From: Candidatus Poribacteria bacterium
GTDB taxonomy: Bacteria > Poribacteria > WGA-4E > JAJDTR01
Reading direction: 5' to 3'
DNA: 64,000 nt
NCBI GenBank assembly: GCA_965222225.1
Contig: CBDCTK010000002.1
Span: 1,280,001 to 1,344,000 of the forward strand
The notes below the pieces were generated by a model. The model had not been told where the DNA came from. It was given only the letters and a program-made list of their open reading frames with translations, and did no database searches. Position 1 is the first letter of the stretch, and every line of letters begins with the position of its first letter. Both the position numbers and the translations under genes were made by a program. Shown one piece after another: positions 1-64,000 of the stretch.

Positions 1-79
1 AACTGATGATTGAGGTCAAGAGTAGGATTAGGACGGATATGGGAACCCACTTTTTGTCAAATCGGCTTGATTGTGCCAT
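1..79 (-). CDS. N-terminus of a probable exported protein, truncated by the window edge
   Basis: Manual translation MAQSSRFDKKWVPISVLILLLTSIIS (signal-peptide-like) with purine-rich AGAGGTAAAGG upstream. Confidence 0.45.
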   Translation of the reverse strand, partial: MAQSSRFDKKWVPISVLILLLTSIIS

Positions 80-649
80 CAGATTATTCGCCTTTACCTC
101 TTTACGATTACGACGTGAAGACAACTACCTAGATGGCCCTAAATGACTGCGATTATAGAACACACAAGGACTGACACTAGGGCAGTCCTGATTCCAACCC
201 GCAAGCATGTGGAAACACATGAAAAACCCCGTGATTACGGATAACTCGGCTTTATCCATACCGCTAGAACTTTCGCGACTTCAACTGCGGTGGGAGTCTT
301 CGATTGAAGGTTTCACATTAACTATGTACCCGACCACTACACACCTTAAGGTTCGCTGAGGTTGCCAAATTCATCGTACATTCACGGAAAACAATCTATG
401 TCCAACAGCGGGAAAATCGCGTCTGCGTTTTCCGTTAATGAATTGTCGATGAACAATGCCGCCAATCCCTACCAGCCCAATGCCCAACTCCATCTTAGAT
501 ACTTTCCTGCATGGGAACGAAAACCTACTCGACTCCCGCTTGATCATGGTATGAGCTCGCCATCAAAGACCATACTCATTCGGCAATATTTAGTTTTTCC
601 GTGATTCTTCACTCAAACCAGATGCTTCAAGCTCTTTGGTCACGAAGGA

Positions 650-1408
650 TTACTGCATAATTGTATTTAATTCGTCGTCGGGGTCATCTAATTCAGATTT
701 TTCGACTACTTCATCAATGGACTCGCTTCCGGTGGCTTCAATTTCGATAATACGAGCGGCACTCTGTTCTGTAACCGTGGACATACTTTTTCCCGCGATT
801 TTGCGATCATTACTCCTAAGAACTATAAACTTTACTCTACCGATTGACATCATTGGAAAACGAAACTCAATCTTGCCGCCAGCAACAAATCGGATTGGAT
901 TCGTCTTCGTATACTCTATTTTCCCATTTTTCACGAGAGCAATGGTTTCCCAGCGGTCTCCCGTGCAGACTCGCAATGCCCCCGAGTGAACACCACATTT
1001 GGAAGCTGGATATGTCTCGGAATCCAAGGTATGAATCACAATGCGATTAACTCGCTTCGGTTCGGGGAAACCTACTTCAATCGACGCTCCACCACGGGCT
1101 TCCGCTCGCGCGGTCTCCCACTGCCAACTGCGCCAGTTGTCTTTAAGATGTTGGCGCTCAAATTTGGCTTCCCATCCTTCTCCTTTGCTCCAGCTATCTG
1201 AGGATGCGATACCGTTAATTACGGTTTCAGGTTGATGATTGGTTGTAGACACGGAAGCAGTCACCGTCGCACCGTTTTCAATAAGAGCATAGTCAACCAA
1301 CCGGTCTGCACTTGTCCCCTGCTGCATAACCTCGGCAAGGCATCCAAAGTAACTCGCGCATATCACCAACAAAACACCGAGAATCCCTGTATCACGGACG
1401 TGTTTCAT
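650..1408 (-). CDS. Exported/lipoprotein with discoidin (F5/8 type C)-like domain
   Basis: Hydrophobic N-terminus ending YFGC; NGATVTAS..INGI..W..W and RIIEIE motifs; GGAGGA RBS before ATG 1408. Confidence 0.55.
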   Translation of the reverse strand: MKHVRDTGILGVLLVICASYFGCLAEVMQQGTSADRLVDYALIENGATVTASVSTTNHQPETVINGIASSDSWSKGEGWEAKFERQHLKDNWRSWQWETARAEARGGASIEVGFPEPKRVNRIVIHTLDSETYPASKCGVHSGALRVCTGDRWETIALVKNGKIEYTKTNPIRFVAGGKIEFRFPMMSIGRVKFIVLRSNDRKIAGKSMSTVTEQSAARIIEIEATGSESIDEVVEKSELDDPDDELNTIMQ

Positions 1409-1624
1409 GACACAGTCCTCCATTGCGAATTACAACGTGCAATTACATTCTTGTCGTTCGATGAGGACCTTGTACGACTGTATTAATGCCATACTCAAAT
1501 TGACAGTTTGAAGTAGAACCAAGACTTACCTGTACATTTTGCATCTAGAAAGCTACTGTCTATTCGTCACAATCTAACGAGCGCTCTGGGCGGATCGGAT
1601 CCCGGCTTAAGTACAATCTATGCA

Positions 1625-2767
1625 CTAATCTGCCGCGATTTCAATCGACTCAACTTGAGCGTCACGGATGGCTTCACACAGATAAGTAATCCCCTCGGGA
1701 ATGTCGTCTACATGGCAGTAGGCATATGCAAGACGGATGCACTTAATTGGATCGCTACGATAATGAAATGCGCGCCCTTCGCTGAACCCTGCATTGTGTT
1801 TTCCCGCAAGCTCCCCGAGTTTCTCCATATCCGTTGTCTCCGGCAACGTAATCCAGAGAAAAAGCCCACCTCGTGGTTGTGTCCAACTACACAGATCCGC
1901 GACATTATTCTCAAGAGTTTCAATCACAGCCTGGCATTTCGCGCCCACTGCCGCATTCGTTACAGCCAAATGTTCGTCTAGGTGGTTCTTGAAGAATTCT
2001 GCGACGATTGCACTTGCAAGCGCGCTTGTTCCACCGTCCCAACGATTTTCGTGAATGGCGTCGTAGTACGGTTGCCTCGCGACAAAGTACCCCTGCCGTA
2101 CCCCCGCCCCCAGAATCTTCGAAAATGTTGCGATGAAAATCACGCGATTGGAGTCGTCAAGTTTGAACAGGGCATCAGGCGTTGGATTCGGCACAAAGTC
2201 GATATCGCCGTAGCAGTCGTCTTCAATAATCAGAGTGTCATAGGCATTTGCCAACTCAAGCATTCTTTCGCGTCGTTCCAGCGTGAGAATTGCCGCTGTA
2301 GGATTTTGGTGATTCGCAGTTGTATAAATCAACTTCGGACGAATGCCTTGCGCTTTGAGCGTCTTCAAGCGTGCCTCAAGTGCGTCCACGTTCATTCCAT
2401 CAACATAGTCCATCGGAATGCCAACGATATTCGCCTTGAGATGTCTCATTATGCCGAGCGTACCACTGTAGGTTAATTCTTCAGTCAGAATTGCATCACC
2501 AGGTTCAATAAAGGTACTTAGTACAAGATCCAGTGCCTGCATTGAACCCGATGTAAGTGAGATGTTGTCCACGGGAAGGGGCACGCCTTCACGTCGTTCA
2601 AACCGCACTGAAGCTAGCTCGCGTAACCCGCGGTATCCATTATCGCCAGGATAGTTCACGAGACTGCCACCCAGATCTCGAAGCGCTTTTGCGCTCGCTT
2701 CAACTAACGCTTCGGTTGGAAACGTGAACGGATCAGGACGGCCTCCGGTAAAAGCAAAGTCTTTCAT
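1625..2767 (-). CDS. PLP-dependent aminotransferase class I/II (LysN/MocR-like, no HTH)
   Basis: GSMQALDL, HQNPT, IIEDDCY, TFSKILGAGVRQG, PRGGLFLW motifs. Confidence 0.9.
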   Translation of the reverse strand: MKDFAFTGGRPDPFTFPTEALVEASAKALRDLGGSLVNYPGDNGYRGLRELASVRFERREGVPLPVDNISLTSGSMQALDLVLSTFIEPGDAILTEELTYSGTLGIMRHLKANIVGIPMDYVDGMNVDALEARLKTLKAQGIRPKLIYTTANHQNPTAAILTLERRERMLELANAYDTLIIEDDCYGDIDFVPNPTPDALFKLDDSNRVIFIATFSKILGAGVRQGYFVARQPYYDAIHENRWDGGTSALASAIVAEFFKNHLDEHLAVTNAAVGAKCQAVIETLENNVADLCSWTQPRGGLFLWITLPETTDMEKLGELAGKHNAGFSEGRAFHYRSDPIKCIRLAYAYCHVDDIPEGITYLCEAIRDAQVESIEIAAD

Positions 2768-2994
2768 AATTCAATCCTTGAATTGTCTAAGGTATTCTAG
2801 TTATGAGGTACGTAGGCAGCTAAATTCCAGAGTCAGATTATAAAGTATGTTACCACAAATGTAGCGAAAATCCTAAGAAAAAGTACCTGACGAACCGGAC
2901 ACGAAAAAGACATCTATCCACACGCCTCGCCATAGTTGCAACAAAGCGACTGTTATCGATTGACCCGACAGCCTTGAAGTGCTAAAATGAAGAG

Positions 2995-3576
2995 GTGGCG
3001 GTGCACAGCGTTTATATTGCCGATCGTATCAATCTTTCGAATTGCGATTCTTCCACCTTTGCTAAACCATCGCAGACAGCAGTGAGAATCAAGAAGCCCT
3101 TCCCGAACATTGAGCTCGATTATATACGGCAGAGCGATTTACAAATAATCGCTGAAATTGAGCGTCAATCGTTTTCAGATCCATGGAGCCTGTCCACACT
3201 CCAAGAAGCAATTGACGGAAAGAACCCGCATTCCTATTTCCACGTCGCCCGGCTCAGTCAGGTTCCAGTTGCATACGTGAACTATTGGCTAATTCTAGAC
3301 GAAGCCCACATCGTAAATTTCGCCGTGTCACCCGCATACCGGCGCACAGGTCTGGGAAAATATCTGCTCGCGAAATCGTTGGAACGTATTCGAGATCTAG
3401 GAGGACGCCTAGTTCATCTCGAAGTGCGTCTGAGTAATATTCCAGCGCAAAATCTTTACCGCCAGTTGGGATTTCGGCTTGTACACGTTCACAAGCGGTA
3501 TTACCGAGATAATAATGAAGACGCTTGTATCTTCCAGATGGAAGACCTATTGGATTTCGATTTCGAGATACGATGA
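2995..3576 (+). CDS. rimI: Ribosomal protein S18 alanine N-acetyltransferase
   Basis: IERQSFSDPWS, DEAHIVNFAV, RRTGLG, LEVRLSN, YY..NNEDA; true start uncertain. Confidence 0.85.
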   Translation: MAVHSVYIADRINLSNCDSSTFAKPSQTAVRIKKPFPNIELDYIRQSDLQIIAEIERQSFSDPWSLSTLQEAIDGKNPHSYFHVARLSQVPVAYVNYWLILDEAHIVNFAVSPAYRRTGLGKYLLAKSLERIRDLGGRLVHLEVRLSNIPAQNLYRQLGFRLVHVHKRYYRDNNEDACIFQMEDLLDFDFEIR

Positions 3577-3928
3577 TTGGTAATTTCAGAAGACGTTCCA
3601 GCGCCATCCAAGCCCATTGAACCATATTTGCAAGAGGTCAACCCTTCCAATCCAAACCAAGAAAATCACGCACCCGTCTTTACCTTCCCACCTAAGCTAT
3701 CCAAGGAGACCAGTCATGATAATTTTCTTGCAGGTTAGAAAGAGGTGTGATACAATTTGATTGAGATTATATTAGCATTGAGGTGGATTTGCTCGGCATT
3801 TATCTAACGTCATAATTGTACACGTGTTGAATACTTTGGCGATGCCGGTCACAGTATTGACATAACAATCTCCCGGGCCACCATGTGAAATATCTTGGAT
3901 AACTGTTTTTCCCACCGTGGGGATAGGC

Positions 3929-4441
3929 ATGAACACATCCGTATTGGTATTGAATGCGAGCTACGAGGCAATTAACGTCTGTAATCTCAAGCGCGCTGTG
4001 AAGATGATTGTCAAGGGGGCTGCAAGTATGGAGGAAGTTTCTGACCGTAAGATTCATTCTCCAACCGCTTCAATGCCCATTCCTCTTGTGATTCGACTTA
4101 TAACCTATGTGCATATTCCTCACTGCGTTGTGAAGTTCTCTCGAAAAAACGTCTTTATTCGCGACCAATACACATGTCAATACTGCCACACAAATTTCCC
4201 TCCATCTGTACTCACACTCGATCATGTTATTCCCCGCTCCCGTGGAGGCGCAACCGTTTGGGAAAACGTTGCAACCGCATGCAAAAAATGCAACACAAAG
4301 AAAGGGAATCAAACTCCCTATGAAGCGAGGATGTTTACCAAACGTTCACCTAAAGCCCCATCAATTCTCACTTATTTACACCTCAATCGCCATTTCCGCG
4401 GCTACGATCCTGCCTGGAAGAAATACCTGTACATCAACTGA
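3929..4441 (+). CDS. HNH endonuclease (McrA-like)
   Basis: VLVLNASYE, RDQYTCQYC, TLDHVIPRSRGG, WENVATACKKCNTKKG. Confidence 0.9.
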   Translation: MNTSVLVLNASYEAINVCNLKRAVKMIVKGAASMEEVSDRKIHSPTASMPIPLVIRLITYVHIPHCVVKFSRKNVFIRDQYTCQYCHTNFPPSVLTLDHVIPRSRGGATVWENVATACKKCNTKKGNQTPYEARMFTKRSPKAPSILTYLHLNRHFRGYDPAWKKYLYIN

Positions 4442-4442
4442 G

Positions 4443-5114
4443 ATGGCGAGATTTCCAATCTTTAAGTCGTTTAATTTACTTATTGGCCTATCTTTTCTGT
4501 TTCTAGGATGTGGTTGGCGTGCGCCGAAGGACTACTACTTCGAGTTTACACTTATGGAAGAATGGGGAAAACACAATCGACAGCGCACCGGTCGCAATCC
4601 GCGTCAAACGGTTTCCCATCCAGAAAAATCTGAGCTTCTTGCAATTGCATTTGAAATTGGAAAAACGCCGACACAACTAATCGGTTTCAAACCATACAAA
4701 ATCCCCAGGCCTCAACTTACGGACCAGCCTCCTCAACGTATGCTGCCTAGAGTACCCATTTCATGGCAACAAGACGCAATACGTCAAGTCTTTCAGAAAC
4801 AGAAGATTCAAGTAACCTATTGGAGATCCAAAAATGGGCGACTTGAAGGCAAACAGAATGTGGTCCAAGTTCATTTTATCCCGCGTGCGCTTTCGGATCG
4901 GGCAATTAAACAAGAATTCCTGATGATTTGTGCAATCGTACATGGAGCGCAATTAGAACCGGACACTATTGATGTTGTCAGAGCCATTGCCGAAGATGAA
5001 GATGGCACGCCAAAAATGAGGTTGGAAACACAAGTGGAAAACTACAAAGCTTTCCTTGAAGAACGAATTAACTTGGGGGAGTGGGAGAGTCAACTGCGAT
5101 TTGATAAATTTTGA
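4443..5114 (+). CDS. Hypothetical lipoprotein
   Basis: ATG 2 nt after HNH stop; MARFPIFKSFNLLIGLSFLFLGC lipobox. Confidence 0.65.
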   Translation: MARFPIFKSFNLLIGLSFLFLGCGWRAPKDYYFEFTLMEEWGKHNRQRTGRNPRQTVSHPEKSELLAIAFEIGKTPTQLIGFKPYKIPRPQLTDQPPQRMLPRVPISWQQDAIRQVFQKQKIQVTYWRSKNGRLEGKQNVVQVHFIPRALSDRAIKQEFLMICAIVHGAQLEPDTIDVVRAIAEDEDGTPKMRLETQVENYKAFLEERINLGEWESQLRFDKF

Positions 5115-5115
5115 T

Positions 5116-5481
5116 ATGGCACACGCACCACACCCTGAAAAGCTGAAAAAAAAGTGGGAATTTCAGCGAGGATATAGAAAGGGGCGAAAATATTGGAATC
5201 GCGAGTTTGTGGTCTACGTGTATCAAAATATGTTCAATAGCACACGCTTAGGCATCACAGCTAGCAAGAAGATTGGGAAGAGCGTACAGAGAAACCGCAC
5301 CAAACGATTGATTCGAGAAGTGTTTCGACTGTCGAAAGAGAGAATCCATCCCGGGTATGATATTATCGTAGTCGGCAGATCGCCCTCAATCTATCTCAAG
5401 TATCAGGGCGCTCAAAAAGCCCTTCTACACCTCTTTCGGAAAGCCCGAATTCTGAAAGAAACAGTGAGAATTCTCAGATGA
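5116..5481 (+). CDS. rnpA: Ribonuclease P protein component
   Basis: RLGITASKKIGKSVQRNRTKRLIRE (RNR motif); synteny with yidD/yidC. Confidence 0.95.
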   Translation: MAHAPHPEKLKKKWEFQRGYRKGRKYWNREFVVYVYQNMFNSTRLGITASKKIGKSVQRNRTKRLIREVFRLSKERIHPGYDIIVVGRSPSIYLKYQGAQKALLHLFRKARILKETVRILR

Positions 5482-5735
5482 GCTGCCTTCTGATTTACGC
5501 TGTACGCTTTTATCGCATATGTATATCTCCATTATTTCCGCCAACCTGTCGTTTCTATCCATCTTGCTCGCAATACGCACTGGAAGCCATTCAGACATAT
5601 GGTGCTTTGAAGGGTAGCTGGATAACAATTAAGCGTCTCTCAAAATGCCATCCTTATCACCCTGGTGGCTACGATCCACTTACAAACTCGGACGAAGAGT
5701 CTGAATCTAATCCCTGTTATGGCACCTCAGATTAG
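5478..5735 (+). CDS. yidD: Membrane protein insertion efficiency factor
   Basis: ISP..PPTCRFYPSCSQYA, KCHPYHPGGYDP. Confidence 0.95.
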   Translation: MSCLLIYAVRFYRICISPLFPPTCRFYPSCSQYALEAIQTYGALKGSWITIKRLSKCHPYHPGGYDPLTNSDEESESNPCYGTSD

Positions 5736-5779
5736 CAGAGCCTAAATTCCTATTTTTCCGCAAGGAGCTTCTAAATTTC

Positions 5780-7666
5780 ATGGGACAACGTTACATCTTG
5801 GCACTGGTACTAATGATAATTGTGATGTTTGCTTGGAGCCTGTTATTCGGCAACCGATTGTCGAAGCAGAGAACCGCGCAGAAAGAAGGGCAAACATCCG
5901 AACAGACAAGCGAAACTCAATCTCCGCATGACGACGAAGACGTAGCAGATGCAGATGGACAACAAAGAACCGATGAAATAGAACGTAATACGCAAATCCA
6001 ACAAAGCGCGGAAGCACACATTCGGACAGATCGATACGAGATTACTTTTGCAACCAATCCTGGCGCTGGAACAGTTGTTGCCCGAGAATGGTCTCTTCGG
6101 ACATATCAAGATCGCTCCGACACTGGCGAACTCTTGAACCTTATCCCAACAACTTCCCAAAATTGGTTGGCACTTTGGTTTTCCCATCCACAATTGCAGC
6201 TAGACGTGAGACAGTCAGTGTGGACCGTGGATAAAACAGAAGTGGACCTCACCGGGGAGAGTCCTGAGGTAGAGGACTCCATTACTTTTACCGCGCAGAT
6301 TGGCGAAAACCTGAAGTTTTCGAAAGAGTTTACCTTTTACCGAGATAGCTACTATGTTGACCTTGAGTTGAAATTTCAGAATCTATCGAATGACACTCTG
6401 TCCGTATTGCAAGTGACGAATGAGAATCAGGAAAATGGATACAAACTTCGCTGTGGCCCTGGAATAGACGCAGATCTGCTGCCCCATGAGCGACAGCATG
6501 GCGGGAAAGGTCGATGGGGGAAAAACGCAGGTGCCAGAGCTTATACCGGGGTCGGCAAGGCGGAGAGAGAACTCCGTGACTCACAGCTTAGAGAACCGGT
6601 CCTTTGGGCAGGGCTAAATAGTAACTATTTTGCTGCACTAATGATCCCCGAGCCTGGGTTAAACACTCAATATCGTTTAGAGGAACTCAAGGACAACGGC
6701 ACACCGTCCACGCCCAATGTTGCAGCGCCAGCTGAAACCGCTAGTTTGATGATTCCGGGTTTTCCATTAGAGTCAAACGGTAGACGTACACACATCTTTC
6801 GCATCTACGTCGGCCCTAAGGATGCCGCTATCCTAAAACAGATTCAAGCGCCGGTTTTGCCTGAAACTCCGATTAGACTCTCGAAAATCATAGATTTCGG
6901 GTTCTTCTGGCCTGTCGCTTGGGCATTGCTTTGGCTACTTAATGGGTTGCACGGAGTCTTTCGGAACTACGGCGTCGCCATTATTCTGCTAACTGCGTTA
7001 GTGAAGGTAGTTTCATATCCGCTGACGCACAAGGGACACAAATCAATGAAAGAGATGCAGAAGCTGCAACCCCTCCTTACTGAACTGCGGGAGAAACACA
7101 GAGACGATCCCCAGAAACTGAATAAGGCGACAATGCGATTGTACAAGGAACACGGCGTAAACCCACTAGGAGGCTGCATCCCCTATCTGCCTCAGATACC
7201 AGTCTTCATTGCGCTATTCTCGTTGCTGGGCAGTGCGGTTGAACTGCGCGGTGCCCCATTCCTTTTGTGGATAAACGATCTGTCTGCTCCCGATGCCATA
7301 GTTGTTCTCCCCTTCACCATACCTCTCGTCAACATAGATACGCTTCGGCTTTTACCACTGCTTAATGGACTAACAACGTGGCTACAACAGAAGGTAATGG
7401 GTAATATGACGCCTGTTACCGATAATATGCAAGCAAAACTAATGCAGTTCATGCCGCTCATTTTCGTTTTTCTCTTTTATAATTGGGCAGCAGGATTCGT
7501 GCTATACTGGTTATTTAACAATGTCTTCACCGTTGGACAACAATATCTCCAGTCGCGCGGGTCAAATGGTGCAGATGAAACGATTGCAAAATCCGCGGCG
7601 TCGACTAAAACGCCTGATTCACCGAGAAAACTTTCCACTTCATCAAAACAGAAGCAAAACAAATAA
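5780..7666 (+). CDS. yidC: Membrane protein insertase
   Basis: YVGPK, NYGVAIILLT, SMKEMQKLQP, GVNPLGGC, WINDLSAPD, LYWLFNN. Confidence 0.95.
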   Translation: MGQRYILALVLMIIVMFAWSLLFGNRLSKQRTAQKEGQTSEQTSETQSPHDDEDVADADGQQRTDEIERNTQIQQSAEAHIRTDRYEITFATNPGAGTVVAREWSLRTYQDRSDTGELLNLIPTTSQNWLALWFSHPQLQLDVRQSVWTVDKTEVDLTGESPEVEDSITFTAQIGENLKFSKEFTFYRDSYYVDLELKFQNLSNDTLSVLQVTNENQENGYKLRCGPGIDADLLPHERQHGGKGRWGKNAGARAYTGVGKAERELRDSQLREPVLWAGLNSNYFAALMIPEPGLNTQYRLEELKDNGTPSTPNVAAPAETASLMIPGFPLESNGRRTHIFRIYVGPKDAAILKQIQAPVLPETPIRLSKIIDFGFFWPVAWALLWLLNGLHGVFRNYGVAIILLTALVKVVSYPLTHKGHKSMKEMQKLQPLLTELREKHRDDPQKLNKATMRLYKEHGVNPLGGCIPYLPQIPVFIALFSLLGSAVELRGAPFLLWINDLSAPDAIVVLPFTIPLVNIDTLRLLPLLNGLTTWLQQKVMGNMTPVTDNMQAKLMQFMPLIFVFLFYNWAAGFVLYWLFNNVFTVGQQYLQSRGSNGADETIAKSAASTKTPDSPRKLSTSSKQKQNK

Positions 7667-7733
7667 TGGTCGGTGCAGCGCATTATTCCTTTCTGACTGA
7701 CACGGTTAGGGCTATTTTAGGAGGAAATCAAGC

Positions 7734-8390
7734 GTGCAACAATACATTGAAATGGAAGGAGAGACGACTGAAGAAGCCTTAAACCGTGCCCTTGAAGAAC
7801 TAGGTGTTGACCGAGACTTGGTCAATGTGAAGGTACTACGTGAGCCGACTAAGGGAATTCTGAAGTTAGGTGCGAAACTCGCTCAGGTTAGGGTAACGCT
7901 CAAGGAGAACATTTCCGCTTCGCCTGAAGCGGTCCTGGACGAAATCTTTTCCCGCATGGAAATAGAGGCGACAACTGAATCTCAAATCATTGATGGAAGC
8001 ATCCACCTCACCATAAGTAGCGACAGGCCCGGGTTGCTTATTGGTAGACGTGGACAAACATTAGATGCAATTGAACACGTACTGAACTGCATTCTGAGTA
8101 AGTCATCTCTCGTTAAACGGAAAGTGCATATCGATGCCGAAGGCTATCGCGAACGACGAGAAAAAATGCTTGTGGATCTGGCATCAACCATGGCGAACAA
8201 AGTCAGAGAAACAAAGCAAGAGGTCGTTCTAGACCCTATGCCACCACGGGATCGCCGAATCGTACACCTTGCCTTACAATCAGACAAACGTGTCCACACA
8301 TACAGCCGTGGTGAAGGCCTGATGCGGTGTGTTGTTGTGACGCCGCGCGAAGCATCAAATGGGGACTCGGAGGAAAATGCTCCTGTCTGA
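7734..8390 (+). CDS. jag: Jag/EloR (KhpB) RNA-binding protein, KH and R3H domains
   Basis: Jag_N, LIGRRGQTLDA (KH), RRIVH (R3H); synteny. Confidence 0.93.
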   Translation: MQQYIEMEGETTEEALNRALEELGVDRDLVNVKVLREPTKGILKLGAKLAQVRVTLKENISASPEAVLDEIFSRMEIEATTESQIIDGSIHLTISSDRPGLLIGRRGQTLDAIEHVLNCILSKSSLVKRKVHIDAEGYRERREKMLVDLASTMANKVRETKQEVVLDPMPPRDRRIVHLALQSDKRVHTYSRGEGLMRCVVVTPREASNGDSEENAPV

Positions 8391-9762
8391 CACCATCGCG
8401 GCAATCGCAACCCCTCATGGGGAAGGCGGCATTGGAATTGTTCGTGTCAGCGGCAGCCTCGCCATATCAATTGCTTGTAAGATTTTCAAATCTCCACAAC
8501 ACGCCTCCCTTTTAGATTTTCCTTCGCATACACTGAACTACGGACATATCGTCGATCCGATTATAGGGGATGTCGTTGATGAAGTCATGTTAGGCATTAT
8601 GCGTGCCCCAAAATCCTACACGGCAGAAGATGTCGTCGAATTCAACTGCCACGGTGGTAGTGCTCTGCTAACCACAGTCCTCGACTTGACATTGCAAGCA
8701 GGCGCGCGCCTAGCGGAACCGGGTGAATTTACCCGCCGTGCTTTTCTTAATGGAAGAATCGACCTTGCCCAAGCCGAGGCGGTTGCCGACCTTATTCGGG
8801 CAAAGACCGATCTTGCCCGTCAAATTGCGGTGGACGGACTGACAGGTCGGCTCTCGCGGGAAGTAAACTCCCTCAACGACCGGCTTGCCAATCTTCTCGC
8901 GGAAGTCGAGGCCTCAATTGATTTTCCTGAGGAAGAACTTGATTTCTTGGATTTGGATGCTATGCGTCGAACCGCGCAGGCTATCCAAGATGGATTGGAA
9001 CAGTTGATAGCGACAGCATCAGACGGAAAAATCGTACGAGATGGAATAAACATCGCGATTCTAGGCAAACCAAACGTCGGTAAATCAAGTCTGCTGAACA
9101 GACTGCTCAAATCGACGCGCGCAATAGTTACAGAAATCCCCGGTACAACACGGGATACAATTGAGGAAACGTTGAATCTCCGTGGCATCCCGGTCAACTT
9201 AACCGACACGGCGGGTATACGCAGGACGGAGGACATTGTTGAGCGGCAAGGGGTTGAGCGGAGTAAGAGCTATTTTGACCGCGCAGCCTTGATTTTGATG
9301 GTGTTTGATGCGTCGGAGCCGTTGACGGATTTAGACATAGAGTTACTGGGGGAAGCATCCTCGCGGAACACTATTCTCGTTTCGAACAAGATGGATCTGC
9401 CCATCGCAACTGCGCCCAAGGATTTGCAACTTCATGCCCCTGAAAAAACAGTGGTTCAAACTTCAATGCTTCATGGAGGGGGGATTGAGGAGTTGAAATC
9501 AGCGGTGATTCAGCATGTCATTGGAGGCGGCTTTGTCCTGGGAGACTCACCCATTATCGCCAATGTTCGTCATGACGATGCTTTACGCCGGGCGCAAACC
9601 GCTCTCTCGCACGCGATAGAAAGTCTTGATGCGAGCATGCCGCCGGAATTCATTGCCGTTGATTTGCGCAGCAGTCTTGATGCCATTGGCGAAATTGTCG
9701 GCAAAACCACGACCGAGGATATTCTTGACCGTATCTTCTCGCAGTTTTGTATCGGCAAGTGA
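8377..9762 (+). CDS. mnmE: tRNA modification GTPase MnmE
   Basis: DTIAAIATP, GKPNVGKSS, GTTRD, DTAG, C-terminal FCIGK. Confidence 0.97.
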   Translation: MLLSDTIAAIATPHGEGGIGIVRVSGSLAISIACKIFKSPQHASLLDFPSHTLNYGHIVDPIIGDVVDEVMLGIMRAPKSYTAEDVVEFNCHGGSALLTTVLDLTLQAGARLAEPGEFTRRAFLNGRIDLAQAEAVADLIRAKTDLARQIAVDGLTGRLSREVNSLNDRLANLLAEVEASIDFPEEELDFLDLDAMRRTAQAIQDGLEQLIATASDGKIVRDGINIAILGKPNVGKSSLLNRLLKSTRAIVTEIPGTTRDTIEETLNLRGIPVNLTDTAGIRRTEDIVERQGVERSKSYFDRAALILMVFDASEPLTDLDIELLGEASSRNTILVSNKMDLPIATAPKDLQLHAPEKTVVQTSMLHGGGIEELKSAVIQHVIGGGFVLGDSPIIANVRHDDALRRAQTALSHAIESLDASMPPEFIAVDLRSSLDAIGEIVGKTTTEDILDRIFSQFCIGK

Positions 9763-9931
9763 TTTTGGATTCAGAATACACAAGAGAACGAAAGACCAAT
9801 TTCGCGGAGTGCAACCAAATCGTGCTAGTGGTGTTTCAATGCAGGTAGGAAAGGAATAATTCACCATCTTATTTCTTTCCAAAATTAGTATTGGGTTGTC
9901 TCTTTGGCTGACGTTGGCAAAGGAGCAGTTA

Positions 9932-10153
9932 ATGTTAACCCCAAAAGAAAAATGGTGTCATCGCTGCAATCGCTATGTGGAAACTGAGGTAAAGCATGCG
10001 AAAGTTGGAAAACTCGGAAAGTTGGCGAAGATTGTTGTCACCTGTCGAAAGTGCCGAACAACACTGAGCAGTAAGACAACAAGCGCATCTGTCCTTGAGA
10101 ATATGACGGCAGAGGCGCCGACGAAAGAAGCGGAACATGCCGAAAAGGAATAG
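9932..10153 (+). CDS. Small zinc-ribbon protein
   Basis: CHRC and CRKC pairs; AAGGAG RBS before ATG 9932. Confidence 0.65.
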   Translation: MLTPKEKWCHRCNRYVETEVKHAKVGKLGKLAKIVVTCRKCRTTLSSKTTSASVLENMTAEAPTKEAEHAEKE

Positions 10154-10308
10154 GAAAACCTGTGTCGTGAGGATTAACTAATCTCACCATCTCGGACACA
10201 AATGTTCTCAAAACCCCTTAGCGAACCGAAACCGATAATCGCCCTAAACCCAAACAGGGATTCAATCTTTTCATCCCGAATGCATTCTAATTCATAAGGA
10301 GAAAATTC

Positions 10309-11223
10309 ATGTTAAGTCAAGTCCGAAGACATAAATGGGCCGCTCTATTTGTTACCATGTCAATGGCTGCCATTATAGTCTCGCCTCTATTCGCAGCAAA
10401 GCAGGTTAAATGGGAAAAATCCTTAACGGCGGGGATAGAAAAAGCCAAAGAAGCAGGTAAGCCGATGCTAATGGACTTCTTTACGGAGTGGTGAGGGACA
10501 TGTAAGCGGCTGGATGCCACTACATTTCATAATGAGAAAGTTGTTGAACTGTCAAAAGACTTTGTAAATCTAAAGCTAGATGTCGAAGCCAATCCCGATA
10601 ACCTTGCTGCCTACCGAAAATATATCGGCGGAGCCGGTGTGGGGGTCCCAGCACTTGCATTCGTTGATTTCGAGGGCAACTTCATCAGCAAGCCTGCTAT
10701 CGCTTTAGCATTTGACCCCGAAAAGTTTGTTCAGGAGATGGACAATACGCTTGAAGTTGAGGAAGATCTCCAGCGGCTAAAAGCTGTGATAGAAAAGAAT
10801 CCGGACAATCCGGAAGCGAATGCCCAACTCGCGCTTATCCATCTGCAGCGAAACAACCTAGAAAAAGGAATGCCACTAGCTGATACGGCGTTCAGACTTG
10901 ACCCAAAGAACGAAACGGGGCATTTGCCAGCGTTACACATCAACCTGGGACTCTACTACGGCAATCACATTAATGGAGAGAACGCTGAAGATTACTTCCA
11001 AAAAGCAGAAAGTCACTTTCAGACTGTCATTGAACAATATCCCGAAAGCGAGGATTGTGAACCGGCGCATTACTACATAGCTGTAATCTACGTGGCTCAA
11101 GAAATGTACGACAAAGCGATTCCAATGCTTGAGAAGTTGAGCAACGCATCGGATTCAGATACCAGAACTGCCGCCATGCAGATGTTGGAGATTGTTAAGG
11201 AACAAGCCAACGCACTGAAATAA
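10309..11223 (+). CDS. Exported thioredoxin-fold selenoprotein (UxxC) with C-terminal TPR repeats; TGA 10492-10494 read as Sec
   Basis: ORFs 10309 and 10639 share a frame separated by a single TGA: KPMLMDFFTEW-U-GTCKRLD; downstream hairpin; TPR-like helices. Confidence 0.85.
10500..10525 (+). promoter_or_regulatory. Candidate bacterial SECIS element
   Basis: ATGTAAGCGGC-TGGAT-GCCACTACAT hairpin starting 6 nt after the in-frame TGA, G-containing apical loop. Confidence 0.7.
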
Positions 11224-11265
11224 ACAATCTTTCGACATCCCCTTTCTTAATAAGAGGTGTAAAGA

Positions 11266-11300
11266 AGAGCGCCTATATCGGTTACGGTATAGGCGTTTTT
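11266..11300. terminator. Intrinsic terminator between convergent genes
   Basis: GCGCCTATATCG-GTTA-CGGTATAGGCGT then T run. Confidence 0.7.
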
Positions 11301-12009
11301 ACTTTCGGAGACTATCGATCTCAGTCGCACTCAGCATTCGATATTGACCAACCGGTAAATCACCCAGCACCAATGCTCCGATTGCTAGGCGCTTCAGGAA
11401 GGTTACTCTATGGCCCACCGCTTCAAACATCCGGCGAATCTGCCGTTTCTTCCCCTCGTGAATAGTGATTCTGAATCGTGTACAGTCTTTTCGGTGTGAG
11501 ATTAGCGCAATTTTCGCTTGAGATGTAAATCCTCCTTCGATTCTGACTCCCTTGCGCAATTGGTGAATCGCCTTCTGGCTAGGTTTGCCGCACACCCATG
11601 CGACGTACGTTTTATTGACTTCGTGCCGTGGGTGCGTTAAACGATTTGCAAATTCTCCATCATTCGTCATGAGAAGCAACCCTTCTGTATCTCGGTCCAG
11701 TCGTCCCACGGGGTAAATTCTTTCGGGAATGTCCCTGACAAACTCCATAACCGTCGGGCGGTGACGTTCATCGCGCACCGTCGTCACGTATCCTGACGGC
11801 TTGTTGAGCATCAAATGGATTTGTTCGGGCGTCCCTTCAACGAGCTGCCCATCAACTTTAACAAGATCTCTGTCGCGTTCAATGTGCGTACCTGGGATAA
11901 GTACACGTTCATCGTTGACGGTAACCCTGCCCATTATTATCTGCTTCTGAGCGGATCGCCGTGAAGCGATGCCAGATCTAGCAAGATACTTTTCGAGACG
12001 CATCAGCAA
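11299..12009 (-). CDS. rluB: rRNA pseudouridine synthase, RsuA/RluB family
   Basis: S4 domain, LNKPSG, YPVGRLDRDTEGLLLMTNDG, EGKKRQIRRM. Confidence 0.88.
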   Translation of the reverse strand: MLMRLEKYLARSGIASRRSAQKQIIMGRVTVNDERVLIPGTHIERDRDLVKVDGQLVEGTPEQIHLMLNKPSGYVTTVRDERHRPTVMEFVRDIPERIYPVGRLDRDTEGLLLMTNDGEFANRLTHPRHEVNKTYVAWVCGKPSQKAIHQLRKGVRIEGGFTSQAKIALISHRKDCTRFRITIHEGKKRQIRRMFEAVGHRVTFLKRLAIGALVLGDLPVGQYRMLSATEIDSLRK

Positions 12010-12152
12010 GTTTCAAGAACAAACTTCACAAAAGTGGGGCGGGGCGGGAAGATCGCCGACTATTTTTCCTTCCCAATCTTCCTCCGCTTCCAACTTTCCT
12101 AGTCGTACGAGAAGATAAACTCAAATATGGAAAGTTGATTAAATTTATTCCA

Positions 12153-13574
12153 TCACCCTCTTCCCTTATTTAATGCTGCAAGCATATCAGATAAGTGCAC
12201 GAACTTCTGGCGAATCTTGCTTAATGCCACGCCCTTCTCAATTTCGAGGAGATCGAGTTCTTTCCAATCAGAAAAAGTGAGATAGGAAGTTTCTTTAGCC
12301 TTCAGAAACGACTCAATGGCTCTGGGTTCTTGCTCATCATACATCGGAACAGTTAGACCTTGAATGTCTTCTAACATCGCGTCAACAGTTTCACCAGAAT
12401 CACCCTTATTTGTGCCCAAGAGGCCCGTAGGTCCTCGCTTAATCCAACCAACGACGTACTGTCCCCAAACCACTTCCCCGTTGTCAGGGTCAACGACGCG
12501 CCCTCGCTCATTTGGAATGACTCCGTTGGCCTGATCGAAAGGTACACCCTGCAAAAGAATTCCGTGATAGCCTACAGAGCGGAAGATAGCACCGCAAGGA
12601 ATTGTTTCTAATTCTCCTGATCCCCGCCGAGGTCGCATGTCTCCCGATTCGCTCTTGGCGAGCACGTTTCGTTCAATTTTCACACCAACAACGTGTCCAT
12701 TCTCTCCGATGATTTCCACGGGCGATCGCAGGAGACGAAGGTGAACCTTCTTGGGGCTTGCTCCCGGAGCTTCCCGTGACTTCTGGGTCAGGTATTCAAC
12801 GTTAGCGCGCGCCCGTTTATCCGTTTCCAGTGATTTCTTGGATTCCTCATCTAGCACGACATCTACAGGATCGACCAAGAGGTCTACGCCTTCAAGTGCG
12901 CCGATTTCCTTGATTTCTTTAGGAGTAAAAGCCGCCTGTGCAACACCCCGCCTTCCTAGAATGACAATCTCCCTTATTTTGCTTGCGCGTAAGGCTTCTA
13001 GTGCGTAATCTGTGATGTCAGTGGTAGCTAATTCGTCGGGCGACTTTGCAAGAATACGCGTCACGTCCATCGCCACGTTACCAACGCCTACGACGACGGC
13101 ACGTTCGTGAGATAGATCGAATTTGGATTCCACATAGTCGGGGTGACCATTATACCAAGCAACGAACTCTGTGGCGGTATAACTACCTGAGAACATCTCA
13201 CCCGGAATATTTAGTTTACGGTCTGTTTCAGCACCGACAGCGTAGATTATCTGATCGTAATGTGCCTGGAGATCTTCCAAATGAATGTCATGTCCAAACT
13301 GGATATTTCCAAAGAAACGAAATCGTGGATTTGTGGCAATTTTCTCAAATCCTTTGATAATGGCTTTGATGTTCTGATGGTCCGGAGCAACTCCAAATCG
13401 AACAAGACCGTAAGGCACTGGAAGTCGATCAAAAGTATCCACTTCAATCAGGATATCTTTTCGCCGCAACAGGGCGTCAACCGCATAGAAACCGGAAGGA
13501 CCTGCACCAACCACAGCTACTCGCAACGGTCTCTTTTCACTACCTAGAGGATATTCCGTCATTGAATTGGTCAC
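12153..13574 (-). CDS. Ferredoxin--NADP+ reductase (FprA/adrenodoxin reductase-like)
   Basis: VVGAGPSGFY, GLVRFGVAPDH, WYNGHP, GVGNVAMD, GWIKRGPTG. Confidence 0.9.
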   Translation of the reverse strand: MTNSMTEYPLGSEKRPLRVAVVGAGPSGFYAVDALLRRKDILIEVDTFDRLPVPYGLVRFGVAPDHQNIKAIIKGFEKIATNPRFRFFGNIQFGHDIHLEDLQAHYDQIIYAVGAETDRKLNIPGEMFSGSYTATEFVAWYNGHPDYVESKFDLSHERAVVVGVGNVAMDVTRILAKSPDELATTDITDYALEALRASKIREIVILGRRGVAQAAFTPKEIKEIGALEGVDLLVDPVDVVLDEESKKSLETDKRARANVEYLTQKSREAPGASPKKVHLRLLRSPVEIIGENGHVVGVKIERNVLAKSESGDMRPRRGSGELETIPCGAIFRSVGYHGILLQGVPFDQANGVIPNERGRVVDPDNGEVVWGQYVVGWIKRGPTGLLGTNKGDSGETVDAMLEDIQGLTVPMYDEQEPRAIESFLKAKETSYLTFSDWKELDLLEIEKGVALSKIRQKFVHLSDMLAALNKGRG

Positions 13575-13641
13575 GAAAACAATTTCCGAGAGAGTAATTC
13601 AACTGAGTATAAGGCGGACCTCAAGGATTAGAAGTCGTCCA

Positions 13642-14289
13642 CTAAATTTTGACATGAAACTGCTCAATTTGCCAACCATTTTCCATAGCAATTCGGCGCA
13701 GTTTACGATCTGGGTTTACGGCTACAGGGTGACCTACTAACCGCAGTTTATGCACATCCGAATGGTGATTTCCGTAGGCGTAAGAGTCAGCCAGATTAAA
13801 AGCGTATGTCTTGGTCAATTCCTTGACCAAGACAGCTTTATTCTCGGCATGTGGATTCAAACCCACTTGATGCCCTGTAATATAGCCATCAACCGTTTCT
13901 AGCTCATACCCAATCATGAGATCAGTACCCAGATAGTTGTGAAACAAATAGACAAGCACCTGCAACGATCCAGAGAGAATCACAATTGTTCTGCCCTCGG
14001 AACGGTGGAATGCCATAAGATCGGAAACACGCGGGGAAATTCGATCGACAAGCCGCTCTTTGAAACATGTTTCCGCCAAGCTACAGACGCGCTGATAATC
14101 CAATCCGTGAAGATACATCTTGTACGCTTTTGCCTTGCGTAGATCTTGCGTTTTGAGAAAATAGGAGGTCCAATCCAACAGGTTGGACATCGGGAGTTCG
14201 CCTTCCTTGAGAAGATATTTGAGGAAAACTCCCTCCGAAGAGTAATCAATGATAGTACCGTCAAGATCAAAAATTGCACAAGAACTCAT
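13642..14289 (-). CDS. HAD-IB family hydrolase (SerB-like)
   Basis: FDLDGT, ILSGS, SYAYGNHHSD, PVAVNPD. Confidence 0.88.
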   Translation of the reverse strand: MSSCAIFDLDGTIIDYSSEGVFLKYLLKEGELPMSNLLDWTSYFLKTQDLRKAKAYKMYLHGLDYQRVCSLAETCFKERLVDRISPRVSDLMAFHRSEGRTIVILSGSLQVLVYLFHNYLGTDLMIGYELETVDGYITGHQVGLNPHAENKAVLVKELTKTYAFNLADSYAYGNHHSDVHKLRLVGHPVAVNPDRKLRRIAMENGWQIEQFHVKI

Positions 14290-14293
14290 TGCG

Positions 14294-15016
14294 TCACTCC
14301 ACCTTCTGCCCCAATGCTTTGCGATACGCCTTCACGGCGTTCTCCAGACCCATGTAAATCGCGTCGTTAATCAAGTGGTGTCCGATAGAGACCTCAAGTA
14401 GAGGTAGATTCCGTAGGGGCGGCAAGTTGTCCAGATTCAAGTCATGTCCGACATTGATACCGCCCCCTACCTCGACAGCTTTTTCAGCAGCCCTGACAAG
14501 TAAGCCGAACTGATGTTTAATTTCTTCGTTTGTCTTTGCGGCGGCATAGGGCTCGGTAAAGAACTCAATACGATCTGCACCAACTTCTCTTGATAACTCA
14601 ATCTGTTGAAGATCGGTTCCACTGAACAGACTTACGCGGATTCCAGCATCTTTAAGACGTTGAATAATCGGTTTAAGTTTGTCGCCGTTTCTCTCTAGGT
14701 TCCAAACTGTGTGGCTAGTGATTTCTCCCGGGACAACAGGCACCAGAGTACACTGCGTCGGACGAATCTCCGTCACCATGTCAAGGAAATCAGGTCGCGG
14801 ATCGCCTTCAATATTAAATTCGACAGTGACCATCTCCGCAAGTTCGTAAACATCGTGTGGCTTTATATGGCGTTGGTCCTGTCTAGGGTGAGCTGTGATA
14901 CCCTGTGCTCCCGCATCAATACAAGTTTGCGCCGCCTGCGTCACACTCGGAAGATTCCCGCCCCTTGAATTTCTCAGCGTTGCAATTTTATTTACATTTA
15001 CGCTTAAGTTTATCAT
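14294..15016 (-). CDS. pdxJ: Pyridoxine 5'-phosphate synthase
   Basis: LSVNVNKIATLRNSR, HPRQDQRHI, GHDLN, EVSIGH. Confidence 0.95.
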   Translation of the reverse strand: MINLSVNVNKIATLRNSRGGNLPSVTQAAQTCIDAGAQGITAHPRQDQRHIKPHDVYELAEMVTVEFNIEGDPRPDFLDMVTEIRPTQCTLVPVVPGEITSHTVWNLERNGDKLKPIIQRLKDAGIRVSLFSGTDLQQIELSREVGADRIEFFTEPYAAAKTNEEIKHQFGLLVRAAEKAVEVGGGINVGHDLNLDNLPPLRNLPLLEVSIGHHLINDAIYMGLENAVKAYRKALGQKVE

Positions 15017-15124
15017 AAGTTTTCACTCGACGCAGTTCCGATTGCATTCTCTTCTAGGACTGGAGAGAACGTGTAAGATAGAGACGCAATCAAAGCCATG
15101 ATTGATGCACTTCCTCGATTCGTA

Positions 15125-16039
15125 TTATTTTGCCTTTGACCAATATAACTCCTTGAGGCGGCGAATGTATTCTCTATCTCTCTTCTCCAACGCTTCGTCA
15201 AACCTCTCTGGGTCAACAAACCACGGCGTGCCTTCTGCCAGGCGAACTCTGATTTTCTCATTCTCTATGCTACGAGGGGCCCGTATATCTTCCGGCCATT
15301 TCCAGATGCCCGCCAAATCATAGTGTCGGAGCGGGCCCTCATGCGGCATACGGAAACCAAAGGTAGAAACGACACCAAGTTCGATGTCTTCCGCGGTTGC
15401 CATCCCTTCAGCCCATAATCGAAGCGCCTCGCGATTCATGGCGCCCTGCAACCGGTTCAGCAGATAACCCGGCAATTCTTTGCGTAACCGAATCGGTATT
15501 TTCTTCGCCCTCTCCATCAGGTCGCAGGTGATGTCGTATGTTTCGTTGGATGTCCCTGGCCCTTTCGCAACCTCAACCCCCGGCACGATGTGCGGCGGCG
15601 CAAAATAGTGAGTTATGACGAGCTTATCCTGCCTCTCAACATCAGAACCGAAATTGCTGAGAACTAATCCGGACGTATTGCTCGCCAATATTGCATGGCG
15701 TGAGCATAACTTATCAAGTTCGTTGAATAGTTCCCGTTTATCTCGCGATCTCTCGACAATCGCTTCCGTAATGAAATCACTGCCCCTCGCGACTTCCGTT
15801 AAATCGGTAGTGGTCGTTATCCTATCTACGGTGTCCTTGGCTTGTTCCTGGGTTATCAACTCTTCCTCGACAAAGAGATTTAGAGCTGACTTGATGTTTG
15901 CCATGGACCGCTCAAGAACCTCATCGTTCAAGTCGCAGATAACGGTGGAGTATCCGCCTAACGCAAAGTTAATCGCGATGCCAAAGCCCATCGTCCCGCC
16001 TCCAACAACCCCGACCTGATTTACATCGCTTAGCTCCAT
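15125..16039 (-). CDS. 3-hydroxyacyl-CoA dehydrogenase family protein
   Basis: VVGGGTMGFGIA, EAIVE, LASNTS, HYFAPPH, PGYLLNRL; start reassigned to MELSDV. Confidence 0.88.
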   Translation of the reverse strand: MELSDVNQVGVVGGGTMGFGIAINFALGGYSTVICDLNDEVLERSMANIKSALNLFVEEELITQEQAKDTVDRITTTTDLTEVARGSDFITEAIVERSRDKRELFNELDKLCSRHAILASNTSGLVLSNFGSDVERQDKLVITHYFAPPHIVPGVEVAKGPGTSNETYDITCDLMERAKKIPIRLRKELPGYLLNRLQGAMNREALRLWAEGMATAEDIELGVVSTFGFRMPHEGPLRHYDLAGIWKWPEDIRAPRSIENEKIRVRLAEGTPWFVDPERFDEALEKRDREYIRRLKELYWSKAK

Positions 16040-16086
16040 GCTACCCCCGTTTAGAAATCCTGCGCTAGTCGGCGCGAATGCACTAA

Positions 16087-17523
16087 TTACAGTGTATGCC
16101 CTGACAAATCTCCTGCAATTGTCAACCGACGTTGTTGCGTGAAAGTCCGAGGTCGCGTAAACCCTTCCCCTGTTGGACCCGCAATCGTCATCGCCAGAAA
16201 CCCTTCTCCACCCAGTCCCGCACACGCATAAGACGGTGCGTTTACGACTACAATGTTGCAATCCATTGCCTTGTTAAACTGTGTGATTCGTTTCATGTCA
16301 TTGGTGTGGAGAATCGCGGTATGTCCGCGTCCGCCTTCGGCCGTCATGGCACCTTTAAGCGATTCATCAAAGTTTCGCATTCGCGCAACGGGAAGGATAG
16401 GCATAAGGTACTCGTCAATGATAAAAGTATGGTCTGCTGGGACATCTGCGACAATCGCAACTGTGTTAGCCGGTGCCCTTATTCGAGCCGCATCCAAAAT
16501 TACCCGCGCACCTTTCCCGATAAAGTCTTTGTTGACATCTCCATCCTTAATCACGGTCCTCTCCACTGCTTTGAGCTCATTCGCGTTGAGCAGATAGCCC
16601 CCATTCCTCGTGAGTTCTCGAACCGTTCCATCTGCGACAGATTCGACCACAAACAGCGCCTTCTCGCCAATGCAGAGGAGATTGTTGTCAAAACTTGTGC
16701 CGTCAATAGTGTGTTTGGCGGCTTTCGCAACATCCGCAGTTTCATCAATGAGCGCCGGAGGATTGCCTGGGCCCGCCGCAATCGCTTTCTTCCCGCTGGT
16801 CAATGCCGCTTTCACGACGCTGGGACCGCCGGTTGCAACGACCATGGAAATATCATCGTGATTCATTATCTCTTTTGCTGTGCGGAGCGTCGCATCCGCA
16901 ACAGCGGTGAGCAAATTGGGGGGGCCGCCAGACTTCACGATTGCGTCGTTTATGACGCGCATAGTTTCATGCGTGCACTTTGCTGCGTTTGGGTGAGGAC
17001 TGAATACCACAGCGTTCCCTGCCGACAGCATAATTATCGCGTGATTAATAACCGTTGAGGTCGGATTGGTAGTCGGTGTAATCGAGTTAATCACGCCAAA
17101 CGGCACATATTCCACGAGCAGCGTGCCCTCATCACCTGTAGAGGCTTCGGATCGCAAATCTTCTACCCCTGGCGAAAGATTGACCGCGCCCTCATTCTTC
17201 ATCAGTTTGTGTGCCGCGTTTCCCATTCCCGTGTCTTCAACTGCCAAATCAGCGAGACGTTGAGCATTCTCGAGAGCGGCACGCTTGATCGCTTCGATGA
17301 TTTCCCGACGCTTGGCAAACCCGAGTCGAACGAATTCTGCTTGCGCCTGCTTTGCAGCCACAACTGCTTGGTCGGTACTTGGATGGATTCCTGATTGCGA
17401 TCTGGAACCAACACCGACTTTCGAACTTCTCACCGGTGCGCTTGAGATACGCCCTTCACTTCGAAGATTATTGATGACTTGCGAAACAATTTCTTCAATC
17501 TGTTCAGGGTTAATTTCCGCCAT
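16087..17523 (-). CDS. CoA-acylating aldehyde dehydrogenase (EutE/PduP family) with N-terminal encapsulation peptide
   Basis: PFGVI..ITPTTNP, ATGG, AGPGNPP, SFDNNLLCIGEK, GPTGEG; N-terminal PEQIEEIVSQVINNL helix plus Ser/Gly linker. Confidence 0.92.
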   Translation of the reverse strand: MAEINPEQIEEIVSQVINNLRSEGRISSAPVRSSKVGVGSRSQSGIHPSTDQAVVAAKQAQAEFVRLGFAKRREIIEAIKRAALENAQRLADLAVEDTGMGNAAHKLMKNEGAVNLSPGVEDLRSEASTGDEGTLLVEYVPFGVINSITPTTNPTSTVINHAIIMLSAGNAVVFSPHPNAAKCTHETMRVINDAIVKSGGPPNLLTAVADATLRTAKEIMNHDDISMVVATGGPSVVKAALTSGKKAIAAGPGNPPALIDETADVAKAAKHTIDGTSFDNNLLCIGEKALFVVESVADGTVRELTRNGGYLLNANELKAVERTVIKDGDVNKDFIGKGARVILDAARIRAPANTVAIVADVPADHTFIIDEYLMPILPVARMRNFDESLKGAMTAEGGRGHTAILHTNDMKRITQFNKAMDCNIVVVNAPSYACAGLGGEGFLAMTIAGPTGEGFTRPRTFTQQRRLTIAGDLSGHTL

Positions 17524-17621
17524 GTATACCTCCGATTCTGGGGGTTAGATTTATGGACTGGAGATAAAAAATCCGGGACGGTTTAACCCTCTCCATTGTC
17601 CAATACCGAATTCCCGAATCT

Positions 17622-17897
17622 TCACCCCTGGGAAAGCATATTTTCCACGTCTGAGTGTGGACGAGGGATAACATGTACAGAAATGAGTTCACCAACGCCC
17701 TTTGCGGCTTCCGCGCCCGCGTCCGTTGCCGCTTGGACTGCGCCAACATCGCCTCGAACCATTACAGTAACATATCCTGCGCCAATCTGCTCTCTGCCAA
17801 TCAGCGAGACATTCGCCGCCTTAACCATTGTGTCAGCCGCCTCAATCGCAGCAACAAGCCCTCTCGTTTCAATCAATCCCAAAGCTTCATTCGCCAT
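17622..17897 (-). CDS. Bacterial microcompartment hexamer shell protein (BMC-H, EutM/PduA-like)
   Basis: [43 protein letters not shown]. Confidence 0.95.
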
Positions 17898-18455
17898 TTC
17901 GTGAAAGACCTCCCAAGTGTTAGAACAGTGAAAAAACTGAATTGTGGGTTGACCACCCGACAGATCTCTCATACAAATCTGTCGATCACTGTTCATAATA
18001 GCATAATATTCTGGCTCTTGCAACCCGCTCTTTTCTATTTCACTCGATGGCAAATATCAAGAATAAACACACCACAATCAAGGTCGTGTGGTGAGAGGGA
18101 AGAATCTTCGATTACAGAGCAGCGGTTATTGAGGAAGTCATCAAGGGGTATTCAATTCGGATGGGGATTACGGTGTCACTTGTCCATACTCGCGGAACTG
18201 AGGGGAGTTGACAAACTGCGGGGAGGTAGGAACGGACGAGTATGCACGTGCATTAGCCCGAACCGAGTTGTTATAATGGGAGAATGTCGATTACGAATCG
18301 CCCATTATCGTTGCCATGCAACGCTCGGGTCAAATGCAGGAAATAGACATGAAGAGATAATAACGATGATACTTAAAAGATGTGAGACTGCGGTGGATAT
18401 CCCGCTCGTCAGGAATTAGGTTTCATGGGCAATGGATTCATTTGCCACTCGTGGT

Positions 18456-18826
18456 TGTCATCGTGCTGAGTCTCCGTTTCTGGGACAACTTCATTTTATG
18501 GCTTGCTCGGTGTATTTGATTCAATTTTCGCATCTGGTGATTCCTCATGCACGGGCTCAAGATCGACAGGGGGACGCGGTGTTTTAGGCGCGGGCGAGTC
18601 CTTGGCGGGAAGTACCTTAGCTCCTACCATGTCTCCCATAGTGTCATCGTGCTGAGTCTCTGTCCCTGGAACAACCTTCTTTGGTGGATTGGCTTGGTGG
18701 GTTGGATTCAATTTCCTCATCTGGCGATACCATAAGCACGGGGGCAGAAGCACGTCGTACTTTGGGCGTTGGAGGGTCTTTGGCGAGAAGTACCTCAGCC
18801 CCCACCAGGTCTGGGAAGTCGATCAA
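18456..18826 (-). pseudogene. Degenerate ORF built from a ~180-bp tandem duplication
   Basis: Identical 19-mer TGTCATCGTGCTGAGTCTC at 18456 and 18642; repeated peptides (D.VGA.VL.AKD.P.PK, SPD..IESN.PS, VVP.TETQHDD) split by a frameshift and a stop. Confidence 0.5.
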
Positions 18827-19289
18827 GGTTTTCCTTAAATACCATCCGTTAACGTAATACCATCCTATAGTTAGTTAGAGCGACGATGATAAATGAAAAC
18901 GCTATCCACTTTAGCTTACCGTTAGAACCCATGACATTTTCCTCCTTCTGTATAGGCAGGATAGGCAGGATTGGAGTATGGTTGAATCTAATCGGCAATT
19001 GCACATCATCAGAAGATTACTGCAAAAAACTGAATCTCGAAACATCAACACTATATTACACGCCTGCTTGTTACGCAAGTTTCACTGAAACAGCTTTACA
19101 TTTGAATCAAGATATGACGGGTAAACAGCCAACAAACGTCCTCTGTCCCGTCTTCCATCCTTCCGTCCTTCCAATCTTCCATCCTTGGGCTCCCCGATAA
19201 ATCCACAGTTGACTCTGCGGGGCATCTATAGTATAATAATCATGGTGGTTTAGACTACGATTGCGATCGTGACGATTACGAGGCGACAA

Positions 19290-19952
19290 ATGAAAACCTG
19301 CCTTCTGTTGCCGGCCTACAATGTATCCCGCACCGTGAAACAAATCATTCGGGAAGCAAATTTATTTGTTGGAGATATCATTGTTGTCGATGATGGTTCA
19401 CGCGATAAAACGGCAGAAATTGCGCTCGCATGTGGAGTGGTCGTTCTGAAGCATACCCACAATTGTGGCAAGGGCTTGGCGTTACGAACCGGATTTGATT
19501 ATGCGATTCGAGCTGGATACCAACTTATCTTCACCATGGACAGCGATGGACAGCATAACCCAAGCGACTTACCACGCTTCTTGGATCACTTTCGACTGGC
19601 AGATTCAGACATTCTTATCGGCGGACGTTTTGAAGACAGGGCTGCTATGCCGCTCCATCGCCAATTAAACAACAGGTTGATTTCTACGGTGGGTTCGGCA
19701 CTATGCGGACAACATGTGCCAGATTTTCAATCCGGCTATCGGTTGATAAAAGCCGAGGTTTTGAAGGCGGTTTTATTGAAAACGGAGCGATACGAGACCG
19801 AGTCGGAATTGTTAATCAAAGCCGGCCGTCTTGGATTTCGGATTGAGAGTATTCCAATTCGGGCAGTCTATGGGGATGAAATCAGTAATATCAAGACGTT
19901 CCGTGAAATGCGGTTGTTCACGAAGTTACTTGTCAATAGTCTCTGTAACTGA
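19290..19952 (+). CDS. Glycosyltransferase family 2 (DPM1-like)
   Basis: LPAYN, VVDDGSRD, GKGLAL, MDSDGQH, DFQSGYR. Confidence 0.92.
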   Translation: MKTCLLLPAYNVSRTVKQIIREANLFVGDIIVVDDGSRDKTAEIALACGVVVLKHTHNCGKGLALRTGFDYAIRAGYQLIFTMDSDGQHNPSDLPRFLDHFRLADSDILIGGRFEDRAAMPLHRQLNNRLISTVGSALCGQHVPDFQSGYRLIKAEVLKAVLLKTERYETESELLIKAGRLGFRIESIPIRAVYGDEISNIKTFREMRLFTKLLVNSLCN

Positions 19953-20045
19953 TTATAGGATTTGATGTAACGATACACGCCTCCTTTCGGGCTACAGACG
20001 GCGAGAACGAAACCCGTGCGCATGTCTTGCACGGTCACGACTTAG

Positions 20046-20840
20046 ATGATTCTTGTAACCAATGACGACGGTATCGAATCGCCCGGACTGACTGCCCTAG
20101 CGCAGGCACTAAAGAGTATTGATGAAGTTTATATCGTAGCGCCTGATCGTGAACGCAGTGCGATTGGGATGGCAATTACGCTTGACCATCCCTTGAGAGC
20201 CACGCAAGTTGGCGATCGTGCGTGGGCGGTTGATGGCACCCCGGTTGATTGTGTAGACCTCGCGGTGAGTGCATTGCTGCCTGAAAATCCGAAGTTGCTG
20301 GTTTCTGGCGTTAATCACGGACAAAATCTGGGGCAAGATATCCATTTTTCAGGCACGGTTGCGGCAGCGAAAAAAGCCACCTTCTTGGGAATTCCATCAA
20401 TGGCGGTATCGTTAATTTCTGGACCGCCCTACCATTATGAGACAGCAACCTCTGCTGCCTGCCGACTCGCAAAACTTGTCTTGGCGAACGGATTAACGCC
20501 GGGGATTCTACTAAATGTCAACGTGCCAAACTGCCCTCTTTCTATGGTGAGAAGCTTTGAAGTAGCGCGCCAAGATTTGGGGACATACAGCGCAACCGTA
20601 ATCAAACGGGTGGACCGAGTGGGCAAACCTTACTATTGGATCGGCGGAGAACGCGCTCAAGTGGATGCGCGGGAGGACTCGGATCTTAATGTTGTCAAGA
20701 GACGATGCGTGTCAATTACTCCTGTTCAACTTGACTTTACCGCGCACCATGAAATCGAGCCCCTGAAACAGTGGTTGAAAGACGAATACTTGGAAGAGGA
20801 GGTAGAGGCAGGCATTGAACTACCTAAATCTGATTGTTAA
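20046..20840 (+). CDS. surE: 5'/3'-nucleotidase SurE
   Basis: ILVTNDDGI, GTPVDCV, SGVNHGQN, SGTVAAA, LNVNVP. Confidence 0.96.
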   Translation: MILVTNDDGIESPGLTALAQALKSIDEVYIVAPDRERSAIGMAITLDHPLRATQVGDRAWAVDGTPVDCVDLAVSALLPENPKLLVSGVNHGQNLGQDIHFSGTVAAAKKATFLGIPSMAVSLISGPPYHYETATSAACRLAKLVLANGLTPGILLNVNVPNCPLSMVRSFEVARQDLGTYSATVIKRVDRVGKPYYWIGGERAQVDAREDSDLNVVKRRCVSITPVQLDFTAHHEIEPLKQWLKDEYLEEEVEAGIELPKSDC

Positions 20841-21846
20841 GGGATTTTTAATCGGTCTTGCCAACATAATTCCGGGTGTTAGTGGAGGTACATTTGCACT
20901 TATTCTTGGCATTTATGAACGCTTGATTAGGGCGCTGCACAACATCGGCGCGAAAACAGTGCAAAGATTATTGGCTGCCGTAACGTTGAAGAAGACGGCG
21001 ATATCTGATGCTGTGTTAGAGTTGCGTCGGATTGACTTTGGATTTCTAGCGCTTCTAGGAATCGGGGCAGCTATTGCCGTTGTTGCAACCTCTAAATTGA
21101 TGATTTATCTGCTCAATGAACAACACGATCCGACTTACGGTTTCTTCTCTGGGCTGATTTTGGCTTCGATCATCATTCCGGCCAAGTTGCTTAAGGGATT
21201 CGGTTGGAAAGAGTTGATGGCTCTCATAGCTGCTGCTATGCTGACCATCGGACTCTCAATGAGCGTGGGCGTGAAAAACCTCGATAAGCAAAAACACAAG
21301 GAAAGCCTTGAAGTAAAAGAATCTTCGGAACCTGTTCCAAATGAAGAGGTAGTTGTCAGCAGGTTTTCGGTCGGCAAACTGGCATACCTGTTTCTCTGTG
21401 GAGCGTTCGCCACCTCCGCAATGATTTTGCCTGGAATCAGCGGTGCATTCGTATTGCTCCTCTTCGGCTCCTATTTTGACATCCTTACAGCGATAAACAA
21501 TCGGGATCTGTTCGTGTTGTTGATTTTCGCTGCAGGTTGTGGCATTGGACTATTGGCGTTTACGCGCTTGCTAAACTACGTTTTCGAACACTTCTACGAT
21601 TTGACTATTTCGTTCCTAATAGGACTGATGGTTGGTTCGTTGTATGGACTTTGGCCCTTCCGTAATTATGAAATCGGCGGCGGCGAACGCATAGACCTAG
21701 CCCATATAATTCCGCAAGTAAACGTGAATTTGTTAATAACGGGTACGGCATTTCTCGTTGGGGTATTCTTTATTCTACTGTTGTCTCGGATGGAAAAAAG
21801 AAAACCGCACAAAGCAGATCTCGCACAGGAGTCCTTTCCAGTTTAA
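20815..21846 (+). CDS. DUF368 family membrane protein
   Basis: GLANIIPGVSGGTFALILGIYERLI and AMILPGISG duplicated motifs. Confidence 0.9.
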   Translation: MNYLNLIVKGFLIGLANIIPGVSGGTFALILGIYERLIRALHNIGAKTVQRLLAAVTLKKTAISDAVLELRRIDFGFLALLGIGAAIAVVATSKLMIYLLNEQHDPTYGFFSGLILASIIIPAKLLKGFGWKELMALIAAAMLTIGLSMSVGVKNLDKQKHKESLEVKESSEPVPNEEVVVSRFSVGKLAYLFLCGAFATSAMILPGISGAFVLLLFGSYFDILTAINNRDLFVLLIFAAGCGIGLLAFTRLLNYVFEHFYDLTISFLIGLMVGSLYGLWPFRNYEIGGGERIDLAHIIPQVNVNLLITGTAFLVGVFFILLLSRMEKRKPHKADLAQESFPV

Positions 21847-21927
21847 GAAGACTCAACCAACATTTCCGTATCGCTTAGTGATATCCCACATCAGGATTTA
21901 CCTGAAGGACCGGCATAAATATAGGTC

Positions 21928-22797
21928 ATGAAAACCGTCGGTTTTTTTGTCAATACCTCGAAATCTCAAGCCGCTCAAGTTGTCGTTGAGGCCTCCAAAT
22001 GGCTTCAGCGCCACGGAATTAAACCGCTCATTCCTGATGAACAGGCAATAACCCTCGGTATACCTCGCGGTGGGGTAGACGAAGACGAAGTCGTCGCGCA
22101 ATCGGACGTTTTGTTGGTACTCGGTGGGGATGGAACGCTTCTAAGTGTTGTACATATCTCTATGATCGAGAACGTGCCGATACTTGCCGTTAATCTCGGT
22201 CATCTTGGTTTCCTCACAGAGGTTTCGCTTGATGAGCTTTATCCTGCACTAACCAACATTTTAAGCGGAAGCTATGAGATTGATCAGCGAATGATGTTGG
22301 AAATCAGTGGCGGCAACGACGATTTGGAGCACTCGCGTTCCTTCGCGCTTAATGAGGTCGTCATCCGCCACAACACACGGCTCATCGAATTAGACACGTA
22401 TATTGATGAGGAACCGTTTATCACCTATAATGCCGACGGCTTAATCATCGCCACCCCCAGCGGTTCAACAGGATACTCGCTTGCTAGTGGTGGAACAATT
22501 GTTGAACCGCGTCTTGATGCAATCCTTCTTACACCGATTGCACCCCACTCGCTCACTGTACGGCCTTACATTGCACATGGCGATTCGGTGATTACAGTTG
22601 CCATGAAATCCAACTATAGCAGCGTCAATTTGTTCGTTGACGGGCCGCGTGAAACGCACTGCCTCGCTCCTGACTGTTTAATCCGCGTTCGCAAAGCAGA
22701 GAAAACCATTAAACTCATCCGTTCTCAACGTCGAAGCTACTACGAAGTCCTACGAACAAAACTCATGTTGGGAGAAGGTCGGAAGCGAAGCACATGA
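21928..22797 (+). CDS. nadK: NAD kinase
   Basis: GGDGT, NLGHLGFL, LNE, DGLIIATPSGSTGYSLASGG. Confidence 0.95.
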   Translation: MKTVGFFVNTSKSQAAQVVVEASKWLQRHGIKPLIPDEQAITLGIPRGGVDEDEVVAQSDVLLVLGGDGTLLSVVHISMIENVPILAVNLGHLGFLTEVSLDELYPALTNILSGSYEIDQRMMLEISGGNDDLEHSRSFALNEVVIRHNTRLIELDTYIDEEPFITYNADGLIIATPSGSTGYSLASGGTIVEPRLDAILLTPIAPHSLTVRPYIAHGDSVITVAMKSNYSSVNLFVDGPRETHCLAPDCLIRVRKAEKTIKLIRSQRRSYYEVLRTKLMLGEGRKRST

Positions 22798-22867
22798 AAC
22801 GCCAATAGTTAAACCTAACAACCGGAAGTGGCAGGTTAGTGGTTGACATCGAAGCCCCGTCCGTCCC

Positions 22868-24577
22868 ATGATTGAAGAACTTTCTATCCGCAATGTTGCC
22901 CTCATTGATAAACTCCAATTGGAACTCGCTCCGGGTTTAAATGTGCTAACCGGCGAAACTGGAGCAGGCAAATCGGTTATTCTGCAGGCCGTAGGGTTGG
23001 CGCTAGGCGAGCGCGGAATAGCTAGTGTGGTACGCTCCGGCGAATCTAACGCAAAGGTCCAAATTACCGTCGCACTGCCTCCCAATCATCCCATGTGGCA
23101 ACGGCTTAGTGACTCCGAGTCGATTGACGAACTGGATGTGGCGGACCCCTTATTCCTATCTCGGCAGATTAGTGCAAGTGGACGAAGTCGTTGCTATGTC
23201 AACGAGCAGCCGGTGAACCTCCGACTTATGCGCGAAGTTGGCGACCTGCTGGTGGACATCCATGGTCAACACGATCACCAATCTCTCTTTCGCCCTGATG
23301 TCCACCTCGATCTACTTGACGCTTTCGGCGGGCTTGAAAAACAACGCGCGGAGTTAGGGCAGAAATATAATGAAATCCGAGATTTACAGCAGCAACTTCA
23401 TAGCCATTCTCAAATGTTGGAGCAGAGCCAACGTGAAAAAGAATTGTTGGAATTCCAGAGTAAAGAACTCGACGAGGCGGAACTCCAAGAAGATGAAGAA
23501 GAATCCCTTGACGACGAACGCCGCATCCTCGGTAATGCGGAAAATCTCTTTGAAGCTGCTAGCCTCGTTTATGAACAACTCTACGGCGGGAGTCAACCCG
23601 ACTCAGCTATTCTGGACCTTCTGAGGAACGTGAGTGGTACCATCTCCAAACTGGGGGAGATGGACACGCGCTTGAAAGAATTGAGCGAACGCTTGGAATC
23701 TGCATTGTATGAGTTAGAAGATATCGCTCACCAGGCACGCAATTATCGCGATTCTATTGAATTCAATCCATATCGCCTCTCTGAAATTGAAGATCGCTTA
23801 AATTTGATTTATCAACTCAAGCGGAAATATGGACAGTCTATCCCGGAGCTACTGGTTTATCAGGCGGAAGTTGAAAAACAGTTGAAAGATTTACAATCTG
23901 GCTCTGAGTATACCGAAGAACTAACGGCGGATCTTTCCACTGCGATAAGTGAAGCACAGGAACTTGCTATTAATCTATCGGACAAACGCAAGACTGTCGC
24001 TTCTGAATTGCAAGCTCTCGTAGAAAGGGAACTTCACACACTTGGGATGGAAAAAGCCGTTTTCCGGGTTCTTGTGCAACCGATGCTCTCCCCAAATGGT
24101 ATTTTGCTAGTTGGCAACAACCGATTTGAACTAAGATTACACGGTATGGACACAGTTGAATTTCTAATCTCACCCAACGTGGGATCCGAACCCCAGCCGT
24201 TGGCAAATATTGCGTCGGGTGGAGAGATATCCCGTGCCATGCTTGCCTTGAAAACCATTCTTGCGCGAATCGACAATATCCCAACCATGATTTATGACGA
24301 AATTGATGTAGGAATCGGGGGACAGACTGCAGATGTGGTTGGCGGCAAATTGAAAGAGCTGGCGAATTTTCGTCAAGTCATCTGTATTACCCATTTGCCG
24401 CAGATTGCGTGTTTAGCTGATCGGCACTTCCGTGTCGAAAAACACGTTAAAGAAAATCAAACGTTTATCACTGCCAAACAGTTAACGACCGAAGATCGGG
24501 TGGAAGAAATTGCCCGGATGCATGGTGGGAAGTTGACAGACGCTGCATTTGCACGCGCACGGGAGCTATTGAGATAA
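22868..24577 (+). CDS. recN: DNA repair protein RecN
   Basis: TGETGAGKS, DIHGQHDHQ, ASGGEISR, YDEID, ITHLPQIA; follows nadK. Confidence 0.96.
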   Translation: MIEELSIRNVALIDKLQLELAPGLNVLTGETGAGKSVILQAVGLALGERGIASVVRSGESNAKVQITVALPPNHPMWQRLSDSESIDELDVADPLFLSRQISASGRSRCYVNEQPVNLRLMREVGDLLVDIHGQHDHQSLFRPDVHLDLLDAFGGLEKQRAELGQKYNEIRDLQQQLHSHSQMLEQSQREKELLEFQSKELDEAELQEDEEESLDDERRILGNAENLFEAASLVYEQLYGGSQPDSAILDLLRNVSGTISKLGEMDTRLKELSERLESALYELEDIAHQARNYRDSIEFNPYRLSEIEDRLNLIYQLKRKYGQSIPELLVYQAEVEKQLKDLQSGSEYTEELTADLSTAISEAQELAINLSDKRKTVASELQALVERELHTLGMEKAVFRVLVQPMLSPNGILLVGNNRFELRLHGMDTVEFLISPNVGSEPQPLANIASGGEISRAMLALKTILARIDNIPTMIYDEIDVGIGGQTADVVGGKLKELANFRQVICITHLPQIACLADRHFRVEKHVKENQTFITAKQLTTEDRVEEIARMHGGKLTDAAFARARELLR

Positions 24578-24634
24578 TTCAGAAATTGACTTAGGTAGTC
24601 GTTAATTCAATAAAATGAAGATAAGACAGATGTC

Positions 24635-27600
24635 ATGGATGCGCGTTTAATACAAGCCAGTGGCGCCAATGTTTATACAGGTTGTGAACTCTTGGTCAAG
24701 GGAACACTTGAAAGCAACGTCAGCCTGATAACAGGGTATCCCGGCTCACCCATTGCGGAGGTATTCGATCTTCTTGAGCGCAACGCCAGCCTGTTCCGAG
24801 AGAATGGCATTGTTGCTCAAATGGCGAACAATGAAGCGCTGAGCGTTGCCCGACTCAATGGGGCGCAGATGGCAAATCTGCGGGCTGTTGCATTCATGAA
24901 GAGTGTTGGTTTTCATGTAGCGTCCGATGCACTTGCTATTAGCAATCTGGCTGGGACTACCGGCGGGGCAGTCGTTGTTGTTGGCGATGATCCGGGGTCT
25001 GGAAGCACGCAAGTACCAGCGGATTCACGGTACTTGGCCCGCCACGTCTATACTCCTCTTGTGGAACCCAGCACATTTCAGGAAATCAAGGATTGGCTGA
25101 GCGCCGCTTTCGAAATTTCGGTCGAATCGAACCTTTTTGTGACATACTTGGTCACCGTCAATCAGGCAGACGGAGGAGGAGATGTCCTGCTTAGTCCGAA
25201 TCGTTACCCCGAGATTAACGCGAAGACTAAACTGACGCTCGATACAAATCTGATTGATCCATCAAATCGAGTCGTCTTACCGCCGGATTCGGCTAGGATT
25301 GGTGTCGAAACTCTGAAAGAGCGTTTGCCTAACGCCATCAAGTCCGCAAGGAAACATAAACTCAATCAGATTTACTACGCACACGACTCCATCCATGAAT
25401 TTGGATTTGTGTCCTCTGGAGTAGCCTTCACCTATCTTCAGCACGCACTAAATGAACTGGGACTCCAAGGTAAAATCCCAATCCTCAAATTTGGTTTGAC
25501 TCACCCAATCGATGACGAAATTGTACGCGAGTTTGCGATGCATGTTCGTGAAATCTGTGTCATTGAAGAAAATCGTCCACTCTTGGAAAACGAGGTTAAA
25601 GCCAGTCTTAGCCAGCTTTATCAAAATGGTGAAATCGACCGGTTTGTGCAGGTCTGGGGAAAGCAATTTCCCGATGGATTAGAAGGAATCCCCGACATGG
25701 GTGGACTCAATCCATCGGTTATCATGCAGATGCTTATTCCCCTCCTTCGAACAAGATATTTGACGAAGTTGAAGATGGATGACGGCAGACTGCTTCAGGA
25801 GGAAGAGCGGATAAAACAAGCCAATTCGCACCAAGTCGACATTCCTGGAAGAACGCCTACATTTTGCCCGGGCTGTCCGCATCGCGACTCTGCAAGTGTT
25901 TTTCTGGATGTCGTTAAGCAGTTCATGGACGCCGAATACATGAAGAAGCACTACAATTCACCACCAATCGATCTCGTTTTTCACGGAGATATCGGTTGTT
26001 ATTCCATGTTGAAGTTCGATCCCTACCCACGACTGATGCACAATCTGTCTGCAATGGCTCTAGGAGGAGGTACTGGCGCGGGAATCGACCCGTTCATCAC
26101 GAATAAACAAATTGCATTCATGGGCGATTCAACCTTCTTTCATGGCGGTATGTCGGCAATCTCGGATTCAATCAAAAATGGTCAAGATATCGCCTATGTA
26201 ATCTTGGACAATCAAACCACTGCGATGACAGGGCATCAGCCCACCCCCTCTACCGGAGAGGACATTCTGGGCAATCCGACATTCGCGCAAGACATCGAAA
26301 AAGTGACCCGCGGTCTTGTTGCCGAGTCTGATGCACTAATCGTCCGTATCGACCCTGAGAATCGATTTGAATACAAGAAATTGCTTGAGGAATCCATTCT
26401 CAAACCGGGAGTCAAGATTATCATTGCCGACAAAGAGTGTGGAATTACCTACCATCGGCGAGTGCGACGTGAACAACAGCAAACCCTAACGGAACACGGT
26501 TTCCTGAAGACTGAAAAGCACATCAATATTACAGAGGAAGTTTGCGAATTTTGCCTAGAGTGCACAAAAGCAACGGGATGCCCGGGTCTGCAAACCGTTG
26601 AAACGGAATATGGACCCAAGATTGGCATAGACCAGTCCAACTGTGTATCCGATGGCGCCTGCGCGAGAATTAAGTGGGCTTGCCCATCTTTTGAGGAAGT
26701 AACCATTACCCGTAAACATACGCCGCAGAAGTCTAGAGAATCCGGCCTGATTCAGATAGGCGAGACTGATATGGCTATGCAGCATCTCCCGCCGCCAAGG
26801 CTCACCAGTTTTGATAATACATGGAGTGCCTATGCTGCTGGCGTCGGCGGCATGGGAATCGGCACAATCTCCAAGATTCTGGTAGTTGCCGGGCACATCC
26901 AGGGATATCATGTTCAATTCTGCGACAAGAAAGGACTCGCAATCAGGAATGGAGGCGTTTATACCCATGTAATTTATTCAAAGACCGACAACCACATTTC
27001 GCCCCTCATTCCGTATGGAAAAGCAGACCTGTTACTTGGACTGGACATTCTGGAAGCTGTACGCGGTATTGATCCAAAAGCCGGATTCAGCGTCGCCTCT
27101 CCAGACCAAACAGCGGCAATTGTTAATACGGCGAAAACCGAAACCGTCAGGTCGTTAATAGGGAAGGATGGTTTTGAAGTTGCCAATCTTGAGGAATGGC
27201 TGCGATTGTACACCAAAACGGACGAATATGTCGGTGCAAATCTTTTCGATGTCGCCGAGAAACACTTGGGCAGCAAACTTTACGCGAACATTATGCTGCT
27301 CGGTGTGGCGTTTCAACGTGCGTTAATACCGCTTGAACTCGGCACGCTACAATTGGCGTTGAAACAAATGGTGAAACCAAGCGACTTGGAATCCAATCTT
27401 CGTGCTTTTGAAATTGGTCGTTGGCTCGCTGTTCATCCTGCCGCCTTCGTCGAAACACTCGAAAAGAAACCTTACAAGCACACTGTTAACGATAAGAGTC
27501 GAGTCCTAGCGAAACGGTGGCGAGGTAGAAGCATCGCGCGTGACTATTCAGCGTTAGTCCAATCAGCTGTGGATACGATGCAGTTGGATGACGAGACTAA

Positions 27601-28198
27601 TCGTGGGCTGGCTATGCGTGTATACGACCTAATTCAGTTCGAAAATCTGAAGTATGCCCGTCTATATGTTGAAAAAATCCGACGCGTTTACGGCAAAGAT
27701 TCTAGCGACCAAAATTACCGAGCTACTAAAGCTGCCATTAAATATCTGCACAAGGTCATGCTTATAAAGGATGAGATTTATGTATCGCATCTGCTAACAA
27801 GTCAAGAGAAACTCCAACGAGATAAAGAACGTTATGGTATTGACGAATCCAATGGTGACAGGATTAAATATGTTCACCTCAACCGCCCACACGTTAGAAT
27901 CATGGGGATTGACCTTGAAGGCGAGATAAGTACACGCAACTGGCAACTGAGTTTGATGAAACGGATGAAGTTCCTTCGGCGTTGGCTTTCGCAGTGGCAT
28001 GCCATTGAAAAGTCTTTCCGAGACTGGTATGTTTCTGAGGTGGTCGATACTTTCGCACCGGCGGATACGGAAAGTTACGAAAAGCATGTAAACGCCCTAG
28101 AAACTCCCGAGGAGGTCCGTGGTTATCGAGAAGTACGTTACCCAAAAATGGAAGTCGCCAAAGAAAAGGTTGAAAAATTGATAGGTAATAGAAATTAG
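24635..28198 (+). CDS. Indolepyruvate ferredoxin oxidoreductase family, single-chain fused alpha+beta
   Basis: GYPGSP, FCPGCPH, GDIGC, GDSTFFH, TAMTGHQP, ferredoxin Cys clusters, GVGGMG, KDEIYV, VRGY. Confidence 0.88.
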   Translation: MDARLIQASGANVYTGCELLVKGTLESNVSLITGYPGSPIAEVFDLLERNASLFRENGIVAQMANNEALSVARLNGAQMANLRAVAFMKSVGFHVASDALAISNLAGTTGGAVVVVGDDPGSGSTQVPADSRYLARHVYTPLVEPSTFQEIKDWLSAAFEISVESNLFVTYLVTVNQADGGGDVLLSPNRYPEINAKTKLTLDTNLIDPSNRVVLPPDSARIGVETLKERLPNAIKSARKHKLNQIYYAHDSIHEFGFVSSGVAFTYLQHALNELGLQGKIPILKFGLTHPIDDEIVREFAMHVREICVIEENRPLLENEVKASLSQLYQNGEIDRFVQVWGKQFPDGLEGIPDMGGLNPSVIMQMLIPLLRTRYLTKLKMDDGRLLQEEERIKQANSHQVDIPGRTPTFCPGCPHRDSASVFLDVVKQFMDAEYMKKHYNSPPIDLVFHGDIGCYSMLKFDPYPRLMHNLSAMALGGGTGAGIDPFITNKQIAFMGDSTFFHGGMSAISDSIKNGQDIAYVILDNQTTAMTGHQPTPSTGEDILGNPTFAQDIEKVTRGLVAESDALIVRIDPENRFEYKKLLEESILKPGVKIIIADKECGITYHRRVRREQQQTLTEHGFLKTEKHINITEEVCEFCLECTKATGCPGLQTVETEYGPKIGIDQSNCVSDGACARIKWACPSFEEVTITRKHTPQKSRESGLIQIGETDMAMQHLPPPRLTSFDNTWSAYAAGVGGMGIGTISKILVVAGHIQGYHVQFCDKKGLAIRNGGVYTHVIYSKTDNHISPLIPYGKADLLLGLDILEAVRGIDPKAGFSVASPDQTAAIVNTAKTETVRSLIGKDGFEVANLEEWLRLYTKTDEYVGANLFDVAEKHLGSKLYANIMLLGVAFQRALIPLELGTLQLALKQMVKPSDLESNLRAFEIGRWLAVHPAAFVETLEKKPYKHTVNDKSRVLAKRWRGRSIARDYSALVQSAVDTMQLDDETNRGLAMRVYDLIQFENLKYARLYVEKIRRVYGKDSSDQNYRATKAAIKYLHKVMLIKDEIYVSHLLTSQEKLQRDKERYGIDESNGDRIKYVHLNRPHVRIMGIDLEGEISTRNWQLSLMKRMKFLRRWLSQWHAIEKSFRDWYVSEVVDTFAPADTESYEKHVNALETPEEVRGYREVRYPKMEVAKEKVEKLIGNRN

Positions 28199-28236
28199 GT
28201 TTTGCTGATGTTTTACGTAGCCTTAGTCCTGTTCTG

Positions 28237-29094
28237 ATGATGCAAATCACGGGAAAGACAAAGATTGTTGGGGTAATTGGGGATCCCGTTGAACACAGCC
28301 ACTCTCCACAAATGCACAATGCTGCCTTTGTAGAGTTGGGTTTGAATTACGTTTACGTTCCATTCCACATACAACCAGACGCCTTACCCGCAGCTATTGA
28401 AGGGTTTAAGGCAATCAACGTGGTTGGGCTTAATGTAACCATTCCGCACAAACAAGCTGTCATCCCATTTTTAGATGAAATCTCGCGCGAAGTTGAGCTA
28501 ATTGGCGCTGTTAACACACTGACGTTTGAGAATGGTCGAATCAAGGGTGACAACACGGATGGCTTGGGATTCTTGGAAGGGATGCGAGAAACCGGGCTGG
28601 AATTACGTCAAGGCGAGTCCGCTCTTGTGATTGGCGCTGGCGGATCCGCACGGGCGGTTATTGTAGCATTAACTTCAATTGGACTTGAAACCATTTTCGT
28701 CGCCAATCGCACTACATCGAAAGCCATTAAACTTGCTGAAGGTCTTTCTGATACGATTGGCACACCGATTCATGGAATTGGACTTGACAATCCACAACTG
28801 GCAGATATAGTTAACAGCGTCGCATTAGTGGTCAACACGGCGTCGGTCGGTATGGATATATCAAAGCCTCCATTGATTAACGCCGAATGGCTGCGACCTC
28901 AAACTGCTGTCTACGATATTGTATATACGCCCCCGGAGACCCGTCTATTATTAGCGGCTGCCGAACGAGGGTGCCACACAATTCAGGGACTCGGCATGCT
29001 TGTTTATCAAGGAGCAATTGCATTTGAGAAATGGACGAAAGTATCGCCACCCGTTAAAACGATGAAACAAATACTTCAACAAGCGTTGCATTGA
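28237..29094 (+). CDS. aroE: Shikimate dehydrogenase
   Basis: HSHSPQMHN, NVTIPHK, GAVNT, DNTDG, GAGGSARA, GMLVYQG. Confidence 0.96.
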   Translation: MMQITGKTKIVGVIGDPVEHSHSPQMHNAAFVELGLNYVYVPFHIQPDALPAAIEGFKAINVVGLNVTIPHKQAVIPFLDEISREVELIGAVNTLTFENGRIKGDNTDGLGFLEGMRETGLELRQGESALVIGAGGSARAVIVALTSIGLETIFVANRTTSKAIKLAEGLSDTIGTPIHGIGLDNPQLADIVNSVALVVNTASVGMDISKPPLINAEWLRPQTAVYDIVYTPPETRLLLAAAERGCHTIQGLGMLVYQGAIAFEKWTKVSPPVKTMKQILQQALH

Positions 29095-29198
29095 AAGAAC
29101 GCTAGGTTGTGACGGGAACACGGAATTAAATTGCGGAAATATTCGCCATTTCTTGATGCTGCCTCCGCGAGGTTTGTAACATCTCCAGAAGGTGATTT

Positions 29199-29474
29199 AT
29201 GGACTCTGAAGAACTTGAAACAGTAAAAGTTGATATCTTTAATAATCAGTACGCTATAAAACCTACTGATAATTTGAGTGAAGATGATATTCGTGTTTTG
29301 GCGAGTTATGTCGACAAACTGATGCGTCAGGTTAGTCGAAAGGGATACGATCAACTGAGTGTAGCAATTCTTGTTGCCCTGAACTTGGCTGAACAGATGT
29401 ATAAAGAACAGAAAAACTTTTCGGATTTCCTTCACGGTTTGATTCAAGGCATAGATGAAGTTGTAAAGCGATAG
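29199..29474 (+). CDS. zapA: Cell division protein ZapA
   Basis: VKVDIFNNQY, LASYVDKLMR, AILVALNLA pattern. Confidence 0.85.
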   Translation: MDSEELETVKVDIFNNQYAIKPTDNLSEDDIRVLASYVDKLMRQVSRKGYDQLSVAILVALNLAEQMYKEQKNFSDFLHGLIQGIDEVVKR

Positions 29475-29585
29475 GATAATCTATCAAACTGCGAGGCTGT
29501 TTAGAAAAGCCATCGACCACGTCTTGGGCATGCAACGGGTACAGTCAAATCCCGCTTGTTTCACGCCCACCGAATCTTATATAAG

Positions 29586-29692
29586 CTCTAATATCCCTTT
29601 TCGGGGCATAGACTGCAACCACGGATGGGCTGGGCGGGCTACGTCAGTTATTTGACTTTCAGTCCCCTTTTCATCGGGGCATAGGCTGCAAC
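29586..29692 (-). CRISPR. Mini CRISPR array: one 37-bp repeat, one 36-bp spacer, one degenerate terminal repeat
   Basis: Repeat GTTGCAGCCTATGCCCCGATGAAAAGGGGACTGAAAG (29692-29656), spacer 29655-29620, degenerate repeat ending 29619; CCCC/GGGG hairpin and 8-nt ACTGAAAG handle. Confidence 0.8.
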
Positions 29693-29831
29693 CGACCTAA
29701 GATCGCTTGGCATCTACATTCCGTGATTTGCCTCTGAAACAGAATATCTTCATTTGTCTCGTTTCAACTCCCATTTCAGGCATTTCTTTCGCAAATAGAG
29801 GGGGGTTTTCCGCAGAAACTCAATTTGCGAA
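29693..29831 (-). promoter_or_regulatory. CRISPR leader, copy 1
   Basis: Abuts the intact repeat; distal inverted repeat TTCGCAAAT...ATTTGCGAA; near-identical copy at 30446-30584. Confidence 0.65.
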
Positions 29832-29881
29832 ACCGCTCCCGAACATGAGTGCCACCAATATGATAACAAAGATAATTAACG

Positions 29882-30397
29882 CTATTGTCCCGACTGAAGT
29901 TCCTGCCGAGAGATTGCCTTCCATCTATGTGCCAAAATACTTAGAAATTCATCGGCTTCGCTTTCTAACTGGGAAGATTTAGGCATCATATTCACCGGAT
30001 TTAGCGATTCCTGACGTGGCAAAAAGTGTTTTTCTATCGCAAAGTGAGCTTTGACGTTATAACCCTTATTATCACGGCACTTCACGACACTAGCGATGTC
30101 GTGTATGTTAAAACGCACAGTTGTGATGCCACAATATCCATCGTTGTGTTCTGGTTTAGGCGGATTTTTAGTATCGAGTTTACTTAACTGCATTTTAGCG
30201 AATGGTTCCATACAGGGGCCTCTCAAGATGACGACATGTCCATCTTCGGTTACATCGTCGCCTAAAGTTTCGCTTAAACGTTGATAATTGCCCGGAAAGT
30301 CTGCGACAATTCGATAACCGACTTCGTATGGCTCAACTTTAATGTGTGGTGCGTATATTAGATTGATTATCGCGCGACTTTCGATGAAAAAAAACAT
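29882..30397 (-). CDS. Hypothetical protein directly downstream of a solo CRISPR repeat
   Basis: Open frame of 171 aa from ATG 30397, preceded by GGAAGGG; no recognisable family. Confidence 0.6.
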   Translation of the reverse strand: MFFFIESRAIINLIYAPHIKVEPYEVGYRIVADFPGNYQRLSETLGDDVTEDGHVVILRGPCMEPFAKMQLSKLDTKNPPKPEHNDGYCGITTVRFNIHDIASVVKCRDNKGYNVKAHFAIEKHFLPRQESLNPVNMMPKSSQLESEADEFLSILAHRWKAISRQELQSGQ

Positions 30398-30408
30398 GAT
30401 TGTATTTC

Positions 30409-30445
30409 CCTTCCGACCCCTTTTCATCGGGGCATAGACTGCAAC
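30409..30445 (-). CRISPR. Solo CRISPR repeat with altered 3' handle
   Basis: GTTGCAGTCTATGCCCCGATGAAAAGGGGTCGGAAGG; 33/37 identical to the array repeat, hairpin intact. Confidence 0.7.
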
Positions 30446-30584
30446 CGACCTAAGATCGCTTGGCGTCTACATTCAGTGATTTGACTCTGAAACAGAATAT
30501 CTTCATTTGTCTCGTTTCAACTCCCATTTCAGGCATTTCTTTCGCAAATAGACGGGGGTTTTCCGCAACACATCAATTTGCGAA
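30446..30584 (-). promoter_or_regulatory. CRISPR leader, copy 2
   Basis: 139-bp direct repeat of 29693-29831 with about 8 substitutions counted by eye. Confidence 0.65.
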
Positions 30585-30595
30585 TTCTACTGAAG

Positions 30596-30934
30596 CTATT
30601 CGTTGGATTCATCTGATTGCCCATCAGCCCGGTCATCAATTCTTGACATGTGGTCGAGAAAGGCTTGTATTTTCTGGTGCTGTGCATTGATTGCTTCAAT
30701 TGACGATTTCATGTCTTCACAAATGTTTTGAAGAACATCTATGCCTTGTGTGCCCTGAAGGATTAGCTCGTAACTATAATCAGCCCATTCTTGGCGTTGA
30801 TTCCAAGCTCCTCGACATATAGCCATCCGTGAATCAAATGCTAGGGGAAGTACCAAAGTGTTGATATTGTCAAGCCGAACACCGGCTGAAACACAAAGGG
30901 CATCCTTGATTGAACTGTTCTGCTTGAGTACCAT
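30596..30934 (-). CDS. Hypothetical protein, possibly a 5'-truncated remnant
   Basis: 112-aa ORF ending 11 bp from leader copy 2; no clear RBS; IS1595 just upstream. Confidence 0.4.
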   Translation of the reverse strand: MVLKQNSSIKDALCVSAGVRLDNINTLVLPLAFDSRMAICRGAWNQRQEWADYSYELILQGTQGIDVLQNICEDMKSSIEAINAQHQKIQAFLDHMSRIDDRADGQSDESNE

Positions 30935-31079
30935 ATCGACGACATTTTTACATTCATTTACGGAATTAGTAGCTTGTAGCTTTTAGACTGACGACAAACA
31001 TAAAACTTGGTACCCTGTCGTAAATCTTTTCGTCACACGTAGATGTCCATAGTGACTATTCTTCTCGTAGGAGTTTGCT

Positions 31080-31934
31080 ATGGACATTTTGAATCTTATG
31101 AAAGAGTTTCCAAATCAAGAATCTTGTCTCAGATTTATAGAGGAAAAACGTTGGAAGGACGGTGTTTGCTGTATCCACTGTGGCAGTGAAAAAGTTGGAC
31201 GCAAGAACAAAAACGACATTACTACTGGTTGGAATTGCTACGATTGTGAATCTAGCTTTTCGGCTACAGCAGGAACCATCTTCCATGGTACCAAGATACC
31301 TCTCCAGAAATGGTTTTTGGCTATCTCAATTCTTTCCAATGCCAAGAAAAGCATATCGAGTTGTCAGCTTGCTCGTGACTTGGACATGAATCAAAAGTCC
31401 GCTTGGTATATGGCAATGCGCCTCCGTGAGAAAATGAGTGATAGTGATGAATTGCTGAAAGGGATAGTTGAAGCGGACGAAACCTATGTCGGCGGCAAAC
31501 CCAGAGCAAAATCTAAGAGAGGTAGAGGCACAAATAAATCTCCCGTCATCGGCGTAGTCGAGAGAGGCGGTCGGGTGGTTGCTAAATTCATGAAGGTTCT
31601 ATCTGGTGAAAATATCAGAGAATTCATCCTTAGCAATGTCTCACCCGATGAGTCTATTCTTATGACTGATGAATTTCGCTCTTACAATAGTCTGGACGAA
31701 GATATCGAAAGACATGTTATCCATCACCAAGAGAGATATGTTTCTGAGGACGGCGTAACTCACACCAACACCATCGAGTCGTTTTGGGCTTGTGTCAAGA
31801 GGTCATTCTACGGAACGCATCATCACTACAGCAAGAAGTGGCTGCCACTGTATATCATGGAGTCTTGCTGGAAATATAATCGCAGAAAAGATGATGAGAT
31901 TTTCATAAGATTTTTTGATGAATGCTTCACCTGA
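31080..31934 (+). mobile_element. IS1595 family transposase (ISXO2-like DDE with zinc ribbon)
   Basis: RW.DG.CCIHCG, CYDC..FSATAGTIFHGTK, VEADETYVGGK, ILMTDE, HTNTIESFW; element ends not identified. Confidence 0.92.
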
Positions 31935-32200
31935 GCCACATGAATTGTTTGGCTATCGGTATATTCTGTCAACGACAACATCATGGTGTGCTGAAAATCC
32001 CATAGTGTTGGAAATTAAAATCCCGCAGATAACCCGCAATGCTCCCGCGAGCATGTACAAACGCTTGGTCAACATGATATGCCTCCATTTCTCTCTTATA
32101 GAGATGTATTTTAGTGTGAATCAAGATTCCGAACACTGTCTAAAATGATTGTACATTAAGAAGAGAAAAGCAAGCAAATCGACCAAAAAGCAGTTAACTA

Positions 32201-32521
32201 CTAAGTCCCTTCATTTATCTTCAGTCTTTCTTCAATAATGGCAAGAGTTAACACCCATTGACTGTCTTCATCCTTAAGTCGGAAAATCTGACAGCCTTGC
32301 GTTATTCCAATTTCCTTACGATCGACTTTCCATTGAATACCTTTCGGAAGCTGAAAGATGTGATGTCTGTCACCCAAGTAACCGGGGGACACATCCAAAC
32401 TACTCGCCATTGCTGTATAAGAACCGAAATCGCCGTACAACACGTCTACAGCCTCCCCTATTTCAGAGGGGAGTTTCCCGTTTAGGACCTGTAAATACTC
32501 GCGTGCCACCTCCTTATTCAT
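32201..32521 (-). CDS. ParB-type HTH/central DNA-binding domain-only protein
   Basis: EIGEAV..LY..FGSY..MASSLDVS....FQLP..IQWKV...EIG resembles the ParB HTH/KorB region; start overlaps upstream stop. Confidence 0.55.
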   Translation of the reverse strand: MNKEVAREYLQVLNGKLPSEIGEAVDVLYGDFGSYTAMASSLDVSPGYLGDRHHIFQLPKGIQWKVDRKEIGITQGCQIFRLKDEDSQWVLTLAIIEERLKINEGT

Positions 32522-33396
32522 TATTTAGCCTCTCGTCTCATAAACTCTGTTATGATATGAGAACTGATTGTCGGTAGATCTATCAAGCCGCGCGATCTGC
32601 CCCAATTCGCTAACTCGGCACTAAGCCTAGAAGGAATTGTAATTCGTATCTCGCGGCTAGATTCGTCAATCTGTTTAGTAACATATTTATTCAAGTCTGC
32701 AATAGAGCTTTTGTGACCCGCCTCTTCTAAAGCCCCAATAGCATGTCGACGCCCTTCCCTGTCAAGACCTAAGTACCATGACACTCGGTCTCTCATCTTT
32801 TGTTGTGATTGTTCACGGTGCATACGGTCGTAAGTCTGTTGCACAATGGTATTCGCAGTCTTTACAGGAAGTGTTCCCGCATCTACTAATGGCATAAGAT
32901 CTTCAGGCAGTTCAGCCAAGCTATAATACCTCATAACGGTTTGTCGTGTTACGCCGAGATATCTGGCTGCAAGTTCGAGAGCGTCTCTTCCACTGTATTC
33001 TGGGGTAGTAAACGCCTTGTATATCCTTTCTGTCCAGTATGCTCGGTCGCTAAATGCCAAAGCCTCGTGTGACTCATCTTCTAACCACGAACGTTGAATA
33101 GCTTGTTCGTCGGTCAATTCCATTATGAAAGCAGGAATTTCTTTCAACCCAAGTTCTATACATGCCTTTAGCCTACATTGACCGGAAACATGCTGATAAT
33201 CGTATTCAGCGTTAGGGGTAGGGTGTGAGCGAACAACAATTGCATATTCCTGCATATAACCGTGTTGTTCAATAGACATTTTGATTCTATCAACATTTTG
33301 TTCTACGCCTTGTCTCCGAACATTGACGGGACTCGTAGGGTCAATTAGGCTTACCTCGATTTGCTTAACTTCACTCATTTCTGACATTCCTTTCAT
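32521..33396 (-). CDS. ParB/Srx N-terminal domain protein with HTH
   Basis: NVRR, SIEQHG, IVVR, VSGQCRLKAC..LGLKEIPA, AARYLGVTRQTV..YYSL.ELP. Confidence 0.8.
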   Translation of the reverse strand: MKGMSEMSEVKQIEVSLIDPTSPVNVRRQGVEQNVDRIKMSIEQHGYMQEYAIVVRSHPTPNAEYDYQHVSGQCRLKACIELGLKEIPAFIMELTDEQAIQRSWLEDESHEALAFSDRAYWTERIYKAFTTPEYSGRDALELAARYLGVTRQTVMRYYSLAELPEDLMPLVDAGTLPVKTANTIVQQTYDRMHREQSQQKMRDRVSWYLGLDREGRRHAIGALEEAGHKSSIADLNKYVTKQIDESSREIRITIPSRLSAELANWGRSRGLIDLPTISSHIITEFMRREAK

Positions 33397-33883
33397 GAGA
33401 GAAACAGTCGTAAGTTATCAACAACCTACTCAGCGTCTGCAGAAGTGGTATTGAATTATCAGTGAGGGATTCGCTTTATCGCTCTATCTCCGCTTCAAGG
33501 AATGACAAGGGCAGTTGCCGGGATTGACAACTGTGAAGCCCCTTGTCAAAAGCGATGGGGGATTATAGCAGGAAGGTGGGACGGGGTCAAGAAGAAACTG
33601 GTTAACGGCTATTCCGCGTCGTTGCCATCGTCGTCATGCGAATTTTTACTTAGCACCATCTGTAGCTTGCGCACGGATTCCATTTGCAAACCGAATCAAA
33701 TTTAGTTTTACGACTAGGACATAAGGCGACTAGGTCAAGCTGTCCACACTTCTCACCGTAGTGAAAATCGCCCTTGGACGTTTTGAAACGAAGGAGGCTG
33801 AGACTATACCGTTCTCCGCTTTTTATCGCCATTGGGGCGTGATTCGATACTGTTCAAATTCGTCGTATTCGGCTCTCGCCTTC

Positions 33884-34795
33884 TCACTTCCCATCCTTAT
33901 ACCACTTCACAGGGCTCCCTTCCCCCGCTGATTCCCTCACATACCGCGCCGGCATCGTCGGCTCCTGCCACCGCCCCGCCCGCTGCACCTCCTTCATTGT
34001 TGCTCCGGCGTCGGCAAGCGACACCGCAGACCCGATACGAAGCGAGTGTCCACCGATCAATCCCTCCACGCCAGCTTCCGCCGCCCGCCGCTGTATTGCT
34101 TCACGTGCCCCCTTCACGCCTAGCCGATCCTCAGTCACATGATTCTGGAAGCGTATCCTCCGGAACAGAGCCCCGGTCGCAATCCCCGCTCTCGTTCGAT
34201 ACCGCTCTATCGTCCGCCGTGTGGATTCGCAGATATACAGGACTTCGCCCCGCTGCTCCTCGTCTGCGTTTTTGCCGCGCACCTGAAGTCCCTCGGTTTT
34301 AACATCCTCCACATTGACCGCGACCGCCTCCGAGATGCGCAACAGGCAATCGCTCATCAGGCTTATCATGGCGGCATCCCGCAACCCCGCCGCTGTATCT
34401 GACGATTCCGACGCCGCGCACACCCGTTCCACTTCGTCCCACGTAAGCCCGTCGACCTGGCGGCGCGCCCGTTCTTTACCTTCTCCACGGATTTCAGACA
34501 TTGTCCGAGCCGTGATATCCCCAACCACAGTATCAGCCCCACGGTACTCAGCCATCCACTTCACCGCGGAAACGACCAGATTGATTGTAGCCGGCGACTT
34601 CCCCTCCGCATGCAGAAACCTGATATATTCCGCCAACACCGCATCGGTAAGCGTTCGTCCCTCCAGCCAAACTTCCAGCTTGCGCGTCGCGTGCTCGTAC
34701 GCCTTGAGCGTGTTATCCGCCACGTTCGCCCGAATCTCCTCCCCCGTGCCGGCGGCGATTCGCAAACCCCTGTCCGATTCCTTTCCTTGCTTCAT
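33884..34795 (-). CDS. Tyrosine recombinase, Cre-like
   Basis: RDAAMI..MSDCLLRISE, GHSLRIG, AGRW, MPARY catalytic set; GAGGG RBS before ATG 34795. Confidence 0.88.
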   Translation of the reverse strand: MKQGKESDRGLRIAAGTGEEIRANVADNTLKAYEHATRKLEVWLEGRTLTDAVLAEYIRFLHAEGKSPATINLVVSAVKWMAEYRGADTVVGDITARTMSEIRGEGKERARRQVDGLTWDEVERVCAASESSDTAAGLRDAAMISLMSDCLLRISEAVAVNVEDVKTEGLQVRGKNADEEQRGEVLYICESTRRTIERYRTRAGIATGALFRRIRFQNHVTEDRLGVKGAREAIQRRAAEAGVEGLIGGHSLRIGSAVSLADAGATMKEVQRAGRWQEPTMPARYVRESAGEGSPVKWYKDGK

Positions 34796-34919
34796 GATAA
34801 AACCCTCGTCAGACCTACGCAACTGTTGCCATATTCATCGACCGTCCAAGTTGTCCCACGGTATCTGGCACGCCAAGTGAATACGGCAACACGAACGTCG
34901 TTACCTACAGTTTGTAGGG

Positions 34920-35075
34920 TGCGATCAAAGGAATGAATAATGACTGCGATAGAGATCCACTGCGATCAAGCAAATGAATAATGAGCGCGATAGAAATCCT
35001 ACCAGCCTCTAAAAGCCCCAGCGGGGATCAAACGAACGATCAACTGAGTGGTTAGCGAAGGCGATAGCAATCCCA
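34920..35075 (+). repeat. Three copies of a ~41-bp repeat (CGATCAA..TG.ATAA.GA..GCGATAG..ATCC)
   Basis: Units at 34920, 34961 (period 41) and about 35035. Confidence 0.75.
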
Positions 35076-35165
35076 TAGGTATGTAGCAGCCAACAATGAA
35101 AACATGAAAAAACTTTCTACAAATGACCAAAAATGGCTTTGCCACCGATTATTCAAACAGGTTCT
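35060..35165 (+). repeat. ~105-bp direct repeat, copy 1
   Basis: AGGTATGTAGCAGCCAACAATGAAAACATG...CCACCGATTATTCAA also at 38103-38208. Confidence 0.85.
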
Positions 35166-36178
35166 TAGAACACACCCTCCCTGACCATCGATCGGCTCAA
35201 CCTCTTCACCACCGACGGCGTCACCGGATCGTTGTCCGGGAGGAATCCCTTACCCTTCTTTAGTTTAACAGAAGCAACACTGTCCAGCTCAGTCAACTCC
35301 TTTGCCCCTTGCAATGCCTTTAGATCGCCCCCGTAGTAATCGTACCAAGGCAGCCCCGCGTTTGTGTAATTCTGAGCCGTCGGCGGCTTACTTGGCGGCT
35401 GGCACCCCGTCAAGTGCAAGAGCTGAACGCTATTGACGATATGCACGAAGCAGCGTGAGCCGTTCGACGTGTCCCACGCATCGATACCGTGTTCGTCCTC
35501 ATATATCTCCTGCCGCATCAAACCCCCCGGCGCCAACCCCATATCGGGAGGTGGTGCGGCACTCGGGGCCGCCATATCATGTAGTATTCCCTCCGGGACG
35601 CGATGCATTTCTTCATACGTCGACCGGTTCATGGGGTAGACCGCAATCTGAAGCCCCCCATGTTCCGCCTCTCCAGTCATCTGCTCCTCCGCCGTGTAAC
35701 CCTCACCCAGCGGCATCGCCACGAACTGCCGAATCAAGCCCTTCTCCACGCAGAACCCGTCCACCCACGGCTGTTCCGGAACCACCACGTAGTCCTGCGG
35801 TTCCCCGCTGAGTTCCTCCTCCCATGCCTCTCCGGTCACCGCGTTCACCTTGCCCGCCGCAATCTTCACCGCCATCGGATAGTCGCCGCGAAAATTAATC
35901 CACAGCGCTTCCGCTTGGTACATGGGGATGAATACCCCTCCATGTTCTGCCCACCTATCCGGCAAGTTATCCGGATAGTCGTCCACGCGGCTCAGCGGAA
36001 ATTCACCGAGTCCCGGCGGGAGATAATGTTCCCGGTTGTCGTCCGGAATCCGCAGCGTCCGTTGGAATCCAATCTCGACTTCCGCATCCTCGTGTACTCC
36101 CGCAAACCGAAAGATAAGTTGATCGTCTCTAAGTTCGATTGTCTTTTTCCTGTTCCTAGTCCTTTTCGCCATTATCAT
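35165..36178 (-). CDS. Conserved hypothetical protein (FQRTLRIPDD/LPPGLG family)
   Basis: Long ORF with FQRTLRIPDD, PMYQAEALWINF, QPWVDG, QFVAMPLGEG, GLPWYDYY; start reassigned to ATG 36178. Confidence 0.8.
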   Translation of the reverse strand: MIMAKRTRNRKKTIELRDDQLIFRFAGVHEDAEVEIGFQRTLRIPDDNREHYLPPGLGEFPLSRVDDYPDNLPDRWAEHGGVFIPMYQAEALWINFRGDYPMAVKIAAGKVNAVTGEAWEEELSGEPQDYVVVPEQPWVDGFCVEKGLIRQFVAMPLGEGYTAEEQMTGEAEHGGLQIAVYPMNRSTYEEMHRVPEGILHDMAAPSAAPPPDMGLAPGGLMRQEIYEDEHGIDAWDTSNGSRCFVHIVNSVQLLHLTGCQPPSKPPTAQNYTNAGLPWYDYYGGDLKALQGAKELTELDSVASVKLKKGKGFLPDNDPVTPSVVKRLSRSMVREGVF

Positions 36179-36371
36179 AGCCCTCTCTTTTTGAATTCGT
36201 GACGTGAAATGAGTAAACCACGCTAATACAAGGTACGTCTCATAACATGAATTATAAAACCTAACAACGTAAACGTCAAGCCTTTTTTTTGATTTAACAA
36301 CCACAAAGGTGCCCCTCTGGGAAGGCTCCCGGGCACCACCGAGACTCTCACCCTCTTCGAGAATATCGAAT

Positions 36372-36472
36372 AGCGATCAACTGAGTGGATAACGAAGGCG
36401 ATAGAAGATCCCTCAAGGGAATGGATAATGACCGCGATAGTAAATCTCTCAGTGAAGGCGATAGATAATCCC
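36372..36472 (+). repeat. Second cluster (three copies) of the GCGATAG..ATCC repeat
   Basis: GCGATCAACTGAGTGGATAACGAAGGCGATAG matches the 35035 unit; two further partial units. Confidence 0.75.
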
Positions 36473-36643
36473 GTGTGATAGCACTCCCACCTCTCTCCAC
36501 CGCCTTACTCACGATTTCCAAACCAAAATCGCTTTCATCATTGAAATCCGCCGCTGAAAATGATATAGTAGAAATCACCTTACCCCATCAATGTACAACC
36601 CCTGCTAGATGTAGATTTCTGACTGTCGCCGGGAGAATCTTCC

Positions 36644-38091
36644 ATGCGTTTTCAGATTAGATTAGTCGCGGTCCTGCTCGCCCTACTCCTCTCCCTACTG
36701 ACCCATGCCTCATCCCGGTCGGTGCCGCAACTCGCCGAAAAAGCACTAGCCGCAACTGTTTCCCTGGAGGTACAGGACGAAAACGGCGTTACACTCGGTC
36801 AAGGCAGTGGGTTCTTCGTGCGCCCCAACCTCATCGCCACGAACTTCCACGTTATTGACGGCGCTGCGAAGGGCATCGCAAGACTAGTCAACAAAGGCAC
36901 CGCATACCCTATCGAAGGCCTTGCTGGCACCGATGAAATCAACGACCTCGCACTCCTCAGAGTCACTATTCACGGCGTCATCCCCCTTTCCCTCGGCGAT
37001 AGCGACAAGGTTCAAACTGGCCAAACCGTTTACGTGGCGGGCAATCCTCTAGGCTTTGACGGCACGTTTTCTGACGGTATTGTTAGTAGCCGGCGTAACA
37101 CTTACGGAATTGAACGCCTTCAGATGACTGCCCCGATCTCCTCCGGCAGCAGCGGTGGTCCCGTGCTCAACACCAGCGGCGAAGTCATTGGCGTTTCCGT
37201 GTCAACCTTCAGCCCACTTTTTGGGCAAAATCTCAATTTTGCGATACCATCCAACTCGCTGAGGGAGTTGCTCGCACGCTCTCGCCAGGCTAAGCCGATG
37301 TTGTATTCGAAACAAACGACATCTGCCGATACTTTCCGACAAAGAGGTTGGGAGAAGTTTCGACTGGGGGACTATAATGGGGCGCTTGTCGATTTCGCAA
37401 ACGCGATTCGTTTAAGTCCTGACAATTCTGTTCTCTATGCCATGCGTGGACACGCGAAGCACTCTTTGGGACAATACGCTAGCGCCGTGGATGACTATAA
37501 TACAGCCATCCGCGTCGATCCAAACTATGCCACAGCTTGCGTGGGGCGCGGGCACGCAAAAGAGCAACTCAATCAACTTGATGCCGCCATCGCTGACTAT
37601 GCCACGGCCATCCGACTCAATCCAAACGATGCCTACGTTTACGTACAACGCGGTAGGGCCAAAAACCTATTGGGGCGAAGCTTTGATGCTATCGCCGACT
37701 ATGACTCTGCAATCCGCCTCGCCCCTGAGGATTCCTCCGCCTACTTCTATCGGGGAAATGCCAAATCAGTCCTGGAACAACACTTCGCAGCAATCTCGGA
37801 CTACGACATCGCGATTCGCCTCGACCCGGAAGATGCTGCCGGTTACTTGAATCGAGGCGCTTCGAAAGCCGCCTTGAACCATATTCGGCCGCCATCGCCG
37901 ATTACGATTTCGCCATCCGGCTTAATCCTGACTTAGCCCTAGCCTACAAGAATCGCGGCTTGTCAAAGTACACCCTCAACCAAGTTCACCGGGCAAAGCA
38001 AGATCTAAACATTGCGCTGAAATTGGCGAAGCAGCAAGGAAATCACAGCCTCGAAGCAGGGATTCAGGACTGGCTTCGGCGACTAGATTAA
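36644..38091 (+). CDS. Exported trypsin-like serine protease with TPR repeats, frameshifted near 37881
   Basis: GSGFFV, ATNFHV, DLALL, ISSGSSGGP; TPR array continues in another frame (YSAAIADYDFAIRLNPDLALAYKNRG) to TAA 38091. Confidence 0.85.
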
Positions 38092-38102
38092 CCGAACAAT
38101 CT

Positions 38103-38208
38103 GGCGATAGAGATCCCACAGGTATGTAGCAGCCAACAATGAAAACATGGAAAAACTTTCTCAAAATTCTCAAAAATGGCTTTACCACCGATTATTCAAC
38201 CAGGCTCT
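38103..38208 (+). repeat. ~105-bp direct repeat, copy 2
   Basis: Aligns over its length with 35060-35165. Confidence 0.85.
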
Positions 38209-38745
38209 CAGGCCCTAACGTCGATTGACAGAATCCTCCTGCCCGTGTCCATCACAGGATTGGCGGCATCATTAGGAAAGTAACCTGAGGCCTACCTTTA
38301 TGCTTACACCGGGAGTTGGTTATTGCTCACTTATTGGATATTTCTATCTTGGCGCTATAGGACAAGGCAGGACGAGAGATTTGACATAGTGAGGGACATG
38401 GAATCTTGCCTCGGATTCGAAGCACACCGCCTATTGAAGAAGATTCAATGGCCTCCTCGGGACAGGTGTTTGAGGTGGATTTTCTACTGGCTCGTGGTTT
38501 TTCTTGCGGCAGTTGCAGGTGCGATACACCACTGCGTTCCGCGAGTGTCCGGCGTCTGGCTTTGGCGAATACTGCCATGGTGTATACTACCGGTGACTTC
38601 CTTTATTTTCTAGTACGACATCAAGAGACTTTCCAAAAGAAAGGCTCATCAGGATTCAAAATAAAAACTGCCTCGATTGCTCGACTGAACAACACTACGC
38701 AGACTGTCCAGTCATGCTTCGTCAATCGAGTAGATGCACTTTGAC

Positions 38746-39402
38746 TTACACTCCGTTCTTCATCACTGCTAAGTAATTTGCCGTCGCCTGGTTCGGCTCC
38801 GCTTTCAATCCACTTGCTATCGCCGCTACATATTTCACAGTGTCACGCCAGTGGCTTGTGTCAACTCTCGACGTCGGCCGATGCGCGTGTTGCGTCTCAA
38901 GGTATAGCAAATGCCCCTTTCGGCAGCCGTACGTAAAGATGTCGCGGGTAATCTTTGTGTCGTTCATGCAATATTCTTTCACACGGTCAATCTCTCCATT
39001 GCGAAACCAATTGATAGCCTGTGTACCGTCTCCTGTTTTTTTCGCGTTCAGCGTGGCTTGCACGATATGGTCTAGTTTTAGCCGGTGTCCGAGTGTTGCC
39101 GTGACGGCGACAAGCATGTCGAAGCTGCGCACTGACCAGAAATCGGCGTCTGAATACGCGGAAAGCACACGGTAATCAAAACGCAATTGGTTGAAACCCA
39201 CGACAAGCCCGGCGTTAAGAATTTCGTCGATTAATTCAGCGATGTTCGATTCTTCGAAACTATAAAACTGTCCGGTTCCCGAATCGTAGGAAGTGGCGGC
39301 CGAAACGCCCATTTGCGGGATGTTGTCCCAACCTCCCACTTCGTCTGCCAAGAATTTGGTTTCGATGTCGAAATACAAAATATTGTTTATCATCGAAGCC
39401 AT
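38746..39402 (-). CDS. RNase H-like (YprB/RNase_H_2) DEDD exonuclease
   Basis: YFDIET, VGFNQLRFDY, LKLD, EYCMND motifs. Confidence 0.8.
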   Translation of the reverse strand: MASMINNILYFDIETKFLADEVGGWDNIPQMGVSAATSYDSGTGQFYSFEESNIAELIDEILNAGLVVGFNQLRFDYRVLSAYSDADFWSVRSFDMLVAVTATLGHRLKLDHIVQATLNAKKTGDGTQAINWFRNGEIDRVKEYCMNDTKITRDIFTYGCRKGHLLYLETQHAHRPTSRVDTSHWRDTVKYVAAIASGLKAEPNQATANYLAVMKNGV

Positions 39403-39681
39403 GATTTACATTCCAAATTGGCTCAACCGCGGTAGGATTTAAGCCATTATGTTACTCACGTTGCACTCGCGTCCGAACCTCACTGTACCAAGGAGATTAC
39501 CATTTCCGCTTACTCCAAAACACTTGCTTTATAAAGTTATACGAGACGTGAAACCAGCGTTGATCGAGTTAATGAATAACACCCGACAACTCCAATTGGA
39601 GCACCTGAATTTCTTCTAACATCTTTAAAACGCGTTAGTGCACTAGTAACGAACATCCCTATCTCCCTCGTCATCAAGAAA

Positions 39682-40593
39682 TCAAGGCGCAATAGCTTCT
39701 GCTCCAAGTTGACTGCTTAACCACGTCTTCAGCGGAACATCTTCGTCGCTTGGCGACGTATAACTATAACCACCGCCCCCGGCTCCTAACAGCTGCTGTC
39801 TAATTGGGTCGCATTGATCCATATAGTGGGACACAGTCATGTCGTCCCGCGGTCTCAACCACCGGTAGCCGTAGCCGTAGAAGAGTACTTTCCTCGTGAT
39901 GTCCGAGTGATTCGGACTCGCGGCATGATACAATCGCCGATCGAAGAACACCGCCGTGCCGGGCGCGACCCGCACTTCAAGCATGCCGTCAGGATTTGAA
40001 ACCCCATCGGCAGGAAACTCTAACTCATTCTGCAGGTGGCTGCCGGGTACGACATAAAAATTCGCGCAACCTCGTGTTCTCGTGTCAGTAAGGAAAAAAC
40101 CCACCTTTAAGGAAACTCGTGGGCGTGGATTACCCTCCAACTCAATGTTTAACCGGCCGCTATCCTGATGCCATCCGAAACGCTTCTGTACCTCGGTCTC
40201 GTCCGGTGAAGAAGGAGCGGTAACTGTAAGATGCGAATGATACAGTTGGATGTTCCACCCCAAGAGATCCCAGACTTTTGGGAATGTCTTGGGCCAATCA
40301 AGTAATTCCAGAAAAATCTCATCTTTCCCCACAAAGTCAGAAAGATTCAGTCGTTCGTGAGGGCCCATTAACTTGCTGGGCGGGCGGTTGGGGTTTATGA
40401 CACTTGACGAAGTTCGTCCTACATCTTGCGCTCCGATCGGCGCCCGATATTGTGCATCCAACCGGTCAACTACTGCGACGAGATTTTCTACCATCTCTGG
40501 TGGTAGAGCATCCTCGACAATAAAAAATCCGTTTTCTTCAAATTCGAGACGTTCATCGTCACTCAGACAGTAATCAAACCAACCCGCGTCCAT
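39682..40593 (-). CDS. Phytanoyl-CoA dioxygenase (PhyH) family protein
   Basis: FEENGFFIVEDAL, WHQD, VVPGSH, GTAVFFDRRLYH. Confidence 0.9.
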   Translation of the reverse strand: MDAGWFDYCLSDDERLEFEENGFFIVEDALPPEMVENLVAVVDRLDAQYRAPIGAQDVGRTSSSVINPNRPPSKLMGPHERLNLSDFVGKDEIFLELLDWPKTFPKVWDLLGWNIQLYHSHLTVTAPSSPDETEVQKRFGWHQDSGRLNIELEGNPRPRVSLKVGFFLTDTRTRGCANFYVVPGSHLQNELEFPADGVSNPDGMLEVRVAPGTAVFFDRRLYHAASPNHSDITRKVLFYGYGYRWLRPRDDMTVSHYMDQCDPIRQQLLGAGGGGYSYTSPSDEDVPLKTWLSSQLGAEAIAP

Positions 40594-40709
40594 TATATAC
40601 CCCCTTCATTTGATTCTATTTGAGACACCACTTCCACATTCGGCTGAGTGCACAGTCGGAATGGAAATGTCGCTGTTCTCCTAAACTCTACGCTTGTCCG
40701 AGATTTTGA

Positions 40710-41645
40710 CTATTTAGGTGCCAACTCACCCAGTGAGGTTTGACCTCGTGAAATAAACTCCCACTTGGGACTCTCGATGCGCCCGTATCCTTGCCACACT
40801 TTGAATCCAAGTAACGCCAATAGTTCAGGCGACGCATCCCTCAAAACTGCAGGAGCTGTCCCAACCACAAGGTTCTCCTGCTGTCGGAATTGGGGTGCGC
40901 AGAAATAACTCAAAGCACCTAGCCGTGGAGCGTCGCTAACATTCGTACCGGTGCTATGCCATAATCGTCCTTCAAAAACCATCGCAGTGCCAGCGGGAGC
41001 GACCACAGGGATAGATTCCACATCCTTATCCAAATCCACGTCTGGTTGCTGTCCGCTTAAATGACTCCGCGGCACAACGTGAGTTGCACCATTCTCCTCA
41101 GTGAAATCCGTAAGCATCCACATGACGTTGCAAGCAACTGCCGGCGGCATCGAATTTGAAGGCGCAGTGTCCCCATGGCTAAGGCGCCTGCCCCTAAAGC
41201 GTGCACCTGTCATCGATCCGGGTTTAACCGTTTCCTGATGAGGCCGGACTGCCTTTGGCATCCACCATTGATCGGTGTGAAATCCCATCACCCCTCCCGG
41301 CTTCGCGATATTGGCGGTGAAACTTGACAACAGAAATTCATCGCCCAGCACATGTCTCACGAGCGTTCTCACGACTTTGTGTAGTAGCAAATCACGAAAT
41401 ACTTTTCCCTTGTTGACTAGGAACCAGACTCGCTGATTCACTCCGGTATCATTTGGCCCCGCATCCTCAAAGGCAAGCCCGCGTTGCTTCTCACCGGCAG
41501 CTTGCTCTTCCAACCTGTTCCGAAGCGTGATGACTTCTTCTGCGCTGAGTGCATTTTCAACCAAGCAGTAGCCGAATTCGTCTAGATTCGCCGCAGCAAG
41601 TGCCAAATCTGTCGTGAGTTTAGGAAATTCATCAGTGTTTTTCAC
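40710..41645 (-). CDS. Phytanoyl-CoA dioxygenase (PhyH) family protein
   Basis: HTDQ, LTDFTEENGAT.VVP.SH, AGTAMVFEGRLWH; GTG start after GGAGG. Confidence 0.9.
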   Translation of the reverse strand: MKNTDEFPKLTTDLALAAANLDEFGYCLVENALSAEEVITLRNRLEEQAAGEKQRGLAFEDAGPNDTGVNQRVWFLVNKGKVFRDLLLHKVVRTLVRHVLGDEFLLSSFTANIAKPGGVMGFHTDQWWMPKAVRPHQETVKPGSMTGARFRGRRLSHGDTAPSNSMPPAVACNVMWMLTDFTEENGATHVVPRSHLSGQQPDVDLDKDVESIPVVAPAGTAMVFEGRLWHSTGTNVSDAPRLGALSYFCAPQFRQQENLVVGTAPAVLRDASPELLALLGFKVWQGYGRIESPKWEFISRGQTSLGELAPK

Positions 41646-42051
41646 TAGGAAACCTCCAATATCTTCATATATCCCCCTGCGATCCGCCGAAAAACTCGTG
41701 CATATAGATGCCACGGCTTGTGCTACCGCGAAACTAATCTCTTCTTAATCCTCACAGTGTTTTCCGCGCACCGCACAATGTCTGAATTATAGCACAGATT
41801 TCAATCTCATTGTACAATTTTCCGAATGTGTCACATCAAGAAGATGCTGTTGAACTAGAACATTCTCCGTTTTTTTGTGGATTGGATAAAGATATTCTGG
41901 AAATATTGCAGGCAAATAGGTTAAAATTAAGAATCGCAGGGAATGAACGACTCATTCCCAATCTGCGGTTGGTTACATCAATGTCAAATGCATTAACTCT
42001 GAACAGGTTCTGAACAGGTCCCGAAAGGGACTTAAGGAGACATAGGATACA

Positions 42052-42252
42052 ATGGCAACAGGTCGAATCAAATGGTTTAGCGACCAGAAAGGTTACGGTT
42101 TCATCGTGACTGATGACGGTCAAGATGTTTTTGTGCACTACTCCAACGTTGAGGGCGAAGGATTTAAAACCCTTGATGAAGACCAGGAAGTCGAGTTCGA
42201 TATTGTCCAAGGAGACAAAGGGCTTCAGGCTGAGAATGTGGTCAAAATCTGA
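42052..42252 (+). CDS. Cold-shock protein (CspA family)
   Basis: KWF..KGYGFI, DVFVHYS (RNP1/RNP2). Confidence 0.96.
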
Positions 42253-42292
42253 AACGCGTATCATCCACTCCTCCCAATTGAGTGTCGCGTGG

Positions 42293-42324
42293 AAAAGGCT
42301 CTCATTAGTTTGAGAGCCTTTTTT
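42293..42324 (+). terminator. Intrinsic terminator
   Basis: AAAAGGCTCTCA-TTAGTT-TGAGAGCCTTTTTT. Confidence 0.8.
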
Positions 42325-42498
42325 ATGTCACAGAATTCGGAACAGAATCGCTTCTCCGACGCCGCAATTCACATTTCCGATATTAGCACGGTTGAGACCC
42401 AATATACTGCAATCTATGTAACCAATGCTGCGGTAAATTCCATTCCTTTTCCTTCTGAAGCGCCGCTTTCTGCAATAGCCTAATACGAAACATACAAC

Positions 42499-43485
42499 AT
42501 GCCGTCTATGAAGAGCATTGATTTTGAACGAATCCGCCGCATTCTCATTATCCGACTTGCGCCCCTGGGCGAAACGGTCTTGATGACGCCTGTGATTCGT
42601 GCACTGCGACAGGAATTTCCGGACGCACATATTGCGTGCATGACTGATTCGATTCGTACAGATCTTGTGCGTGCGAATCCAAATCTTGACGACGTCATTC
42701 CCTATCAATCGTTCGTTCCAAGATTGATATTTAGTATGGTGAAACGGTCGTTCCAATTGGCTGTCGTACTTCAACCAACGTTTCGTCTAGTGCTACACAC
42801 ATTTCTCGCTAGGATTCCGTATCGGGTCGGGTTTGAAACCAACTCTGGTGGACGGAGACTGCTGCATCTTTCCGTGCCAAACAACACGAACCAACATGAA
42901 ACCGCTAGATACTTGGGTGTGGTGCGCTTACTCGGAATTGATCCCGAGAGTGATGAGCCGGAAGTCTTTGTGGATCAAAAAACACAGGCGTGGGCAAACG
43001 AATTTCTACTCAACGCCAAGATTAACGGCGATTTACCGTTGATTGGACTCAATCCTGGTTCCGGCACGACTTATAGACGATGGGCGAAAGAGCGGTTTGC
43101 AGAAGTTGGCAATTTGCTTCAGGTGGGACATAATGCCCAACTAATTATTTTGGGAGGACCACAAGAGGCGCACCTACCGTATGAATTAGCAGCGTTGATA
43201 GACGGCGAAACAACCGTAATCACTGACACCACCCCGCTGCAGCTTGCCGCAATTATTCAAAAGTGTAATCTCTTTATAAGCAACGACACGGGCCCCATGC
43301 ACTTGAGCACTGCGGTCAAAACACCCACAATCGCTCTATTCGGCGCGTCAAATCCTATTCAATGGGCACCCATCTGGCCCCAACATAAAGTTATAGCTCG
43401 CAACAGCATGGAGGAGATTACCGTTGAAGAAGTATTATCTGTCGTGCAAGAATGCCTAGACGGAGCCTCTGTAGCTAAAAAGTAG
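42499..43485 (+). CDS. Glycosyltransferase family 9 (heptosyltransferase-like)
   Basis: RILIIRL..LGE, IGLNPGS, ISNDTGPMHL, PTIALFG. Confidence 0.92.
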   Translation: MPSMKSIDFERIRRILIIRLAPLGETVLMTPVIRALRQEFPDAHIACMTDSIRTDLVRANPNLDDVIPYQSFVPRLIFSMVKRSFQLAVVLQPTFRLVLHTFLARIPYRVGFETNSGGRRLLHLSVPNNTNQHETARYLGVVRLLGIDPESDEPEVFVDQKTQAWANEFLLNAKINGDLPLIGLNPGSGTTYRRWAKERFAEVGNLLQVGHNAQLIILGGPQEAHLPYELAALIDGETTVITDTTPLQLAAIIQKCNLFISNDTGPMHLSTAVKTPTIALFGASNPIQWAPIWPQHKVIARNSMEEITVEEVLSVVQECLDGASVAKK

Positions 43486-43551
43486 AACCAAAAAATTAAA
43501 GAGGCGCGGGTTGTAGACTATTAAACGCTTAATCCCCCAACGAAGTCTATT

Positions 43552-45159
43552 ATGGCAAGGAAATTGATAGGAAAGTTTTCGATGCAAACAAAAGATAGAC
43601 CATCATCTGCAAAAGTAAAATCTCGTACCGCAGGACCGCCAGTGAGTCAGCACCAACAGATTATTCAAATCCTGTTGTCTATCATCCAACGTCGTATGCG
43701 AGTGCAATCTATCTTCACGCGGTTAGCTCGCTATGCGTTCTGGGCATTGCTCCTCACGAGTGGGATGATTCTCCTTAGTCGATTCCTACGATTACCAAAC
43801 ATCCCGACCGTTGTTGTTCTCATACCAATCATACTTGCTGCCATACTAGCGATTGGACCGGCGTTCGTGCGAAAAGTTTCTCCATCCGCCGTCGCCCTTT
43901 TCGTTGACAAACAGTTGAACCTGAAAGAACGCTTCAGCACCGCCGTCGAATTGATTCAAAGAAAAGCAACGGACGACCTCAGCCACCTACAAATACGTGA
44001 TGCCGCAACTATTTGTACCGCAACGTCTCCGTCGGCAGTCGTACCATATAGGTTCCCGCCAGCTCTCAAATGGTTTCCGATACCGGCATTACTGCTCATA
44101 GCCTCCTTCGCCATGCCACGCATGTATGAACTGCCCCTCCCTCCAACAGCCGCCGAGAAGAAAGCAATTGAAGAGACTGTGGAGAACTTCAATCGAATGA
44201 TAGGTGAAATTGACAATCCTGTGCTAGCTAAGAAAATTCAAGACGCCATAAAAAGACTTAAAAAGACCGACAGTCTCACAGTCCAAGATCGATTGAGCAA
44301 ACTCCGCGATGAGGTTCGTGCCCGGAAGCAACCATACACCGAGAATGAATTCGAAGAAGTAAGCAAAGTTTTCGCCGAAGTCAGCGACGAATCTAATCGT
44401 TTCAAGAACATGAACCCGAGCAAACTTGCCGAGGAGCTAGCAAAACTCGCGAATGAGGAAAATCTCACTCCGGAGTTTCAAGAAGAACTCCGAGCGCTCT
44501 TCAAAAAAATCGCCGAACGATTGGAGGGAAACAGTGTCGCCAAAAACCTCATGAAAGAACTGGATGAACTTCAAACGCAAACGGTCAGTCGGGATACTTT
44601 GAAGAAAATTGCGCGCCAGTTGGCAAATATGGATAAATTGGCTAGGAACCGTGAGCAGTTGGAACAGGTGTTGGAACAAATCGCGGCGAGCCGTAAAAAC
44701 ATTGCATTGGCAAGCCTAAATCTCGAAATCGATAGGGATTCTGGCGGGATTGCAAATAGTGAAGGTGGTGCCGGCGACGAATCGACAACTGGAGAAACGC
44801 GGGGGACAATTGCGGCAGCGGATTCAGACTTCGTGCCGGAGAAAACAGTTGAAGAGGCAGAATTTGGAAATAATCCAACGGCAACTGAACCGACACAATC
44901 TCTACGAACAGATGGGCCGAAACTCACGTTGAGGGGGGACACCTTGTCGGATTCAAAAACGCTTGCAGATACCAACGTCTATGTAGGAAAGGGCGCTCCG
45001 GACGGTGAAGATAACGCCGAATATATACCATACCGCAAGGTGTATCTCAATGCGAAGCAGGAATATGCCGAAGCAATTGGGAACAATCGTATCCCTGTGC
45101 GTTATCAGCAGTTAATTAGTGACTATTTGGAGGCAATCACGAATCCCTCTAGGGAGTAG
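43552..45159 (+). CDS. Membrane-anchored coiled-coil hypothetical protein
   Basis: N-terminal TM helices, LKERFSTAVE, helical middle, C-terminal IPVRYQQLISDY. Confidence 0.75.
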   Translation: MARKLIGKFSMQTKDRPSSAKVKSRTAGPPVSQHQQIIQILLSIIQRRMRVQSIFTRLARYAFWALLLTSGMILLSRFLRLPNIPTVVVLIPIILAAILAIGPAFVRKVSPSAVALFVDKQLNLKERFSTAVELIQRKATDDLSHLQIRDAATICTATSPSAVVPYRFPPALKWFPIPALLLIASFAMPRMYELPLPPTAAEKKAIEETVENFNRMIGEIDNPVLAKKIQDAIKRLKKTDSLTVQDRLSKLRDEVRARKQPYTENEFEEVSKVFAEVSDESNRFKNMNPSKLAEELAKLANEENLTPEFQEELRALFKKIAERLEGNSVAKNLMKELDELQTQTVSRDTLKKIARQLANMDKLARNREQLEQVLEQIAASRKNIALASLNLEIDRDSGGIANSEGGAGDESTTGETRGTIAAADSDFVPEKTVEEAEFGNNPTATEPTQSLRTDGPKLTLRGDTLSDSKTLADTNVYVGKGAPDGEDNAEYIPYRKVYLNAKQEYAEAIGNNRIPVRYQQLISDYLEAITNPSRE

Positions 45160-45193
45160 CTGTCCTACGATCGTTTCTGGTCAAAGCGTTCCT

Positions 45194-45871
45194 ATGAAGA
45201 AGCATTTGATTAAATTAATCTGTTTTGTCGCTCTGGTTACCGTTGTGTACCTTCTTTTGAGACATCTTGGCATCACTGAAAACCTTTCCCGCGACAAAAT
45301 CCCGAAACTTAAAGCGGAAATTAGCAGCTTCGGCGTCTTTGCACCGCTTGTTTACATCGGGTTCTATGTGCTGGCGACCATTCTTTTCCTCCCCGGTTTG
45401 CCGATTACCATGCTTTCCGGGCTGGTATTTGGGCCAATATGGGGCGTCGTTTATGCCTCTATCGGATCAGTAATTGGCATTTCGTGTGCCTTTCTTATTG
45501 CACGCTATGTTGCCCGCGGCATGGTTGAGAGATGGGTTGACCACAACGCACATTTTCAGCGGATTGATGAAGGCGTGAGGCGCCAAGGCTGGCGAATGCT
45601 GATGATTACCCGGCTGCTCCCGATATTCCCGTTCAATCTACAGAATTACGTCTACGGTCTCACGAAGATCAAGTTCGTTACATTTCTATTTGTTTCATGG
45701 AGTTGTATGTTGCCGGGTACGGCAGCGTATGTTCAATTGGGGGCAGCGGTAAATGTTGGCGAGGGAAACATAAAAAAGACCTTGTTTTATCTTGCTGGCG
45801 CTGCTCTGTGCATTGTTCTGGTATCATTGATTCCAAGCATTATCCGCAAGCGGGAGCTAAGCTTAAGGTGA
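45194..45871 (+). CDS. TVP38/TMEM64 (VTT/DedA-like) membrane protein
   Basis: FLPG, GLVFG, FLIARY, RLLPIFPFNLQNY.YGLT. Confidence 0.9.
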   Translation: MKKHLIKLICFVALVTVVYLLLRHLGITENLSRDKIPKLKAEISSFGVFAPLVYIGFYVLATILFLPGLPITMLSGLVFGPIWGVVYASIGSVIGISCAFLIARYVARGMVERWVDHNAHFQRIDEGVRRQGWRMLMITRLLPIFPFNLQNYVYGLTKIKFVTFLFVSWSCMLPGTAAYVQLGAAVNVGEGNIKKTLFYLAGAALCIVLVSLIPSIIRKRELSLR

Positions 45872-46185
45872 GCAACTGTCTTCCTATGAATTATGAAAGC
45901 GGCTCCTTGCAGTTAGAGGCCATGTGCGCGGCTAAACTTTGGTTGTCTTTTGAGAAACTAAAGAGATTTGACTGGGATTCACGCCTATGATAGACTTGCG
46001 GATTGAATTAAAAACGGCATGAGTACCGATTTCCACAAACAGATAAGACAAACCTACTGGAATAGCGTCACGGAGATTTCCATGCTATACGCGCAACAAA
46101 TCTCACTGTCGCAAAACGTTTTCCGGATTTTGAGAATATACGTTGCAATTCTGAATCTAACTAAGTGTCAAGGATTCATCGCATG

Positions 46186-46227
46186 CGCCAGATTGACAGG
46201 GACATGAGCGACATTGCCAATCTGGCA
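46186..46227. promoter_or_regulatory. Paired palindromic operator/enhancer boxes upstream of the dnaK unit
   Basis: CGCCAGATTGACA (46186) and TGCCAATCTGGCA (46215); same motif pair upstream of clpB. Confidence 0.55.
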
Positions 46228-46390
46228 TAAGTTGAAACACTTAATCAACAGTTCGTGCGCGGCGCAAAACAGCATATTCTTCAACACAAATTATGGAATT
46301 TGGTCATCAATCAACTACAAAATTACCGAGATTCGGTGCAGGATATCCAGATAAAGGCATTGTGCAATCCTTTATCTCGTAGGTTATTCT

Positions 46391-46407
46391 CCGGCACAGA
46401 TATTGCT
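46391..46407 (+). promoter_or_regulatory. Sigma-54 (-24/-12) promoter
   Basis: CCGGCACAGATATTGCT, GG-N10-GC, about 75 bp before ATG 46483. Confidence 0.65.
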
Positions 46408-46482
46408 CTCCACCTGTGAATGTTGTCGATGCCACTGCGGTGCCGGTGCGAATCGGCTTAGCAGAGAAGGGAAAAATGTCCA

Positions 46483-46944
46483 ATGGTCGGGCGAACACAT
46501 CGTATTCTAATCGTTGATGATGACGGTGCTTCATTAGAAGTATTGAGCGAAGTGTTGAACCGTGCCAACTACGAGACATTTTCTGCATCAACTGGATATG
46601 ACGCCGTGAAAATCATCCAAGAGAAACCACTAGACTTAGCGATTCTCGATTACAATCTTCCGGATACAACTGGCTTGGAACTACTTCAGCATATTAAGCG
46701 AATCAGACCTAGCATGTTTGTCATCATTATGAGCGCAAACACCTCGACAAACGTCAAGTTTGACGTGTTCGAGGCGGGCGCATTCACTTTCATTCCGAAA
46801 CCTATAGATTTACGCCAATTCCTACAATTCGTTAGGCGTGCATTGGGTTTCAAAGAGCAGTCCGTTGCAAGTTCCCGGCGACGCGCTAACACCGTTCAGA
46901 TAAGGAAATCAATCTTCTTTCGATGGACTCGCATCGTCAAGTAA
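46483..46944 (+). CDS. Single-domain response regulator
   Basis: ILIVDDD, DLAILDYNLPDTTG, IIMSA, FIPKP. Confidence 0.9.
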   Translation: MVGRTHRILIVDDDGASLEVLSEVLNRANYETFSASTGYDAVKIIQEKPLDLAILDYNLPDTTGLELLQHIKRIRPSMFVIIMSANTSTNVKFDVFEAGAFTFIPKPIDLRQFLQFVRRALGFKEQSVASSRRRANTVQIRKSIFFRWTRIVK

Positions 46945-46976
46945 ACTAAAAATTAGGAAAATAGAGGATATATAAA

Positions 46977-48926
46977 ATGAGCAAAGTCATTGGAATCGAT
47001 TTAGGAACAACCAACTCATGTGTCGCAATCTTGGAAAGCGGCGACGCGAAAGTGATTGAAAATGCCGAGGGTGTGCGCACGACTCCCTCGGTTGTCGCCT
47101 TCACGAAAGACGGAGAGCGACTCGTTGGCCAAGTTGCCAAACGCCAAGCAATTACCAACCCAACGAACACCGTGTTCTCAATAAAGAGGTTCATGGGTAG
47201 AAAACATAGTGAGATTGGCGAAGAGCTCAAACGCGTGCCCTATGACGTAGTCGTCGACAAAGATGGTGATGCGGCGGTAAAAATTGAAGAAAAAACCTAT
47301 TCGCCGCCCGAAATCTCCGCAATGACGCTGCAAAAAATGAGAGAAACGGCGGAGGCCTACCTCGGCGAAACAGTCACGCAGGCAGTCATCACTGTGCCAG
47401 CCTATTTCAACGATTCGCAACGACAAGCAACGAAAGATGCGGGTAGAATTGCAGGTTTGGAGGTGCTGCGGATTATCAATGAACCAACAGCCGCGTCGTT
47501 GGCATACGGGCTAGAAAACAAAAAGGAGCTCAAAATTGCTGTTTACGACTTGGGGGGTGGAACCTTTGACATCTCAATCCTAGAGATTGGCGACGGGGTT
47601 TTTGAAGTCAAAAGCACCAATGGCGATACCCACCTTGGCGGCGATGACTTCGACCAGCAAATTATTGATTGGCTTGCCGAAGAGTTTAAACGTGAACAAG
47701 GCATCGACTTGCGCAAAGACACTATGGCGCTCCAACGACTCAAGGAAGGCGCGGAAAAAGCGAAATGCGAGTTGTCAACAGCTCTGCAAACCGACGTAAA
47801 TCTGCCCTTCATCACCGCCGACGCGAGCGGACCAAAACACCTGAATCTGTCTCTTTCTCGCGTAAGACTTGAGCAACTCACAGACGATCTAGTTGAACGC
47901 ACGCTTGAGCCGTGTCGAAGAGCGCTTTCCGATGCAAACCTGTCTCCTCAGGATATTGATGAGGTCATTCTTGTCGGTGGACAGACGCGGATGCCCAAAG
48001 TTCAAGAAGCCGTTCAGGCTCTTTTCGAAAGGGAACCACATAAAGGAGTTAATCCGGATGAAGTGGTCGCAATCGGCGCAGCCATACAGGGTGGAGTTCT
48101 TTCCGGCGACTCTGAGGTCAAAGACATTCTTCTGCTTGATGTCACACCCCTCTCGCTGGGTATTGAGACCTTGGGTGGAATGTCTACCAAACTAATCGAA
48201 CGCAATACGACCATCCCCACGGAAAAATCGCAGATTTTTACCACAGCCGATGACAGCCAAACGTCCGTCGACGTGCACGTACTTCAAGGGGAGCGTGAAC
48301 AAGCGGCTTACAACAAAACAATTGGGCGTTTTCGCTTAGATGGAATCCCGCCAGCCCGCCGGGGGATTCCGCAGATTGAGGTCTCATTCAATATTGACGC
48401 CAACGGGATTCTCAAGGTGTCAGCGAAGGACACTGCCACTGGGAAGGAACAGCATATTACCATCACCGCCTCCTCTGGTTTGTCAGCGGCAGAAATCGAG
48501 CAGATGGTCAAGGATGCCGAAACTCATGCCGATGAAGATAGAAGCAAACGTGAGGAATTTGAAGTCCGTCATCGTGCAGATTCTCTTGTCTACGAAACTG
48601 AAAAGAGTATAACGGAATTTAACGACAAGATTGATGCTGAAACAAAAAGCAAAGTCGAAGGCGCGGTTGAACGAGTCAAGGAAGCTTTGAAAGGTGAGAA
48701 TCAGGAAGAGATTAAATCCGCTTCTGAAGATTTGACTCAGATTTGGCATCAAGCATCTGCAGAATTATATCAACAGACGGCTTCTTCTCAACAAGACGAA
48801 GCGCCGACTGCAGATCATCCTCGCAGCGCCCCAACCGATGAATCTGCGGCGCCCAGCGGTGAAGGCGAAGTTATCGATGCTGATTACGAGGTCGTTGATG
48901 AAGACGCCGACAAAAATAAGAGGTAA
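46977..48926 (+). CDS. dnaK: Chaperone DnaK
   Basis: [34 protein letters not shown]. Confidence 0.99.
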
Positions 48927-48999
48927 ACCCTGCCAGCAGGAGAACCGACCCAATCTCGGCGTATTGAGATCATCATCTCATTGTGATGAGTTCACCCAT

Positions 49000-49040
49000 A
49001 GAAACCGAAGTTTTTTCTCGAAAACTCGGTTTCTTTTTTG
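49000..49040 (+). terminator. Hairpin/terminator after dnaK
   Basis: AGAAACCGA...TCGGTTTCT followed by T run. Confidence 0.55.
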
Positions 49041-49092
49041 CACATTCCTGTAGACTCAAACGACTGAATATGGAATGCCATAGGGATACCTC

Positions 49093-49493
49093 GTAGGGAA
49101 CAACGATCGTTGTTCCGCTTCTCTCCTCAAAAGACCAAAAATAGCTTTGCTACCATTTCTTCAAACACGCTCTAACTTCAGGTTATTGCGAATGCCGAGG
49201 CCTGTGTGTTGGCTGGCTATATCATTCGGCAATCGGCAAAATCACGGTGTCTCAAAGCGCCCTACTTCGATGGAAAGTCCGTCGGCGATTCCGCCCCAAG
49301 AATAGTCGCACCAGGCTATAGGAAAAGTCCTGCAGAAGTAATCCCTGCTATAGTTATTGTAACTAAAAATTTTACACCTAAGACTTACGTTGTACGGTTT
49401 GTAGTAGCGCAATTTATCACGCGATTTCTGTAGGAGCGATATCTCTTGGTCGCGAGAGCGCCTAAGCGCGGCAGGGCAAGATGCCCTGCCTAC
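49093..49493. repeat. Cluster of GTAG-type REP-like palindromes
   Basis: GTAGGGAACAACGATCGTTGTTCC (49093), GTAG-led units at 49401 and 49430, GGCAGGGCAAGATGCCCTGCCTAC (49470). Confidence 0.55.
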
Positions 49494-49570
49494 GGTAGCT
49501 GCCTCCTGTTGCCGCGTCAGCCCTATATGTGTAAACATGAATGTAAATGACTATAATGAGTCCTAGCCCC

Positions 49571-49627
49571 AACAAAAAAGCGCCTCCCATCAGTAAAGTC
49601 TTCACTGAAAAGGAGACGCTTTTTGTT
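49571..49627 (-). terminator. Long hairpin terminator after clpB
   Basis: AACAAAAAAGCGCCTCC...GGAGACGCTTTTTGTT. Confidence 0.7.
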
Positions 49628-49665
49628 ACTGTTTTCCTTACTGGAACACTCGTGATGTAGAGGGA

Positions 49666-52236
49666 TCACACCTCGCGAAAAACAAAATTCCCGTCTTCGA
49701 AATTGACTTCAATCCCAACCCCGTCCCCGACGTGTCCTTCAAGCATTTCGATTGCAAGTGGATTCAGGATATCGCGCTGAATGGTCCGACGCAGTGGTCG
49801 TGCACCGTAAACCTCGTCATAGCCGCGAGTTGCAAGCTCTTCCTTTGCTAACTCCGTCATGCACAACGCAATCTCTTTGTCCGCAAGACGACTGCTGAGC
49901 ACATCAAGTTCAAGCGACACAATCTGCTTAAACTCCTTTAATCCCAACCTATCAAAAATGATAAGATCGTCAATACGGTTCAGAAATTCGGGACGGAACT
50001 GTTGCTGCAATGCTTCCAGCACGCGAGAGCGAAGTCCCTCGGGTGTCAGTTTGCTATCGCTAATCCACTTACTGCCAATGTTCGAGGTCATGACTACAAC
50101 GGTGTTCTTGAAGTCCACCGTGCGTCCATGCCCATCCGTTAATCGACCATCGTCTAGCATCTGCAACAGAATGTTGAACACATCGGGATGTGCCTTTTCA
50201 ATTTCGTCGAACAAGACGACGCAGTAGGGGTGACGACGAACGGCTTCTGTCAGTTGCCCGCCCTCGTCGTAGCCAACATACCCTGGAGGTGCGCCGATAA
50301 GCCTTGACACTGTGTGCTTCTCCATATATTCGCTCATGTCGATTCGCACCATGGCGTTCTGATCATCAAACAGGAATTCCGCAAGCGACTTCGCGACGTG
50401 GGTCTTTCCAACACCCGTTGGTCCCATGAAAACAAAAGAACCGAGTGGTCGATCGGGGTCTTGCAACCCAACTCGTGAGCGTCGAATGGCGTTTGAGATG
50501 GCTTCAACCGCTTCATCCTGTCCTATAACGTGTTCTTTGAGTCGGTCCTCCATGTGGAGCAGTTTCTTGACTTCGCCCTCCATCAACCGGAAAACAGGTA
50601 TACCGGTCCATCTGGAAACAATCTCGGCGATATCCTCTTGGTCGACCTTCTCCTTCAGCATGTGTGAAGATTGCTCGTCCTCCTTTGCCGCCTCAAGTTG
50701 GGCTTCAAGTTCGTAAAGCTCCCCATATCGAATCTGCGAAGCCTTGGCGAGGTCGCCTGCACGTTGTGCCTGCTCCTCCTCAATCTTCAACGCTTCGATC
50801 CGCTCCATCAAGTCGCGAACGCGCTGAATACCCGCTTTTTCATTCTGCCAGTTCGCTTTGAGATGATCTCCCTTTTCCTTCAGCTCGGAAAGCTCTTCTA
50901 GCAGTTTTTTTAATCGTTCCTGAGAGGAAGTATCCTCCTCCTTTTCAAGTGCTTGCCTTTCAATCTCCAACTGAGTGATGCGGCGCTCGACCTCATCAAT
51001 CTCTTCCGGTACGCTATCAATTTCAATCCGCAAACGCGACGCCGCTTCATCAATCAGGTCAACAGCTTTGTCGGGCAGAAACCGATCGGCAATGTAACGC
51101 TTCGAGAGCACCGCCGCCGCAACAATTGCGTTGTCTTGCACCTGAACGCCGTGATGTGTTTCATAGCGCTCCTTGAGGCCTCGCAGGATAGCGATTGTGT
51201 CTTCAACCGATGGCTCCTCAACCATAACAGGTTGAAAACGCCGTTCTAATGCAGCATCTTTTTCGACGTGTTTGCGGTATTCATCAAGTGTGGTCGCCCC
51301 AATGCAATGCAACTCCCCGCGTGCCAACGCAGGCTTCAACATATTGGAAGCGTCCACCGCACCCTCCGCGGCCCCCGCGCCAACGATTGTATGGAGCTCA
51401 TCTATGAACAAGATAACCTGTCCCTCAGATTGTTCAATGTCCTTAAGCACCGCTTTCAGCCGGTCCTCAAACTCGCCACGATACTTCGACCCAGCAATCA
51501 TTGCTCCGAGATCGAGGCCAATGAGCCGTTTGTTTTTCAGGCTCTCGGGCACATCACCGTCGACTATGCGCTGTGCAAGCCCTTCAACAATGGCAGTTTT
51601 GCCGACTCCCGGCTCGCCAATCAACACGGGGTTATTCTTACGCCGACGAGACAATACCTGCATGACACGACGGATTTCGTCATCCCGTCCTATAACAGGA
51701 TCTAGCTTCCCGGACATTGATTCTTGGGTCAAGTCTCGCCCGAACCGTGTTAACGCTTGGTATTTGTCTTCGGGATTCCGATCTGTGACACGTTGTCCAC
51801 CACGAATATTGACCAATGCTTTAAGAATCTTGTCTTTCGTGACACCGTACTTTTTTAAGGTCTTCCCAACTGAGGCCCCCTTGTCCTCAACGCATCCGAT
51901 TAGCAGATGTTCCGTACTAACGTACTCATCTTTCAGGTTGGTCGCCTCTTTCCAAGACCTGTCAAATGCTTCTCTCAGCGCCGACGAAACGCGCAACTCT
52001 TGGTTATCTCCTTGAACTTTTGTTCCCCTTCGAACCCCCTCCTCAACTTCGGATCTGATGGCTTGGACTTCCGCTCCAATTTTTTGGAGAATCGGCGTCA
52101 CTACTCCCTCTTGCTGATCGATTAGAGCGAGCAGCAAATGTTCGACATTGACATCGGGGCTTCCCGCCCGGCTCGCGAAATCTTGCGCGGTCTGCAAGGC
52201 TTCTTGTGATTTTATCGTTAATCGGTCAAATCTCAT
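49666..52236 (-). CDS. clpB: Chaperone ClpB
   Basis: Two AAA+ modules ([16 protein letters not shown]), coiled-coil M domain, GARPLRR. Confidence 0.97.
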
Positions 52237-52280
52237 TATGGTATTCCTCTCTTTCACAGGTTTGTAGTTTTACTCTATAT

Positions 52281-53324
52281 TAGGAGTTACGCAGTTGAGT
52301 GAAAATAGGTTATAATTTGAGTATGAATCCCCCTAAATATACTGACACTGACTATATTGATTTCTTGGTAGCCGCTCAGAAAAGTTACAGTTGTCTTGAA
52401 TCGGAAAAAGTTCAACCCCAAGCTGATAATCCTCCGGCTCACGATTCGATAACACGGCTCTTGCATCGAGAGGAACCCGATACTGGCAAACTGTGGCAAG
52501 AATCGAGAAATCAGGTGAAATTAGAATCCGGAATTTTAGTTATAGATGACTCGACTCTGGATAAACCTTATTCACAAAAGATTGAACTCGTGACAAAACA
52601 CTGGTCAGGGAAACACCACCGAGTTGTGAATGGGATTAACTTGGTCACTTTGCTCTGGACGGATGGCGATAGACATATTCCGTGTGATTATCGAATCTAT
52701 GATAAAGCCAAAGACGGCTTGACGAAGAATGAGCATTTCCGCGCCATGCTTGAAGAAGCGAAAACACGCGGTTTTGCTCCTGAATGTGTGTGTTTTGATA
52801 GTTGGTATGCCAGTCTAAAGAATCTAAAAGCGGTGCGAGGTCATGGTTGGAAGTGGCTTACTCGTCTAGCTGCCAACCGACTTGTCAGTAAAGATTATTC
52901 CGGTAACCGTCCGGTGAGTACGCTTCCGAGTGAATCAACAGGTACAATTGTCCATCTCAAAGGCTATGGATTGATTCGAGTATTTAAGGTTGACACTCCA
53001 GAAGGTGACATTGAATATTGGGCAACGAATGATTTACAGATGGACGAATTGACGCGTCTCAAATATGCCGAATGGTCTTGGACAATAGAAGAATATCATC
53101 GCGGGATTAAGCAATTTGTTGGCATTGAACGCGCACAAGTGCGCTCTGCTCGCACTCAAAGAAATCATATCGGTTTAGCGCTGAGAGCCTTTCTGAGAAT
53201 TGAGCACTATTGCTATCATACCGGTATCAGTTGGTTTGATGCAAAACTCTCTATTGTCAGAGATGCGGTACGGGCTTATTTGGCACAACCTCTTTATACG
53301 CTTCAGCCAACTGCGTAACTCCTA
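52281..53324 (+). mobile_element. Complete IS701 family element
   Basis: Perfect 17-bp TIRs TAGGAGTTACGCAGTTG / CAACTGCGTAACTCCTA, 5-bp TATAT target duplication. Confidence 0.93.
52323..53318 (+). CDS. IS701 family DDE transposase
   Basis: LVIDDSTLDK, FDSWY, WTIEEYHRGIKQ; stop lies within the right TIR. Confidence 0.92.
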   Translation: MNPPKYTDTDYIDFLVAAQKSYSCLESEKVQPQADNPPAHDSITRLLHREEPDTGKLWQESRNQVKLESGILVIDDSTLDKPYSQKIELVTKHWSGKHHRVVNGINLVTLLWTDGDRHIPCDYRIYDKAKDGLTKNEHFRAMLEEAKTRGFAPECVCFDSWYASLKNLKAVRGHGWKWLTRLAANRLVSKDYSGNRPVSTLPSESTGTIVHLKGYGLIRVFKVDTPEGDIEYWATNDLQMDELTRLKYAEWSWTIEEYHRGIKQFVGIERAQVRSARTQRNHIGLALRAFLRIEHYCYHTGISWFDAKLSIVRDAVRAYLAQPLYTLQPTA

Positions 53325-53348
53325 TATATGTTAACTGTCCATTTTAGC

Positions 53349-53364
53349 GCAAAATAAATGCCAA
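53349..53364 (-). promoter_or_regulatory. Sigma-54 promoter of clpB, displaced by the IS701
   Basis: TTGGCATTTATTTTGC, GG-N10-GC, pointing toward clpB. Confidence 0.65.
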
Positions 53365-53416
53365 CGTTTTCGAGAGGCAAGAGACGTGTTTTCGGCAATC
53401 TACATGCTGGGCGACG

Positions 53417-53468
53417 TGCCAGATTGACAGAAGTTTATCCATCGGATGGAAGGTATGCCGATTTGGCG
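53417..53468. promoter_or_regulatory. Paired palindromic boxes upstream of the clpB promoter
   Basis: TGCCAGATTGACA (53417) and TGCCGATTTGGCG (53456). Confidence 0.55.
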
Positions 53469-53495
53469 TATTTATTGGCGGGTAATTACTATCTT

Positions 53496-55157
53496 TCACT
53501 CCTGAACCACAATCAGTTGGTTCGGTGCCACCCCGGTCAGGTAATCAACGGCTCCGCTTGGCCACGCAACCTCGATTGACTCAATCCGCTTGCCATCCGC
53601 AACTCCGAAGATGGCAGAAAGCTCACTCTGAGAACAGTAGCTACTGCCACTTTTGATGGTCCGTGTCTGCGCGCCGGATGCGACATGAATCGTAATCTTC
53701 GCGCCGATACCATCTCGATTGCTTTTTGTCCCGTTGAGTTTCAGCTTAATCCAATTATTGTTGTTGCCTCCATCATTGCGATAGAGATGTGCCGGTCCAT
53801 TAGAGGTTGCAACGAGGAGGTCCCAGTCGCCATCGTTGTCAATATCTCCGTAGGCTGCCCCCCGTCCAACAATCGGAATTGAAAGATCCTGACCGACGCG
53901 CATTGCATCGTCCGTAAAAGTTCCTTTCCCTAGATTGCGGAATAGATGGGGTGATTGCGCATAAGTAACCTCGCTCTGAACCGAATTAATCTCATTCTCG
54001 ACATGCCCATTAGCGGCAAAAATGTCAAGTCGACCGTCAAGATCGAAATCGAAAAAGAAACAGCCAAACGTGAGTGTTAGTAGGCTCGGGCTCCCAATAT
54101 AGGCAACCGGGGCATCGTCAATGAAGAAGTCCCCTTCGTGGTGGTAGAGGTTTATCATCTCGTTAGAAAAATTGCCGATGACAAGACTTTCTCTACCACT
54201 TCCATCGTAATCCCCTGCGTCAATGCCCATGGCTCCCGTCGCAACGCCGTTTTCGCTGTAGGCGACGCCGGCAATCATCCCCATTTCAATGAAGGTTCCA
54301 TCTCCGTTGTTCCGATAGAGTTTGTTGGGTTGAGTATCGTTCGCCTCGAAAATGTCAGGAAAACCATCGTCGTCGAAATCAAAGATACAGACGCCTAGTG
54401 ATTTGCTCTCCGGGTCCTCAATTCGCGCGATTCGTGACACATCGGCGAACGTACCGTCACCGCGATTCTTAAAGAGGTGGCTGGATTGCCCTTTGTAGGA
54501 CTTTGGTGTACAGTACGACTTGTTCGTGCCATCCAGCGTGCAGAAAATGTCCGTCTCAATTGTCCATTCAACGTAATTGGCGACGTACAAATCTAAATTG
54601 CCATCTCGATCATAATCAAACCAAGCGCAACTCGTCCCAAACCCGGGACTACTGATTCCTGTCCTTAAGGTCACATCGGCGAATGTTCCGTCCCCCTGAT
54701 TCTGGAATAGGCGGTCATCCCCAAGACAACTGATATAAAAATCCGCATCGCCATCGTTGTCATAGTCAGCCACCGCAACACCCATCCCGTATAAAGGCAC
54801 ATCAAGTCCCGCCTTCTTGGTCACATTGACGAATGTACCATTCGCACTGTTTCGGTAAAGGCCCATGGTTTGGAGTTTGCCGGTCGGGTGGCCCTCCCAG
54901 TCTTTACCATTAACCAACAGGAGGTCTTGCCAGTTATCGTTATCGTAGTCTATGAATGCGCACCCTGCTCCCATTGTTTCCGGCAGATATTTCTCGCCGA
55001 ATGCTCCGCTGTTATGAACGAAATCGATACCAGCTTGATTCGTGATGTCAACAAATTGGGGAAGGTGATTTGATGCATCTGAAGACTGGAAAACGAGGAG
55101 AAGTATAAAGTTGAAAATGTAAACAAATATCCGGTATATCTTAATTTTGACTCTCAT
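53496..55157 (-). CDS. CRTAC1 family protein (FG-GAP repeats plus ASPIC/UnbV)
   Basis: Repeated DYDNDG/DFDDDG motifs; C-terminal SNRDGIGA, GSSYCSQ, WPSG. Confidence 0.9.
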   Translation of the reverse strand: MRVKIKIYRIFVYIFNFILLLVFQSSDASNHLPQFVDITNQAGIDFVHNSGAFGEKYLPETMGAGCAFIDYDNDNWQDLLLVNGKDWEGHPTGKLQTMGLYRNSANGTFVNVTKKAGLDVPLYGMGVAVADYDNDGDADFYISCLGDDRLFQNQGDGTFADVTLRTGISSPGFGTSCAWFDYDRDGNLDLYVANYVEWTIETDIFCTLDGTNKSYCTPKSYKGQSSHLFKNRGDGTFADVSRIARIEDPESKSLGVCIFDFDDDGFPDIFEANDTQPNKLYRNNGDGTFIEMGMIAGVAYSENGVATGAMGIDAGDYDGSGRESLVIGNFSNEMINLYHHEGDFFIDDAPVAYIGSPSLLTLTFGCFFFDFDLDGRLDIFAANGHVENEINSVQSEVTYAQSPHLFRNLGKGTFTDDAMRVGQDLSIPIVGRGAAYGDIDNDGDWDLLVATSNGPAHLYRNDGGNNNNWIKLKLNGTKSNRDGIGAKITIHVASGAQTRTIKSGSSYCSQSELSAIFGVADGKRIESIEVAWPSGAVDYLTGVAPNQLIVVQE

Positions 55158-55539
55158 TCTTACCTTTAATGCGTGTTATCAAACGTTTTCTGAGTTGTGA
55201 TTTCACTTGTTCACGCACCAGTCTCCGCGTCCACGGCAGGACCAGAACGAATCCAACAATATCGGTTAACACCCCAGGCGTGATGAGAAGCGCACCTCCG
55301 ACGAAGAGCAAAAGACCTTCAATCAGATGATTATGTGGCAACTCCCCATTATACAAAGACCTCGTGAGATTCCTATACACCTGTAATCCTTGGGCCTTCG
55401 CAAGAGAGGCGCCGATCAAGCCAGTCAGGACAACGATTCCTATGGTATGCCACGTACCAAAACGTCTGCCTAACTCAATCAAGATCGCCATTTCAACCAA
55501 GGGCGTGACGATGAAGAGTAGGAGGAGCTTGAGAAACAT
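55141..55539 (-). CDS. fxsA: FxsA membrane protein
   Basis: FIVTPLVE, GASLAKAQG, GGALLITPGVLTDIVG..L.LP.TR. Confidence 0.9.
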   Translation of the reverse strand: MFLKLLLLFIVTPLVEMAILIELGRRFGTWHTIGIVVLTGLIGASLAKAQGLQVYRNLTRSLYNGELPHNHLIEGLLLFVGGALLITPGVLTDIVGFVLVLPWTRRLVREQVKSQLRKRLITRIKGKNESQN

Positions 55540-56426
55540 TAATAGCTTCGATCTAAAAATTTCCTTAGAACAGGATAAGTAGCGCTAGGGCGTTCAACAA
55601 AAGGTACATGCAGGGATCCCGGAACTTCATGGAATACACTCCCGAGTGCCTCTGCGAGTTGTAGCGCGGCATGACGGGAACAAAAGGGATCATGTTGACC
55701 GCGCATGATGAAAGTAGCCGTTTCGGGACACCGGAACCCAATATCCAAAGATGCCAATCCCTGCGAGGCCTTCTCTTGCAGGATGTGGAGGTCGCCATAA
55801 AGATTGTAGTTACATGTCTGCTTCAGAAGGATAGCAGACGTAAACGCATCCGCGTAGACATCCGGCAAGATTCTTCGGCCATCCTTTGGAAACTCGGGCG
55901 CACCATGAGCGCCTAGGGTAACTCGCTCGGCAGTAAGTTTTCTAACTCCCGCTCGAAACGTTTGAAAAACTCTCAAGCATGTGGCGACAAGGCGCGTCCG
56001 GTTCGCTAGAGGCCTTAAGTAGTATACTCCCTTTATAGGCGGACCACACGCTATAATTCGTTTCGCGGCAAGACGCGGCGCTTTGAGGAGCAACAGCGAC
56101 AAAATTCCTCCCATTGAGTGACCTATGACGCCGTGCAGCACCTTTCCTTCAGAAATTTGCTCTGATAGACCTGCGACAACTTTTGAGTACATCTTTAGCG
56201 TCGCGTGACACCGTGGAATCAGTGGGGTGTGACCGCAACCGGGCAAATCCAACGCCCACACTTCATACTGAGATGCCAAGTACGGGGCGAGACGATGCCA
56301 TCTCCGGCTTGAATCCATCCAGCCATGGACGAGAAGCACTTTTCTTCGACCACTGCCCCATCTTCTTACAAAAACAGGAATCTTGCCAATTGATGGAACT
56401 TCAACCTCAATATGGAACGTCTCCAT
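55539..56426 (-). CDS. Alpha/beta hydrolase
   Basis: LVHGW, DLPGCG, GHSMGG, GQHD, SLHVPFVE. Confidence 0.85.
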   Translation of the reverse strand: METFHIEVEVPSIGKIPVFVRRWGSGRRKVLLVHGWMDSSRRWHRLAPYLASQYEVWALDLPGCGHTPLIPRCHATLKMYSKVVAGLSEQISEGKVLHGVIGHSMGGILSLLLLKAPRLAAKRIIACGPPIKGVYYLRPLANRTRLVATCLRVFQTFRAGVRKLTAERVTLGAHGAPEFPKDGRRILPDVYADAFTSAILLKQTCNYNLYGDLHILQEKASQGLASLDIGFRCPETATFIMRGQHDPFCSRHAALQLAEALGSVFHEVPGSLHVPFVERPSATYPVLRKFLDRSY

Positions 56427-56801
56427 GAAACCTGTCCCTCCGCCTTCCACGCCTGCATTCTCTCTAGCCACAAAGGAAAAAAACTGTTATACTGTAGGTC
56501 GCTTGTCATCTTTTTGACGCGCCCGGATGTTTCGCGGAGTTCAAATATGTGTGTTTGCTTGAAAAGAATTTTCCGCCAAAATAATATGGTGTGGCTGTGT
56601 TCTTACGGGCGTGGGATGCCGTTGCTTGCGTCCTACGCGGGAAAATTATAACACTAGATTCGGTACATGCTCAAGTCGATTGTCATACCTGCGGTCTCGT
56701 CGAAGAGTGATTGTTTCGATGGGTAAACCAAAACTTAACCTCACCGTCAAATAATGCTGAGACTTAATCGGCACGATGACCCATCACGCTAGAGGAATCC
56801 G

Positions 56802-58100
56802 ATGAGGCCAGTAGAAGGAATATCAGTTGGATTCGCCGCAATCCGCATAAACAAGATGCGCTCGCTGCTGACCATGTTCGGCATTATTATCGGCGTGGCG
56901 TCTGTTCTCGCGATGATAGCAATTGGCGATGGTGCCAAACTCGTTGTCCTGCAGGACGCCGAAAAGTTAGGTGGTCTCAATCAATTCACGTTGTATCGCA
57001 GCTCCCACATGAGAAAAGGTGCACGTTGGGTACCGAACCGAAGCAGTGAATACTTTGAATATGACGACGTACTAGCCATTGAAGCCGAATGTCCCTCTGT
57101 TAAATTAGTTGTACCCAGAATACCCCAGTGGGGCGGTGTGCTAGTTCAAGCCGCTAATGGTGCAGAAACACGAGCCGGATACAACGGTGTTAATGATTCA
57201 TTCCCTGCTTCAATGAAATGGGATGTCCAACGGGGTCGTTTCATTTCGACTGAAGATATCAATGACCGCACCAAGGTATGTGTTCTCGGATCGGAAGTCG
57301 CTGCCGAATTGTTTGGCAACCGTAGTCCTATTGGTGAGGAAATCAAGATTGGGCGTAGCAGTGGCTATCGCCGCGGGGGCAGACAAAAGCAGGACAGGAG
57401 TACCGAGCGCTTCACTGTTGTCGGTACGATGATGTCGCGTGGCAGGAGTCTGCGCTTCGGTTGGAACCTTGACAACATTATCTTCTTGCCCCTCACCACC
57501 GTCCAACAACGGTTCACGGGAAACGACCGAGTTGTGATGCTTTCTGTTCACGCAAAAAGCGCAGACCTACTTGACAAAGCAACTGAAGAGGTGAAATCTG
57601 TTATTAGGAAAAGACACCGCAATCAAGACAATTTTTTCAATGTCTGGGTCTTGAAGGAAGGAATGGAACAACTCGAAAAGATTAGCAAGGTGATTAAAAT
57701 CACGCTCGGCATTATCGCCGGATTTGCCTTACTGGTTGGAGGAATCGGCATCATGAACATGATGTTGGTGTCAGTCACTGAGCGCACCCGAGAAATTGGT
57801 CTTCGAAAAGCGATTGGCGCCAAGCGGCTAGACATCCTCTTTCAGTTCTTGGTCGAAGCTATCATAATGTGTAGCGCAGGTGGTCTAATCGGCCTCGGCT
57901 TAGGTGTTCTCGCCGGCAAAGGAATGGCATACATCGCTGTTAGCATCGTTAAGATTGTTCCGGAATGGCCCGCCGTAATTTCAACGGAGTGGATGATTAT
58001 TTCGGTGGCGGTTTCAGCGGCAATTGGTATCTTCTTTGGGCTGTATCCTGCGATTCGAGCGTCGGAACTATCGCCAGTGGAAGCCTTGAGAACGGAATAG
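56802..58100 (+). CDS. MacB/FtsX family ABC transporter permease
   Basis: RSLLTMFGIIIGVASV, GGIGIMNMMLVSVTERTREIGLRKAIGA. Confidence 0.93.
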   Translation: MRPVEGISVGFAAIRINKMRSLLTMFGIIIGVASVLAMIAIGDGAKLVVLQDAEKLGGLNQFTLYRSSHMRKGARWVPNRSSEYFEYDDVLAIEAECPSVKLVVPRIPQWGGVLVQAANGAETRAGYNGVNDSFPASMKWDVQRGRFISTEDINDRTKVCVLGSEVAAELFGNRSPIGEEIKIGRSSGYRRGGRQKQDRSTERFTVVGTMMSRGRSLRFGWNLDNIIFLPLTTVQQRFTGNDRVVMLSVHAKSADLLDKATEEVKSVIRKRHRNQDNFFNVWVLKEGMEQLEKISKVIKITLGIIAGFALLVGGIGIMNMMLVSVTERTREIGLRKAIGAKRLDILFQFLVEAIIMCSAGGLIGLGLGVLAGKGMAYIAVSIVKIVPEWPAVISTEWMIISVAVSAAIGIFFGLYPAIRASELSPVEALRTE

Positions 58101-58337
58101 TGGAGTCGCATTCAACTCAGGGATTTTCGCGAACTGAATTCACCCGTAATTGTCCATTGCAGATCGAATGAATCTCCACCGAGAAAGGATTGTTCAACGT
58201 TAAGTCATTACTTCTTTCAATCTTCCGCTTTCCTGACTCTAGTGCTTCAGAATATAAGCCTTGATCTTGATATCGAACCTTGCATAACCGATTCAGGCTA
58301 CAAACCTATAAACATGGGATAATCAACGGCAATCAGC

Positions 58338-59642
58338 ATGAACATCATTGAGTGTATTTTCGTAGGGATTTCTAGCCTTCGCCGCCATACATTGCGCACA
58401 TCATTGACCATTTTGGGCGTTGTAGTTGGTGTGGGCGCCGTGGTGAGCATGGTGTCGGTTGGCGACGGTTCCCGCGCTATGGTTCTGAGAGAGATTGAGC
58501 GTACAGGTGGCATCAACATGATCGAAATATACCGAGACGATTGGGATAAACAATCGGGCACATTGACGCGCGCAGCTGGTCGAACGGTCCGAAACAGACG
58601 CTGGAGGCGCAACCGCGCAGAACACTTGGAAACTTCCGATGCATACGCTATTCTTGAACAGGCGAAAGGGGTTACACACGTTATTGCTGAAGATGACATG
58701 GGTGGTTGGAACATCAACTATCAAGGCATTAGCAAGGACTCACGCATTGTCGCGTCAACGGCGGGTTACGATCGCTCGCACAATTGGTACCCACAGATGG
58801 GTCGGTTCTTTACGGAAGAAGAGGTCGAAGCCGCCAGTAATGTCACTGTCATCGGATCTAAAATCTACGAAGACGTCTTCAAGAACGGGGATGCAATCGG
58901 CGAAGAAATTAAAGCAACACGCGCCAGTTCGCGGGGGCGTCGTTATGACGTGCGCCTTACCGTAATTGGGGTCATGGAAGAAAAAGGTGACGCCATGGAC
59001 ACCCAAGGGTGGGACAATCGCTTCATCATCCCTATAACAACACTCCAACAAAGATTTAAAGGCAGAAAGGACATTGAACGCATTCGTGTTGAAGCCGACA
59101 ATCTGGACGACGTTGAATCTGTGCGAGAGAAATCGAAACGCATATTGGGACGAATACACAACAACTCCGGCGACGAGTATCAATATTGGACAGCGACTGA
59201 GGAACTCGCGACCGCTGAAAAAATTGGACAAACAATGAAAGCACTAATGGGAGGCATCGCCGGAATCGCTCTTTTCGTAGCGGGGATCGGCGTGATGAAT
59301 ATCATGTTGGTCTCCGTCACCGAACGAACGAAGGAAATCGGTTTGCGCAAGGCTCTTGGCGCTAAGCGGCGTGATATTTTGTTGCAGTTTCTCATAGAAG
59401 CTGGTACGCTTACACTGTTCGGCGGAATTCTTGGCGCCATACTTGGCGTATTCATGGGGCAAGGTACTGCGGCGCTCATTGAGAAATACGTGTGGCCCGG
59501 AAGTAATTGGCCCTCGATCATCTCTTTAAGCACAATCATTCTCGCAATGACGGTCTCTATAAGCGTAGGAATTTTCTTCGGATTGTATCCCGCCAATAGG
59601 GCCGCCAAGTTGACCCCGGTCGAAGCGCTAAGATCAGAATAA
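58338..59642 (+). CDS. MacB/FtsX family ABC transporter permease
   Basis: RTSLTILGVVVGV, GIGVMNIMLVSVTERTKEIGLRKALGA. Confidence 0.93.
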   Translation: MNIIECIFVGISSLRRHTLRTSLTILGVVVGVGAVVSMVSVGDGSRAMVLREIERTGGINMIEIYRDDWDKQSGTLTRAAGRTVRNRRWRRNRAEHLETSDAYAILEQAKGVTHVIAEDDMGGWNINYQGISKDSRIVASTAGYDRSHNWYPQMGRFFTEEEVEAASNVTVIGSKIYEDVFKNGDAIGEEIKATRASSRGRRYDVRLTVIGVMEEKGDAMDTQGWDNRFIIPITTLQQRFKGRKDIERIRVEADNLDDVESVREKSKRILGRIHNNSGDEYQYWTATEELATAEKIGQTMKALMGGIAGIALFVAGIGVMNIMLVSVTERTKEIGLRKALGAKRRDILLQFLIEAGTLTLFGGILGAILGVFMGQGTAALIEKYVWPGSNWPSIISLSTIILAMTVSISVGIFFGLYPANRAAKLTPVEALRSE

Positions 59643-59699
59643 CATTCGATAGTCAATTGGCAGTCGCCGATTGCCACTTAATGAAGGAACTCCTACAAC

Positions 59700-61646
59700 G
59701 TGAACAAGAAGATTGTTGCAATTGTAGTAATTGTATTTGTCGCAGCTATCGTCGGCATTCTCAGACTGAGGGGAGTGAACATCCAGTTTGGGGTTAACAT
59801 AGTTCCTAAAGCGACCTCTGATTTCACTAGCAAGCCCGCCGAAAAAAAAGTCGAAGTCGTCAAACGCGGCGATTTCCAAATGCGTATCAGCGCAACCGGT
59901 AACCTTGAACCTCTCATTGATGTTGAAGTCAAGTCGAATGTTGAAGGCGAGGTTGTACGGTTGTATGTCAGCGAAGGGCAACATGTAGAGAAAGATCAGG
60001 TGTTACTAGAGATTGATCCCGAACAGATCCAAGAAGATGAGAAGCAGGCTGAGGCTAACGTCAACGCGGCGAAAGCACAACTCGAACAAGCAAGACTCAG
60101 CATAGGTCTGAAAGTTAAGGAACTAGACAGTACATTGAGGCAGGCGACGGACAACGTTGAAATTGCTAAAGCGAATTTGACGACCACGCTGGCAACCACT
60201 GGCTCGCAACTCACGCAAGCTGATACACAAATTCAAACGACGAAGAACGATTTAGCGCAAGATAACATTGCTTTGGAACAGGCGAAGATTGCCCTTACAC
60301 AAGCGGATTTGAGGCTTGCTGAACTTGAGGTCGAGCGTGACTCCGCGAAGGTTGCATTGGATACCGCGCAGGCAGAATTGAATCGGAGTCAGGAATTGTT
60401 CGATAAGAAACTCATTGCGAAGAAATCACTGGAAGAGGCAGAAACAAGACATGCGACATCGCTATCCCAAAATAATAGCGCCGTGAAGCGCTTTGAATCT
60501 CAACAGCAAGCTGTCAATTCTCAAACGAAAACCATTGACGCGAGACAAAGTGCCATTGAATCCCGCAAAGGCACGCTGAAGTATCAGGAACTAAATCGTG
60601 GCAAATTGGGCGAAATGCGGGAAGCAGAAGAAAAAGGGACTCAACTTCAGTTGCAAATTGCTGAAACGCGTCTTACAGAGATTCAGGAGTCAATTGAGGC
60701 CAAGGAGGAGGTTACAAAACAGACGAAAGTCGGGGCAGAAGCCAACCTTCTTCGGAACAAAAGCAGCTTGAAAAACCAACAGGAGCGTTTAGGGTGGACA
60801 ACAATAAAAGCCCCGATGGCAGGCGCCGTTACCTTGTTGGAAATAGAAGAAGGTGAAATTGTCACTTCGGGCCGGTCTTCCTTCTCCCAAAGCCCACCGC
60901 TCATGACAATTGCAGACCTGTCAAAGATGGTCGTCAAAACCTACATCAACGAAGTTGATATGGAACGGCTTCGCCTGGACCAAGAAGCTGAAATCAAAGT
61001 TGACGCATACGCAAAGAAGAAATACAAGGGGCGTGTTGCAGAAATCTCGCCGAGTGGAGAAGAGCGTGATAATATCATAACGTTTGAGGTGATGGTCGAA
61101 GTCGTGGGGTCGCCGCAAGAGTTGATGCCAGGTATGAGTGCTGATGTTGATATCATCACTTACAAGGAAAAGAATGTCCTACTACTGCCGATCGATGCCA
61201 TCGAGGACAAAACCTCCGTCACTGTCACTGCGGAAGTTAACGACGCATCGCCCTTCAAAGAGAAACAGCCAATCGAAATCATGACGCCAACCGAAAAAAC
61301 CTTCAATGGACACGTGAAGTCGATTAGTGGTTCGGAGTTAATCATCAGCCTTGATAATTCCCAGCGAGGGTTGCGGCCCGGCAAAATGACCCTCGCACTT
61401 CTGGCTAAAGGAAAACAGATAGCGGACGGTGTTCCCGGCACGATTGACATAGTCAAGGAAAAACTTGTGATTCTGGATGAGGGAGAAACGGAAGGAAAGC
61501 GCAAGGGACCGCCAAAAGGTAGAAAAACCCCAATTGAAACTGGTATGCAAAACGAAACGGAAGTGATTATCAAGAGCGGTCTGTTTGAAGGCGACCGCGT
61601 GATTCTGCCACCTCGAAATAAACCGCCGGCAGGCGCGTGGCGATGA
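59700..61646 (+). CDS. Efflux periplasmic adaptor (MacA/HlyD family) with extended coiled coil
   Basis: VEVKSNVEGEV..VSEGQ.V and IKAPMAG lipoyl halves, IADLSKM, GMSADVDI. Confidence 0.88.
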   Translation: MNKKIVAIVVIVFVAAIVGILRLRGVNIQFGVNIVPKATSDFTSKPAEKKVEVVKRGDFQMRISATGNLEPLIDVEVKSNVEGEVVRLYVSEGQHVEKDQVLLEIDPEQIQEDEKQAEANVNAAKAQLEQARLSIGLKVKELDSTLRQATDNVEIAKANLTTTLATTGSQLTQADTQIQTTKNDLAQDNIALEQAKIALTQADLRLAELEVERDSAKVALDTAQAELNRSQELFDKKLIAKKSLEEAETRHATSLSQNNSAVKRFESQQQAVNSQTKTIDARQSAIESRKGTLKYQELNRGKLGEMREAEEKGTQLQLQIAETRLTEIQESIEAKEEVTKQTKVGAEANLLRNKSSLKNQQERLGWTTIKAPMAGAVTLLEIEEGEIVTSGRSSFSQSPPLMTIADLSKMVVKTYINEVDMERLRLDQEAEIKVDAYAKKKYKGRVAEISPSGEERDNIITFEVMVEVVGSPQELMPGMSADVDIITYKEKNVLLLPIDAIEDKTSVTVTAEVNDASPFKEKQPIEIMTPTEKTFNGHVKSISGSELIISLDNSQRGLRPGKMTLALLAKGKQIADGVPGTIDIVKEKLVILDEGETEGKRKGPPKGRKTPIETGMQNETEVIIKSGLFEGDRVILPPRNKPPAGAWR

Positions 61647-61672
61647 GGTTAACTTTTTCGTTCGTTCCAACA

Positions 61673-61704
61673 AGAAGCGTCTCATCCCATTGAGACGCTT
61701 TTTC
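61673..61704 (+). terminator. Intrinsic terminator
   Basis: AAGCGTCTCA-TCCCAT-TGAGACGCTTTTT. Confidence 0.8.
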
Positions 61705-62234
61705 TATTTCTGAAACGAATAAGACTTATCCAAAACCCTCTGTAGTTCTGTGGTGCAGACATTGGGCATCCAACACAGACATTTATTGCCATCCACCACT
61801 GCCCACCATCTCCAAATCCGCTGAATACACCGGATGTCGCAAGCTAACCTCCATTCCAATCCGGAGGCAGAAGGGATCGTAGTAGGATCAACTGAAATCA
61901 AACGCACAGCTAGTGAGTGCGATAGCAATCCCTGATAGCGAAGGAGCAACTGACCTATAGGAAAGGCGCTAGAGCTCTCATAGTAAATCACGCACGATAC
62001 TCGTGACGAATCCGAGTGTTTCCTGTAAACTCGGTTTCTTCAGCTCTCTGTAAAGGTAAAGCGGGATCCGCGATCATCAAATCGCAGATTCTCCCTCTTA
62101 TTGCCCACCATTTCCAAACGCGTTGCCTGCACTGCACACCCAACTCAAATCCCCATTTTCATCGTTGCATTCCATTCCATCCTGATATATCATAGCCCCA
62201 ATTCTCGCCACAATCACGAATCAAGGAGTCACGT

Positions 62235-63032
62235 GTGAAGATTACGATTCTCGGATCCGGAACCTCTACGGGCGTACCCGAATACAAATGCGAATGTGAC
62301 ACTTGTGCAGACGCTCGACGCATCGGCTCAAAGAATTACCGCACCCGGCCATCGATTCATATCGAAAAAGATGGCAAGCATTTACAATTCGACCTGGGAC
62401 CTAACTTTATGGACCAGATTGACCGCAACAAAGTCGATTGGATTGATGCGGTCGTGTTTACGCACTGCCATGCAGATCATGTCAGTGGAACAAATGACAT
62501 CGTAATGCCGTGCCGTAAGCAACAAATGGACATGCCAATCTATGGTCCCGAGGAAACAATACGAATTTTGCAGCGCAATTTTGATTATATGTTCAGTAAA
62601 GAGTCTTACCAAGGTGGCGGTATCGCTCACCTCATTCCACACATCGTTGACAGGAAATTCCAGATTGATGGGTGTGAACTGTTACCTATTCCCGTCGAAC
62701 ACGCTGCCGTGCAAACCTACGGCTACCGAATCGACAACTTCGGTTACATTCCCGATGTCAAACAACTGCCAGACTCCTCAAAGAATCTGCTGCGTGGAAT
62801 TGATGTGCTGATTATCGACGCACTGAGTTTCAATTCGCGGCATCCAACCCATTTCTCCGTCCACGAGGCAATCGCTGTAAGTAACGACTTGCAGCCGAAA
62901 GCAACCTATTTTACCCACATCATGCACCGCCTCGATCACCGCTATTTCCCCGTACAGTGCGAGGACCAAAACATCGATCTCCCCGAGAATGTCCATCTCG
63001 CCTTTGACGGACAAGTGATTGAAATTTCTTAG
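62235..63032 (+). CDS. MBL-fold metallo-hydrolase (PhnP-like)
   Basis: LGSGTSTGVP, C.C..C, THCHADH, HPTH, FTHIMH, AFDG. Confidence 0.92.
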   Translation: MKITILGSGTSTGVPEYKCECDTCADARRIGSKNYRTRPSIHIEKDGKHLQFDLGPNFMDQIDRNKVDWIDAVVFTHCHADHVSGTNDIVMPCRKQQMDMPIYGPEETIRILQRNFDYMFSKESYQGGGIAHLIPHIVDRKFQIDGCELLPIPVEHAAVQTYGYRIDNFGYIPDVKQLPDSSKNLLRGIDVLIIDALSFNSRHPTHFSVHEAIAVSNDLQPKATYFTHIMHRLDHRYFPVQCEDQNIDLPENVHLAFDGQVIEIS

Positions 63033-63111
63033 CACAGGGCCTCGGGCAGATGGAGATTGCGCTAGCGTTCATGAGTTATCCCATCTGAACCCTCGCCATA
63101 GCAAAAGACTT

Positions 63112-63468
63112 TCAGAACTTATGCAGACCGATGTTGTTTCCGGCAGGGTCAATAAACACACCGATGTGTCCCATACCACCCGGGACCGGCGTCGGCGGCA
63201 CAATCGTCTTACCGCCAAGGCTCTCCGCTTTGTCCAAACACGCTTGAATGTCGTCCACCTGGATGTAGATAGAGACATAGTTTGGCGGCATGTCTTCGGT
63301 CGTTTGCATAATGGCTCCAGGGATACCGCCCTTGACATTCTCAATATACCAGTAGTTGCCAGCCGGGGCATGACGCGCAATTTTCCAATCGAAGAGGCTG
63401 CCGAAGAACTCCTTTAGCGCCGCCCCGTCTCGCCCTGCGATTTCAAAATAGACAACCGGTTTTCCCAT
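63112..63468 (-). CDS. VOC/glyoxalase family protein
   Basis: PVVYFEI, YIQVDDI, GGKTIVPP, DPAGNNIGL. Confidence 0.9.
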   Translation of the reverse strand: MGKPVVYFEIAGRDGAALKEFFGSLFDWKIARHAPAGNYWYIENVKGGIPGAIMQTTEDMPPNYVSIYIQVDDIQACLDKAESLGGKTIVPPTPVPGGMGHIGVFIDPAGNNIGLHKF

Positions 63469-63597
63469 GAACCCCTCCTAATCCCTTGCCGTAATCAAAG
63501 TTTAAGAATCAACCCTACATTTTGGGCAAGATAAGGATTTGAAGACCTGCGGTTCCATCCAGTCTTACTTTCTTCCAATCTTCCATTCTTCCTTTTG

Positions 63598-63975
63598 CTA
63601 CCGATCGTTCTGCCCTTCGGGTGCCTTGTAGAGTCCGATACAGTTGCCGCTCGGATCGCTAAACATTGCCATCGAACCAACATCATCGCGGATAAGCATG
63701 GGCGGCACAATGGTCTTTCCACCTAGGCTTTCGGCTTTGTCCAGATACGCTTGGAGATCATCCACCTGAATGTAGATAGTGACGTGGTTAGGCGGCATGT
63801 CCTCGGTCGTCGGCATGATTCCTCCTCCGATTCCACCCTCCTCCGCACACACGCCTGCGTAGTTGTTCAAATTCTCCGCTACAGTTAAATTCCAATCGAA
63901 GAGCTCCGTGTAAAATCCCCGAAGCTGCTCACCATCTCTACCTCCGATTTCAAAATGAACCACTGGTTGTCCCAT
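63598..63975 (-). CDS. VOC/glyoxalase family protein
   Basis: PVVHFEI, YIQVDDL, GGKTIVPP, DPSGNCIGL. Confidence 0.9.
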   Translation of the reverse strand: MGQPVVHFEIGGRDGEQLRGFYTELFDWNLTVAENLNNYAGVCAEEGGIGGGIMPTTEDMPPNHVTIYIQVDDLQAYLDKAESLGGKTIVPPMLIRDDVGSMAMFSDPSGNCIGLYKAPEGQNDR

Positions 63976-64000
63976 TATTCCTCTCCTTTGAGTGAGATAA

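What the first reader, a model, noticed from the sequence alone, without database searches (positions are those of the whole stretch)
30395..30445. Solo repeat keeps its hairpin but its handle has become a ribosome-binding site
Seen: the solo repeat is intact through CCCC-GATGAAAA-GGGG. The following 8 nt read TCGGAAGG instead of ACTGAAAG, giving GGAAGGG about 10 nt before ATG 30397. Three of the four differences from the array repeat fall in the handle. Inference: Cas6 could cut the mRNA just upstream of the RBS, coupling translation or stability of this gene to the presence of Cas6 without producing a loadable crRNA.
Basis: inference. Interest (0 to 1): 0.7.

Follow-up and report, generated by a model that had tools for sequence, protein, structure and literature searches.

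The report
Lone CRISPR repeat fused to gene
A single CRISPR repeat with its own leader sits directly in front of a gene on a mobile island of a Poribacteria genome, so the gene's messenger RNA probably carries a Cas6 cutting site; this is a variant of the known solitary repeats of mobile elements, and no control of the gene has been shown.

Summary
On the minus strand, 30445..30409 is a complete 37-nt repeat with an intact hairpin and three changes in its last 8 nt. GGAAGGG lies 10 nt before ATG 30397. That ATG starts a real 171-aa gene.

The repeat has its own 139-nt CRISPR leader (30584..30446), 94% identical to the leader of a one-spacer mini-array 753 nt downstream. Both lie at the edge of a ~10-kb integrase-bearing island. 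The only cas operon, including cas6, is 1.4 Mb away.

The "handle turned RBS" is better read as a recombination joint. The purine-rich stretch before the ATG recurs in distant homologues that have no repeat. Other strains lack the whole 826-nt cassette between two repeats.

With 11 nt between repeat and ATG, the gene's 5' UTR almost certainly contains the hairpin, so Cas6 cleavage 19 nt before the AUG is plausible. It is untested.

Supporting context: seven other ectopic repeats in this genome precede co-oriented ORFs, and 11 of 20 scanned Poribacteria cas6 genes carry hairpin, odd handle, RBS and ATG in that order. Against selection: no orthologous conservation was found.

Verdict: a new variant of a known kind (solitary repeat unit or collapsed orphan array).

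The parts
30446..30584 (-). Leader copy 2, the 139-nt CRISPR leader directly upstream of the solo repeat. It starts with the palindrome TTCGCAAAT...ATTTGCGAA.
   Evidence: It differs at 8, 10 and 7 of 139 positions (93-95% identical) from three other leader copies in the genome. It is 87% identical, together with the repeat, to the leader that heads a 6-repeat array in relative G002. The same palindrome stands at the start of the leader region of the cas-linked array.
30409..30445 (-). Solo 37-nt CRISPR repeat. Hairpin 30432..30417; altered last 8 nt (TCGGAAGG) 30416..30409; predicted Cas6 cut between 30417 and 30416.
   Evidence: The hairpin folds as in the array repeat, with one extra G.U pair. 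The nearest other repeat is 716 nt away.
30408..30414 (-). Shine-Dalgarno-like GGAAGGG, 10 nt before the ATG.
   Evidence: Sequence. SD motifs are enriched 5-9 fold before 2229 long ORFs of this genome. AAGGG occurs 87 times with a peak spacing of 8 nt and 9 cases at 10 nt. The stretch is shared with homologues that lack a repeat.
29882..30397 (-). Gene P0001, 171 aa, of unknown function and a small family restricted to this genus. A T8 run follows the ATG.
   Evidence: No match in Pfam, PHROGs or PADLOC. The AlphaFold model is poor, with mean pLDDT 45.7.
29693..29831 (-). Leader copy 1, the leader of the mini-array.
29597..29692 (-). Mini-array: repeat 29692..29656, 36-nt spacer 29655..29620, truncated repeat 29619..~29597.
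   Evidence: Rfam CRISPR-DR10 scores 26.2 bits, below its gathering score of 39. No target for the spacer was found.
30596..30934 (-). ORF P0002, 112 aa, unknown function. It ends 11 nt before leader copy 2.
   Evidence: No family match.
30952..32222 (+). IS1595-family insertion sequence, present in about 47 copies in the genome.
   Evidence: Pfam DDE_Tnp_IS1595, E 1.2e-36. Copies at 98.7-100% identity.
29510..39650 (.). Genomic island of about 10 kb that carries all of the above plus two ParB-like genes, a tyrosine integrase (33884-34822, minus strand), a 379-aa ORF, a TPR-trypsin gene and an exonuclease-like gene.
   Evidence: In 5 of 9 genus relatives, zapA is followed within about 250-300 nt by the sequence that lies at window 39.63-39.70 kb. 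Gene families.
29199..29474 (+). zapA, the core gene that flanks the island. It converges on the mini-array.
   Evidence: Pfam ZapA, E 6.2e-10. Found in 10 of 10 genus genomes.

Best explanation
The feature is a collapsed orphan CRISPR unit, one leader plus one repeat, on a ~10-kb mobile island. Recombination between repeats joined it, at or next to the Cas6 cut site, to the native ribosome-binding region of a cargo gene (P0001).

Shown:
- the anatomy of the locus;
- the duplicated leader;
- the real gene and its start codon;
- the island;
- one cognate cas6 elsewhere in the genome;
- variant strains that lack the 826-nt cassette.

Inferred:
- Only 11 nt separate the repeat from the ATG, so the gene must be transcribed from the leader or from further upstream. 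Its 5' UTR therefore contains the Cas6 hairpin.
- When Cas6 is present it cuts between 30417 and 30416. This leaves an mRNA with a 5'-OH end and a 19-nt UTR that still holds the RBS. Cas6 stays on the upstream leader fragment.
- The next repeat downstream (29692..29656) would give the excised RNA a Cas6-bound 3' hairpin. The gene would then be carried like an oversized spacer.
- The non-canonical 8 nt at the new 5' end should keep Cas5/Cas8 from loading on the messenger.

Whether this changes the gene's expression is open. I regard cleavage as more likely than not, and selected regulation as possible but unproven.
For: Anatomy and chance.

The upstream 139 nt is a true leader. It heads a 6-repeat array in G002 and shares its palindrome with the leader of the cas-linked array.

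Gene and start codon: the homologues are 171, 172, 162, 165 and 165 aa. Four begin MF[FIL]xI, as P0001 does. The 172-aa one has that motif after a 10-residue extension of its called N-terminus.

Joint rather than drift:
- The last 8 nt differ at 3 of 8 positions, against 7-11 of 168 elsewhere (Fisher p 0.006-0.018). The other three leader-repeat copies show 0 of 8 differences among themselves.
- GGAAATACA before the ATG is shared with the G005 homologue, and AAGGGAAAYAC with the G000 paralogue.

Recombination between repeats: contigs of two runs join 29600 to 30427 across a shared 20 nt, skipping the 826 nt in between.

Cognate Cas6: PF10040, E 5.4e-18, one copy in the genome, lying in a type I operon. 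Array repeats in the genus carry the same hairpin.

Precedent within the clade: 11 of 20 scanned Poribacteria cas6 loci carry an intact repeat hairpin, then a non-canonical 8 nt (ACAAYATA), then an RBS, 22-23 nt before the cas6 ATG.

Recurrence in this genome: 8 of 12 ectopic repeat units are followed within 1-112 nt by a co-oriented ORF. Two of those ORFs are flanked by repeats on both sides.

From the literature (passages read in PMC10651486): Cas6f binds and cuts a solitary repeat, changes to the 8-nt handle are tolerated, the 5'-OH product is more stable, and a solitary repeat can share a transcript with a gene 11 nt away.
Against: - No promoter was detected in the leader. The consensus scan found 3 sites in 29400-31000 against 3.3 expected, none of them in the leader.
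- No RNA end data exist. The RNA-library runs are held as contigs.
- The arrangement is young and not conserved. Homologues of P0001 in G005 and G002 have no repeat upstream. The same holds for homologues of two other repeat-preceded ORFs.
- Some strains lack the cassette.
- This genome's CRISPR locus looks eroded. Repeats of the main array are split by short inserted elements, and the hairpin before its own cas6 is degenerate. Cas6 expression is therefore uncertain.
- The base after the cut site is U instead of A, which adds a G.U pair to the stem. This might shift or weaken cleavage.
Confidence: 0.5

Rival explanations
1. Neutral remnant. The solo repeat is what is left of an orphan array after repeat-to-repeat recombination, a leader plus a degenerate terminal repeat. 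It happens to abut a cargo gene. It has no effect on that gene beyond supplying read-through transcription, and Cas6 is irrelevant, either absent or unable to cut.
For: - Terminal repeats of arrays are commonly degenerate at their 3' end (recalled knowledge, not from a call).
- The 826-nt cassette is gained or lost between strains across a shared 20 nt of repeat.
- There is no orthologous conservation of repeats before homologous genes.
- The genome is full of IS and short repeated elements, and its main array is broken up.
Against: - The hairpin is perfect while the adjacent 8 nt differ at 3 of 8 positions.
- 8 of 12 ectopic repeats in this genome are co-oriented with an ORF that starts 1-112 nt downstream.
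- The same hairpin-RBS-ATG layout is conserved before cas6 across the order. Such layouts can therefore be functional in this clade.
Confidence: 0.3
2. RNA anti-CRISPR (Racr-like) decoy. The island expresses leader plus hairpin as a small RNA. This RNA ties up Cas6, and Cas7 without Cas5/Cas8, and so protects the island from the host type I system. P0001 may be a co-transcribed anti-defence protein.
For: It meets the published description of solitary repeat units:
- a single repeat-like unit with no other repeat within 100 bp;
- located on a mobile element;
- downstream of a presumed promoter;
- matching the host's own repeat type.

The handle is dispensable for the known Racr, and racr and acr can share one transcript 11 nt apart (PMC10651486, passages read). 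The island carries an integrase and ParB-like genes.
Against: - The same island carries a mini-array with a canonical repeat and the same leader, and that array needs the host's Cas proteins.
- Leader-repeat units with canonical handles stand before other ORFs elsewhere in the genome.
- The repeat was not found in the viral collection.
- P0001 has no known family.
- Every ordinary array also yields a leader-hairpin fragment, so nothing in the anatomy is specific to inhibition.
Confidence: 0.1
3. crRNA-like regulatory guide (CreA/CreR/crlRNA type). The RNA downstream of the solo repeat, or the spacer of the neighbouring mini-array, guides Cascade to repress a promoter by partial complementarity.
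For: Degenerate mini-arrays with a conserved 39-nt spacer occur beside cas genes in relatives G004, G008 and G009. This is the layout described for type I-B in PMC10120712 (passages read) and in the preprint 10.1101/2023.03.10.532045 (passages read).
Against: - The 36 nt after the solo repeat match only themselves in the genome.
- The mini-array spacer has no match of 17 nt with up to 3 mismatches elsewhere in the window.
- Its best genomic partial match (18 nt, 1 mismatch, E 0.39) lies at the end of a 497-aa gene, not in a promoter.
- The altered 8 nt should prevent Cascade loading.
Confidence: 0.05

Closest known systems
Solitary repeat units (SRUs) of mobile elements and RNA anti-CRISPRs (Racrs); Camara-Wilpert et al. 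2023, PMC10651486 (passages read)
   Same: - A single CRISPR-repeat copy on a mobile element, away from cas genes and behind a presumed promoter.
- The hairpin matches the host's repeat.
- The 8-nt handle is not canonical.
- It can share a transcript with a neighbouring gene 11 nt away.
   Different: - Here the repeat carries a full 139-nt CRISPR leader.
- It lies upstream of the gene, not downstream, and directly abuts the gene's RBS.
- The same island also holds a working-looking mini-array.
- No anti-CRISPR activity is shown.
Degenerate mini-CRISPRs that encode regulatory crRNA-like RNAs (CreA, CreR, crlRNA); PMC10120712 (passages), 10.1101/2023.03.10.532045 (passages), 10.1101/2024.12.27.630466 and 10.1101/2024.10.29.618823 (abstracts)
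   Same: - Ectopic repeats with a conserved hairpin and a degenerate rest.
- They lie next to the gene that is regulated.
- In Poribacteria such a unit stands 22-23 nt before cas6, with the same hairpin, odd 8 nt, RBS and ATG order as in the finding.
   Different: - Those elements act through a spacer that pairs with a promoter. No such target exists here.
- The proposed action here is RNA cleavage in the 5' UTR, not DNA binding.
Orphan or fragmented CRISPR arrays and their degenerate terminal repeats (array fragmentation in cyanobacteria: 10.1101/2020.04.14.041012, passages; terminal-repeat degeneracy is recalled)
   Same: - Leader plus repeat located far from cas genes.
- The 3' end of the last repeat is degenerate.
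- Units are gained and lost by recombination between repeats.
   Different: - There are zero spacers.
- The repeat is joined to an RBS 11 nt before a start codon.
- A protein gene occupies the place of a spacer between two repeats.
Engineered Csy4/Cas6 cleavage sites placed between promoter and RBS to insulate gene expression
   Same: A Cas6-type hairpin immediately upstream of an RBS, so that cleavage yields a short, defined 5' UTR.
   Different: That design is man-made. A natural counterpart that controls an ordinary gene did not turn up in my three searches, which cover open-access papers and bioRxiv only.

Membership tests
CRISPR array (minimal or orphan) | A leader sequence directly upstream of the first repeat | tested here: met
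   A 139-nt leader, differing at 7-10 of 139 positions from three other copies. Leader plus repeat is 87% identical to the unit that heads a 6-repeat array in G002.
CRISPR array (minimal or orphan) | At least two repeats separated by a spacer of about 30-40 nt | tested here: not met
   The next repeat lies 716 nt downstream, beyond a 171-aa gene and a second leader.
CRISPR array (minimal or orphan) | Repeat matches the repeats handled by a Cas system of the same genome | tested here: met
   The hairpin and 3' part are shared with the cas-linked array at C2:2.7055-2.708 Mb, while the 5' 12 nt differ. The type I cas operon includes cas6.
Solitary repeat unit / Racr candidate | A single repeat-like unit with no full or partial repeat within 100 bp | tested here: met
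   the only other hairpin in the window is 753 nt away.
Solitary repeat unit / Racr candidate | Carried by a virus, provirus or plasmid | tested here: inconclusive
   It lies in a ~10-kb island with an integrase, ParB-like genes and an IS, which is absent at this site in 5 of 9 relatives. No virion or conjugation genes were seen. The repeat was not found in the viral collection.
Solitary repeat unit / Racr candidate | Inhibits the cognate CRISPR-Cas system | not testable with these tools
   This needs an interference assay.
crRNA-like regulator (CreA/CreR/crlRNA) | A spacer-like segment partially complementary to a PAM-flanked site in a promoter | tested here: not met
   Searches gave only self matches and one chance-level match (E 0.39) at the end of a gene.
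Cas6 substrate | The repeat hairpin of the cognate system is present and able to fold | tested here: met
   CCCC-GATGAAAA-GGGG is identical to array repeats. It is predicted to fold, at -10.3 kcal/mol for the 37-mer.
Cas6 substrate | Cleaved by Cas6 at the 3' base of the stem | not testable with these tools
   The RNA runs are held as contigs, which cannot show ends.
Shine-Dalgarno ribosome-binding site | A purine-rich match to the anti-SD at the spacing used in this genome | tested here: met
   AAGGG and GAAGG lie 10-11 nt before the ATG. In the genome, peak spacings are 8-9 nt and the range is about 5-12 nt.

The most novel reading that the evidence does not exclude
In this Poribacteria lineage, CRISPR leader-repeat units have been taken over as Cas6-dependent expression cassettes for cargo genes of mobile islands. 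Genes sit between repeats like oversized spacers (repeat-ORF-repeat). They are transcribed from CRISPR leaders, and Cas6 cuts them out as single messengers with a short defined 5' UTR. A degenerate handle keeps Cascade off the RBS. This would be a natural counterpart of engineered Csy4 insulators. It would tie the expression of island genes to the state of the host's CRISPR system.
Probability: 0.2. Interest if true: 0.8.

Novelty: new variant of a known kind. Interest (0 to 1): 0.5.

Why it matters
If Cas6 does process this messenger, it would be a natural case of a CRISPR nuclease shaping the 5' end of an ordinary mRNA. Until now that has been an engineering trick. It would also extend the known roles of ectopic repeats, as decoys and as promoter-targeting guides, to post-transcriptional control.

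The locus shows how such units could arise. Recombination between repeats moves a gene-plus-leader cassette in and out.

It offers compact test objects: a 200-nt leader-repeat-RBS module and one 312-aa Cas6. The conserved hairpin-RBS-ATG layout before cas6 in Poribacteria is a second object, and probably a better one, because it is conserved across the order.

If the repeat has no effect, the locus is an ordinary product of array fragmentation in a repeat-rich genome.

Tried and rejected
Searches and tests that led nowhere:
- Target search for a regulatory guide. The spacer, and the 36 nt after each leader-repeat unit, gave only self matches and chance-level partial matches against the genome. 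The window held none. The viral collection held no exact match to the first 22 nt of the spacer.
- Wider occurrence. The repeat-RBS-ATG junction was not found in genome contigs. The repeat was not found in viral contigs or metagenome contigs. No relative of P0001 was found in metagenome contigs. All of these scans may leave out records close to the window's own genome.
- Function of P0001. Pfam, PHROGs and PADLOC gave nothing. The AlphaFold model had mean pLDDT 45.7, so I ran no fold search. The ESM Atlas gave no usable hit.
- RNA families. Rfam found only a sub-threshold CRISPR-DR10 match on the array repeat, and nothing in two relatives' empty sites. There are no tRNA genes in the window.
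- Promoter and terminator scan of 29400-31000: no more sites than in shuffles, and none in the leader.
- RNA evidence. RNA-library contigs cover parts of the leaders and of P0001, but contigs cannot show starts, ends or levels. I draw no conclusion on expression or cleavage from them.
- The predicted pairing of the RBS with the U8 run after the AUG is not stronger than in shuffles (z -0.2). I dropped it as a mechanism.
- Orthologous conservation. Homologues of P0001 and of the ORFs at 5.087 and 3.228 Mb in other species have no repeat upstream.
- Attachment-site repeats at the island ends: only one 10-nt direct match, and it does not lie at the right boundary.

Technical failures:
- A fuzzy regex scan of the genome timed out. 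I replaced it with BLAST and a vector scan.
- One search used a slice that was off by one for one leader copy. One search is the corrected count.
- Supplementary files of PMC10651486 (SRU lists) and PMC10120712 (mini-array lists) could not be opened. They may already list repeats of this kind.

Full report
THE OBSERVATION

On the minus strand the window reads GTTGCAGTCTATGCCCCGATGAAAAGGGGTCGGAAGG (30445..30409), then GAAATACAATC, then ATG at 30397. The nearest array repeat (29692..29656) is GTTGCAGCCTATGCCCCGATGAAAAGGGGACTGAAAG.

The match is not chance. The 37-mer with up to 3 mismatches matches once, and none of 100 shuffles gave a match. The 16-nt hairpin with up to 2 mismatches matches twice against 0.07 expected.

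WHAT SURROUNDS IT

The solo repeat is not bare. A 174-nt direct repeat (29658-29831 and 30411-30584, 94% identical, spacing 753) shows that each of the two repeats is preceded by the same 139-nt sequence.

That sequence is a CRISPR leader, on two grounds:
- In G002, a species of the same genus, an 87%-identical copy heads an array of six repeats identical to the solo repeat's first 29 nt plus ACTGAAAG.
- Its opening palindrome (TTCGCAAAT...ATTTGCGAA) also opens the leader region of this genome's cas-linked array.

Read 5' to 3' on the minus strand, the locus is:
- ORF P0002;
- leader copy 2;
- the solo repeat;
- 11 nt;
- gene P0001;
- about 50 nt;
- leader copy 1;
- a repeat;
- a 36-nt spacer;
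- a truncated repeat;
- the end of the island, with zapA converging.

There are no cas genes in 19-42 kb of the window. The genome's single cas6 lies 1.4 Mb away in a type I operon: a WYL regulator, cas6, cas3, a cas8-like gene, cas7, cas5, cas1 and cas4. The array next to that operon has a repeat with the same hairpin type and the same last 8 nt, but a different 5' half.

THE ISLAND

In 5 of 9 other genomes of the genus, zapA is followed after about 250-300 nt by the sequence found at window 39.63-39.70 kb. In the other 4, the 1.5-kb flank held no match to that sequence.

Window ~29.51-39.65 kb is therefore an insertion of about 10 kb. It carries a tyrosine integrase, two ParB-like genes and an IS1595 copy, among other genes. 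The IS1595 family has about 47 copies in the genome. The titles of relatives' records name the group Candidatus Poribacteria.

THE GENE AND ITS START

P0001 (171 aa) has these relatives:
- a 98%-identical 171-aa protein;
- a 37%-identical 172-aa protein;
- a paralogue in the same genome;
- homologues in G005 and G002.

P0001 and four of the five relatives begin MF[FIL]xI. The 172-aa protein has that motif after a 10-residue extension of its called N-terminus. They share blocks such as LINLNF, VVILRGPC and DIASVVKW. The ATG at 30397 is therefore the start.

The gene's function is unknown. Pfam, PHROGs and PADLOC give nothing, the structure model is poor, and the protein atlas gives nothing.

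IS THE ALTERED HANDLE A MUTATED HANDLE OR A JOINT?

Against each of the three other leader-repeat copies, the solo unit differs at 7-11 of 168 positions outside the last 8 nt, but at 3 of 8 inside them (Fisher p 0.006-0.018). Those three copies have 0 of 8 differences among themselves. The excess is local.

The stretch just before the ATG looks native to the gene. GGAAATACA is shared with the G005 homologue, which is 38% identical in protein and has a TATAAT-like box and no repeat upstream. AAGGGAAAYAC is shared with the G000 paralogue.

Canonical SD motifs are enriched 5-9 fold before 2229 long ORFs of this genome. AAGGG occurs before only 87 of them, so the shared stretch is not simply the generic RBS.

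Contigs from two runs join 29600 directly to 30427 across 20 shared repeat bases and skip 826 nt: P0001, leader copy 1, a repeat and the spacer. A contig from a third run keeps the P0001-solo repeat junction with 3 differences in 600 nt.

I conclude that recombination between repeats moves this cassette in and out. I also conclude that the odd 8 nt mark the place where a repeat was joined to the gene's own RBS, not a handle that drifted into an RBS. GGAAGGG at 10-11 nt is within the range used here, on its long side.

HOW IT MOST LIKELY WORKS

Only 11 nt lie between the repeat and the ATG, and no promoter fits there. The consensus scan proposes only a site whose -10 box abuts the ATG. The messenger must therefore start in the leader or further upstream, and it must contain the hairpin. 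This is an inference.

The hairpin is identical to hairpins of arrays in this genus and folds as expected. If Cas6 is made, cleavage between 30417 and 30416 is the expected outcome. That leaves a 19-nt 5' UTR with the RBS and a 5'-OH end.

Published work on a solitary repeat of a prophage reports the following (PMC10651486, passages read):
- Cas6f binds and cuts such a unit.
- Changes to the 8-nt handle are tolerated.
- The 5'-OH product is more stable.

The non-canonical 8 nt would be expected to prevent Cas5/Cas8 loading on the messenger. That expectation rests on established knowledge of type I complexes and was not tested here.

CONTEXT THAT RAISES PLAUSIBILITY

First, ectopic repeats before ORFs recur in this genome. 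A genome-wide hairpin scan and BLAST found 12 ectopic repeat units, and 8 are followed by a co-oriented ORF that starts 1-112 nt after the repeat. Of the other 4, one is the mini-array repeat (29692..29656) at the island's end and three are degenerate hits. One of those three (C2:3457134) lies in a conserved gene and looks like a chance match.
- At 5.058 Mb the order is leader, repeat, ORF, repeat, ORF, degenerate repeat, ORF.
- At 5.087 Mb an ORF is flanked by repeats on both sides.
- The sample is small and the loci are not independent, so I make no statistical claim.

Second, a conserved precedent exists before cas6. I scanned 20 Poribacteria cas6 loci (L069-L088) out of 28 returned; the 8 distant ones were not scanned. 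Of the 20:
- 11 carry an intact hairpin (GACGCGATGAAAAGCGG), then a non-canonical 8 nt (ACAAYATA), then an RBS, 22-23 nt before the cas6 ATG;
- one carries a degenerate copy in that place;
- one (L071) has a hairpin only further upstream, at -111;
- 7 have none.

Some of them also have a first repeat-like unit and a 39-nt spacer upstream. This is the mini-array layout described upstream of cas6 for type I-B systems (PMC10120712).

The order hairpin, odd 8 nt, RBS, ATG is thus maintained by selection at least once in this clade.

CONTEXT THAT LOWERS IT

- Homologues of P0001, and of two other repeat-preceded ORFs, have no repeat upstream in other species. These junctions are young, and nothing shows purifying selection on them.
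- This genome's main array has repeats split by short inserted elements, and the hairpin before its own cas6 is degenerate. The system may be decaying.
- No RNA ends could be examined.

RIVAL EXPLANATIONS

- Neutral remnant of array fragmentation (0.3). This fits the recombination evidence and the lack of conservation.
- Racr-like decoy (0.1). This fits the published definition of solitary repeat units. It sits oddly with a canonical mini-array under the same leader on the same island.
- Promoter-targeting crRNA-like guide (0.05). No target was found.

COMPARISON WITH WHAT IS KNOWN, AND VERDICT

The feature is closest to solitary repeat units of mobile elements and to collapsed orphan arrays. 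It shares its layout with the cas6-proximal degenerate repeats of its own clade. It differs in three ways: it carries a full leader, it abuts an RBS, and a protein gene occupies the place of a spacer.

Three literature searches (open-access PubMed Central and bioRxiv only) turned up no description of a natural Cas6 site controlling an ordinary messenger. Supplementary lists of the two most relevant papers could not be opened.

I file it as a new variant of a known kind. Interest is 0.5. The bold reading, Cas6-dependent expression cassettes for island genes, has a probability of about 0.2.

Noticed in passing
Outside the window: L069-L088 (cas6 loci of Poribacteria genomes), about 20-40 nt upstream of cas6: Of 20 scanned loci, 11 have an intact repeat hairpin GACGCGATGAAAAGCGG followed by ACAAYATA and an RBS, 22-23 nt before the cas6 ATG. 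Some also have a first repeat-like unit and a 39-nt spacer upstream, so this is a CreR-like mini-array whose second repeat lies in the cas6 5' UTR. In G000 itself the hairpin is degenerate (L007:~6180-6200).
   Followed up: partly
Outside the window: G000:C2:2705500-2708000 (L007/L008): The cas-linked array has at least 8 repeats split in or next to the hairpin loop by inserted short repeated elements. The ends of these elements (TTGATC...GATCAA) flank partial copies of the hairpin.
   Followed up: no
window 34906-35170 and 36367-36481: Short repeated units of about 40 nt, seen as a 41-nt tandem repeat at 34920-34999. They match hundreds of places in the genome, including the insertions in the main CRISPR array.
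   Followed up: no
window 30952-32222: An IS1595-family element with about 47 near-identical copies (98.7-100%) in the genome, so it appears to be very active. It interrupts the run of minus-strand island genes upstream of P0002.
   Followed up: partly
window 33824-37000: The integrase, the 379-aa ORF and their flank have a 91%-identical copy at C2:0.458 Mb. Copies of 78-88% identity lie at 3.335, 3.990 and 4.162 Mb. This looks like a multi-copy mobile module.
   Followed up: no
window 30386-30394 (minus strand, directly after ATG 30397): A run of eight T follows the start codon (MFFF). One low-depth contig of an RNA library has seven T, which would break the frame. This may be phase variation or an assembly error. 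Homologues have no such run.
   Followed up: no
window 30425-30427 (minus strand): The ATG inside the hairpin loop is in frame with P0001, with no stop in between. That is why the mechanical ORF list gives 181 aa. Homologues support the downstream ATG.
   Followed up: yes
window 30541-30584 and 29788-29831; also L007:17110-17154 and G000:C2:3228186-3228241: The palindrome TTCGCAAAT-N26-ATTTGCGAA opens every copy of the orphan leader and also the leader region of the cas-linked array. At 3.228 Mb it stands alone directly before a repeat. It may be a binding site for a regulator, such as the WYL protein encoded before cas6.
   Followed up: no
Outside the window: G000:C2:5054865-5059800 and 5087195-5087900 (L009, L010, L097); G002:C1:2.292-2.295 Mb (L026, L064, L099): Repeat-ORF-repeat arrangements, with small membrane or secreted protein genes lying between CRISPR repeats. 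The G002 region holds homologues of several of the same ORFs and a solo repeat with a partial leader.
   Followed up: partly
window 29600/30427: Contigs of two RNA-library runs join these two points across 20 shared bases. Strains therefore exist in which leader copy 2 is followed directly by the truncated repeat, and P0001 is absent from this site.
   Followed up: partly
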